This document shows, piece after piece, positions 1 through 64,000 of a stretch of 64,000 nucleotides of DNA. The notes under the pieces were generated by a model, which was given only the letters and a program-made list of their open reading frames with translations, was not told the DNA's origin and made no database searches. The position numbers and the translations under genes were made by a program. Positions within the stretch are counted from its first letter, which is position 1. Every line of letters begins with the position of its first letter. Source of the DNA: the human T2T-CHM13v2.0 reference genome, Homo sapiens; the NCBI RefSeq assembly GCF_009914755.1, contig NC_060927.1. One strand, written 5' to 3'.

Positions 1-2784
1 ATATGATATAGTTTATGATCTGATAGCAGGTCAGAATTTATTTGTTTTGTTTTGTTGTTTGTTGATCCTATTCCTTATGAACTGTATTACCTTTCAACTC
101 TCAGTTGTAGTTATAATTCTGAAATCTCAGTATATATTTGTGCCATTACTTCAAGTTATCTTCAAATTCTCCTTAATCATATGGCCTTTTTGAAGCCTTT
201 CTGGACGTGATTAGTCTCCTTTCCCAAGAGTTAGATTGTCATTCATATTTGATGTTAATCACATCATCTGGAGTTTAAATGATGGCTGAATTATTTTGAT
301 CTCATTTTGCATATTAACCAAGCATACAAACATATATTCCTAATAATTGATCTGGTAAAGAATATTTAAATGCAATTATAATTCACCTGTAAATTATTGT
401 TGGTAAAGTTGAATGCAGCATAAAACACAACTAAATAGAAACACTCCTGAGATTATATGTATACCTTATTTAATAAACTGAAAATACGAACACCTATAAT
501 TTACCCCTGAATGATAACATTAAATTACTTCTAATTAGTTACTTAAAAGTTAATTGACTACTTTTGTAAGAGTAACAAATGAAAAGAGATATTGCATTCC
601 CCAAGCATTCTTCAAAAACTTAATGAGGCAATAAAAGCTATGTAAAGCAGGTAATCACTTGTTAATCGATCTGTTATTAGGATCATATTAGAACTAGTAT
701 AATATATTTGCTTTCAGATTTCTTTAAAGTGGACAAGGTGGTCACACCCTTCCTGAAAAATCTTTTTAGTCTGTTGCTTAGGTAACTACTTAGCCATTTA
801 TTACAATAGAGAGAGTGGTTGACAGATCATTAGTGAAATAAATATATGATCTCTATGAACTCATACCTATCTACATGTACTAAATGTCTTGTGATGTGAG
901 AATACATCACATCTCTCATCAGGTATTATTCTAAAGTGTTTGATGAGAAGAGTGTTATGCTGGGGAAAATAAATGCAAAAAAAACACCATCCTGTGAGAA
1001 TTAATTTGCTTTGATTTCATTTGCAAATTTCTAGACATATTCAGCAATATTCCTTAGTGAAGCCCACTTGTGAGTTTGCTAGAAGGATAAATGGATGAAT
1101 TCACCTTTCAGGATTACTTTGTTGGCATCCTTCAAACATGAAAAACTATTAGAATTCATTATAGTGCTTTTACCCCTCCCCCACCCCACCTTTATATTTT
1201 AGCCCTAATTATCTCTTTGAGCAAGAGTATGTTTTCAGATATTTCAGTTATAATAGATTCATCCTCATCTACACACCAATATCATCATTCTTTCCTTTCA
1301 TCATATAATTTGGGAGGAGGTTCTTTCTTCACTATACTAAACTGGAAATCTGAAGTGCCTTTTTGTGAATTGTCTCTCTTCCTTTTATGAACTTTTCAAA
1401 AATATTTCCCCCATGATTTTGAAGTAAAACAAAACAAAACAACAAAACCTTTTAGTTTGTTGTAAAGCTTGAAAGACCTATAATATCTGACCTGTCCAAA
1501 TCAGGCATGCTATTTCTTTTCCATCCTAACAAACAAGAGCATATTAATCATGTAGTAAACTAATAAAGATGATTGCCTGATTAACTCCATGCCCAGAATT
1601 AATTACAACAGAAGCAGTTGTTCTTACAACTTAAATTAGAGCTTGTAGATGATATGGGTAGTCAATAAATCACTCTGCTTCTGATATGGTGTTCAAAAAC
1701 TTGTATTAGACAATCTGATTCACAGCCATAACAGTTCTGTTATCCAGTGGTGATGAGATCCAGACTTATTACTTACATATTAGTCTATAATTATACTAGC
1801 CATTTTTTATCAAAGTTGAAATAAGTCAATCAGCATTATAGATTGATATTTTACCTCCTGTGGGCAAACTAGCTATATCATTAATTCTGATTGGGTTTTG
1901 TTGCTCATTGTTTTATTAAAGCCTAGGATTGTTAGTGTGTCAAACTGAATAATGCAGTACTGAAGTATTTTATAAGAGGCATCATAAAATAACAGGTACC
2001 AATCATCAGGCATAATTATTTTGCTATGTTTCCATAACTTTGCTTATTCTTATTTTCTCTTCTGGTAGATTATCTTCTACATCCTTTTTCATAAAGATGT
2101 TCCTTAGTTTAAAAGAAAGGAAATATTTTTATTGCTTTTCTGGACATTTATCATTGCATTTCCTTGTGGAAAAAGTGAAAAAAACAAACAAACAATTTCT
2201 CACTAGTTTTATTTACAAACTTTTTTTTCCAGTTTATTGTGATTGATTTTGTGCTGCCGTGCTACTTTTATAACCGTCCTCAAGGTCAAAAACAACTACC
2301 TATTTTCCATCAAACCTATCTCCAACAACCTACAATCAAAGTATTTTGCTTGATATTTTTTATTACAAGTTCTCTTTTTGTGTTTGTATGTCATTTTTAA
2401 ATGCTTATTGATCTATGTGCCATTAGGTTATTAGGTTATTGTGGTGTGATATAACCATTGTGGGTTTTGGTAGTGCCTATCTTATTAGATGATTTTTTTT
2501 TTCCTATTTAAACCTTTTAAAGCTGAAAAAAATATTTTCTAACAATTTGGCAATGACTAAAATTCAAAAGGAAATTACACAATTAGTACTTTGTGTGCAT
2601 AATTATGTTTAATATGTATTTTTTAAGTTTTTTATTTACTGATTTGGAAGATGTTATAGCAGAGGTAATAAATATTTAAGAATTTATGGATATTAGTGCA
2701 ATTTGTTGTGAATTTTAATGTTCTGCACTTAGTAATATACTTTATTTTTTAACCTTTTAAAAAAAATCCCTCACAGTACATATA

Positions 2785-3339
<555 letters not shown>

Positions 3340-3471
3340 TTAACGTTTTAATATATTAATGATTTTCAGAGATTTTCTCTTGAGAGAGGATTAGGTAACT
3401 AGGACTAAATCCCCATCAAGAATAATTAGAAAATTGGGCAAAATATATATTAAAACAACTTATTGGAAGGC

Positions 3472-3750
3472 GCATTAGTTACATCTTGCTGTACAGAAAA
3501 CTAACCAAAACTTAATGGCTTAAAATGGTATCAGTATATTTAATTCACAATTCTGTGGGGTTAGAATTTAGGGTATCACGCTGGTATGAGCTATGTTTGG
3601 TTGATCATGGCTGAACTCACAGACCTGTCAGTTCATGGGTTGGCTGGAGCTGCTTGGCTGATGTCTGGGATGTCTGGGATGACTGGAATTCCTCTGGACA
3701 GGGTTTTTCATGCTCCAGCAGGCTAGCCTGAACTTGTTCCTAAATTGATG
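3472..3750 (-). mobile_element. Old MLT1 (MaLR) LTR fragment
   Basis: cttaatggcttaaaa...cacaattctgtgggg...gaatttaggg resembles the reverse complement of the MLT1 3' end. Confidence 0.6.
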
Positions 3751-4079
3751 GCTTTATTTCCTCGATGTATACTAACGACATAATCCTACTCTTGCAGACT
3801 GAAGCACACAACTGAAATCTTTCTCATTAAAGAAATGTTTCCTGAAATATATGAATTATCTTTATTTTGTTTCCTGTTTAACCTCTCTGCTACACTGTCA
3901 CTGCTGATGCTTTTGTCCATGCTCGTGTCTACCTGTATCCTACTCATTAGTTCCTCATCTGTTATTTTATTTAATAGGCATTTTCTTCAATTTTCCTTTT
4001 TTATTTCATTTTTCATTACATTCATCTATTCCTGGCTCTCACTCATTCTATATCGACTACTACCTAAATCTACACTTCA

Positions 4080-4400
4080 GCATTTCCTTTTTCTCCTTAT
4101 ATCTGGACTAATATTTCTAATTATCAGATGGGCATTTCCAACTGTCTTTTTAGCATCACAAACTCAGTATCCCCAAATGTGAATATATCATATACTTCCA
4201 TTTATTTGCTCTTTCTCTTGAAGTCCATATTCAATGAATGCAACAAAAGTAAATTAATTACCCAGGCTTGAAACCTGAAATTATGCTTGATTTATCCTTT
4301 CTCTTTTTCTGTAAGTCCAAATGAATCTTCCTCTGAAATGCCATTCTAATAGTTTCTCTTGGTTTTCACTCCCTGCAGTAAAGTTTGGTTGTTTGCGGTT
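4080..4400 (+). mobile_element. L2 fragment
   Basis: gcatcacaaactcagtatccccaaa...cccaggcttgaaacctgaaattatgcttga are L2-like motifs. Confidence 0.5.
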
Positions 4401-4549
4401 GCTTTGCCTACTTTCCACTTTCCTTTCTTTTGAAAGTATATTTCAAATTTGATTTGAGAAGCTAAGTGTTTTGGGTAGAATTATGATAGTACTTTTTCTC
4501 TATTCATGGATATTAATTGTAAGCCTAGAATTCCATACTTTTGTCCACA

Positions 4550-5950
4550 AAAACCAATTTAGTTAGGATATGTGCAAATTTTGACCAAAGAGAATGAATC
4601 CCAAACTTACAGAGAAGGTAGAAGTTGAAAGTACAGTTCAAATATATTTTTTTACTTGTGAACCACTTGAGAGTAAGTTGTTGGCTGAATGCTCCATCAT
4701 TCTGTAAATTTATAGTAATTCCTAAAAACAACATTCTCCTATATAGCAACAATACAACTATCAAAATTAGGAGGTTAACATCAATGTACTAATACCATTG
4801 TATTAATTTCCTGATTGTTTCTGCACAAATTACACACATTTATTTTGTTATGGTTTTGTAAATCGAAATCCAAATAACTCTCACTAGGCTAAAATCAAGA
4901 TATTGGCAGGCAGGGCAGCATTCTTTCTAGATGATCTAGGAAAAAAAAATGTTTTTTTTGTTTTTGTTTTTGTTTTTCCAGCTTCTAGAGTCTGTCTTCA
5001 TTTCTTGGTTCACAGCCTCCTCCTTCAGTCTTCAAAGCCAGTAGCTTAGCATCTTCAAATGTTTGACTGTAATTCTCTCTCTTTTTATTATAAACATTTT
5101 TATGATTACATTTAGTTCACCCAGTTACTCCAGGCTATTCTGTCTATCTCAACATCTGTAATTTAATCACATCTGCAAAGTTTCTTATACCATGTAAAGT
5201 AACATTCTAGGTTCTGGGGATTACGATGTGTAAATAATTTGAGGACCACCTTCTGCCTACTATACCACCTAATCTTCAGTACCCATTCAAGTTTTGCCAG
5301 TGGTCCCATGCAATATGACACTTACAGCAAAATAATAAATTTTAAATCATGCATTGCATTCAGTCCTCGTCTAATATATCCTCAATATGTGATGTACTTC
5401 ACTTTACAGCTTATCAGGAGGCCAACAAATTTTAATTTGTCACATTTCTGATAATATTCACTTTGATCACTTAATTAAAGTAGTGTCTACTAAGCTTCCG
5501 TACTTTACACCTACTGAGCATTCTGTGCGGAAGTATGTTGAGACTATACAAATATCCCATTCCTCATCAAATTTTTGATTTACTAATTTCTTTATATCAA
5601 TATGGATATATTATAAAGACTTCCTATTTTATTCAGTGGGTTATATCCTCTTACTATCATTTATTTTATACTCACATTATCTCTGTTATAGACAGTGAAA
5701 ATCCCTTTGAACTAACTTCTGTGTTCGTTTGACAGGACCTGCCATGCATTGAGAACTTCTGTTTTCTAGCTGTGCTTTGGAATAAGCCATTTCCTCAAGG
5801 GAGGTCTAGCTAATTTTGGTGCAGAATGATAATCAGAAACCAACATCTGGATGTTAAGTGTGTTCATTGCTATTGAAGTGCCACTGCTTTTATGTTCTGT
5901 CAGAAGACAGAAGAAGAGAATATACATAAACACACACATCGAAAATTATG
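4550..5950 (-). mobile_element. L1MC-type 3' UTR fragment interrupted by an MLT1 LTR
   Basis: ccacttgagagtaagttg and aataagccatttcctcaagg motifs; L1 similarity resumes after the MLT1. Confidence 0.55.
4799..5263 (-). mobile_element. MLT1D-like LTR
   Basis: ggctaaaatcaag...ccagcttctagag...taatcacatctgcaaag...ccatgtaaagtaacat...ctgcctactata. Confidence 0.8.
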
Positions 5951-6059
5951 TATTGATACCGAACCATCAATTCAAGTCTAATACCACTTTTCAGTTTCCC
6001 AGGACTAAAATTTTGGGAAAAGAGGAGAAAAAGAACAAGGGAAAGGGAAGGAAAGGCTC

Positions 6060-6870
6060 AGGAATAATTTTTTTCCGCATGTATTGAAGTGAAACCTAAA
6101 TACACACACAAAAATTCCCTCATTTTAAGTTCAAAATAAGGAATATTTTTCATCCCTAAATGTTCCTTCATCCCCTTGGCAGTCTTCAGTCCTGACCTCT
6201 CGTTTCTTTTCTTTCACTTTGATTTTGCCTTTACTAGAATTAGACACAAAAAGAACCATACAGTATGTAGTCTTTCGTGTTTGGCTTTTTCCATTTAACA
6301 TAAAGCACTTCAGGTTTCTTTTTGTGTGTATCAGTAGTATGTTGTATTACTGAATAAGATCCCATGGTTCAAATTTATTGCACATATATTGGATATCTGG
6401 TTTATTTATTCGTTAGTTAATGATCCTATGAGTTCTTCCTAGGTTTTGTTTTTATAAACAGTTCTGCTACAGACATTTGCTTACAAGTCTTCATGAGAAC
6501 ATAAGTTCTCTTTCCTCTTGGGTAAATAATTAACTTGCTTGCTAAGGGATATAAGTATATGTTTACAAGACATTGGCAAACTGTTTTCCAGAGTGGCTGT
6601 ACTATTCTGTTTTCACCAACAATGTATGAGAGTTCCAATTGCTCCACATTCTGTCTAGCAGTTGGCATTGTTGGTCTTTTATATTTAATCATTCTTGTGG
6701 CTATATAGTGATATCTTATTGGGGATTTACTTTGTATACCCTTGATGGCTAGTAGTGTTAAGCATCTTTTCTCATGTTTGTTGGCCATCTGGGTATATTC
6801 ATTGGTCAAGCATCTTTTAATATCTTTTGCCACTTTTAAATTGGTTGTTTGTTCTATTATTTGTGAATAA
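6060..6870 (-). mobile_element. Old L1M 3' region including ORF2 C-terminal remnant
   Basis: ORF 6426-6833 (IRYHY...VQPLWKTV) is homologous to the L1 ORF2 C-terminus; the element continues at 18432. Confidence 0.85.
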
Positions 6871-6878
6871 TATATATA

Positions 6879-7102
6879 TTTTTTTCTAGAGGCAGAGTCA
6901 CATTGTGTTACCCAAGCTGGAGTGCAGTGTTGCTATCATAGCTCACTGCAAACTTGAACTCCTGAGTACATGCCATCCTTATACCTCAGCCTCCTGGAGA
7001 GATGAGGCTACAGGCATGTGCCATTACCCCTGGCTAATGTTATTTATTTATTTATTTTTTAAAGATGGGGTCTCACTATGTTGCCCAGGCTGGTCTTGAA
7101 CT
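6879..7102 (-). mobile_element. AluJ, 5'-truncated
   Basis: gctggagtgcagtg...atagctcactgc...cccaggctggtcttgaact. Confidence 0.85.
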
Positions 7103-8203
7103 AGCAATAGGAGTCCCTTTTTTTGTTTTTTTGCATTTCAGAAAGTTTGTACTAATGTATATTTACTTCAGTAATCTACTTTGTCTGTAGCTTTATTCAT
7201 AGTTTTTCTTAATTTTAATACGTGTTTGTGAAAAACAGTTGCTTTTAATTTGCTTTTTTTTTTTTAATTTTACTTTAAGCTCGGGGATACATGTGCAGAA
7301 CATGCAGGTTTGATACATAGGTATACAGTGCCGTGGTGGTCTGCTGCACCTATTGACCCATCTGTCAAGTTCCCTCCCCTGGCCCCCCATCCCTCAACAG
7401 GCCCTACTGTGTATTGTTCCTCTCCCTGTGTCCATGTGTTCTCATTGTTCAACTCCTGCTTATGAATGAGAACATGGGGTGTGTGGTTTTCTGTTCCTCT
7501 GTTAGTTCGCTGAGGATGATGGCTTCCAGCTTCATCCATGTCCCTGCAAAGGACACGATTTCATTCCTTTTTATGGCTGCATAGGATTCCATGTGTATAT
7601 GTACCAGATTTTCTTTATCCAGTCTATCATTGATGGGCATTTGGATTGGTTCCATGATTTTGCTATTGTAAATAGTGTTGCAATAAACATGCGTGTGCAT
7701 GTGTCTTTATAGTAGAATGATTTATAATATATTTATATTCCTTTGTCTATATACTCAATGAGGGGATTGCTGGGTCAAATGGTATTTCTGGTTCTAGATT
7801 ATTGAGGAATTGCCTTACTGTCTTCCACAATGTTTGAATTAATTTACATTCCCACCAACAGCGTGAAAGCATTCCTATTTCTCCACAGCCTTGCCAGCAT
7901 CTATTTTTTCTTGACTTTTTAATAATTGCCATTCTGACTGGCATGAGAGAGTATCTCGTTGGGGTTTGATTTGCATTTCTTTTTTTTTTTTTAATTATTA
8001 TTATACTTTAAGTTTTTGGGTACATGTGCACAATGTGCAGGTTAGTTACATATGTATACATGTGCCATGCTGGTGTGCTGCACCCATTAACTCGTCATTT
8101 AGCATTAGGTATATCTCCTAATGCTATCCCTCTCCCCTCCCCCCACCCACAACAGTCCCCAGAGTGTGATGTTCCCCTTCCTGTGTCCATGTGTTCTCAT
8201 TGT

Positions 8204-12030
<3,827 letters not shown>

Positions 12031-12093
12031 TATGATGTTAGCTGGTGATTTTGCTCGTTAGTTGATGCATTTTCTTCCTAGTCTCGATGGTCT

Positions 12094-13108
12094 TTACATT
12101 TTGGCATGATTTTGCAGCGGCTGGTACTGGTTGTTCCTTTCCATGTTTAGTACTTCCTTCAGGAGCTCTTTTAGGGCAGGCCTGGTGGTGACAAAATCTC
12201 TCAGTATTTGCTTTTATGTAAAGTATTTTATTTCTCCTTCACTTATGAAGCTTAGTTTGGCTGGATATGAAATTCTGGGTTGAAAATTCTTTTCTTTGAG
12301 AATGTTGAATATTGGTCCCCACTCTTCTGGCTTGTAGAGTTTCTGCCAAGAGATCCGCTGTTAGTCTGATGGGCTTCCCTTTGTGGGTAACCCGACCTTT
12401 CTCTCTGGCTGCCCTTAACATTTTTTCCTTCATTTCAACTTTGGTGAATCTGACAATTATGTGTCTTGGAGTTGCTCTTCTCAAGGAGTATCTTTGTGGC
12501 CTTCTCTGTATTTCCTGAATTTGAATGTTTGCCTGCCTTGCTAGATTGGGGAAGTTCTCCTGGATAATATCCTGCAGAGTGTTTTCCAACTTGGTTCCAT
12601 TTTCTCTGTCACTTTCAGGTACACCAATCAGACACAGATTTGGTCTTTTCATATAGTCCCATATTTCTTGGAGGCTTTGTTCATTTCTTTTTATTCTTTT
12701 TTCTCTAAACTTCCCTTCTCGCTTCATTTCATTCATTTCATCTTCCATCACTGATACCCTTTCCTCCAGTTGATCGCATCGGCTCCTGAGGCTTCTGCAT
12801 TCTTCACGTAGTTCTTGAGCCTTGGCTTTCAGCTCCATCAGCTCCTTTAAGCACTTCTCTGTATTTGTTATTCTAGTTATACATTCGTCTTAATTTTTTT
12901 CAAAGTTTTCAACTTCTTTTCCTTTGGTTTGAATTTCCTCCTGTAGCTCGGTGTAGTTTGATCGTCTGAAGCCTTCTTCTGTCAAGTCGTCAAAGTCATT
13001 CTCCATCCAGCTTTGTTCCGTTGCTGGTGAGGAACTGCATTCCTTTGGAGGAGGAGAGGTGCTCTGCTTTTTAGAGTTTCCAGTTGTTCTGCTCTGTTTT
13101 TTCCCCAT
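12094..13108 (-). pseudogene. L1 ORF1p, disrupted
   Basis: Starts MGKKQSR at 13108; stop at 12890; frameshift near 12320. Confidence 0.93.
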
Positions 13109-13691
13109 CTTTGTGGTTTTATCTACTTTTGGTCTTTGATGATGGTGATGTACAGATGGGTTTTTGGTGTGGATGTCCTTTCTGTTTGTTAGTTTTCCTT
13201 CTAACAGACAGGACCCTCAGCTGCAGGTCTGTTGGAGTTTGCTAGAGGTCCACTCCAGACCCTGTTTGCCTGGGTATCAGCGGTGGTGTCTGCAGAACTG
13301 TGGATTTTCGTGAACCGGGAATGCTGCTGTCTGATGGTTCCTCTGGAAGTTTTGTCTCAGAGGAGTACCCCGCTGTGTGAGGTGTCAGTCTGCCCCTACT
13401 GGAGGGTGCCTCCCAGTTAGGCTGCTCAGGGGTCAAGCGTCAGGGACCCACTTGAGGAGACAGTCTGCCTGTCCTCAGATCTCCAGCTGAATGCTGGGAG
13501 AACCATTGCTCTCTTCAAAGCTGTCAGACAGGGACATTTAAGTCTGCAGAGGTTACTGCTGTCTTTTTGTTTGTCTGTGCCCTGCCCCCAGAGGTGGAGC
13601 CTACAGAGGCAGGCAGTCCTCCTTGAGCTGTGGTAGGCTCCACCCAGTTCGAGCTTCCCGGCTTCTTTGTTTACCTAAGCAAGCCTGGGCA

Positions 13692-13766
13692 ATGGCGGGC
13701 GCCCCTCCCCCAGCCTTGCTGCCGCCTTGCAGTTTGATCTCAGACTGCTGTGCTAGCAATCATTGA
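13692..13766 (+). pseudogene. L1 antisense ORF0, prematurely terminated (24 aa)
   Basis: ATG GCG GGC GCC CCT CCC CCA... translates to MAGAPPPALLPPCSLISDCCASNH*, matching the primate ORF0 N-terminus, with a TGA at 13764. Confidence 0.85.
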
Positions 13767-16700
13767 GACTCCGTGGGCGTAGGACCCTCTAAGCCAGGTG
13801 CGGGATATAATTTCCTGGTGCGCCATTTCCTAAGCCCATCGGAAAAGCGCAGTATTTGTGTGGGAGTGACCTGATTTTCCAGGTGCTGTCTGTCACCCCT
13901 TTCCTTGACTGGGAAAGGGAACTCCCTGACCCCTTGCGCTTCCTGAGTGAGGCAATGCCTCGCCCTGCTTTGGCTCGCGCACGATGCGCTGCCCCCACTG
14001 TCCTGCGCCCATTGTCTGGCACTCCCTAGTGAGATGAACCCGGTACCTCAGATGGAAATGCAGAAATCACCCATCTTCTGCATCCTTCACGCTAGAAGCT
14101 GTAGACCGGGGCTGTTCCTATTCGGCCATCTTGGCTCCTCCCCCTCCTGATGGTTTGCATTTCTCTAATGATTAGTGATGTTGAGCTTTTTTTCGTGTTT
14201 GTTGGCCACATAAATGTCATCTTTTGAGAAGTGCCTGTTCATATACTTTGCCGACTTTTTGACGTGGTTGTTTGCTGTTTTCTTATAAATTTGTTTAAGT
14301 TCTTTGTAGATTCTGGATATTAGACCTTTGTCACATGGGTACGCAATAAAAAATGATAAAGTGGATATCAAAGAATTGCAAAGACCTTTTCTGCATCTAT
14401 TGAGATAATCATGTGGTTTTTGCCTTTGGTTCTGTTTATATGTTGGCCTGAAGTTTTTTTCGTTGTTGTTGTGGTGGTGTCTCTTCCAGGTTTTGGTATC
14501 AGGATGATGCTGGCTTCATAAAATCAGTTAGGGAGGAGTCTCTCCTTTTCAGTTGTTTGGAATAGTTTCAGAAGGAATGGTACCAGCTCCTCTTTGTACC
14601 TCTGGTAGAATTCGGCTTTGAATCTGTCTGGTACTGGAATTTTTTTTGGTTGGTAGTAATTACTGTCTCAATTTCACAACTTGTTATTGGTCTATTCTGG
14701 GATTCAACTTCTTCCTGGCTTAGTCTTGGGAGGGTGTATATGTCCAGGAAATTATCCATTACTTCTGGATATTCTATCACAGTTCATTTGTGTCAAGGTG
14801 TTTATAATATTTTCTGATGGTAGTTTGTATTTCTGTGGGGTTAGTGGTGATATCCCCTTTATCATTTTTTATTGCGTCTATTTGATTTTTCTCTCTCTTC
14901 TTCTTTATTATTCTGGTGGTCTATCTATTTTGTTAATTTTTTCAGAAAACCAGCTCCTGGATTCATTGATTGTTTTGAAGGGTTTTTCACTTCTCTAGCT
15001 CCTTCAGTTCTGTTCTGATCTTAGTTATTTCTTGTCTTCAGCTAGCTTTCGGATTAATTTGCTCCTGCCTCTCTAGCTCTTTTAATTGTGATGTTAGGGT
15101 GTTGATTCGAGATCTTTCTAGCTTTCTGAAACGGGCATTTAGTGCTATAAATTTCCCTGTTAACACTGCTTTATCTGTGTCCCAGAGATTCTGAGATGTT
15201 GTCTCTTTGTTCTCATTGGTTTCAAAGAACTTCTTGATTTCTGCTTTAATTTCATTATTTACCCAGGATTCATTCAGGAGCAGGTTGTTCAATGTCCATG
15301 TAAGTGTGTGAGTGAGTTTCTTAATCCTGAGTTCCAATTTGATTGCACTGTGGTCTGAGACTGTTTGTTATGATTTCAGTTCTTTTGCCTTTGCTGAGGA
15401 GTGTTTTACTTCCAATTATATGGTTGATTTTAGAATAAATGCCATGTGGCACTGAGAAGAATGCATATTCTATTGATTTGAGATGGAGAGTTCTGTAGAT
15501 GTCTATTAAGTCCACTGGATCCAGAGCTGAGTTCAAGTCCTGAATGTCCTTGTTAATTTTCTGTCTCGTTGGTCTATCTAATATTGACAGTGGGGTGTTA
15601 AAATCTCCCACTATTCTTGTGTGGGCATCTAAGTATCTTTGTAGGTCTCTAAGAACTTGTTTTATGAATCTGGGTGCCCCTGCATTGGGTGCATATATAT
15701 TTAGAATAGTTAGCTCTTCTTGTTGAATCATTCCCTTTACCATTATGTAATGCCCTTCTTTGTCTTTTCTGATCTTTGTTCATTTAAAGTTTGTTTTCTC
15801 AGAGACTAGGATTGCAACTCCTGCTTTTTTTGGTTTTCCATTTGCTTGGTAAATTTTCTTCCATCCCTTTATTTTGAGCTTAGGTGTGTGTTTACACATG
15901 AGATGGGTCTCCCAAATACAGCCCACCGATGGCTCTTGACTATCCAATTAGCCAGTCTGTGTCTTTTAATTGGAGCATTTAGTCCATTTACATTTAAGGT
16001 TAGTATTGTTATATGTGAATTTGAACCTGTAATCATGATGCTATCTGATTATTTTGCACACTAGTTGCTACAGTTTCTTCATAGTGTCATTGGCCTTTAT
16101 ACTTTGGTGTGTTTTTTGCAGTGGCTGGTACCAGTTTTTCTTTTCCATATTTAGTGCTTCTTTCAGGAGCTCTTGCAAGGCAGGCCTGTTGGTAATGAAA
16201 TCCCTCAGCATTTGCTTGTCCGAAAAGGATTTTATTTCTCCTTCACTTATGAAGCTTAGTTTGGCTGGATATAAAATTCTGGGTTGAAAATTCTTTTCTT
16301 TAAGAATGTTGAATATTGGCCCCCAGTCTTTTCTGGCTTGTAGAGTTTCTGCTGAGAGGTCCACTGTTAGTCTGATGGGCTTCCCTTTGTTGGTGATCTG
16401 ACCTTTCTCTATGGTTGCCCTGAACATTTTTCTTTCCTTTTGACCTTGGAGAATCTGATGATATGTGTCTTGGAATTGATTTTCTTGTGGAGTATCTTAG
16501 TGGTGTTCTCCTTCTTTCCTGAATTTGCATGTTGGCCTGTCTTGCTAGGTTGGGGAACTTCTCCGGCATAATATCCTGAAGTGTGTTTTCCAGCTCCCTC
16601 TCTCTTTCAGGTACTCCAATCAGTCATAGGTTCAGTCTTTGTATAAAGTCCCATATTTCTTGGAGGCTTTGTTTGTTCCTTTTTATTATTATTATTATTT

Positions 16701-18431
16701 TTTCTAATCTTATCTGCATGCCTTATTTCAGCAAGGTGGTCTTCAAACTCTGATATCCTTTCTTCCACTTGGTTGATTTGTCTATTGATACATGAAGTTC
16801 TTGTACTGTGTTTTTCAGCTCCATCAGTTCATTTATGGTCCTCTCTAAACTGGTTATTCTAGTTAGCAGCTCCTCTAACCTTTTATCAAGGTTCTTAGCT
16901 TCTTTGCATTGGATTAGAACATGCTCCTTTAGCTCAGTGGAGTTTTTAATTACCCATCTTCTGAAGCCTACTTCTGTCAATTCATCCATCTCATCCTCCG
17001 TCCAGTTCTGTGCCCTTGCTAGAGACATATTGTGATCATTTGGAGGAGAAAAGGCACTCTGGCCTTTTGGATTTTCAGCATTTTTTTGTTGATTATTTCT
17101 CATCTTCATGAGTTTGTCTAGTTTCAATCTTTGAGGCTGCTGACCCTTGGATGGGGTTTTTGTAGGGACTTTTTTGTTGTTGATGATGTCGTCGTTGCTT
17201 TGTGTTTGTTTTTCTTTCCATGGTCAGGTCCCTCTTCTGTAGGGCTGCTGCAGTTTGCTGGGGGTTCACTTTAGGCACTATTCATCTGGTTTGCTCCCGC
17301 ACCTGGAGATGTCACTCAGCAAGGCTGGAGAACAGCAAAGATGGTTGCCTGCTCATTCTTCTGGGATCTCTAACCTTGATGGGCACACACCTGATGCCAG
17401 TAGGATCGCTCCTGTATAGGGTGTCTGACAACCCCTGTTGGAGGGTCTCACCAAGTTGAGTGGCACAGGGAACAGGACCCATTTAATGAAGCACTTTTAC
17501 TGTCCCTTGGTGGAGGGGGTGTGCTTCGCTGGGGAAACCCACTCATCTGGGCTGCTTGGATTCTTCAGAACTACCAGGAAGAAAGGCTAAGTCTGCTGGT
17601 CTGCAGAGACTGTGGCCACCTCCCACCCAGGGGCTCAGGCCCAGGGAGATCCGGGTTCCGTCCCTGAGCCTCTGGGTGGAGTTGTTGGAGTTCTTGCAGG
17701 GAAGCCCCTCCCAGTGAGGAAGGATGTGTCAGGGTCAGCCCTGAAGAGGCCCTCTGGCTGCAGTCTGCCGCAACTGGTATGTTGGACTCTGGGGGACATC
17801 TCTTGGGGACCAAGCCATCCAGCTTCCCTGGCTCTAGCAGGGGAAAAACGTGGCTTGGAGCTATAGAGATGGATGCTGCCCTTCCCTCGCCCCGGGAGCT
17901 TAGTGTGTTAGGCAGTTATGAGTCCCAGTACTGGCTGATGCCCCTCCTCCAAGGAGCTCAAAAGGCTTAGGCAGCAGGCAGCCACAGTTGTGGTGCTGGT
18001 CGCCTCTCCTCCTGGGGAGCTCGCAGGCTTATGCAGATTTCAGCTGACAGGCTGTTGAGAATCTGCACAGCTCTGGGGTTGGGAACCTAGGCCCCAGTGG
18101 CATGGGTTTGCCAGTGGGATTTTGCCATCTGTGGGTTGCATGGTTCTGTAGAAAAAGCACGGTTTCCCCAGCTGGATAGCACACTCACTCACTGCCTCCC
18201 TTGGCTAGGGGTCGGGGGCTCCCCTTCTCTATGTGGCTCTCAGGTGGGTGGTGCACCACACTGCTCTTTCTTGCTCTCTGTGGATCACATCAGTCACCTA
18301 GTCAGTTCTGATGAGAGAATCTGGATGATACCATGGTTGCCAATGAAGGATTCACATGCTAATTAACGGTTCTTTTCGATGACAGCCTCTGATATCCGCT
18401 GTTTCTAGTTGGCCATCTTGGCCCCATCCCC

Positions 18432-19040
18432 AGGAGTTCTTTATATATCCTGGATACATGTCCCTTTCTAGGTATGCTTTGCAAACAGTTTCCCATAGTC
18501 CGTAGTTTGTTTTCTTAACTGTGTTTTTCAAAGAGCAAAGGCTTTTAATTTTGATAAAGTATAATTACAATCTTTTCTTTATATAGCTTACGCTCTTTGT
18601 GTTCTATTTAAAAAATTATTGCCTACTTCAATGTTACAAATTTTTTTTCTTGTTTTTCCAAACATTTTATTGTTTTAGCTTTTTCATTAGGATACAGAGT
18701 ATATTTTGAAGTGATTTATGCATATAGTATGAGATAACATATGAGGCTTGTTTTTTTCCCACATAGACATTTGGGTGTTCCATCTCCATTTGTTGAAAGA
18801 CTGTTCTTTCCTCCATTGAATTCTTTTGGCAACTTGACCATATAAGTAACAGTCTATTTATTGATTTTATTCTATACCGCTGATCTCTAGATCTATTAAA
18901 CTAGCTTGATTATAGCAGTATAAGTTATTCAGCTTTCCTTTTACTTAAACAATTTTTATTTTGCCAAGTTCTTTTTCTTTCTGTGTGAATTTTGGAATAG
19001 GCTTGTCAGTTTCTTGAGAAAAGATTGAGACATCTTATTC
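18432..19040 (-). mobile_element. Continuation of the old L1M from 6060-6870
   Basis: aggagttctttatatatcctggata...ccatttgttgaaagactg is L1 ORF2-like and follows on from the 6860 end. Confidence 0.8.
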
Positions 19041-20054
19041 AACATTTTATAGGTCATAAATCTGGTATAATGTATGCCTGGACCTATTGCTGACATCTTG
19101 TAATTATATGGAGGTTAAGAATAAAGCGGACATTGAGTAGTATAGAAATAGGAAGATAAATTGGATTGAAGTGATATCTTTTGAGCCTACAGAATTAAGC
19201 AGCTTCTTGATTTTTAGTTATATGATAAAATAAATTCTATTTTTTTGAATAAACCCCAATCTAACTTCTTTTAATTTTTTTGATCCCTTACAAATAACAG
19301 TTCTAAATTTCACACAATAATTCTAGTTCAGACTTTAAAAAAAAAAAAAAATCTCTTCCAGGGCTGTGGTCCCCCATACAAATCTGTTTTCACAGCCATG
19401 AGCTCAGATAATGTTAATAAGCTTCTCAACATGTGTTTTAAAAATCCCAAATTTTTGATCATGGAATTTAAGACTGTCCATTATTGGGCCTTGTTATAAT
19501 TTTTTAAGTGCATCTTTTATACCGTCTACCTCACCTAATACAATGTTTTGTCGCATCATACTTTCTCATTTTATCTCTAACGCACCCTGTAAAAGCTCTC
19601 CTCTGAAACTCTTTTTTAAAATTTTTGCTACTGCTTCAAAATTTGGGAGCTTATTCCATCTGTCTTTGACAGTTGAAATCTTAGATGTACTACATGTTCA
19701 TAATCCCCACATGTTTTACTAGATCTCACAATTAGAATGAGTCCTTCCCTCGTCCATCCTCGAGGTGACTAGGGGACTTTCTGCCTCTGTGATAACAGTT
19801 ATCGTAAATTGTGGGCCTATTCCTGTAACTATAGAAGTTCTTTAATTCAGGACTTTATAAAGATGGCAAGAAGGTAACACAAAATGAATTTTCACCATGT
19901 TGTTTTGTGCACATCTCTCTGTCCCTCTAGAATGTGAAATTTCTAAAGAACAAGGACCACCTTTGTGTCCTCCAAAGCACCTGGAAAAATGCCTTATGCA
20001 AAGTATTTGTTAAATCAATTCTAAAATGAAACTAATAGCAGAGTCTTCTTAATT

Positions 20055-20180
20055 TTTAAAATTTTATTGTAAACTGAAAATTTATAGTTGTATATTTTTG
20101 TGGTAGAAAGTGATGTTAACATTTATGAAAACAGTGTGAAATAATTAAATTAAGCTAATTAACATACCCAACACCTCAAT
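20055..20180 (-). mobile_element. L1MA 3' end fragment
   Basis: aattaaattaagctaattaacatacccaacacctca. Confidence 0.7.
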
Positions 20181-20539
20181 AACAACAGCAATAACCACTT
20201 TGAAGCTTTAAATACGACTGATACTTGTAGCCCTGTTTCTTTGTAGTTCCCATGAAATTAGGAATTTGGGGGTCTATTTTAGATACTATAGGCCTGTTAG
20301 TTTTGAAGGGAAACTTTGTTGCTATTTCTGGTCTTTTTTTTCTAAAGCATATATGTTATTTATGGTTTCACTCTTTTAGGATCATATGGACTGACATTCT
20401 AATGAAACCAAAGGTACTTAAACTGTAAGCAATTCACATTATTTATATATAAGTTTAGACATATTAATACACTTCTATACATTCATTAACAAACATATGT
20501 TTTCAGAATAAGATTACACAAGTAGAAAATCCTGTTTGA

Positions 20540-22161
20540 TTACTTTAAACTTCATGTGGAACCAAAAAAGAGCCCGCATAACCAAGACATTCCTGGGCAA
20601 GAAGAATTGAGGCATCACACTACCTGACTTCAAATTATACTACGAGGCTACACTAACCAAAACAGCATGGTACTTGTACCAAAACAGATATATAGACCAA
20701 TAGAAGAGAACAGAGGCCTCAGAAATAACAGTACACATCTACAACAATCTGATCTTTGACAAACTCGACACAAACAAGCAATGGGGAAAAGATTCCCTAT
20801 CTAATAAATGATGTTGGGAAACCTGGCTAGCCATATGCAGAAAACTGAAACTGGACCCCCTCCTTACACCTTATATAAAAATCAACTCAAGATGGATCAA
20901 ATACTTAAATGTAAGACCTAGTACCATAAAAATCCTAGAAGAAAGCACAGGCAATACCATTCAGGACATAGGCATGGGCAAAGACTTCATGTCTAAAACA
21001 CCAAAAGCAATGGCAACAAAAGCCAAAATTGACGAACGGGATCTAATTAAACTAAAGAGCTTCTGCACAGCAAAAGAAACCATCATCAGAGTGAACAGGC
21101 AACCTACAGAATGGGAGAAAATTTTTGCAATCTATCCATCTGACAAAGGGCTAATATCCAGAATCTACAAGAACTTAAACAAAATTATAAGAACTTAAAC
21201 AAATTTACAAGAATCTACAAGAACTTAAACAAATTTAAGTAAACTTAAACAAATTTACAAATCTACAAGAACTTAAACAAATTTATAACCCCATAAAAAG
21301 TGGGCAAAGGATTTGAACAGACACTTCTCAAAAGAAGACATGCGGCCAACAGACGTGAAAAAATGTCTTCAAAAGAAGACATTTATGCAGCCAACAGACG
21401 TGTGAAAAAATGCTCCTCATCACTGGTCATCAGAGAAATGCAAATCAAAACCACAATGAGATATCATCTCATGCCAGTTAGAATGGCAATCATTAAAAGT
21501 CAGGAAACAACAGATGCTGGAGAGGTTGTGGAAAAATAGGAACGCTTTTACACTGTTGGTGAGAGTGTAAATTAGTTCAACCATTGTGGAAGACAGTGTG
21601 GTGATTCCTCAAGGATCTGTAAGTAGAACAGATTTGACCCAGCAATCCCATTACTGCGTATATACCCAAAGGATTATAAATCATTCTACTATAAAGACAC
21701 CTGCACAAATATGTTTATTGCAGCACTATTCACAATAGCAAAGACTTGGAACCAACCCAAATGTCCATCAATAATAGACTGGATAAAGAAAATGTGGCAC
21801 ATATATACTATGGAATACTATGCAGCCATAAAAAAGGATGAGTTCATGTCCTTTGCAGGGACATGGATGAAGTTGGAAACCATCATTCTCAGCAAACTAA
21901 CACAGGAACAGAAAAAGAAACACCACATGTTCTCATTTATAAGTGGGAGTTGAACACATCGACATAGGGAGGGGAACATCACACACCAGGGCCTGTCGGG
22001 GCATAGGGGGCTAGGGGAGGGATAACATTAGGAGATATACCTAATGTAGGTGATGGGTTGATGGGTGCAACAAACCACCATGGCATCTGTATACCTTTGT
22101 AACAAAACTGCACGTTCTGCACATGTACCCCAGAACTTAAAAGTATAATTAAAAAAAAAAA
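20540..22161 (+). mobile_element. 5'-truncated L1PA (L1PA7-like)
   Basis: ORF2 3' part, 3' UTR and poly-A; 16-bp TSD agaaaatcctgtttga (20524-20539) / agaaaatactgtttga (22162-22177). Confidence 0.95.
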
Positions 22162-22591
22162 AGAAAATACTGTTTGAAAATTTACTGTATGTTATACCCA
22201 GACCAGGAGTTTTTTAATCAATTTTGAAAGATTTTTCACTTCTTCATTTTAGTGTAAGAAGTTGGATGGCAATGACCAGTAAAGGTCTACTTAGTCCATA
22301 CATAGCCATGGGCCTATTCCTATAAGTATAGAAGATTTTTATTTCATAACTTTATAAAGATGGCAAGGAGGTAAAATAAAATGAATTTATACCATGTACT
22401 GAGACTACAGAAGATATGATACATAGAGTTTACTTAATAAGCACTAACATATAAATGTAACCTGCACAAACTCTATAGTATAGTTTTTCTATTTTATTTC
22501 TAATACTCTATTAAAGAAGAGGTGACTATTCTAAGTCTGCTGTGGCCAAGGTAAGGGTGTATGCGTCCTGTTTCTTTTATTGTCATTGAAA

Positions 22592-22794
22592 TTGTGGCAT
22601 GCCAGAACTGGCTTGTGTAGCCCCCGAGGAACAAATGTTAAATGTTCAGGAATTTTGCATGTCAGTTGTTAAAACATTGGTAGCTTGAAGTTGGCCCTAG
22701 TGTAGGTATTCACACAATGGATGTTGGCAATGCTACAAATTAGAGGTCCTGTATACCCTTTCACCCGGGAAACTGGTTTATCCATATTCCACTG
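22592..22794 (+). mobile_element. MER63-like hAT DNA transposon
   Basis: tgttaaatgttcaggaattttgc...ttggtagcttgaa...ccactg; related copy at 35530. Confidence 0.6.
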
Positions 22795-23744
22795 ATCGTA
22801 ATAGTTATGGGTACTCTTATGTTTGTTTCATGCTGTTCTTGTTCCAGACTAGTCTAAGCAGTGGCTTACCTTGAAGATCTTGCCGTTTTTCAGTGTAATT
22901 ATCCTCTTGGGTACAGGGTTTCCCAAAATGCTGGGTGTCCAAGAAGACCCCTCTTGCTTATGTGTGACCTTGGGAAGTTGTTAAGTTGCTACCCAATTGG
23001 TATTAAGCAAAGTCTGGCAGATCTGATGTGCTTTGTTACTGCAGCTTAGTCAACCAAGGAAATGTTAGTCCGAACAGCAGCATCTAACTGAAGCTGAATC
23101 AAACTAAGTTTTCTGAGGCTTTGGCAAAAGAGCAGTTTTTCTGACTGTGGTCCTTACCAGGTCTCTTGTTATAAATTAATGATTTATATTCTTTATTTGA
23201 CCTACCTTGCCTCCATCCTCATCCAAACTTTTTTCTCTTCTTACAGCTTTAAATGAAGAAATGAAATGTTCTTTTCTTGTATTTGTAGTTGAACAGTTCA
23301 TAATGTCATTGAATGTCATTTCTAATATTTAGCTCTTTCCCAATGCAGTTTGCTGAATGTTCCTTATCTGAGAATTATCTCTCTAAACCTGCAACACAGA
23401 TTTCAAGTCTCAGCTTTCCGAATATCTTACCCATCAGTGTTTAGCCACTACTCCACTAAAACTTACTGACAGTGAGATAATAGCACATGGGGAAATTGGA
23501 ACTGGGAGTCTGGAATAGTTAGGTCCTCTGGTCTTCACCATGGGCCAGGGTCCTCCCGCCACCTCAGCCTCTGGGGTCAGAAAGAGCTGTCAGAGAGAAC
23601 ACTTGTTCTTAGTTATGGGGAGGCGTGAGAGAGTTTCTACCCTTCAAAAGCACTCTGACCTGAATCCTCAACCCTAGCCATACTGTGGTAGAGAGCTTGG
23701 CTCACTCTGCTGCCCTGGGTTTGGGTGAAATGGTCCATTTAATT

Positions 23745-24224
23745 CAGCAGTCCCCAACCTTTTTGCCACCAGGGACTGGTTTCCTGGAAGACAGTTTTTT
23801 CACGGACTGGATTGGGGGATGGTTTTGGGATGATTCAAGTGCATTATGTTTATTGTGCACTTTATTTATATTATTAATTCATTGTAATATATAATGAAAT
23901 AATTATACAACTCACCATCATGTAGAATCAGTGGGAGCCTTTAGATCATTTTCTTGCAACTAGATGGTCCTATCTAGAAGTGACAGGAGACAGTGACAGA
24001 TCCTCAGGCATTAGATTCTCACAAGGAGCATACAACCTAGATCCCTCACATGCACAGTTTACAATAGGGTTCATGGCTCCTAGGAGAATCTAATGCTGCT
24101 GCCTCTGATAGGAGGCAGAGCTCAGGCGGTAATGCAAGTGATGGGGAGCAGCTGTAAATACAGATGAAGCTTTGCTTGCTCGCCCGCTGCTCACCTCCAT
24201 GGCCTGGGGGGTTGGGGACCCCTG
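23745..24224 (+). mobile_element. MER1A-like hAT-Charlie element
   Basis: Terminal inverted repeats cagcagtccccaacc...ggttggggacccctg; 8-bp TSD atttaatt / gtttaatt. Confidence 0.9.
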
Positions 24225-27200
24225 GTTTAATTGATGTTTACATCATACTCCTACTTTTAGGGAATTGGGTAACCTGTGTCTTCCTTCTTGCCCAGCATGG
24301 GGGTCTGAGACAGGGAGGTCACATATTTGGAGGGCATTGATTATCTCTCTGGGCAGTACTGAGTTACTTGTTACCCCTGTTAAAGAGAGAGAATTTACCC
24401 CTATTAACAAGTTAGTCTTGTTACCCCTATTAAAGAGAGAGAATCTTCATCTATTTGCTTTTCTACCGGAAGGATAGATATATCATGTTCTGAGATTTTA
24501 TAAAGCTGTACACATCTATGAAGTCTGAGAATAACACGGAAAGTTATTGGAGAGAACATAACAGACAGTGAGCTCTGCCTTCCTTCCCCAGTTTTGCTTA
24601 TTGTTTCTTGGACATTCCCCTCCTTCAATATCATTTTGCATTTATTGGTATATATGGGAGCTTTCGTTTTAAAACTAGAAGAAGAGGAAGAAATTTGGAT
24701 GGGATGGAGAAAGTAGATAGAATGGATAAAAAATGGAGAGAATGATATTTTGTCTGATATTGTCTGAACCTCTATAATGGGTATGAACTTCTCTAGTTAA
24801 CATATGAGAACAGGAAATTGATGGATCTTTATTTCATGAGAGGCTTAGACTAAATCTTGCAAAGACAGTTGCTGACAAAGACAAACTCTTTCTTACAGCC
24901 TTAGAGAGACTCTGGACTGTTGAGAGGGCAGCAAATCATAAGGACCTATTAGAGATAATTTATCGGGCTGCATGATATTAAGGAGGTCACGTGAAAATGG
25001 CTTCAGCGTGGTGTAGAGGATGTACCATATATCAGGAGACATGAATCCTGAACCCATACATACTCATATTTTTAAGTTGCAATTCAGAAAACTTAAGTTT
25101 CTGAATGAGAAACCTGTACTTTCCTTTTTCTCACCTTCCTACTCAGCTTTTCTCAGCCCTCAGGGTCTACTTAAAAGGCCTAGTGACTACAGTGGTTAAT
25201 CCTACAAAATGTTTTTTTTAATAGAAAAAGGTGTTTATGAAAAAAAATCAATTATGCTATTTAAAACTTAATTATGCTCAGTACAGATATATTTTTTAAT
25301 CTAAAAGGAGTGAAATTTTCCAATTTGAAGTGCTTATATGTTTGGGAATATGGGTGAAAACATACTGATTAAGATAAATGAATCCAAGATTCATACCCTT
25401 TTCTTGCAGTATTCATACTGACTTCTTGGGTAGAGCTCTATTTCTTGGTTCTTTACTCCCAGAAAACAGAAGGACATTTTAAAGAACATTATTATAGGGC
25501 AGAAGCCCTTTTTTCTTCTATAGCTAGAGGGGTTATATTGTAAATTAAAATGGATCTCTTTTTAGTAGATTTTACATGCTGTTATCATCCTTTACAAACT
25601 CAGCACCTGGAGACACATGTACAAATATATTAAATTAGAAGATTATCACTTTAATAAAAAGTTTCCACGAAGTTATTTATAGTGGCTGCTGTGGTATATC
25701 ACCCAGAACCTTCTTCAGAGATCATTTCCCCAACTGTCAAAAGAGTTGTCAGGGACTGCTTGTAACTAATTCCATCCCCAAGGAGTGCTCTCAGCCAAAA
25801 GGATTTGCCTCCCCCAGGTTTATGCTCTCTTCCTTGGTGTAGCTCATGTATATTTACAGACTCATGTAGGTAATCAAACGCTTGGTTCCCTTGTGTTGTC
25901 TGGGGACAACTAAGAACCACTGCAGTTTTCGTAGTCTCCATGGAATTGGCTAAGCCTTTTGTTAAAACAGCTTTGCAGTTCTGTTTCTTTCTCTCTTCAT
26001 TCCTATTACCGCACTCCTGTCCAGGTGTTAATCCCAAGCATATTAAAATTCTTTCATTCAAATCTGTGTTTAAGATTCTGCTCACGGGAAATGAAACCTG
26101 ATCTAAGATAGTTGGTACAAGGAATTGTTTGGCCCAAGGAAACAGATCCTAAAAGAGATTTGGGAGCTTGGTCATCTCTGGCCCATTATGGGTGGTAGAT
26201 GAAGTGCTGACATTCCCTGGTGTACTGTAGCAGGGCAGTTGTTAAAATGTTCACTAGTGGTAACTAGGATAACACATCAGTAAAAGGGAATGCCCTGATG
26301 AATGCAATAACTCAGATATTTGAGAGGCTCAGAAAAAGCCAGTAAATATAGGACAATGAAATTGGATGGCGGCTGCTGCTGAATGCTATCAATTTACTAG
26401 AGAAAGACAAAGAAAGGCTGATGTGATTAATCACGAGGTTAAAGCAAAATGTGAAAGCCAGAATATTCTCCTTGGCTGAATTAGAAGAGACTCTCATTTC
26501 TTAGAGTCAAATATAAAAAGCTGAGGGTCAGACCCAGGACTTAATTTAAAAGATAGAGAAGACTCTAGAGAAGATTGAATTATCGACCTCAGCAAATCTG
26601 CTATGCCAGAGTCAGGGTCCTGATTGAGAAGGGGTGCAGCCCGAAGGCTTGAGATGAGGAAAACTGGGTCAAAGCACTTGAAAAATTTTAATCTATATAT
26701 TCCTCTGTATTATTAATGTATTCAAAAGTAGTCTACTCTTTCGTACTAAAGGTCAGTCCTTCCCCTTTCTTTGCAAACAATGCAGGCCTCTGTCTCATAA
26801 GACAATACACAACCCGGTCACTTAGGAGCCACTCTGCCTCCAGTCCTGATCAAAGACTTACAAGGGATAAGTTGCCATATAATCTAGCCACATATGTGCT
26901 GGGCCTACAAAGGGAGAAAAAGGACATCATGCTGAAGGAACTACATGACTTAGCTAACAGGTACTGGCAGGAACCATGTATGTATGTATGGTTCATGGCA
27001 AGCATTCTTTCATGATATGGGTAATATGCCCTGCAAGGATGACAGAGGATAGAACTAACATACTGCTAGGTGGGCTCTTGAAAGTTGAAAGTAAGTGATG
27101 GCTTTCACTAAGTGAGATACAAATGCCAAAACTAAGATGGCAGAGAGTGGAAGAAAGGATCAAAATACTCAAAGAAGTTGGCCTACAAGAGTTGATAGAA

Positions 27201-28354
27201 CACATAGGGCTTGAAAACTTACCTGTGAGTATATTCTGCAAGGGTCTGGATGGAAAACATTTTGTTGTCCACAGCAGTAAGGTGAGAAGGACACATATGA
27301 TTGTGAAGGTCAGCGGTGACTATACTCTGAGGATCAGGACCGATGGTAGAAGATATTGTTATATAATACAGAAAAGATGGCAGATTAGACATTGACATCC
27401 AGGACCTGAAGCATCCCTTATAAAATGGGAAATATAGAATCCTGAAATAGGTGGCAGTGCAGCAAGGTCACAGGAGCAGCCAGGGAGAGCTGACTCTCAG
27501 AGATATGTTGATATTTAATAGAACATGGCAGGCCTAGGGGAAAAAAAAAAAGCTGGACAGCTGACAAGGATATTGCTCATTTGTAAAAATCAAAGGAAGT
27601 CAAGGAGGGATTATCAGAAGGTCGAGGTTTGCTATCTCCCATGAAATATTACAGTTGTATTCCCCAGTTTCATGATCTGAGCCAGTTTTCAGTTCCAGAC
27701 CCCACTGACTAAAAAGACTGGTTCCCCAGGAGGGAGGACTTTGCAAAACAAGAGCAAGCATATTGTGATATAACAATTCCCAGTTCTTATTCAAACAGAC
27801 TTATATCATTTATCGTGAATAAACATAAACTGAGGAAAGGGGAATAGTTAGATATTTACAAAACAGTAGGGCATTGGAGGTTCAGATGATGTTATTACAC
27901 AGGTACCTGCAATTTCACCATGTTCCCCCAGTTAAGCAGGAGCATATAGAGGCAGGTAATAAATGGATTCCTGTGTACGTTGATTACATGAACCCATTAG
28001 ACATTTCTCTCATCACCAAATGCTTACTTACAATGCAAAGACTACATTTAATTCCACTGGCCTGTGGAATAAGAGCTATTGGAATGGAAAACATTAAGTA
28101 GAAGCCTCTGAAACTGTTTCTGAACCTGGCCAAGACAGTAAACCAAGAAAATTTTGCATAAAATTTGCTTAAAGTCAAAAAAGATGCAGGAATGATGGTT
28201 CTCATCATACCCCCAATTTAATTTGGTAGCCTTGCTTCAGCAACAGAAAATTCAGATGAATTCTGGAGGATGACAGTGGCCTACTACAAACTCAACCAAG
28301 TAGTAGCCCCAATTGTAGGAGCTATGCCAGATGTAATAAAATTTTAAAGGAAGA

Positions 28355-28596
28355 CAGAATCAGAAGTAGCACCATGCCAAGCTAAAATGAAGCATGGGAA
28401 AAAATAAAAACTTAATGCCAATATTGTCCTTCTTAACAATTTTAATATTTTGCTCATCATGGATTTTTTGTCCTAATTTAACTTTTAAAAATATTTACCT
28501 TGTAATATTTATCTTGATTACTGAGTTTTTGATGTTCCCTCAAATCTTTGTATCTGACGCAAGTGTCTTACTGACCTCATATTAGTCCTGGCTCTG
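28355..28596. mobile_element. MER96B-like hAT MITE inserted in the ERV pol region
   Basis: atatttatcttgattactgagtttttg...tagtcctggctctg; interrupts the RT remnant. Confidence 0.65.
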
Positions 28597-31026
28597 TATA
28601 TCATGGTCTCAGGAACTTGGTAAACAGCCAGTGTTCTGTCGAATGCATTATTTCCCATCACTAAAAATATGGATAACCAGAAAAAGTGAATATTCACATG
28701 TGATGGACACAAATATACATTTGCAGTGCTATCCTAGGGATATAATTCTTCTACCCTATGTCATACATGTAGTCTACAGTAAACTAAACTATTTGAACAT
28801 ATAATATTACATTGGTCTACTATTTTAATGGCATTGTATTGAGTGGACTAGATGAGGTAGAAACATGTATGTTGGTGGCCTTGTTAAGACACATGTAGTC
28901 CAGAGGATGGGAAATTATGGCATTCCCTATAAACTCTATGAAGCTTCACGGACATGCTACATCAATAAGCTGTGTGGTCTAGTATATGCCAGATCATCTC
29001 CACAGTAAAGGACAGTTTGTGTGTCTTTCATCTCCCACCACTAAGAAGGAAACATGATTCCTGGTAAACAAGTAACATGGAAAACCAACATCTTTGAGTT
29101 GGACACAGAATAAGAAGGGACTCTTCAGAAGGTTCTGGTTTTGACACAGTAGCTGTGCCACATAGACCTCTTGTTTGAAGACAACAAAGCAGACTGTATA
29201 ATATTAGAGATGTCGGCGGTAGGCAAAAATCACCATGGGGAGTTATGGCATGACCCAAATGGTGAATTGTAATGTGGACTCTTTAGTGTTCTGGAGCAAG
29301 GCTATGCCATCTGCAATGAAAAATCATGTTCTATTAGACAAGCAGCCATGGCATGCTAGGGGTCTTGATAGAGACAGGCCACCTAAATGGACATCGAGTA
29401 ACCATGCAGAGCTGGATTCTGCCAAACTAATGTAGTCATAGGTTGCTGAGGCCCAGTAGCAATTAATCATGCCAGCATCAGGCATGAACAGGGCCAGAGG
29501 GCACAACTAAGAAACACAAGCAGGTGGCTCAGACTCCATGTCATCTACCATTGTCGCCTTGGCACATCTCACTTAGCACTTAACATTCACCTGCTGTGTA
29601 TGGGGAATTTGTTATGAATAGCTGATGGAGGAAGAAAAAGGCTAAGCTTAAGTTATAGATGGATTGGCTTAGTATGCCAGACAGACATAAATGTACTGTG
29701 CTACAGATCAACACATGGGGTGGGCCTGAAGAGAGAGGTGAGGAGAAATCTTCCCAATGGGTATAACTTTGAGGAGTACATATGTGGGAGAAAAGTGGCC
29801 TGAGGTTAGAATATATATGGGCTCACGAACAGTGATGGATGAGTCAGACAATTAATCAGGAGTTTGGAAGGAGAATGATTTTAGGATTGGAAAAAATATT
29901 TTTGAGGACAAGGTATATAGATGGACATATAGGAGTGGGCACGAAGTGCAAAACAACAAACAAAGCAAAATGTGTAATGCGTGATAATTCTCCCCATGGA
30001 TGATCCATCACATAAGAAGCACTAAGCAATCAAGAATACAAGCTGGTTGGGATCATCCAGGCTCTGTCATCAGTCACCCAGTTTTGGTAAAATGGAACCA
30101 TAAATGGAATAACCATGGGTGGCAGATATATTGTTCATGAATGGGATCAATAGGATGGGTTCCTATTCAGTAACTGATCTAGTTACTGCTGCTCCCAAAT
30201 GTACAAGCTGACAGCAACAGTGCACAATGCAGAGACCTTTCCTCAAGGGGCCCAGCAAGCTATTTGGTGGGAAAGTGATTCCATCAAATCCTTAATATGC
30301 TAGAAAGGGGAGCAATTTATCTTGACTTCTGTTGACACATACTCCATATTTGTGGATTTATGTTGTCTACAGGACCATATTCACCCCCACTATTCAAGGG
30401 CTTATAGATTATTTGTTTCACCAACAGAGAATTCTCTATAACATTGTTTTGAATCAAGGGACACACTTTATGGCACACAGAGTGTGACTGTTGACATATA
30501 TCTACTTGGTCATTGGTCTTATAAACTGTACCACGCAAACTTTTGCAGCCTGGCTGCTTATTCAAAAAGGATTCATGCATCTCAGAATCAAGGAATGGTA
30601 TCATTTAACCTTATCCCAATAACCCAGTTGAGGAATTTGTGTTTCTCATCCCCACAACTTTTGACTTTGTGGGTCTAGAGGTCCAGATTCTCAATGGGAG
30701 AATCCTTCCACTAGGCTGTGCGGCAAGTGTCCCATTATACTTTAAGCTGTGGCTGCTGCCTGCTGGTTTTGGAGTTCTTTTACCAAGAGACTAGCAAGCG
30801 TGAAAAGAGATACTCCCCTGGTAGGGAAGTTGATGTACATCACCAAGGAGACGTAAAGTTGGTGGCTATACAATGGGTGCAGTAGAGATGGATGTATTTC
30901 AGATCCAGGAGATACAGTAGTTAATCTCTTGGTAATCTCTTGTCCAATTGTGAGAACAAATGGACAACTGCGTCAGCCACTGTCTGAGCAAGCAAAGGAC
31001 TAGAGACTTTTTCACCTCAGGGATGA

Positions 31027-31346
<320 letters not shown>

Positions 31347-32619
31347 TAAGCCATTTTTGTCAGCAGAAATGAATCTGGAATGAGTAGTAAAGGAGGAAAA
31401 TAATATCAGCTGCGGCCTCCTGACTAGCTATAGCAGCAGAAGCTGTTTTGTTAGAAAAAGAAACAAGCTTGAAACCTGGAGGAGCTGTTCTCGGATGAAG
31501 TGAATTTATTACCTTAAGTAAGTAGATCCAAATGGCACAAAGAGTGGACAGTAGTGAACCCTGTGTTGCGTTGCCAAATTCTTCTTTAGGACTGAAACTT
31601 TTATTACCCCAGCTGCCAGGAAGCTTGGCTGCTGAAGACCCACAGATGAATCTTTCCCCAAAACGTGCCCTCAGTTTGAGTCCACTGATTGGTTGATGTG
31701 GCAGTAAAGAGCCTAGTGTCCTTGCTTTAACTGGGGACAACTCTGAAGGGGCACCAAAGCTCCCTAGCACCCCATTGGATTGGCTGAGTGTTTGCTGCAA
31801 CTGCCACTGCTTCCTATGCCCAACCTGAGTCCCCTCAAACACTGACAGATGTTGTTCTGGGAGCACCCCCCAATACACTTCCTGCATGCAGATCTCAGAT
31901 GCTCAGTCTATTGTCTGGAGAAGCTGACCTAGACAGGATTCCTTCAAATCACCAGGATTCATTTAATGTAAATAACTTTAAAGGAGTTTTGCACCAAAAT
32001 TTTAAAAAGTAAATCTGTTGCATAAACATATTTTTCTCCTTGTTCATTTTCTTATTTTAGTTGCTTCTTCATTACTTTTAATTTGTGTTTCTCTTTATTT
32101 TGCTTTTTCCAACTTCAGTTAATATCATGGAAAAAATAAAGGTTAGGAAGATTGGTTTTTTTCTTGGCCTTACTACTAACCAATCCTCTGAACTTGGATG
32201 AATTAAGTTTTTCTGGGTAAGAGTTGATTCATTTGTTAATTGAGGGGATTATACCAGGCGATTGATCTTGAAAACATCTTGCAACTGTGAAAGTTAAATA
32301 TTTTCCTTTCATCAAGCTTTCGTATTTGAAATCACATTGCAATTTGGGTTATAGAATTGCTGAAAGTGAGGGAAAACTAATGAAGAAATGTTTAAATCTT
32401 ATAGGATAAGGTCCTAGTCATCCTAAAAATAGGTGCAAGTTTCATGAACATGGTTTGATAATGCTGAGATGATGCTAATGAGACAAAGAGAAGCTTCCCC
32501 ATGGCAGATGACTTGCAACAAACAGACCATGTAACACCGATGCAAATAATTCATTACATTCTTCAAGCATCTGCAGGATTTGTGACTTAAGAATTTGTAG
32601 ACATGATTGAATTCATGAT

Positions 32620-32800
32620 TCCTTCATTCAGCAATTATTCATTGAGTGCCTATTTTGTGCCCAGACTATACTAGGCCCTGGGGATACAGAGATTAATAAG
32701 ATAAGATCCCAGTTCTTGAACAGCTCAGTCTAGTGGGAAAAGCAGGCATATACACAAATATTACAGTGCATAAGATCTGCTATAATAGAGGATAAGCAGA
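32620..32800 (-). mobile_element. L2 3' end
   Basis: ttcattcagcaattattcattgagtgcctattttgtgcccagactatactaggccctggggataca. Confidence 0.8.
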
Positions 32801-34641
32801 ATGTTGCTGATGGATTTTGTAATGATCTTATGCGGACAGGATGCTTTTCTTCTATAAGGATTTACTGTCAATCAGTTTGAGTGTGTCTGCATTTTAATAA
32901 AGGCGATCTGATCACTCTACCCTAAGTCAGCAAGGCACCCCCTTGAAACCAACAATTGTCGTTATTCACATCAGCTCTGCAGTTCTACTGGGACATCATA
33001 AGCCCCTTCTTTTTATAGCAGTCCTTCTCCAGCTTCTATTTTAACTTAAATATCACACAAACAATTCTTTCTGAGGAAAAGCAGGGGAAAGATGACTAAT
33101 TGAAAATAGCATTTCTTAGACTAGAATTATGATTCCAGGCTGGGTACCTCCCAAGCAGCTCAAAGTGACGAAGGGAAAGGTTGCTGAAGTAAAAGGAAAG
33201 ACAGAACTATGGAAAAAGAAAGACTATAAAGAAAATGAGGGATTATTTTACGGCTAGAGATAAGTAATGTGTCGTATAAGTTGTCAGTTTACACAACACC
33301 CTGCATTTTCTCCTTCCTCTTTTTAAACCAGTGCACAATGTTGTGCTCACTGATAGCTAAAAAGCAGAAGCTGCCTGAAGTCAATAGTTTTTTTCTACCA
33401 TTTCCTAAATTCTGACCTCACTGGTGAGCTCATGCTAGTGACTTGAACTGGTGGTAGTTGATAGGTCTGTATCCCTGTAAAAAAGGAGCTTCTGGCAAAC
33501 TGAGGAGTGACTTTGAGAAGGAGGGAAGGGAGCTCATCCTAGACCGTAGGGTAATAGAGGTCTGTGTGTCTTAGAGTAGCAAAAAACCATGATATGTCTT
33601 TTGAACTGGGACAATTTTATGAGTTAAACCTGATACAAAAACATAATTAAAATTAATTCATGGTTTGAAACATTTATTAATGGAGTAACCAACTGGCTTT
33701 GTAATATTGTTTGGCCCCTCAAATAGTGTCATTCAGTAATTTTTTTCATATCTAAAAATCTTTCTAAAAATTAAAAATAATATATATCATGTATATTAAA
33801 GTCAACTTAAAATATTCTTATATTGATTGTCTTCATATAAAAAATTAAAGTATGCAGAATAGTTGTTCTTGTTATATACTCATACACTTAAATCCATTTC
33901 TATCTCTAATCCTGAGTAACTGGCATTTTTCTGAAAATACATTTTAACTGACTTATTATTAATTCCTTATAAGATCTCCTGTAGTCATAAATTCAAGTGA
34001 CCTTTCTATGTACTGTAATTCATTCAACTGAAGAAATACTCTTTCTACAGGTACTGAAGTACATGCAAGTTTAGAGAGAGTTCTGCTAAATGGAGGCTAT
34101 TACCAATTCTAATTCTTTCCATTTTGGAATTTATAATTTTTCAGAACAAATATTTTCACAGGCTGTCTTTCTGCCTCCATTCAAAAGCCTTTTCTTTCAA
34201 AGTATATTTTTTAAAGATAGGATGTGTCATATTAAGTTTCCACTGTTTGTAATTCATCTAAATGTTTTGTTAAATTCACATCTATAATATCTTAGGCAAT
34301 CTGAATTTTATTCCACTTTTTTCAGCATGTAAATTTTCAAATTAAAAAATAGCAACTCCATCAAAAAATCATTTTCATGAATTGGTATATCACAAATCAC
34401 AAAACAAAATTTTAAAAATTAAATTGTTTTCACTATTTGTATTCTCTTAATGTGTTCAGTTCCTCCTTTGCTTTTGTGGAATACATTTTAATGGCTTTCT
34501 CCTTGTAAGCTTTTGTTCAATCATTACAGTTTGCTAAAAGCTTCAAAACTGGAGATTATTGGTGATCCACTTATTGAATAATTGGAGAAAGTTTCACCAG
34601 TTGACCCTGAAGAAAACACAACTAAAATTTAGAAGTCCCAA

Positions 34642-35019
34642 TGATGTGGTTTAGATTTATGTCCCTGCCCAAATCTTATTTCAAGTTGTAATACCTAATG
34701 TTGGATGAGGGGCCTGGTGGGAGGTGACTGGATCATGGGGGCAGATTCCCCCTTCCTGGTCTCGTGATAGTGAGTTCTCATGAAATGTGGTTGTTTAAAA
34801 ATGTGTGGCACCTCCTGCCACCTCTTTTCCTCTGGCTCAGGACATGTAAGATGTGCCTGCTTCCCCTTTGCCTTCTGCCATAATTGTGACTTTCTTGAGG
34901 TTCCCCCAGCCGTGCTTACTGTACATTCTGTGGAACTGTCAGCTAATTAAACCTCTAATCTTTATAAGTTAACCACTTTCAGGTATTTCTTTATAGCAGT
35001 GTGGGAATGGACTAAAACA
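34642..35019 (+). mobile_element. MSTA-like solo LTR
   Basis: tgatgtggtttagatttatgtccctgcccaaatc...ttctttatagcagtgtgggaatggactaaaaca. Confidence 0.9.
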
Positions 35020-35529
35020 CTCACTTTATAAAAACATTTAATGCCATTGCAAGAAAACTAGAATGAATTACAAAGTGGTTGTTCAAATGTTCAAACATTC
35101 TAAAATGATTGATGCTAGACAGCAGAGAGAGAACCTTCGACACCTTCTAAGTTCATTTCCACATCCTGAGTTCCTTTGTTTAGCCAGATTTTTTTGTCCT
35201 TAATAAATTATGCTCTCCCCAAATTTGAATTCGCATAATTACAAAACCAGTAAGTGAATCTCTAATTTTGCACTTTTTAAAGGAATTTATAATAACATTA
35301 AAACAATGCAGTATTTTAATCTTTAACTGAATAAACTTCCAAAGTTCCCCAACAGCTCCCCACTCCTTCATGTTAGAATCTGTGACTTATAGTTAATGCC
35401 AAGAGAAAAAGGAAGAACTTCTCAGTTCTAGTCTACGATAGTCACTTCTGGTATCCTTAGAATCCAGCTATGCATGGCTCTGCCTACATGCCTTGTGTGT
35501 GTGAATCCCAGAACACAGCTAGAGACAGC

Positions 35530-35745
35530 TAGTGGTGCACTGGAGTCAGCGCCTACCAGCTTGTTAGGAATGATTGTGAGCATCTCTTTCCAATTCCACA
35601 TTCAGTGACTTTAATTTGGTAGCTTGAAATTGTTCATGGTAGAAATATTTACACCCAGAAATTAACAAATGCTACAAGTCGTATTTCCCAACCTCACTCC
35701 TCTACCCTGAGAGCTGGTTGTTAAACATTTACCAGCACTCTACTG
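35530..35745 (+). mobile_element. MER63-like hAT DNA transposon
   Basis: Ends tagtggtgcactgg...ccagcactctactg form an imperfect terminal inverted repeat. Confidence 0.7.
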
Positions 35746-36709
35746 TAGGAAGCACACAGCCTTCCTGGGCACAGCATGCAGCTATTCCTTTCTGAGGATT
35801 CCCATTTGAAAATGGCTCTGCAGTAGAGTGGCTCATGGTCAGAGCAAACCACAAATCCAGGTTTGGTTAGGACAATCTTGTGCTAGTGTCCTGTTCTGTT
35901 TAGCATTTGAACCTGAAATATACACTTTTGTAATAATGGATGGAATACAAGTAATACAATTAATGGTTGCATTAAAATGAATCAGGATGGGTTTGGTGGA
36001 ACTCCACTGTCTACTTCCAGCTTCTGCCATGATTTTGCCTACTAGTATGTAAAATATATGCTGAGATCAGGATTTTCTCTTAACATATGGGGAAATAAAA
36101 AAGATGACCTTACAACACCCAATTCTATTTTTCTGACCCCTCTCATACACAACATAATTTTTATTTCTCTTTGAACTACAGTATGTTAAGTGCTTGCCCA
36201 TGATAAAATGAAATGTACTCACACGTGAGCAGGTTTAGGTTCAGCCAACTTCATCTGGTTTGGATGGTGGGAAAAGTTCCACACTGCGGCCCCTGCTGGA
36301 CACTTAGTGTAATAGAGTCCCATGTTACCAAGGAGCAATTCAGAATGCAGTCAGTGCCACTGTATCTTATTTCTTAGAAATTATCCCAGTAAAAAAAAAA
36401 ATATTTTGCAGCTTCACTAAAATGGAGTTTTTCAAAGGGCTAAAACTCAGCTTTTAAGCGATTGGGAGCCAGCAGTGTTTGCCACCATAATTAAGTGTTA
36501 CGTGCATAATTTACAATTGTTCTATTTTATAGCCAAATATTTTTATATCCTACTAGGTTTTGGAGGATGAACTCAAAATAATATTTTCATCAAGTACACA
36601 CTAGTCACTACGACCCTAACTTCAGCAAAATAGATAGTAAGTGATTAAAATTTATGTAGACTATCTAAAGAATAAAAAGGTATTTAAAAATAAAGTATAA
36701 CACAAAGGT

Positions 36710-37196
36710 ACGTTGGTTTACTATAACTGTTGTAACAAATTACCACAAATTTAGTGGCTTAAAACATAGATGTATTCTTTTACAGTTTTATAGGTTGGAA
36801 GATCTGACATGGGCTAAAATCAAGGTGTCAATGGGGCTGTGTTACTTCCCAGAGACTCTAGGAGAAAAATAATTCTCTTGCCTTTTCCAGCTTCTAGAGA
36901 CTTCTTGCATTTCTTGGCTCATGGTTCCCTTCCTCCAGCTTCAAAGCTAGCAAGGTTGCATCTCTCTGGCCATTCTTTCATAGTTACATCTCCCTCTTTC
37001 TGACCACACCTTAAAAAGATAATCTAATTTTAAGGACTCATTTTAAGGACACACCTGAGTAATCCAGGACAATCTCGTCATGCCATGGTCCTTATTAATC
37101 ACATCTGTGAAAATGCCCTGTAAGATAACACAGTCACATGTTCCTGTGATGAGGCTGTGAATGTCTTTGAGGGGGCTATCATTCTGTCTACCACAC
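36710..37196 (-). mobile_element. MLT1D-like LTR
   Basis: tgtaacaaattaccacaaatttagtggcttaaaaca...ctgtctaccaca. Confidence 0.85.
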
Positions 37197-38414
37197 AAGC
37201 AATATGTTCTCAGCAAAGAATATGTAAAGTCCCCAAAAAAGGCTGCAGACTTCAATCTTCTGTCACTGCTCTGAAAAGATTGACAAAAAATTACCTAAAT
37301 TTGGAATAACTTTTAGAGCAATAAGTCAAAAATGTGGGTGTCAGTGTTGATTTGTTTTTTTAAATTTTCCTGCATGTATCAGCTACCACCTTCCCATATA
37401 ATATCAAGATGAGATACTAGCCACACACAAGACCAAATACTGGATAATTTCTTCATTACTGTAATTCCTTGAAATGTTTGTTCATGATGGCCAGATATCT
37501 ATTGTTTGGTTAGGAATTAATTCTGTAATTATTTTAAAAAAAGAGTTTGCTGTCCAAGGCGACACATGTGGCTCAGGTGCATTTCAAGAGCTCTGCTGTT
37601 AGTTTCTCTAATGAGAGCCAGGGTTCTGGATGCACATGCATTTTTTTTTTTTCCTAAAGGCTTCATGCCCACTTAATTAAATGAAAGAAATAATCACAGA
37701 ATGGAGCTCCTTTCCATCTTGGCCAAATACTGTGTAAATTTTAATTCAAAGTTTACTTCAAAGATAAATACAAAGAGAGACATATATGTCATACAATTTC
37801 ATTTTAAATTTCAATAATAAACTTTGGTCAAATTTAAAGTCAAATAGATATGATTGACCATTTACATACAAATACATATTTCTGTTCAGTATTCATACAT
37901 AAATAAACATAAATATCCACAAATTAAGGCATATGCAATTTTAGAAAAAAGTTTCTCAAGGGCAAAACTTCTTAAAATTGTCTTATATAATCAGTAAGAA
38001 AGCAAAGAATATTTTAAAAATAGAAGTTAATCAACACAACTGAACATAAGGGAATAATCTCTGATATGGATGGGAGAAATGTTGAAAATTGAGTGAATTC
38101 ATGAAGGGTAATCTATCTATAAAAGCATGAGATACAATCTATCTATAAATACATAAATAAATTTATAAATCTATAAATGCTTTTATACAATCTATAAAAG
38201 CATGAGATAAATTCAGTTGAATATACTAATCAATTTTACTCTCTGAAGACGTAATTCTGCTATCACCGTCTTGAAATATCTACAACAAAAGGCTTTTGAA
38301 ATTATAAACTTCCAATAAAAATAAAAGATGTATAAAAATGGACATTTAAAATTAAAATTTAATATGTATTTTTGTTACTTATAAATATTTTTTATTTTGA
38401 AAATTCTTCATTCT

Positions 38415-38845
38415 CATCTTAGTTTTTGAGGGCTGCTGTAACAAATTACTACAAACTGGGTTGCTTAAAACAACAGAAATCCATTCTTCCACAATTCTGG
38501 GTGCTAAAAGTCAGAAATCAAGGTGTAGGCAGAGCCATGCTCACTTTGGAACTTCTGTGGAAGAATGCTTCCTTGCGTCTTCTATCTTCTGGTAGCCTAG
38601 ATTTTCCTTGGCTTGTGGCCCCATAACTCCAGTCTCTTCCTATCTCCACATGGTCACACTCTCTCTGTCTCTGTTTCCTTTTATAGGGATACTTTATATT
38701 GATTAAAGGGTTAACCCTACTACAGTGGGACATCATCTTAACTAATTACATCTGCAATGATGGTATTTCCAATTAAGGTCACATTCTAAGGTGCTGGAAT
38801 TTACCAACATATCTTTTTTAGAGGGATACAATTCAACCCCATAAA
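38415..38845 (-). mobile_element. MLT1B/C-like LTR
   Basis: agggctgctgtaacaaattactacaaactggg...attcaaccccataa. Confidence 0.85.
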
Positions 38846-39214
38846 TATCCCATTCTATAAAAATACTGGTTCTCTTACAAGGCTAAAGGAAATGAAACTG
38901 GTGTGGACATTTCTATCTCATTTTTTTAGTAGAACAAGAATTAATCTAAATGGCTATGTGTTCATACTGGCTCAATAATTCAGTTTTTTCCTAATTACAT
39001 TAAAATTATTTGGATATGGTGTCAGGGAACTGATAAAACTGAATATATTTTATAGTTTGTGTTAAGATTAACATACACTGTTTAGTCAATAATGGAATGA
39101 AGATATTGACAATATGGGCTAGATTCTAGACTTTACTTTCTGTTCTCAAGTCCCAATTCTGAATAAGCAACTATCATCTCTCTTAGTGTACTTGCATAAG
39201 AAATTAAAGTAATA

Positions 39215-39349
39215 GGGTTGGGTGTGGTGGCTCATGGCTATAATCCTAGCACTTTGGGAGGCTGAGGCAGGAAGATTGCTTGAGGCCAGGAGTTCAAGGC
39301 CAACCTGGTCAACATAGAGAGACCCTGTCTCTATTGACAACAAAAGAAG
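39215..39349 (+). mobile_element. FLAM/AluJ monomer
   Basis: Left-arm Alu monomer; TSD aagaaattaaa. Confidence 0.85.
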
Positions 39350-39804
39350 AAGAAATTAAATAGGCAGGTTTTTAGTGCTGTCTAATCTGCTTCACAAACC
39401 TGATGATACACTAAATTTTATGAAAATTACATGTGTGCATGTGGTTGTCTCACATATTTTATGGAACAAGGCAGATAGAGTATGAGTGAGTAAATAAAAT
39501 GCATGTGCATGTTGAAAAGTCGTCTTTCTTAATTTAAGCAATGCATAAGGTATGATAGATTTCTGTTAGAGAAAACTAGACCAATATGTGACTATTCAAA
39601 TTGGCCAAGATTCTGTTTTTGTTTTTTTTTTTTTTTGAAATTCACACCTACAGCAATACAGCTGAATTAAGAACTTGTCTATGCAGAAATATTCTCAGTA
39701 GTCACCAACCAAAGTTTATAGAGAGTTTCAGCGAGAAAAAACCCACTTATTTTTCTTATCTCATCCAGGGAATTTTATATTATGGTGGAAAAAATTGATT
39801 TGTA

Positions 39805-40096
39805 GGTTTATTTTATTTTTTTTAATGAGATGGCTCTGTCACCCAGCCTGGAGTATAGTGGCACAATCATAGCTCATTGCAGCCTGGAACCCTGGGCTCA
39901 AGGGATCCTTCCGCCTCAGCCTCCTGAGTCTCCGGGATTACAGGTGTGTGCCACTGCACTGGCTAATTTTTACAAATTTTGTGTAGAGATGGAGTCTCAT
40001 CATGTTGTCCAGGCTGGTCTTAAACTCCTGGCTTCAAGACATCCTCCCTTCTTGGCCTCCCAAAGTACTGGGATCGTGTGAGCCACTGCACCTGGT
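39805..40096 (-). mobile_element. AluJ
   Basis: Dimeric diverged Alu (catagctcattgcagcc, cctgggctcaag). Confidence 0.9.
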
Positions 40097-42112
40097 GTCA
40101 TCATTTAAATTTTATAGTTTTCTACTAATTTATAAAATATGTTTTTCTTTAAGCTGCTACAAATAAATACATTAAATAAGTAAATAGGCTCCCTAACTCA
40201 TTATTAAATGAGTTAGGCTTCCTAACCTATTATTAAACAAATAATAGGCCCAGTATTGTTCCCAGGATTATATGACAAGATAGGAACCCTAGCACCCAGT
40301 CTCCTTAGGCACACTATGCAACTATGTTTTTCTGAGGTATTGCCGCTTACCAAGGGTACTGTGATAGTGTGGTACGTGGTCAGAATGAAACATACCTTCT
40401 GGTTTGCCTGGTACAATCCAGTGAACACCTGTTATGTTCACTTCTGCAGCATTTGTCCTGAATTGCTTATTTTGTAATGAGGTATGAATTACAAATAAAC
40501 ACATGAAAATAAACCAGAATAGGTTCGGTAGACTTTGATGTTATAATTCCACCTTCTGCCAAAGTCTTGTAATCTAGGGCATGAAGCTCATAAATAGCAG
40601 TTAAAGTTCTCTTTTAACATGGGACTAAATTAAAAAAAAAAAAGAGATAACCAGCAATAACTCATTACTGTTTCCTGATTCCTCCCAGATACAATGCATA
40701 GTCTTTTTCAAGGAGAATATGCCAGTGTTTTGGCTGATGCCAAAATAAAATGCACTTAGACATGGTGAGCTTAGGTCAGTTAACTCCTTTGACAATGGAT
40801 GGTGGTAGGAAAAGAATTCCACACTACTGCTGTAGTGATGAATAGTTTTAGATTTTTTTTTTTCTCATCAGAGTATCAGGATGTCACATAGAAACTCATG
40901 GGCATACTAAATCAACTTTGCATTTCCATTGCAGCAAGAAAATATTTTGAAAACCAGGGCTTTGTTTTTTCCATTAACAGAAAAGGGATACTTTTTAAGG
41001 TAAAAACTCACAGTATGACCCACTTGGTTATGTCTAATTTTGTCAGTGAGTTTCAATCATCTAACAAAAAACGAAGAAACAAAAGGACCATATAAAATGG
41101 CATACAATGACATATCAGCAGAATTTGAAACAATCAGACAGCATGAGGGATCCCCAAGGGAGAAGAAAGCTATTTGGCTGCTTGACTAATTATATGCACT
41201 AATAGATTTCCATTGGGCCCTCTGGTTTTTAAGAGTTCATTTAATTGCTGGATCAAATTAGATGTATTTCCAGGCTCTTCTCACGGCCAGGGCATATATG
41301 CAGAAATAGAGCAAAATCAGGATTCAGGAAACCTGAATTCAGACTCTTCCATTTTCCAGTATCCTTTGAATATTCTGAGTCTCACTTTCATGATCAATAA
41401 AATGGAGATAGTAAAAATTTAACCCCCAAAACTATTTAAGGACAACTCTAAGAAAGATAATTGTTATATGTAAATAATTATACAAATACAAATATTACTA
41501 TTAATCTCAATTGACTTGAACTGTCCAGCAATTCTTCACGGCAATAACATCCCATTTAATTTACTTCCTTAACATGTAAATACTTTTCTTTCCCTTACAG
41601 ATCACAAAAAAAAATGTTTGTTTTCCTTTAAAAATACAAACAAATTTTCTTACTATTTTTTTAACCTAGTGCATAAAAAAGTTTTGTTTCATAGATAATG
41701 CTTAATAAATATAATCAGATTTGCTGCGTGGGAATTCTGAGTCAGTAAACATCGTGTGTTTAACTTCTACAAGCAAACTTATTGAAGAATCACCACTAAT
41801 AAAACTTGATCACTAACCTCATTTGGGTCCCATTATCTGAATCACCCCAGCTTTAGCTGTGATGTGAATAAATGTCATTTGATTGTGTGTGATTTTTATA
41901 TAAAGACGTTAACATGCATTTAATTGCATTTTTCTGTTTCTCCTCTAGTAAAGAAATTTTTTTGAGGCAGGACTATGACTTGTCGTTTCTTTTGATGTGA
42001 TTATCCCTTAAATCTCAATATATTTTGAAAGATTGATAATCAGAAGAAATTCATATGAGAGATCTCTTTGCAATTAGTATGCAATGATTGGATAACTTGC
42101 CTCATATTGAAA

Positions 42113-42860
42113 TGGGATATAGTTCCCTTGACCCCTTCAGGGACTTGCAAAAGGTTGGCTCATTTACTCAGCTCACAGCTTTCAACCCCTTGAGGGAGGG
42201 GAGCACATAGGTGAGTGGGTGCAGAGGCCAGGATGAGAGCTTCAGGGCAACTGGCAAGAGCAGAACTTTTTGTGGGCCCGTGGCAGCGTCTAGGGGTTGC
42301 CATGACCCCTGGAGCCCCAGAGGGCGTGTGTTAAGTGTGCCCTTTTAGCTTTGCCATCTGTACATGGCTTAAATGTTAAACAGCTCAGTGGAGGGTCAGT
42401 GTGATAGCCTCTTGCAACTGCATCTGGCATCCAGGAAGAATCAGGTCACCCGAACGAATCGAAGGGTGGTGAATGTGGAGGATTTTATTGAGCAGTGGAA
42501 GTGGCTGTCAGCAGATGGGGAGCTGGAAAGGGGATGGAGTGGGAAGGTGGTCTTCCCATGGAGTTAGACCGTCCCTGGCTGAACTCTTCCCCGAGGTCAA
42601 GCCATTCCTCTGAAGTCAAGCTGCTTCTCTCTGATGTCCGGCTGTTCCTTCTCTTCTCTCCTTCTCTGCTGCTTGCCACTCTGGGGCTTTTATGGGTACA
42701 AGGTGGGGCAGGCCAGGATGGTTTTGGAAAAGGCAACATTCAGGTGGGAAAACAGCAATGCACGTTCTCACTTTGGGCCACAGGTCCAGGCTTGAGCGTG
42801 TGGCCCTCATTGGGGACTGCCCTCTTCTACCCATTATTTCCCTACCTCCTGTCCATATCA
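42113..42860 (-). mobile_element. ERV1 solo LTR (LTR1-family-like)
   Basis: Minus strand begins TGATATGGACAGGAGG...GGGTAGAAGAGGGCAGTCCCC; GC-rich ~750-bp block in AT-rich DNA. Confidence 0.75.
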
Positions 42861-45086
42861 GCATAGCATATAAGATCACCAGATATTACTGTATAAACTT
42901 GATTGGTAATGAGGTGATACATATGACAATATATAAATGAAGACAGAATTAACCATAGGTTTATGGTTATTAGTGTATTGCAGTTATAATGGTGTTCCAC
43001 ATCTACTTTTGTGTACATATTTTCCAGACTGATGGAAATTTATGATTAAGTGACACAGAATGTAAAATTAACTTCTGATAATTTTCTCAGAGTACCAATA
43101 TGTGCCAGGTTTCACTAGCAAGGTGAAATGGAATTCAGGGACATCATTCTAAACATGTAAATAATTGTTGTCTATTTACCTAGGTAAAAGCTTCATGGGC
43201 CACTTAATTTTTTTCCCCCATTGTACTTATGGCCTTTGTTAAAATGCTACTGTTCCAAATAAATAAATAGATATATATGAAGTATGAATTCATCATGCAA
43301 ATTTCTAACCTAGTATGACTTGTGAGCTCATAATGAACTACATTATTGGAAGTAGCGTTTTATGGAACATGGTTTTTACTTGCACACTTACTTCTGTTCA
43401 TTAAAACAAGGAGCACATCATAATGAATAAAACATTAGTATTCCATTTATTACATCCACTACTAAGGTGCCAATACTGACCATAAATTGAACTCATGCTT
43501 TCCCACATCTATGCTGATATCCACTGAATAGTCATCTAAAAATTATTGAGAGACAAAAGGTTAGGTTTCCCAGAGGCTGTCAACATCTGTATATCTTTCA
43601 GTAACTAAACACTATTCATTTTAGAAAGCAGAGAACATGAACAGATGGAATTTGACCTTTTGTGGCATATGGATAAAATAAATCTAATTTACTTTGTGTT
43701 AAATATCATTCTGTAATTATAAAAAATGCACTTTTTAAGGAATGAAACTAACTAGAAAGGATTTTTAAAGGTGTGGGAAATTATGTTGCCTTGAAGTCAT
43801 ACATTTGCATAGAATAGTAAGCATGTATCCTAATATGTATGGTAATATCTCACTGACCTCATGTCATGAGGAACTAAGTAATTATACCTTAGTATGTTTT
43901 CAAATTCTGAATTTTATCACTTTAAACACCATTTTAAAATATTACCTCTATTTCAGAATTCTTTCTAACATGTTATGTGCTTTTTAGCCTAGGAAAAAAA
44001 ATCGTATTACCTTTTATAGTATCAAAAATTAAAAAACAAACAACAAAATGAGTGATTGAAAATTTTGGGTTAGGGAGAATTTTCAATTCATCAAAAAATA
44101 TAAATAATATATAAAAATGTAAATAATATATTGCAAAATAAATGAAGATTATTACTAAAATTACCATTCTTAGTGTGAAAACTAAGTGTAATTAAAATGA
44201 TCAAAATCATTAGAATTCTCCTCCTTAAGTTTGGTTAGAAAATATCAGCTAATTACAATGATGAAAGTAGAAGGGTTGAGAAGAATAGCCAGTTATTTCT
44301 AAATTTATTTTAATATTATCTCCACTGATTTTACCCACTTGCAGTATCAGTGGAAAGATGGAAAGATGGGGATTAGGGGAAATTGGTATGAATAACAATG
44401 TTGGTAAAGGAAGGATAGCAAGTAGTAATAGCAGATGCTCTTAAGTCTCTTAAAGAAATTTGAGACATTACTCTCATAAGTAATCAGTAATTACTTCACA
44501 AAGTTAATTTATAGTTAAAATCATCATCACTATCATCATCATCATCATGAACACTTAAGAGATAAGATAATTCATGTTAAGTGCCAATTAGATGGACTAG
44601 TGGGGTTCTTGAAAAGCTTTTTGAATTAGGTGAGACTTAATTTGACCCATAAGTTAAGGACTTAAAGAAATAGAAAGGCAGGCAGGCAGTGTCTTTCATC
44701 TGAACATTGGTGTGAGCAATAATGCTAAAACATGCATTTCTCTGTTTGGGGGAATGTGTGCAGCTTATTTCTCATAAATAAAAAAGACTGTGCTGACTTA
44801 GAACTGAATTGAGTAAAAACATTATATTTACATAGCTGTTAATTCAATGCCTCAATTTGCATATCATTTGTGCTGCATTACCATACCTGTCAATCAATTC
44901 TGGACACAAGCCAGTAAAGTGGCAAACATTCAGGCTGAAATTACAGGAAGAAGAAGAAAAAAACAAACAAATGTGGCTTTAAAATGCCTATATACCTCTC
45001 CTTAGAGAGTATATGGATTTGGTTATAATTATGAATGAATCCTTTCGGTATTTTATGAGCAATAGAGTTATCAATCACATAATTTA

Positions 45087-45401
<315 letters not shown>

Positions 45402-45629
45402 AAAATAAAACAAGATCTTCCAATCAAATCTTAGATTGCAGTACAATCATATATAAAGTATGAGTTTTAGTGAGAAAAATTATTCTTGGAGTCTAGGTAA
45501 GTACTCTTTGTTTTCTTTTTAAAGTGTTTTGTGTAATGATTTTTAAGATTACAGTACCATAGAGCTAAAATGTATAACTACTCATTTATGATTACTAGGA
45601 GATTAATCATGATTAACAGGAAATTATTT

Positions 45630-45977
45630 ATTGCATAGTGGTAAAAAACTTGAGCTCTGGAGTGAGATGCACTTGGATCCAAATCTCAGTTCTTCTGTTT
45701 ACTCCTCTTTGAACTTGGTGAAATTTGTTTCCTCATTGATAAAATGAGGGTGATAAAATTTGTATCCTCATTAATAAAAAGAGGAGAGAGAATGAGAATT
45801 ATTCCAACCCTATCTAGCTCAAGTCCGCTGAAACCAGGAGTAATTAGATATGTTTGCATTTAGTCCAGGGCAGTATGCTTTCCTGTAAAGATATCAAACT
45901 TTCTTGAATGAATGAGAATAACCTGTCTTCAATTTTTCAAGTTTTTTGAAACCTATTCCCTTTAGGTTTTGTTTTTT

Positions 45978-46030
<53 letters not shown>

Positions 46031-46102
46031 ATTAATGGGTTAATGCTTTTAATGTACTTAGCACTGTGCCTGACTCAGTAAGAGCTCAGTGAATGTTAGC
46101 TG
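45630..46102 (+). mobile_element. MIR interrupted by a duplicated segment and a (TG)n tract
   Basis: gcatagtggtaaaaa...ttcctcattgataaaatgaggg [insert] ...cttagcactgtgcctgactcagtaagagctcagtgaatgttagct. Confidence 0.8.
45982..46022. repeat. (TG)n microsatellite, ~20 units
   Basis: Read directly from the sequence. Confidence 0.98.
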
Positions 46103-48149
46103 CAGACACCATTCACTCTTTACATCTTAATAGCACACTCTGTGTATATTATGTATGTTTGCTATTAGCATAATTGAAAGTATGGAACATATGAGAAGTT
46201 GGCACCATCCTAGATATGCTACTAATTGATTGAATTAGTCACTAGCCTCCCTAGCCCTAAGTTCTAGCTTCCCCCGCAAATTCCTTCCAGTATTTCTGAG
46301 GTTACTCCTAGCTCCCTTTCAGAATTCTTCTTGCACTAGTAGTGTTACAGGATTACCTTTAAACTCCTTTGCATTTTTTAATAAGATATTTGCAAACCGA
46401 GACTGTATTTGTTACTTAGGTCAGCACCTTTTTTTCTTACCTCTTTCAGTGAGGTTTGCTCAAACATTTGCCAAACAATTAGATACACGTGTCATAATAC
46501 ACCCAATTTTTTAAGTGTTTTGAAACATTGTTAAATGGTTCTTAGGAAATGTTGCATATTTCCATCAGGGAAATACAAACATGGACAATATTTTAAGTCT
46601 AATGGTTTTAGAAGCTTTTGCTCTTCTGAGAAAGCCTTTCACTAAGATGCAATAGACATTACAAAGGTGTATTCTGAGATGCTAAGTACATTGTAAATGC
46701 TCTGGGCATCCATTTCCCCATCTTCACTATAAAGTTGAATTACATTAATATGCATATCCATTTAATAGAAATTCAGTGTTATGTATAAAGAGTATCTATG
46801 TCTATGTATTTATGTATGTGTGTGTGTGTACTTGGCCAACAAGTCAAAATATAACCCTTACATCTGTACAAGAAGAGATTTTCTTTTGTAGTTAGGTAAA
46901 AGAAAGTTATTTATCATGCAACGACGCAACACTTGATGTTTCAGGGCCTGAGTCAATAGGGAGGCCATAGTCATCACAGAAGTCCTAAGAACAGAAATTA
47001 TGTGAGAGAGAAAAAGAGAGAGAATAAGAACTATTCCAATCCTATCTAGCTCAATTCCTCTGAAACAAGGAGTAATTAGGTATGTTTTGCGTTTATTCCA
47101 AGACAGCAGGCTTTATTTTCCTGTAAACATATCAGACTTTCTTGAATGAATGAGAATAACCTGTCTTCAATAGGAAGCACAGCCAAAAAAAACCTCAGAA
47201 ACTTCTTAGGTTTCTGAGTGGATAGTTCAGTCATATAGGTCTGTGGCTATGTGATTAAAAACTTGCTTCCACTTGTCCTGGTAATCTCTTTTGTTTCAGT
47301 CTTTTCAGCAGGTTTGTTTGCTTGCCTTCCTCTTGGCTGGCTGTCCAGTCTTTCACCAGTATGACCTCACAACTTGCCTTCCCTCCAATTGTTCTGTTCT
47401 GAGTTACTCAGCTGATCATGCTTACCTTGAATCTCAGTAAACTTGGGTCCAGATGCCAATGCCCTGTCTTGGATTCTGGGTATATTTTCTGGGATTCTAG
47501 ATGTATAGCACATATTTTAACAGGATAAACGTAAGAATTTTAAAACTAGGACAGAAGTAACTAATACTTTGGAGAAAAGGTAGATGAAACAATTTGCCTT
47601 TCATTACAAATAATTCTAGTAAGTTGAAAAAAATAATTACCAGTTTGGTGAAGGAAATGTCACATGGTGGTTTGGCTTCCAATCAGGCAGTTAAAAATTT
47701 TTCAGCTAATAAGTAAAACTGTGAAATTAAAACAAAAAATACCTCAAACTTGACAAGGATTGGGAAATGTTAATAGTAATATTCAAATTTGTAATCAGCA
47801 GGAGGGTAAAAATCAAAGGGCTATTCAATCATTATTAAAGAAATAGTTCATGAATTTATTATAGACTAATCTCATTTTCATTTCTGATTGGTAGTTTAAG
47901 GCAAGTTATACATAATAAATATGAATGTGAGCCATGCATTTAACATAGTAATTCATAAGCTTTTGAATGATTGTCCTCCTCCACTGAGTGTACACACAGC
48001 TTTGGAAGGAACACACAGAGAGCAGACTGGGAAGAGGGAATATCTGTAGTGTCTACTAGAGAAACAGAACTGATTGAGGCAACAGATAGGATGGTTACAG
48101 CTTGACAGCCCTCACAGCCCTGTCATGATAAGATACAAGAACACACTGG

Positions 48150-48795
48150 ATGCTAGTAAAGTACAGTGAATTGAGGGACAGGTGATTGCTGATTAATGGA
48201 TCATTGTCTATGATGATAAGGTTTCGAACAGTATGTTTCAGAGCTCTGTTCCTTTAAAAATGTCTCATCCAACAGTTTTATCAATGGCTTTTCTGCACAC
48301 GGAGAAGTCGTGATCATTTTATTTGTGAGTGACACAAATCTAGATTGGTAGGTAATACATTGGATGCAAAATTTTTTTTTGATTCTAGAGCTCTTGCTCA
48401 GTTGGAAGAATGGCCTGAATCAAACAAAAAAGAAATTAATGGATAATATGAAGTTCTACTTCTAAACTTTTAAACAATTCAATGACAAAACAAACAGAAC
48501 CTCCAGATAAAATAAAATTAAAATCAATGAATAAATGTATGTCAGTTGATGTAAAAATATTTTGGAGGACCTGCATATCTCTAAGATTGACACAAATTAA
48601 TATGATCCATAACTAACACAAATGAATTTAGGATGCACTGATGGAGACATAGTGTAGAGAACAAGGCTAGATTATACTGTGAACTCTACTAATGAATTTG
48701 AGGTGCATTCCAGGAAACATAACATACGGAACAAAATTAAATTCAGTCTATTCTACTTTGGATTCAGCTTTGCAAATCACATTTTAAGGAAATGG
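48150..48795 (+). mobile_element. CR1/L3-like LINE remnant
   Basis: ttttatcaatggc...tttgtgagtgacacaaatcta resembles the CR1 RT (FADDTKL) region. Confidence 0.5.
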
Positions 48796-48800
48796 CAGAC

Positions 48801-49477
48801 TGCGATGGTTAATTTTGGGTGTCAACTTAACTGATTTAAGGGTCATGCAGATAGCTGGTAAAGCGTCACTTATTCTCCGTGCTTCAGTAGGCACTGAGCC
48901 CATCCCTTTTCTGCTAAAAGAGAAACCCAGGTTGTTTGACATTTGATTAGAATAATTGGGCTGCCCCAGGTGTGTCTGTGAGGTGTTTCTGTAGGAGATT
49001 GGTATGTGAGTCAGCAGATTGAATGGGGAAGAGCCACCCTTATATGGGCAGGCACCATCCAATTGAGTGGGAGTGGTAGTGATGAGGGGCAGTGCCCAGG
49101 CAGAAGAGAAGGATAGAGAAAGGGCAAATTAGAGCCCTCTCTTCCAGAGCCAAAGCACCCTTCTTCTCCCACCCTTGGATGTCAGAACAGGCAATTTAGT
49201 CCTTAGACTCCAGATCTTGCCCCAGCTGTACCCCAGCCCCTCAGGTCTTCAGTCTCAGACAGTTACACCATAGGCTTCCTTGGTTCTAAGGCATTTAAGC
49301 TTAGACTGAGGGAGTCATGCTACTGGCTTCCCTGGTTTTCCAGCTTGCAGACAGCCCATGGTGGGACTTTTCAGCTTCCTCAAGTGAGTGAGCCAATTCC
49401 TCTAATAAATCGCATCTCATATATCTCTCTACATATATCCTATTGGTCCTGTTTCTCTGGAGAATCTGACTGAAACA
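48801..49477 (+). mobile_element. MLT2B-like ERV-L solo LTR
   Basis: tgcgatggttaattttgggtgtcaactt...tcctattggtcctgtttctctggagaatctgactgaaaca. Confidence 0.9.
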
Positions 49478-49688
49478 CTAAATGTGTTTATTAGGATGAT
49501 GAAACAAAGATGCTATATGAAACACCTCAGTGAAATAGGTATTAAAACACATTTTTAATAGTTATGCATGGGAGAAGATAGCAAGGATCAATGGTAAGGC
49601 CTGAGTAGGACATAGCCAGTGACTCACTTGGGCCCAAGTAGAAGGTGATGCCAGGAGAAAACAGTGTGTATTTAAAATCCATGCCTGT

Positions 49689-50034
49689 TGATATGGTTTG
49701 GCTCTGTGTCCCCACCCAAATCACACCTTGAATTGTAATAATGCCCATGTGTCAAGGGCAGGACCAGGTGGACCAGATCATGGGGGCAGTTTCCCTCATT
49801 CTGTTCTTGGGATAATGAGTGAGTCTCATGAGATCTGATGGTTTTATAAGCATCTGGCATTTCCCCTTCTTGCACTCATTCTCTCTCCTGCCACCCTGTG
49901 AAGAGGTGCCTTCCACTACGATTGTAAGTTTCCTGAGGCCTCCCCAGCCATGCAGACTGTGAGTCAATTCAGCCTCTTTAGAAATTAACCAGTCTCAGGT
50001 ATTTTTGTATAGCAGAGTGAGAACAGAGTAATAC
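49689..50034 (+). mobile_element. THE1C/D-like solo LTR
   Basis: tgatatggtttggctctgtgtccccacccaaatc...tgtaagtttcctgaggcctccccagccatg. Confidence 0.9.
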
Positions 50035-50319
50035 CCCCATCAAATGACAACTTTGCTCAGGAAGTGTATTTTAGTTACAGCTGTTTATCAGTTGAGACTA
50101 GACTACCCAGAGGGAACATATAATTAAAGCAAAAATAGGTAAGTTGCTGCAGGGAAGCCAGGAATTATCAATAACATACCTTCAATGTCAGAAATGATTT
50201 TTCTGACGATGTCTAAATGTGGTAGATTACACGTTATTCCAAATTATCAGAAAAATCATCTCTGACATTTAAGGTACACCTTTCACAGGAAGGCCTTGCA
50301 GTCCCATGGCCATCAGCAG

Positions 50320-50670
50320 AGATATATAATCTTTCAGCGAGAGCCAAACGATTTGCAGTACTTCCTTGTGAGAAGAATGTTCTTTTCTTTAGGCCTGGCC
50401 ATGTGACTTGCTTCAGCCAATGGAATGTGAGGGGTTGTCACATATGAGATATTGGAAAGAAACTTGAAGGGCTACTGGGAGTTTCCAGAACTATATCTTT
50501 ACCTTTGCCAAGAGGACAAGATGGAAATGGCATATCGTCCTGGATCCCAGGTGTCAAGACATATGGAACACAGCTGCAGACTTGCTACAGATGCCCAGCT
50601 GAACTATAATGAGAAGAATAAATAAACCTTTATAGTTGTAGGCCATTAAAATTTAGTGGTGTTTGTTACT
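50320..50670 (+). mobile_element. Old MLT1 LTR
   Basis: ggccatgtgacttgcttcagccaatggaatgtga...aataaacctttatagttgtaggccattaaaattt. Confidence 0.7.
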
Positions 50671-51395
50671 GAAAACTTACCTGGAAAAAATATGACTGAT
50701 GACACAGCACAGAAGCCAGGGAAAATAGCTGTGACTGGTCCCTGAGGTGAGGCCCTGGGATAGGCTACATCAAGTTTCCTTGATGTGATTTGGCTGGTTA
50801 AGCTTAAATAAGATGCTTGCAACACTACAGCCTTGTAAACAGAAGACCTAGAGGAGACAGGATAACTGACTACACAGGTCTAAGAGGATTTAAAATTATT
50901 TAATTGTCTCTAGAAGGTAGGTCTAGAGAAAAGACAAGTAGCATGGACTTCTTTTGAGGTAGGATACTTCCCATTACTAAAGCCAAGTAGAGATGGAGTT
51001 CCTGATTTCTTAGGATTTGGGGAGAAGAATCACAGGAAAGCATTAGGGCAGAATGATTCAATAAAACTCTACACTGTAATGCAATGGCTAACATTTCTTC
51101 ATATGGTTTTTGTAAAAGGCCAAAATACTTGCCTAAGTAAAATGGAAAAGATGGTAAAATTTAGCTTTCATTTATCTCCTCTCTAAGTGTCCTTTGCCTG
51201 TTATCATTTACTAGCAAAAGGAAACACGAGGACTTTCCTACTGCTTCTTTCTCTACCTTAAACAAGAGATCTGTACACATAATTAAGGTCATGAAGTCCT
51301 TGTCATAGAAGAGCAAATAATTGGTCTAAGCTTGGTTCTGCTTTACATGTATATTATTCCCTAGGACAGATCACTTTAAGCTCCCTGAGCTTGGA

Positions 51396-51719
<324 letters not shown>

Positions 51720-51722
51720 GGC

Positions 51723-51879
51723 TTATTTTTATTGTTTTATTTTTTCTTTTTAATTGTTTGTAGAGATAGGGTCTCCCTTTGTTGCCTAAGCTTGTCTAGA
51801 ACTCCTGGCTTCAAGCAATGCTCCTGCTTTGGGCTCTGAAAGTGCTGAGATTATAGGCCATGAGCCACCACGCCCAGCC
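51723..51879 (-). mobile_element. FLAM/AluJ monomer; both Alus are nested in a MIR (~51320-52020)
   Basis: Monomer ending gccacca...cagcc; agcttgg repeated at ~51389 and ~51883; MIR core on both sides. Confidence 0.8.
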
Positions 51880-52671
51880 ATAAGCTTGGCTTATTAAGTA
51901 GGAGTTATTAAATTTCTCCTGCCTACTTCATAGTGATGTTGTAAGGATGAAACATAATAATATAGGTAAACACATTTGTTAAAAATTTAGGGGTACTCAA
52001 ATGTAGACAGTTATTATCATTGCCTTTATTGTCATCATTATCATCATCATCACACTATACATAATTATACTCTAAAAAAAGATTACATCCTGATAACAAT
52101 ATTAAGTAGAAAGAAATGGCTACTCACTGTGAAAATATAAATGGGGATAATTATTTTCCCAATAGAGAGGAGATGCTTACTAGGAGCTCTCAAACTACAG
52201 TACTTAGGTAGCATTGTTTCCTTTCTATCTGTAACGTTTTCTTTAGTAAAAAAAGCAATTATTTAGTCACTGAAGCTAGGCAACAAGGATATGTTCAAAT
52301 ATTCTCCCTAGTAATTCCTTTATATAATATAGAGTATATATATGATATAAAATATTTAATGCATGTTTGCTACTCATTGGTATTAATCAAGGGTCATCAT
52401 TCTTCTTTATGATTTATGAAAAAAGTAAGGGACCACAGTGAGTTGATCAATAACAAAATGTGACAATGTAGAAGGCAGAATGAAACTGTGAAGCAATCTG
52501 GGAAAATTGAAAGCATGCTTTATACAAATGCAAGTTGGTAGTAATCAAAGGATTCTAAAAGTAATTCAGAGACACACCATATGGAAAGTTGATGCTGGAC
52601 AAAATGTGGTGTTTGGCACTGTCCAATTCTATTTTGTGCTAATTTCTGACTTTCTAGGACTGTTATCGCGT

Positions 52672-53038
52672 AACATCTTAGCCTGTTCAGAGTGCTATAA
52701 AGAAGTGCTATAAACTGGGTGGCATGTAAACGACAGAAATTTATTTCACCCACTCTGGAGACTGGGAAGTCAAAGATCAGTCTCCTGGCAGATTTCATGT
52801 CTGGTGGGGGTCTACTTCCTGGTTCATGGAAGGGCACCTTCTCTCTATGTCTTCATGTGGTGGAAGGGGTGAAGGAGCTTGCTTGGGCCTATTTTATAGG
52901 GGCACTAATTCCATTCATGAGGACTTGTCCTAATGACCTAATCACCCCCCTAAAGGCCCCACCTCTCAATATCATCACCCTGGGGTTTAGGATTTTAACA
53001 TAGGTTTTGAGGGGACACAAACATTCAGACCATTGCAC
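52672..53038 (-). mobile_element. MLT1A-like LTR
   Basis: aaactgggtggcatgtaaacgacagaaatttatttc...ggggacacaaacattcagaccattgca. Confidence 0.85.
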
Positions 53039-55671
53039 AGAATCTTCAAGTACCATGTACACTCATTCTTCGACCCTGGTACATGTTTGCGTGCTGTGTT
53101 CAGCTTTTTCCAGCCCTTATCCTTACTCTCATCCCCATAAACTCCCAAACTACTAAATTGCCTTCCTCTTCCCCATCAAATTCCTCCTTGCCCCAGTATT
53201 ATTTATTTCAGGGGAGCTATTCAAGTGACCTGCTAATATGTAACTGATGACCAGGGGTTATGGCATTGTGAAATAGGCTGTTTACGAATAAATTTAAGGT
53301 AAAATTTCAGACAGTATGAAAAAGTTAAATGAATTACTAACAGTAGTGGAGATACAATATCTGAGGCCAGGTAAGAGTTAAATGTCAATGTAATCAAATT
53401 ATAAAATTAGCCTAATTTGAGGTATTATCTGAATATTTACAACAATATCAGGAAGATGTATGGACTATTGGGGTCAATCCTTAAAAAGAGATAAATTAAG
53501 GATCAAGCACTATAATTAGGAAAGACTTTAAATTGGTTTCTTCTTCTTTTCAGCACTTACTAGATGGGAGATAAATTTTTGCTGTTATTGTTATTGTTCT
53601 GGCATTTATGCAGTTCTTTCTCACCGTTTTTAAGTACCATCTATCTTCATGTACAAAGTTAGCAGCAGCTGATGCATATTTGGTATGAAATATATACTTT
53701 TCATGGGCAATATACATTTGAAGAGAGTTTGATAAGCACAATTTTAAAAAAGATTTTTTTTAATGCCTACTGTATTCTCTTTACAATGTGTTTGAAATAC
53801 TGAAAATTTATTCATGTTATGATAGAAGGAAATGTAAGTTTAAAAATAGTTAATGGTTTTATTTATTTTCTCCTCTCTATTTACTGTATATTGTCAAAAT
53901 GGATGTGTGGTGGTGTAATAAATGTAACCAATTTCTTGAAGCTAATAACTAATCCTGAGTGAATCTGAGCCAATGCTATAGTCCATTAACTTTCGAACTA
54001 TGGTTATAATTTTCTTTAACAGACCCAGATACAGGCTATATTTTATCATTATCATAAACCTGGAGAGGAAACTGAAAGTAGAGAGAGATAGAGGTTTACA
54101 TAGTTCACACAAAGGCTCTTGTTAAAGGCAAAAAGTCATAGATTAAAAATCTAAACCTGCTTTATGGTTCTCTATCCTCCTTGACTATGAAATATACAGG
54201 ATTCTTAAGCACGAGGTTCTTATGGAAATAAGTCAGGAAAGAACTAGGACTCAACAACAGTACAAGCAACAGAAAATAAATGGTCTTTAAAGCCTTAGTA
54301 AATGCACATGTCGCTGCCACTAACTAGATTATATGAAAAAGAACAGAAGGTACCCCTACTCAACCAAAATATTTTGATTTAATACCAAAGCACAAAAAGG
54401 CACATCTCAAGTGTTAGCAATACCTTAAGCTTTACTATTTAAAAAGAATTATTTGGATTGTAGCCACATTTAAAAGAGAAAACCAATATAAATCAAATGC
54501 CCTTTCTTTTCTGGTGCACAGCTTATAGAAATATGTTTATTTTTGCATCCCTGTATTTGCATACATACCACTCTTCTTGTTTCTTTGATAAAAGTTTTAT
54601 GGGCAATAAATTATAAATCATGCTTATATATAATTTATCCCTTTAAATACATATTTTATTTTTTGGCTTTTTAAATGAAAACTGTCTTTAGCTTTGTATT
54701 TTTAAGAGATTCAAATTCAATACTTTAAGAAATTCATGAATAAAGCATGTTTCAACCTTAATTTACATTTTTATAGTGTCTGCTGAAGAACAGTATAGAT
54801 TTTGCTTTCTGAGTGTACTCTTTCAAGCAGACACGATTCCCTTAAGAATAAGCCTTCAGAAAATTCACTTGCCCTTCATAAAACATACATTTCATTATCT
54901 CCCTATAAATTGGACACTTCCCTAACATGGTTGTGCATTTGTGTCTACTCCCTGAATATTGTAATATCCCCTAGTTCACATACACACACTAATACAAACA
55001 GAAAATGGCCATTTTATTGTGTTGAATTCAATGGCAAGTGACCTGACATGAATCCAAAATGCATTTTACCTCCAAGAAGATAATCTTGATATTATTCAAT
55101 CCTTTAAGTAAGAAAATGATGTGGGAGATTAGTTTTCCTTAACTCTAATCACATTTTAGACTTGGTTTAATGTTATTAGATTGCTTAAAGTAGCTATTAT
55201 TTTAGAATATATTTAGAATACTGAACCAAATAACTTGTTGATAAACTACCTAGGAATAGACTTCTCATACTCATAAAATCTCACGATTTTATTTAATTTT
55301 TTGGAAAATAAAGCTAAGGAACATAGTTCATCTAGATTGGCTCATTGAGACTCAGATACTGGCAAAGCATAGATAACATCCTCTTTTCTCTTAGTCCATT
55401 TCCCATAGGCCTATTTCTTAGCAATCATTGCTTTATGAGGCTTTTGTTTTGTAATTAGGTTGCATTTCCCTCGAGGCTAGAGCTTTGAATAAGAGGAAAA
55501 AAAAAAAGATATTACCTGGGAGGAAAATCCTATTGTACATGGACTAAGGTTAGCAACCTCAACATTCATCCTCTTTCATGCATTCTTCCTCTTTATTACT
55601 GTAAGAATGCTCTATAGTGACAATGATTTTTTTAATAATATCTCACCTTCTGACTGAAATACCTTTGTTTC

Positions 55672-57958
<2,287 letters not shown>

Positions 57959-58085
57959 TGCTTTGGCTCTAGTACTTATTAGATGCCCCACAAATATTTA
58001 TTTAACAAATAAACAACTGAATGGCAGCATGTCATCTGCTCCCTTGCCTGCTCTTTCATCTGGACTTGTACTCTGTTATAAGTGG

Positions 58086-58522
58086 TGTGTAACTTTGTTA
58101 GGGCTGCTGCAAAACAACAACACAGATTTATTCTATTACAGTTCTGGAGGCCAGGGGTCTAACATAAGGCTTTGGCAGGGCAATGCTCCCTCTCAAGGCT
58201 CTAGAGGAGAATGCCTCTTTGCTTCTTTTAGCTTCTGGTGGCTCCTTGCATTCCTTGTTTTATGGCAACATAACTTTAATCTCTGCCTCTGTCTTCATGC
58301 CTTTTTTCCTTGTATCTTTGTGTCTCAATTCTCCTTCTTCTTTTCTCTTATAAAGTTACCTGTTGTTGGACTTAGGGCCCACCCTAAATCTAGGGTGACC
58401 TCATTTTTAAATCCTTAATTTAATTATATCTGCAAAGACCTCTTTCCAAGTAGGATCACATTCATAGGATCTAGGGATTAAGGCTTGAACATATTTTCAG
58501 AATCACTGTGTAACCTACTACA
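58086..58522 (-). mobile_element. MLT1C-like LTR
   Basis: agggctgctgcaaaacaac...ttctggaggccag...tagggcccaccctaaatc...aacctactaca. Confidence 0.85.
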
Positions 58523-60747
58523 GAGTGAGGCTGATTAATTTGATAGATTTGTGGGACTACTGGTATAAACTAAGCTGCTTCGGGGTGAAGATGAAAAGTG
58601 TTGTGTGGAGTGAGAATTTTTTTTTCTACTGTTACATGGAATCCAGTAGTCATCTGGGGGCTGGTGGCATTGCTGACATAAGGAGGTAATTGCCTTTGGT
58701 ATGGACGTTGGTGTTCTTTCAGTGGCAGAAGCTGAAAACTCCTGATGTTCCTTTCAGCTGCTTCACAGGGAGAGGACACGGGTGAACAAAAGTTTGAGTA
58801 GCGAAAGACACCCGAGGAGACTGTAGCTGAGAGAGGTTTCTGTGGAGTTTCTGAAATGACAGGGTGACAGCTTGAATGAGGATATTGGTGAACTCAGATC
58901 CACTAGGGATGGGGAATAAATTTAAGGGTGAACCTAGTTTCATCCACAGCCTGGTAAGAACAGGTGACATTTAGGTTACAGCTATAATTCACATAAAAAT
59001 GAGTATTTTATGATTATATGAAATAAAATACAAGGAATTTTCAATTAATCACATTAATGTGAGCAGGACAATTTGAATAGTTGAAGTTCACAGAATCTTC
59101 CACTTAATTTTAGCCTTAAATTCACCATTTTTTCCTCATTAACATTACTATAAAACAAAATCGAGTGATTTGGGTCTCTCTCTTTGATTGAAATCTCCTT
59201 CTGGTGAGGCTAATTAGAAATAGCAATATTAAAAAGCATAATCAGTCTTATATTTAAGTAGAATAACTCCTTTGACTTGACTAACAGCCCACTATGATGT
59301 CCTAAATTACCCAGGGTTAAAATAGAAAATATCACTGGAAAGTAACGTATTTTCTATTTTCAGCCATTTGTACTTTTTTTCTGATACTTTTCAATACGAA
59401 ATTACAGGAGCAATAGTCTTCTGTGCAAAAGAGTTAAGTTAGTATGGTAGATGGGGTTAAAACCCCACAAAGAACAAGGGCAGTGAAATCAGAATTCCCG
59501 TGTTGAGCACTAAATAGTCACAGAAGTTTGAGTAAATCACTTAATCTTTCTGATAAATTCAAAGAGCTCTCCCAGCTCTACTACTCTGTGATTCTAAAGA
59601 GGAAAGATATATTAAGATCTGTCTGACTTTTGCAACAGTCTCTTTGGAGGGCAGATTTTTTATGTAGGGGTTCTGTATACCAAATGAGGGGTTCTGTATA
59701 CCAAAGGATCAACTGAAAGGTTTTGGCAAGGCTCCTGGAATCTATAAGAGATGATTTCACAAGGAGTCTCACACAGAACCAAAGTTAAATTAGCCCACTT
59801 TGCCTGAAGCCAGAGAGTGACGCAGAAAGAGAGAATAAAAGGAGTAGAAGTTATTAGATCTCATACATAGAAGAAAATAAGTCTATGCAGTAATTCCTTT
59901 CCCAAAAATTTACTAGTTAAATATTGGAAACTAGTATTATGCTTGTGAAGGCTCTACCATTTCTCAGTCCTCTTATTATCTCTTGAAAGCTATGTCCAGA
60001 TTTGGAATGTGTGTATGCTATGTGAAGAGTTGGCACTTGGTTCTCCTTCCTCCTTTTGTCTCTCTCTCTCTCTTCTGCCCTCCCTTTCCTCCTTTATTCT
60101 TTGTTTCCTTTTCTACATTAAGCCTATTGAATAAGAAACAAGGACTTTCCTCAATCTTGAAGGTGATTTACTGAGGGCTCCTTTGCACATCAGAAGTGAG
60201 CATTTCTTATCACTCATTTATAGCATGTACTTTAAATTTACATTAATAACTTGGAATCTATACTAATTGAAAAAAAGAAAGCAAATATTGGTAACAATTT
60301 ATTTAAGATAAATATTTAAAAACTGGAAAGTCTTTCTTTTGTGACCAGACTAAGCTAAGTAGTAAAATAAGAAAGGTTCTTACCAATATTTAATATCAAA
60401 ACCAGTTCTCTGCTTTAAAACATAATTTTAGATAAGCTATATTCTCTTGTATTTTTTGGCTAAACCAGAGATACCTGGTCCATTTTGCTAAGTCATTACA
60501 CAATCACTACATTATGAAATATGAAGACATTTTTAAAATAGATATTAAAATTAAAAGAAGAAGTTTTGAAGGTAATAAACAGAAAGAAAAGTGGAAAAGA
60601 TCAACTTTACAAACATACACAGCATGGCAACAATAATACTTGCATATTCCAAGCAGCAGTTGGATACATGTAATTCATATTTTTTGGAAGAAATAAATTT
60701 GAAATGTTCAATAATATTTTACCATAATAACCAGACTAAAAGACTGT

Positions 60748-61554
60748 TGAAACCACCTTTGTAAAAATTATAACAATGAGAGAACTCTAACCCGACTCCA
60801 TCTTGTTTCTGACCTCAAAAGCTAACTACCTTTACTCATCCTTGGGCACAGACCAATCTAACTGTGGGAAGAATTTAGTTTATAGTTTAACGTTGAAGCA
60901 GGGATGATAACAACTCCTCCCAAAACTGACTCCCTCCAGGGACTAAAACCACCTTTGTAAGACTAATGAAAGGCCACAAGGATAGGATTACGAGAGGGGC
61001 CTGAGTTCTGCTAAGATGTAGGTATAGTTAAATAGCGACCCCTTGTTCCTTAGCTTGCTTTTCTATAATCTCTTACTTTTCAGGAGTCATGTAGCTGGAG
61101 GTCACAAGATTTCTAACTTTCTAATTGCTCCTGTGGAGAACATCGCTATTGTAAAACCTAAGATTGAGCTTTGAGATATATTCCAGAATTTTGCATTCTG
61201 GCAACTGATTGACTTAACCCGGACGGGACCCATGACTCATACCAAGGAACTGATTCACCAGTTCTGTGACCCCCCCAACCCAGAAACTGACTCAGTATGC
61301 AAAGTCAGTTTGGACACTTCGATGATTTCATCCCCAGTCAATCAGCACACATTTCCCATCCCCCTGCCCTCCAAATTTTCCTTAAAAAACCCTAACCTCT
61401 GAGCTCTTGGGGAGGTGGATTTGTGAAAAATCTCCCACCATCCACCTCGGTTGGCCCTACAATTCTTGAACTCTTTCTCTTACTGAAACTCCTGTTGTTC
61501 CCAGTGTTTGGATTTTCTGAGCAGTGGGCAAGAAGAACCTGTTGGGCTGTAACT
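60748..61554 (+). mobile_element. LTR8-family ERV1 solo LTR
   Basis: tgaaaccacctttgtaaaaattataac...ccgactccatcttgtttctgacctc...gttgggctgtaac. Confidence 0.8.
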
Positions 61555-61837
61555 CTAGATGTACCTACCAATTTTACATCTGGGATGCTATCCTAAGGTA
61601 ATTAGAGATATTCAATATATAGATAATAAATGACCACAATTATTTAATAATTTCTCACCCTTCCTGAAATTGACATATTGCCAGGCATTGACTACATACT
61701 TCTTCTAGATCATTTTCTTCAATATTTACAATCTTTGCAATGCCCCTGGTCTCTTCTGGTTTCACAGAGCAAAAAATTGCCCATAAAATTAGAGACACAG
61801 AAGCTGATACAGAGGATCACAACTTATCAGTGAGGGA

Positions 61838-62031
61838 GGTGTTTCCCCACACAAGCTCTCTCTTTGCCTGCTGCCATCCATGTAAAACATGATTTGCTCC
61901 TCCTTGCCTTCCACCATGATTGTGAGGCCTCCCCAGCCATGTGGAACTGTGAATCCATTAAACCTCTTCCCTGTATCAATTACCCAATCTCAGGTATGTC
62001 TTTACTGGCAGTGTGAAAATGGACTAAAACA
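61838..62031 (+). mobile_element. THE1B-like LTR, 3' half only
   Basis: caagctctctctttgcctgctgccatccatgtaa...gaggcctccccagccatgtggaactgtga...ggactaaaaca. Confidence 0.85.
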
Positions 62032-63491
62032 ATACCCATATGTCTAATGATGCATATTTCTAAACAGTGGAATTATAGGTGATCTTCTTCTTGTTTTGTT
62101 ATTTTTCTGCATTTGTGAATATTTCAACAATGCATATGTATGGTTTGTGTGCTAACAGTTAAAAATCATGTTAAAATAGCAATAATAAAAACAAAAACAA
62201 AGGGGAACAGAGTCTTAGAATTTAGAACATAAGCAATATATGAGCAAGCAATCCCAGAAGAAAAGGTTGATAAATCTGCATTAAAACTTCTATCATTTTA
62301 TTAGCGATCAAAGACATAACATATTTTACTATTTAGACTATTTACATTTCCTAAAATTTCAGATTTCAATATTAATAATTAATCCTAAGGAAATTTGTCC
62401 TTATTCTATACATTTTATCTCCTTATTACCCACCATTTTCATATAATAATAATGATGGTTAATATTTGAGGGGAGTTCTGTTCATGTAGGAGCAGATGGT
62501 GTAACATGCCCAGCTTCTACAATATCTCCTTTTCCTCAGAGTTTCTATGGTTCATATGCTCAAAAGTGTATGTCATCCAGGTAGAAAATATAATAGACAT
62601 GGAAAGATAAAGGTTTTTATTTTTATTTTTTTAAATTTGTCACCTTGGAAGAGAAAATGACTCTTTATTTTGTAACTCAGACAGGAGGCAAACAGCACAT
62701 GGCATTGCTGACTGAGCTGCAAAATCAAAATTGACAAATCCTGGAGGAGAAGAAACTTACTATTGCAAAGTCAGGCATCACTGTGCATGCTGCCTGGGCT
62801 TCCCTGGTGTCCTCCTGCTGCGGTTGAGCAGCCCTAAGGTCCAGGTGACATTAGTCTGGCTTTTCAGACAAGTCAAAAGGAAAAAAAAAATAATTTTATC
62901 ATGAGGAAATAAAAGGCTTGGCACAGAATACCAGCCGCTTTTGCTGCTCTCATTATGATAAAGGGTCAGAGAGAAAGGTTGTTGATAAAACTCAACATGG
63001 GGCTTGAAAAAAGAACTGGATTTCTTTTTACCACCAGTCTTCTTAAAACTAAAGATAACTCAAGAGTTAATAGCAAAGAGTCACTGATGACGAAAGTGCT
63101 GTTAAAATGTTATGCTCATACATCACTGGTGGCGGTGACATTCAGTACAACTCTTGGAAAATGTTTTGACAAAAGCTATTGAGAATCATATTTATGCTTT
63201 TGCATTTTGATATGTATACATTGTTGTTTACACATATCCAGACACTCATGTTGGTGTTATACACTAGGATAATCGAAGCTAACTAAACATATATTGATTT
63301 AGGAATATTTATTCAATGGTTAACAAAATGGCATATCAACTTGGTTGTAAATGGCATATCAACTTGATGGACAATTATGCAACCATCAATAGGGCCAGTT
63401 AGGTAGAATATAAAGAAACACAGAAAATGCTTAGTAATGTTGCTTGGCAAAAGCAATATATAGATATCTATGTATACAGTAGTTAAAATTT

Positions 63492-63787
63492 GGCCTGGTG
63501 CAGTGGTGTATACCAGTAATCCCAGCACTTTGGGAGGCCAAGGCAGTACCATCCTGGGCAACATAGGGAGACCCTGTCTCTATAAAAAAAAAGCAAACAG
63601 GCAAACAAAGCAAAACAAACGAGCCAGTTGTAGTGGCATGCACCTGTGGTCCCAACTGCTCAGGAGGCTGAAGTGGAAGGATTGCTTGAATGTGGAGGGT
63701 CAGGGCTGCAGTGAGCCATAATCACACCACTGCACTCCAGCCTGGATGAAAGAGCAAAACCCTATCTCAATTAAAAAAAAAAAAAAG
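63492..63787 (+). mobile_element. AluJ with an internal deletion in the left arm
   Basis: ggcctggtgcagtgg...gggctgcagtgagcc...poly-A. Confidence 0.9.
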
Positions 63788-63929
63788 AATTGTTATGAAA
63801 ACTATATATATTCAAAGAAAAAGACAAAGAAATAGGCAAGTAAATATAATTTTGCTAAAGAAATGCATTAATTCTAATTTGATTGCAATTCTTCTATCTT
63901 TAAACTTTTATCCCAAATGAATTAATTAA

Positions 63930-64000
63930 TGCAAGAACAGGAAACTCAATACCACATGTTCTCGCTTATAAATGGGAACTAAACATCAGGTACTTATGGA
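63930..64000 (+). mobile_element. L1 (L1PB/L1MA-like) fragment at the ORF2 end / 3' UTR start
   Basis: aataccacatgttctcgcttataaatgggaactaaac. Confidence 0.7.

What the first reader, a model, noticed from the sequence alone, without database searches (positions are those of the whole stretch)
54058..54844. The copied pieces tile their donor almost exactly once: shatter-and-shuffle rather than random template switching
Seen: sorted by donor position the eight pieces are 54058-54098, 54093-54120, 54115-54277, 54284-54331, then a 121-bp gap, then 54453-54479, 54483-54637, 54648-54761, 54783-54844. Neighbours overlap by 6 and 6 bp or are separated by 6, 3, 10 and 21 bp. The other ingredients are split the same way: the minus-strand L1 with a 6-bp overlap, the plus-strand L1 with a 1-bp gap and the orphan with an 8-bp overlap. 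Independent template switches should give random overlaps and re-copying. Inference: an extra copy of this ~790-bp segment was fragmented at staggered breaks and re-ligated out of order with L1 DNA, a sub-kilobase chromothripsis-like event, while the donor stayed intact. It formally resembles pointer-joined scrambled segments.
Basis: partly seen in the sequence, partly recalled or inferred. Interest (0 to 1): 0.85.

Follow-up and report, generated by a model that had tools for sequence, protein, structure and literature searches.

The report
Tiled local fragments in an L1 repair patch
A 2-kb patch in this human chromosome 3 sequence is stitched from young LINE-1 copies and eight shuffled pieces of a nearby 0.8-kb stretch that tile that stretch almost exactly once, which looks like a germline example of a break-repair signature described so far mainly in cancer and cell-culture genomes.

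Summary
Eight pieces (27-163 bp, about 99.8% identical) at 57151-57958 copy donor 54058-54844. Sorted by donor position they abut with -6, -6, +6, +121, +3, +10 and +21 bp. Random or local-jump copying gives this in at most 2 in 10,000 simulations.

The pieces behave as discrete fragments, not as independent template switches. But this is not a free shuffle.
- The L1 and orphan ingredients stay collinear.
- 7 of 11 scorable junctions carry 3-6 bp of microhomology.
- The "6-bp overlaps" of donor and minus-strand L1 are one shared hexamer, GGTTTA.
- The two L1 parts point as cDNAs primed from the two flanks.
- The L1 is very young and lacks a 3' end, poly(A), target-site duplication and endonuclease site.
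- An ancient repeat is cut exactly at the left junction, so about 210 bp or more of target DNA was lost.
- The orphan is unique in the whole assembly.

Best reading: one endonuclease-independent L1 repair of a resected break that captured tiled single-stranded fragments of the flank. This tiling signature was published by Zhang et al. (Nat Genet 2026), building on the TST jumps of Umbreit et al. (2020). It is a new germline member of a known kind. The ancestral allele could not be examined.

The parts
54058..54844 (+). Donor (origin tile), intact, 68.9% A+T, 1,050 bp left of the left junction
55645..55895 (+). Ancient interspersed repeat, copy A, profile positions 52-292 of 504, cut exactly at the L1 junction (target DNA lost)
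   Evidence: nhmmer E=1.1e-50
55895..57156 (-). L1a: young L1 ORF2 fragment; the top strand is the cDNA strand, running from the L1 3' side at the flank towards the L1 5' side
   Evidence: (416/420 aa identical to solved human ORF2p, residues 84-503)
57151..57178 (+). p2 = donor 54093-54120 (GGTTTA shared with L1a)
57175..57222 (+). p4 = donor 54284-54331 (TCTT shared with p2)
57222..57262 (+). p1 = donor 54058-54098 (ends in GGTTTA, shared with L1b)
57257..57321 (-). L1b: continues L1a from the same hexamer (6-bp overlap); 65/65 identical to 8 of 9 close L1 copies
57322..57336 (.). Orphan-a, ends in AATGCTCA
57336..57498 (-). p3 = donor 54277-54115, inverted, 1 mismatch (57349); fills the hole between p2 and p4
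57499..57561 (.). Orphan-b, begins with AATGCTCA; unique in the whole assembly
57562..57575 (+). L1d: 14 nt of plus-strand L1, adjacent (1-nt gap) in L1 coordinates to L1c
57573..57693 (+). p7 = donor 54648-54761(68)
57684..57838 (-). p6 = donor 54637-54483, inverted; 10-nt imperfect, chimeric overlap with p7
57835..57861 (+). p5 = donor 54453-54479
57859..57898 (+). L1c: 40 nt of plus-strand L1 from a second L1 source (2/40 differences from L1a and from all 9 close copies)
57897..57958 (+). p8 = donor 54783-54844, abuts the right flank
58085..58526 (-). Context: second, inverted copy (B) of the same ancient repeat, profile positions 497-75

Best explanation
A single repair event in the human lineage, roughly 0.1 to 6 million years ago on a rough estimate. 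A double-strand break inside an ancient repeat lost about 210 bp or more of target DNA. It was patched without L1 endonuclease signatures. Reverse transcription of L1 RNA was primed from free DNA 3' ends on both sides, giving minus-strand L1 next to the left flank and plus-strand L1 towards the right flank. The patch also took up short single-stranded fragments that together represent one strand of the resected left flank, 1.05 to 1.84 kb from the break. These would be either displaced products of discontinuous gap-filling synthesis on the 3' overhang, or pieces of the resected strand. Because the fragments come from one pass over one template, they tile it once. Because the complementary strand survived and was refilled, the donor is intact. 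The pieces, the L1 cDNAs and a remnant of the deleted target (the orphan) were joined by annealing of 3' ends at 1-6 nt microhomologies, followed by run-off fill-in and nick sealing. This places fragments in either strand and so in either orientation. What is shown: the anatomy, the tiling statistics, the microhomology, the L1's youth and non-classical features, the target loss and the orphan's uniqueness. What is inferred: a single event, resection, single-stranded fragments, an RNA template for the L1, and the order of steps.
For: Tiling. Donor piece ends coincide as convergent stops (54115-20, 54479-83) and divergent starts (54277-84, 54637-48), as expected for discrete fragments. The donor exists only at the origin and in the mosaic genome-wide. 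The tile lies 1,050 bp from the left junction. In print, 113 of 126 short insertions lay less than 10 kb from DNA ends and tiled with little gap or overlap (PMC12807874 section 13). In the rows of Supplementary Table 13 that I read, within-tile neighbour distances run mostly from -20 to +65 bp, with occasional larger gaps of 213 and 547. That matches the -6..+21 and +121 seen here. Microhomology: 7 of 11 scorable junctions have 3 nt or more (null 6.6% per junction), total 33 against 8.3 +/- 3.9, P about 0.002. The chimeric 10-nt p7/p6 junction fits an incorporated heteroduplex. L1: a 420-aa open frame, 416/420 identical to solved human ORF2p; 3 mismatches in 1,262 nt to the closest genomic copies; all 40 of 40 scored hits at 99-100% identity, out of 2,819 candidates. 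There is no poly(A), no TSD (longest shared flank word 5 nt) and no TTTT/A at the outer junctions. The element is about 2.56 kb short of an L1 3' end. Both L1 parts face the flanks with their 3' side. The ancient repeat is cut at 55895 and its remainder is absent downstream. The orphan is unique at up to 3 mismatches. There is a precedent for an extra segment derived from the deleted target at an endonuclease-independent L1 locus: NCLI48 (PMC1920257 section 11).
Against: No pre-insertion allele was available, so the single-event history, the deletion size and the orphan's origin are inferences. The tile starts 1,050 bp from the break rather than abutting a recessed end, and nothing explains why 54845-55894 contributed no pieces. 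The median piece is 55 bp against 184 bp in the published set. The strand polarity of the fragments cannot be read from the sequence. Six pieces direct and two inverted also fits random orientation of double-stranded fragments. The out-and-back use of one hexamer and the collinear 'returns' to L1 and orphan are equally natural for a polymerase that switches templates. The p3>orphan-b join has 0 nt of microhomology, which looks like blunt joining. The L1 parts could have been copied from genomic L1 DNA rather than RNA.
Confidence: 0.55

Rival explanations
1. Replicative or polymerase template switching on an intact donor (MMBIR/FoSTeS, or ORF2p/Pol theta hopping between L1 RNA, the donor duplex and the local target). 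Several 3' ends are engaged at once, so that each extension stops where it meets the next primer.
For: Microhomology is present at most joins. The same GGTTTA is used to leave and re-enter L1. L1, orphan and plus-strand L1 are each resumed within -6, -8 and +1 nt of where they were left, and they stay collinear. The donor is gained, not lost. ORF2p is reported to extend DNA ends on DNA templates, and L1 insertions with genomic DNA templated from near the integration site were seen in 3 cases (PMC11702581, sections 7 and 12).
Against: Independent switches, whether random or local, reproduce the tiling in at most 2.2e-4 of simulations. Convergent stops and divergent starts at the same donor coordinates need an added blocking assumption. 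One join has no microhomology. The published analysis argues that tiling plus strand alternation is incompatible with MMBIR.
Confidence: 0.25
2. One reading: a double-stranded extra copy (sister chromatid or homologue) of about 790 bp was shattered at staggered breaks and re-ligated with L1 DNA by end joining.
For: The tiling itself. The 8-bp orphan repeat is flanked by joins with 0-1 nt of microhomology and looks like a filled-in staggered break. The 6:2 orientation split fits random orientation.
Against: It needs a separate double-stranded copy whose own locus was then lost. It requires the L1 and the donor to break independently at the same hexamer, which occurs once in the donor. The microhomology excess has P about 0.002. 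The non-donor pieces are never shuffled, P about 0.001. The L1 polarity fits priming from the flanks rather than random ligation.
Confidence: 0.12
3. Stepwise history: an L1 fragment and a simple duplicate of the donor arrived first, and later small inversions, deletions and transpositions scrambled them.
For: None found here. It remains possible only because no pre-insertion allele or other haplotype could be examined.
Against: At least six further rearrangements would be needed within 0.8 kb. They would have had to occur while the copy accumulated only 1-2 differences in 626 bp. Every breakpoint is reciprocal to another within 21 bp or less.
Confidence: 0.03
4. Assembly artefact in T2T-CHM13.
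For: None found.
Against: The mosaic is 2 kb, much shorter than the long reads used for such assemblies (recalled). It has specific microhomology junctions and a matching truncation of a flanking repeat.
Confidence: 0.01

Closest known systems
Tiled short insertions of the breakage-replication/fusion model (Zhang, Mendez-Dorantes, Burns, Pellman, Nat Genet 2026, PMC12807874; preprint 10.1101/2024.08.17.608415 seen in a search listing only)
   Same: Short pieces that line up at their origin with little gap or overlap, lie within 10 kb of a DNA end, are chained at a junction, show microhomology between neighbours and have mixed strand orientation. The origin stays present. The neighbour distances in their Supplementary Table 13 (the part I read) match those here.
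   Different: Their tiles feed many junctions of a chromothriptic chromosome carrying megabase duplications, in cell clones and cancers. Here all eight pieces of one tile went into one 2-kb patch 1 kb away, mixed with L1 cDNA, on an otherwise normal germline chromosome. The pieces are smaller (median 55 against 184 bp). The tile does not abut a breakpoint.
Tandem Short Template (TST) jumps (Umbreit et al., Science 2020, PMC7347108; passages read)
   Same: Chains of tandem short templated insertions drawn from 1-10 kb hotspots near break ends.
   Different: Described after chromosome-bridge breakage, with a median insertion of 183 bp. The authors first attributed them to template switching. No L1 component is involved.
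Endonuclease-independent / non-classical L1 insertion, NCLI (Sen et al., NAR 2007, PMC1920257; abstract, section 11 and passages read)
   Same: A 3'-truncated L1 without poly(A), TSD or an endonuclease site, with a target deletion and 'extra nucleotides' joined to the L1. One of their loci carries an extra segment derived from the deleted target.
   Different: Their extra segments are single stretches of 4-312 bp. None is described as a tiled, shuffled set of local pieces interrupting the L1. Only 2 of their 21 loci show internal L1 rearrangement. This locus is not in their list: 'chr3' occurs once in the main text, in the row for NCLI1 at 196.4 Mb, although the Table 1 passage I saw was cut after about nine loci.
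Non-canonical L1 insertions in L1-induced cell clones (Mendez-Dorantes et al., bioRxiv 2024, PMC11702581; sections 7 and 12 read)
   Same: [quoted passage not shown]
   Different: Those events mostly keep TPRT hallmarks (poly(A), endonuclease site, TSD). Their Figures S9 and S10 were not visible to me, so I cannot say whether any of them tiles.
Classical chromothripsis and MMBIR/chromoanasynthesis
   Same: Many clustered breakpoints from one event. Reciprocal breakpoint pairs resemble chromothripsis. Copy gain with microhomology resembles MMBIR.
   Different: The scale is three to five orders of magnitude smaller. The shuffled segment is gained rather than lost. The order is not random. The origins do not overlap.

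Membership tests
Tiled short-insertion chains (TST jumps / breakage-replication/fusion insertions) | Two or more short (1 kb or less) insertions in tandem at one junction | tested here: met
   8 donor pieces of 27-163 bp, plus 2 plus-strand L1 pieces and 2 orphan pieces, lie in 57151-57958
Tiled short-insertion chains (TST jumps / breakage-replication/fusion insertions) | Origins line up with little gap or overlap (tiling) | tested here: met
   Neighbour distances are -6, -6, +6, +121, +3, +10, +21. P is at most 4e-5 under random placement and at most 2.2e-4 under local jumps
Tiled short-insertion chains (TST jumps / breakage-replication/fusion insertions) | Origin within about 10 kb of a DNA end or breakpoint | tested here: met
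   The donor's right edge is 1,050 bp from the left junction, but it does not abut it
Tiled short-insertion chains (TST jumps / breakage-replication/fusion insertions) | Microhomology above 2 bp or untemplated bases between neighbours | tested here: met
   7 of 11 scorable junctions have 3 nt or more
Tiled short-insertion chains (TST jumps / breakage-replication/fusion insertions) | Strand alternation of pieces at the destination, given a known strand of origin | tested here: inconclusive
   2 of 4 adjacent donor-donor pairs flip orientation. The strand of origin cannot be inferred here
Tiled short-insertion chains (TST jumps / breakage-replication/fusion insertions) | Setting of adjacent parallel breakpoints or large duplications from replicated broken ends | tested here: not met
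   No other copy of the flanks or the donor exists in the assembly. Only a local 2-kb patch is present
Endonuclease-independent (non-classical) L1 insertion | 3' truncation of more than 25 bp | tested here: met
   The L1 part nearest the flank ends about 2.56 kb from the 3' end of the full-length L1 in the window
Endonuclease-independent (non-classical) L1 insertion | No poly(A) tail | tested here: met
   Only two 7-nt homopolymers occur in the 2,064-bp insert, both inside the L1 parts
Endonuclease-independent (non-classical) L1 insertion | No target-site duplication | tested here: met
   The longest word shared by the 40-bp flanks is 5 nt and is not at the junctions. The flank repeat is truncated instead
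Endonuclease-independent (non-classical) L1 insertion | Insertion site departs from TTTT/A | tested here: met
   Neither TTTTA/TAAAA nor TTTAA/TTAAA occurs within 15 nt of either outer junction
Endonuclease-independent (non-classical) L1 insertion | Verified pre-insertion allele in another genome | not testable with these tools
   Only this assembly is held ('It has no relatives here')
Chromothripsis (shatter and random re-ligation) | Random order and orientation of all fragments | tested here: not met
   The non-donor pairs are collinear with only donor pieces between, P about 0.001. The left/right order of donor halves is kept, P about 0.03
Chromothripsis (shatter and random re-ligation) | Fragments cut from their origin, so copy number falls or stays level rather than rising | tested here: not met
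   The donor is intact and the pieces are an extra copy
MMBIR / chromoanasynthesis | Templated segments from independent strand invasions, so origins show arbitrary gaps and overlaps | tested here: not met
Ciliate-type pointer-joined scrambled segments | Each pair of consecutive segments shares a pointer repeat | tested here: not met
   Only 3 of 10 adjacencies overlap (two donor adjacencies, one of which shares its GGTTTA with the minus-strand L1 split, and the orphan), and the rest are gaps of 1-121 bp

The most novel reading that the evidence does not exclude
This locus is a base-resolved germline fossil in which L1 reverse transcriptase and displaced gap-filling (Okazaki-like) fragments of a resected break end worked on the same lesion. 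Because cDNA can only grow from a 3' end, the L1 segments act as built-in polarity marks. The plus-strand L1 parts must have been primed by bottom-strand 3' ends at donor 54783 and 54648. That is the polarity predicted for fragments complementary to the left end's 3' overhang. The 1-nt gap and the 6-nt overlap on the two L1 templates would then show the same 'extend until you meet the next primer' rule on RNA as on the DNA flank. If this holds, tiled-fragment capture is a normal germline repair outcome, not one confined to micronuclei or bridges. L1-tagged cases could then be mined from pangenomes to test the strand-of-origin claim of the 2026 model.
Probability: 0.3. Interest if true: 0.65.

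Novelty: new member of a known kind. Interest (0 to 1): 0.45.

Why it matters
The tiling of short insertions at their origin is the main argument in a current debate over whether complex insertion junctions come from template switching or from physical fragments made at resected ends. So far it rests on cancer genomes, engineered clones and a few congenital cases.

A clean example that was inherited, resolved to the base, on an otherwise normal chromosome would show that the process acts in the human germline at sub-kilobase scale. It would also show that the process can combine with endonuclease-independent L1 repair. The embedded cDNA segments add directional information.

The locus itself lies in an intron of a long non-coding RNA gene (the hub's annotation). 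No functional effect is indicated.

Tried and rejected
(1) An old resident L1 as a passive recipient is rejected. L1a is 416/420 aa identical to solved active-type ORF2p and within 3 of 1,262 nt of other genomic copies. No other L1 part lies nearby.

(2) Twin priming on one L1 RNA is rejected. The plus-strand part (L1-reference 10548-10602) lies inside the span of the minus-strand part (10519-11838) and differs at 2 of 40 nt.

(3) A purely RNA-templated donor, copied from sense pre-RNA of the host lncRNA gene, is not supported. Neither a left-primed nor a right-primed continuous cDNA accounts for all orientations, since p2, p4 and p1 or p6 always misfit. This is reasoning.

(4) The orphan as a copy from elsewhere: no second copy exists in the assembly. 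The orphan as the missing part of the ancient repeat: no profile hit at E of 10 or less.

(5) The missing 121 bp of the donor was not found inserted elsewhere.

(6) The remainder of repeat copy A was not found just downstream of the patch. There is only an independent inverted copy B.

(7) L1 endonuclease as the shattering nuclease was considered. The donor is 69% A+T, so TTTA-like sites sit near every breakpoint by default. I ran no formal enrichment test.

(8) Integration of a small DNA circle (p1-p2-p4) at GGTTTA fits the left cluster only and not p7/-p6/p5, so I dropped it.

(10) The Supplementary Note of PMC12807874, with its two fragment models and the L1-clone tiles, is a PDF that I could not read. 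Figures S9 and S10 of PMC11702581 were also not visible.
Full report
**1. What is there**

A BLAST of 53900-55000 against the window finds eight non-self matches, all inside 57151-57958. A search of the whole assembly (the window is chr3:82,150,001-82,214,000 of a 3.1-Gb, 24-contig genome) returns only the donor and the same eight pieces. Extension by exact matching, self-BLAST, short-word searches and direct reading give the map below.

| Window coordinates | Piece | Source |
|---|---|---|
| to 55894 | left flank | resident |
| 55895-57156 | L1a, minus strand | L1 |
| 57151-57178 | p2 (+) | donor 54093-54120 |
| 57175-57222 | p4 (+) | donor 54284-54331 |
| 57222-57262 | p1 (+) | donor 54058-54098 |
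| 57257-57321 | L1b, minus strand | continues L1a with a 6-bp overlap |
| 57322-57336 | orphan-a | no source found |
| 57336-57498 | p3 (-) | donor 54277-54115 |
| 57499-57561 | orphan-b | no source found |
| 57562-57575 | L1d, plus strand | L1 |
| 57573-57686(93) | p7 (+) | donor 54648-54761(68) |
| 57684(92)-57838 | p6 (-) | donor 54637-54483 |
| 57835-57861 | p5 (+) | donor 54453-54479 |
| 57859-57898 | L1c, plus strand | one base away from L1d in L1 coordinates |
| 57897-57958 | p8 (+) | donor 54783-54844 |
| 57959 onward | right flank | resident |

The orphan halves share AATGCTCA on either side of p3. The copy differs from the donor at one internal base (57349) and at one position within a 10-nt imperfect overlap of p7 and p6.

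**2. Is the tiling more than chance?**

Yes. The eight lengths sum to 638 bp and cover 626 of 787 donor bases, with 12 bases covered twice.
- With random placement (200,000 trials per range), at least six of seven neighbour distances fell within -6..+21 bp with P=4e-5 in 787 bp and 5e-6 in 1 kb. It never happened in 1.5-5 kb.
- I also ran a null closer to real template switching. Each piece starts near the end of the previous one (sigma 20-800 bp), with random direction and 300,000 trials each. The joint pattern appeared in at most 2.2e-4 of trials.

The piece ends behave as ends of physical units. Two pairs of pieces stop at the same donor point from opposite sides (54115-20 and 54479-83). 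Two pairs start at the same point in opposite directions (54277-84 and 54637-48).

**3. It is not a free shuffle**

- The three split non-donor ingredients (L1a/L1b, orphan-a/b, L1d/L1c) each keep order and orientation and have only donor pieces between their halves. Random re-ligation of the 14 pieces does this in about 0.1% of 400,000 shuffles.
- Pieces from the left half of the donor sit left of those from the right half (P about 0.03).
- Of 11 junctions whose two parents are known, 7 have 3-6 nt of microhomology. The values are 6, 4, 1, 6, 1, 0, 3, 3, 4, 3 and 2, a total of 33 against 8.3 +/- 3.9 expected (P about 0.002). Several also show 8-of-10 homeology.
- The "6-bp overlap" between p1 and p2 and the "6-bp overlap" within the minus-strand L1 are one and the same hexamer, GGTTTA. 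It occurs once on the donor's top strand and forms both the L1a>p2 and the p1>L1b junctions. This is a homology-guided reciprocal join, not two independent staggered cuts.
- Four of the six bases shared by p2 and p3 are the TCTT microhomology of the p2>p4 join.
- Only the orphan's 8-bp repeat is a clean overlap, because its two joins to p3 have 1 and 0 nt of microhomology.

**4. The L1 parts**

- L1a translates without a stop over 420 codons. It is 416/420 identical to residues 84-503 of solved human ORF2p. Read in series with L1b, the frame stays open over 440 codons.
- In the assembly, 2,819 candidates were found and the 40 that were scored are 99-100% identical. The nine closest copies that I fetched differ at 3-6 of 1,262 nt, and L1a has three differences from all nine. 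L1b is 65/65 identical to eight of the nine. This is a very young L1, not an old resident.
- It is an internal ORF2 fragment that ends about 2.56 kb short of an L1 3' end.
- The 2,064-bp insert has no poly(A), only two 7-nt homopolymers that lie inside the L1 parts. The flanks share no word longer than 5 nt. Neither outer junction lies near a TTTT/A-like site.
- The plus-strand L1 (L1d+L1c, 54 nt) differs from L1a and from all nine close copies at 2 of 40 nt, so it has a second source.
- Both L1 parts turn their L1-3' side to the nearer flank and their 5' side to the centre. That is the polarity expected if DNA 3' ends on both sides primed reverse transcription. This last step is an inference.

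**5. The target site**

The last 250 bp of the left flank belong to an ancient interspersed repeat. I fetched 20 paralogous copies and found that their mutual similarity runs 200-260 bp beyond the point where they stop matching the window. I then built a 504-position profile.
- The left-flank copy matches profile positions 52-292 and ends at 55895, exactly the L1 junction (E=1.1e-50; alignment).
- Positions 293-504 are not found after the patch.
- The only other hit is an independent inverted copy at 58526-58085, covering positions 75-497 (E=2.5e-44).

So about 210 bp or more of target DNA is missing. The size is a minimum and assumes that the copy was once complete.

The orphan has no second copy in the assembly. 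A 91-nt query matched only itself, and a 39-mer at up to 3 mismatches matched only itself. The profile does not match it either. The simplest reading is that the orphan is a remnant of the deleted target. Sen et al. describe such a case, NCLI48 (PMC1920257 section 11).

**6. Comparison with what is known**

The four criteria of Sen et al. for non-classical, endonuclease-independent L1 insertions are 3' truncation, no TSD, no poly(A) and no endonuclease site (passages). All four are met as far as they can be tested without the empty allele. Of their loci, 18 of 21 had target deletions and 15 of 21 carried extra non-L1 nucleotides. This locus is not among the rows I saw: 'chr3' occurs once in the main text, in the row for NCLI1 at 196.4 Mb, though the Table 1 passage shown to me was cut after about nine loci.

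The tiling itself is in print. Zhang, Mendez-Dorantes, Burns and Pellman (Nat Genet 2026, PMC12807874; sections 13 and 16 read in full) report the following.
- They found 126 short insertions with a median of 184 bp.
- Of these, 113 lay less than 10 kb from DNA ends.
- They were chained at junctions with more than 2 bp of microhomology or with untemplated bases.
- Their strand orientation alternated, with 38 neighbour pairs on the same strand and 41 on opposite strands.

The authors argue that this is incompatible with MMBIR. [quoted passage not shown] These would be made by discontinuous gap-filling synthesis, displaced by a helicase, and then joined by microhomology annealing, fill-in and ligation.

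In the part of their Supplementary Table 13 that I read, within-tile neighbour distances are mostly between -20 and +65 bp, with occasional gaps of 213 or 547 bp. That is the same texture as -6, -6, +6, +121, +3, +10 and +21 here. The same chains were first described as TST jumps (Umbreit et al. 2020; passages). Mendez-Dorantes et al. (preprint) saw L1 insertions built from two RNAs, opposite-orientation RT products joined from the two ends, EN-independent RT at pre-existing ends, and three insertions with genomic DNA templated from near the site.

My three literature searches found 'tiling pattern' together with 'short insertions' only in the Zhang paper and its preprint. I found no description of this locus and none of a tiled set embedded in a germline L1 patch. 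That is only as strong as those three searches of an open-access library.

**7. Mechanism proposed (inferred)**

A break inside repeat copy A lost its right-hand neighbourhood. The left end was resected past 54058, leaving the top strand as a 3' overhang. Bottom-strand fragments over 54058-54844 became free. They were either displaced fill-in products or pieces of the resected strand.
- Overlaps of a few nucleotides fit strand displacement into the next fragment.
- Gaps of 3-21 nt fit lost primers or nibbling.
- The missing 121 nt is a lost fragment.

The top-strand 3' end at 55894 primed cDNA on an L1 RNA (1 nt of overlap). At GGTTTA the growing strand annealed to the 3' end of fragment p2, ran off its 5' end, annealed to p4 (TCTT) and then to p1. 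It ran off p1 at the same GGTTTA and re-annealed to the L1 RNA, giving L1b.

On the other side, the bottom-strand 3' ends of p8 and p7 primed cDNA on a second L1 RNA with 2 and 3 nt of microhomology. The p8-primed cDNA stopped one base short of the p7 primer. p6 and p5 paired 3' end to 3' end (TTGG), which places them in opposite orientation. p3 was set between two overlapping pieces of the lost target. Final fill-in restored the donor.

Every junction can be written as an annealing of two 3' ends or as a run-off (my reading). The sequence cannot show the order of steps, the strand of origin, or that RNA rather than L1 DNA was the template.

**8. Rivals**

A template-switching polymerase explains the microhomology, the returns to the same template and the gain in copy number. 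It needs an added rule to produce tiling, namely that extensions block one another on a shared template. I give it 0.25. Double-stranded shattering of a sister copy explains the tiling and the orphan's 8-bp repeat. It does not explain the shared hexamer, the microhomology excess, the collinear backbone or the L1 polarity. I give it 0.12. A stepwise history (0.03) and an assembly artefact (0.01) are unlikely.

**9. Age**

This is a rough inference. There are one or two differences in 626 bp between donor and copy and three private differences in about 1.3 kb of L1. With a recalled rate of about 0.5e-9 per bp per year per lineage, the central values are about 1.6-3 million years from the donor/copy comparison and several million years from the L1 differences, which include variants inherited from the source copy. 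The Poisson range runs from about 0.1 to 6 million years or more. Whether the allele is fixed, polymorphic or private to this genome could not be tested.

**10. Verdict**

The chromothripsis-like picture of double-stranded shatter and shuffle is replaced by a better-fitting and already published process, combined here with endonuclease-independent L1 repair. This is a new germline member of a known kind, of moderate interest.

Noticed in passing
55645-55895 (+) and 58085-58526 (-): Two copies of the same ancient interspersed repeat family flank the patch in inverted orientation, with their distal ends facing each other. They are 74% identical over 174 aligned columns. Divergent inverted repeats in long single-stranded DNA are cited as a source of rearrangement (reference list of PMC12807874, seen). 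Whether this pair provoked the break is untested.
   Followed up: partly
55895 and 57898 (L1-reference positions 10519 and 10548 in the L1 at 7960-13984): The two L1 cDNA-like parts come from different L1 sources (2/40 differences). Yet they start only 29 nt apart in L1 coordinates, which is roughly a 1% coincidence for random starts on a 6-kb element. I have no explanation for this.
   Followed up: no
57684-57693: The p7/p6 junction is a 10-nt imperfect overlap. The mosaic carries the p6 base at 57687 and the p7 base at 57691, so it is chimeric. This fits an incorporated heteroduplex with patchy correction, or a polymerase error next to the junction.
   Followed up: partly
57349: The only internal donor/copy difference (T in the donor-derived reading, G in the mosaic) lies 13 nt from the orphan-a/p3 junction. 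With the junction oddity above, both differences sit close to junctions, but the chance of that is about 0.1 by my rough estimate, so it is not significant.
   Followed up: no
7960-13984 (-) and 14535-15845: A full-length minus-strand L1 (poly-T at its left end, longest open frame 828 aa, 6 stops in the stretch homologous to L1a) is 96% identical to L1a. Next to it, a further L1 fragment is 84% identical. Neither is the source of the L1 in the patch.
   Followed up: partly
54332-54452: The 121 bp of the donor that is absent from the mosaic is similar in size to the larger pieces (114-163 bp). It is not found anywhere else in the assembly, so it looks like one lost fragment.
   Followed up: yes
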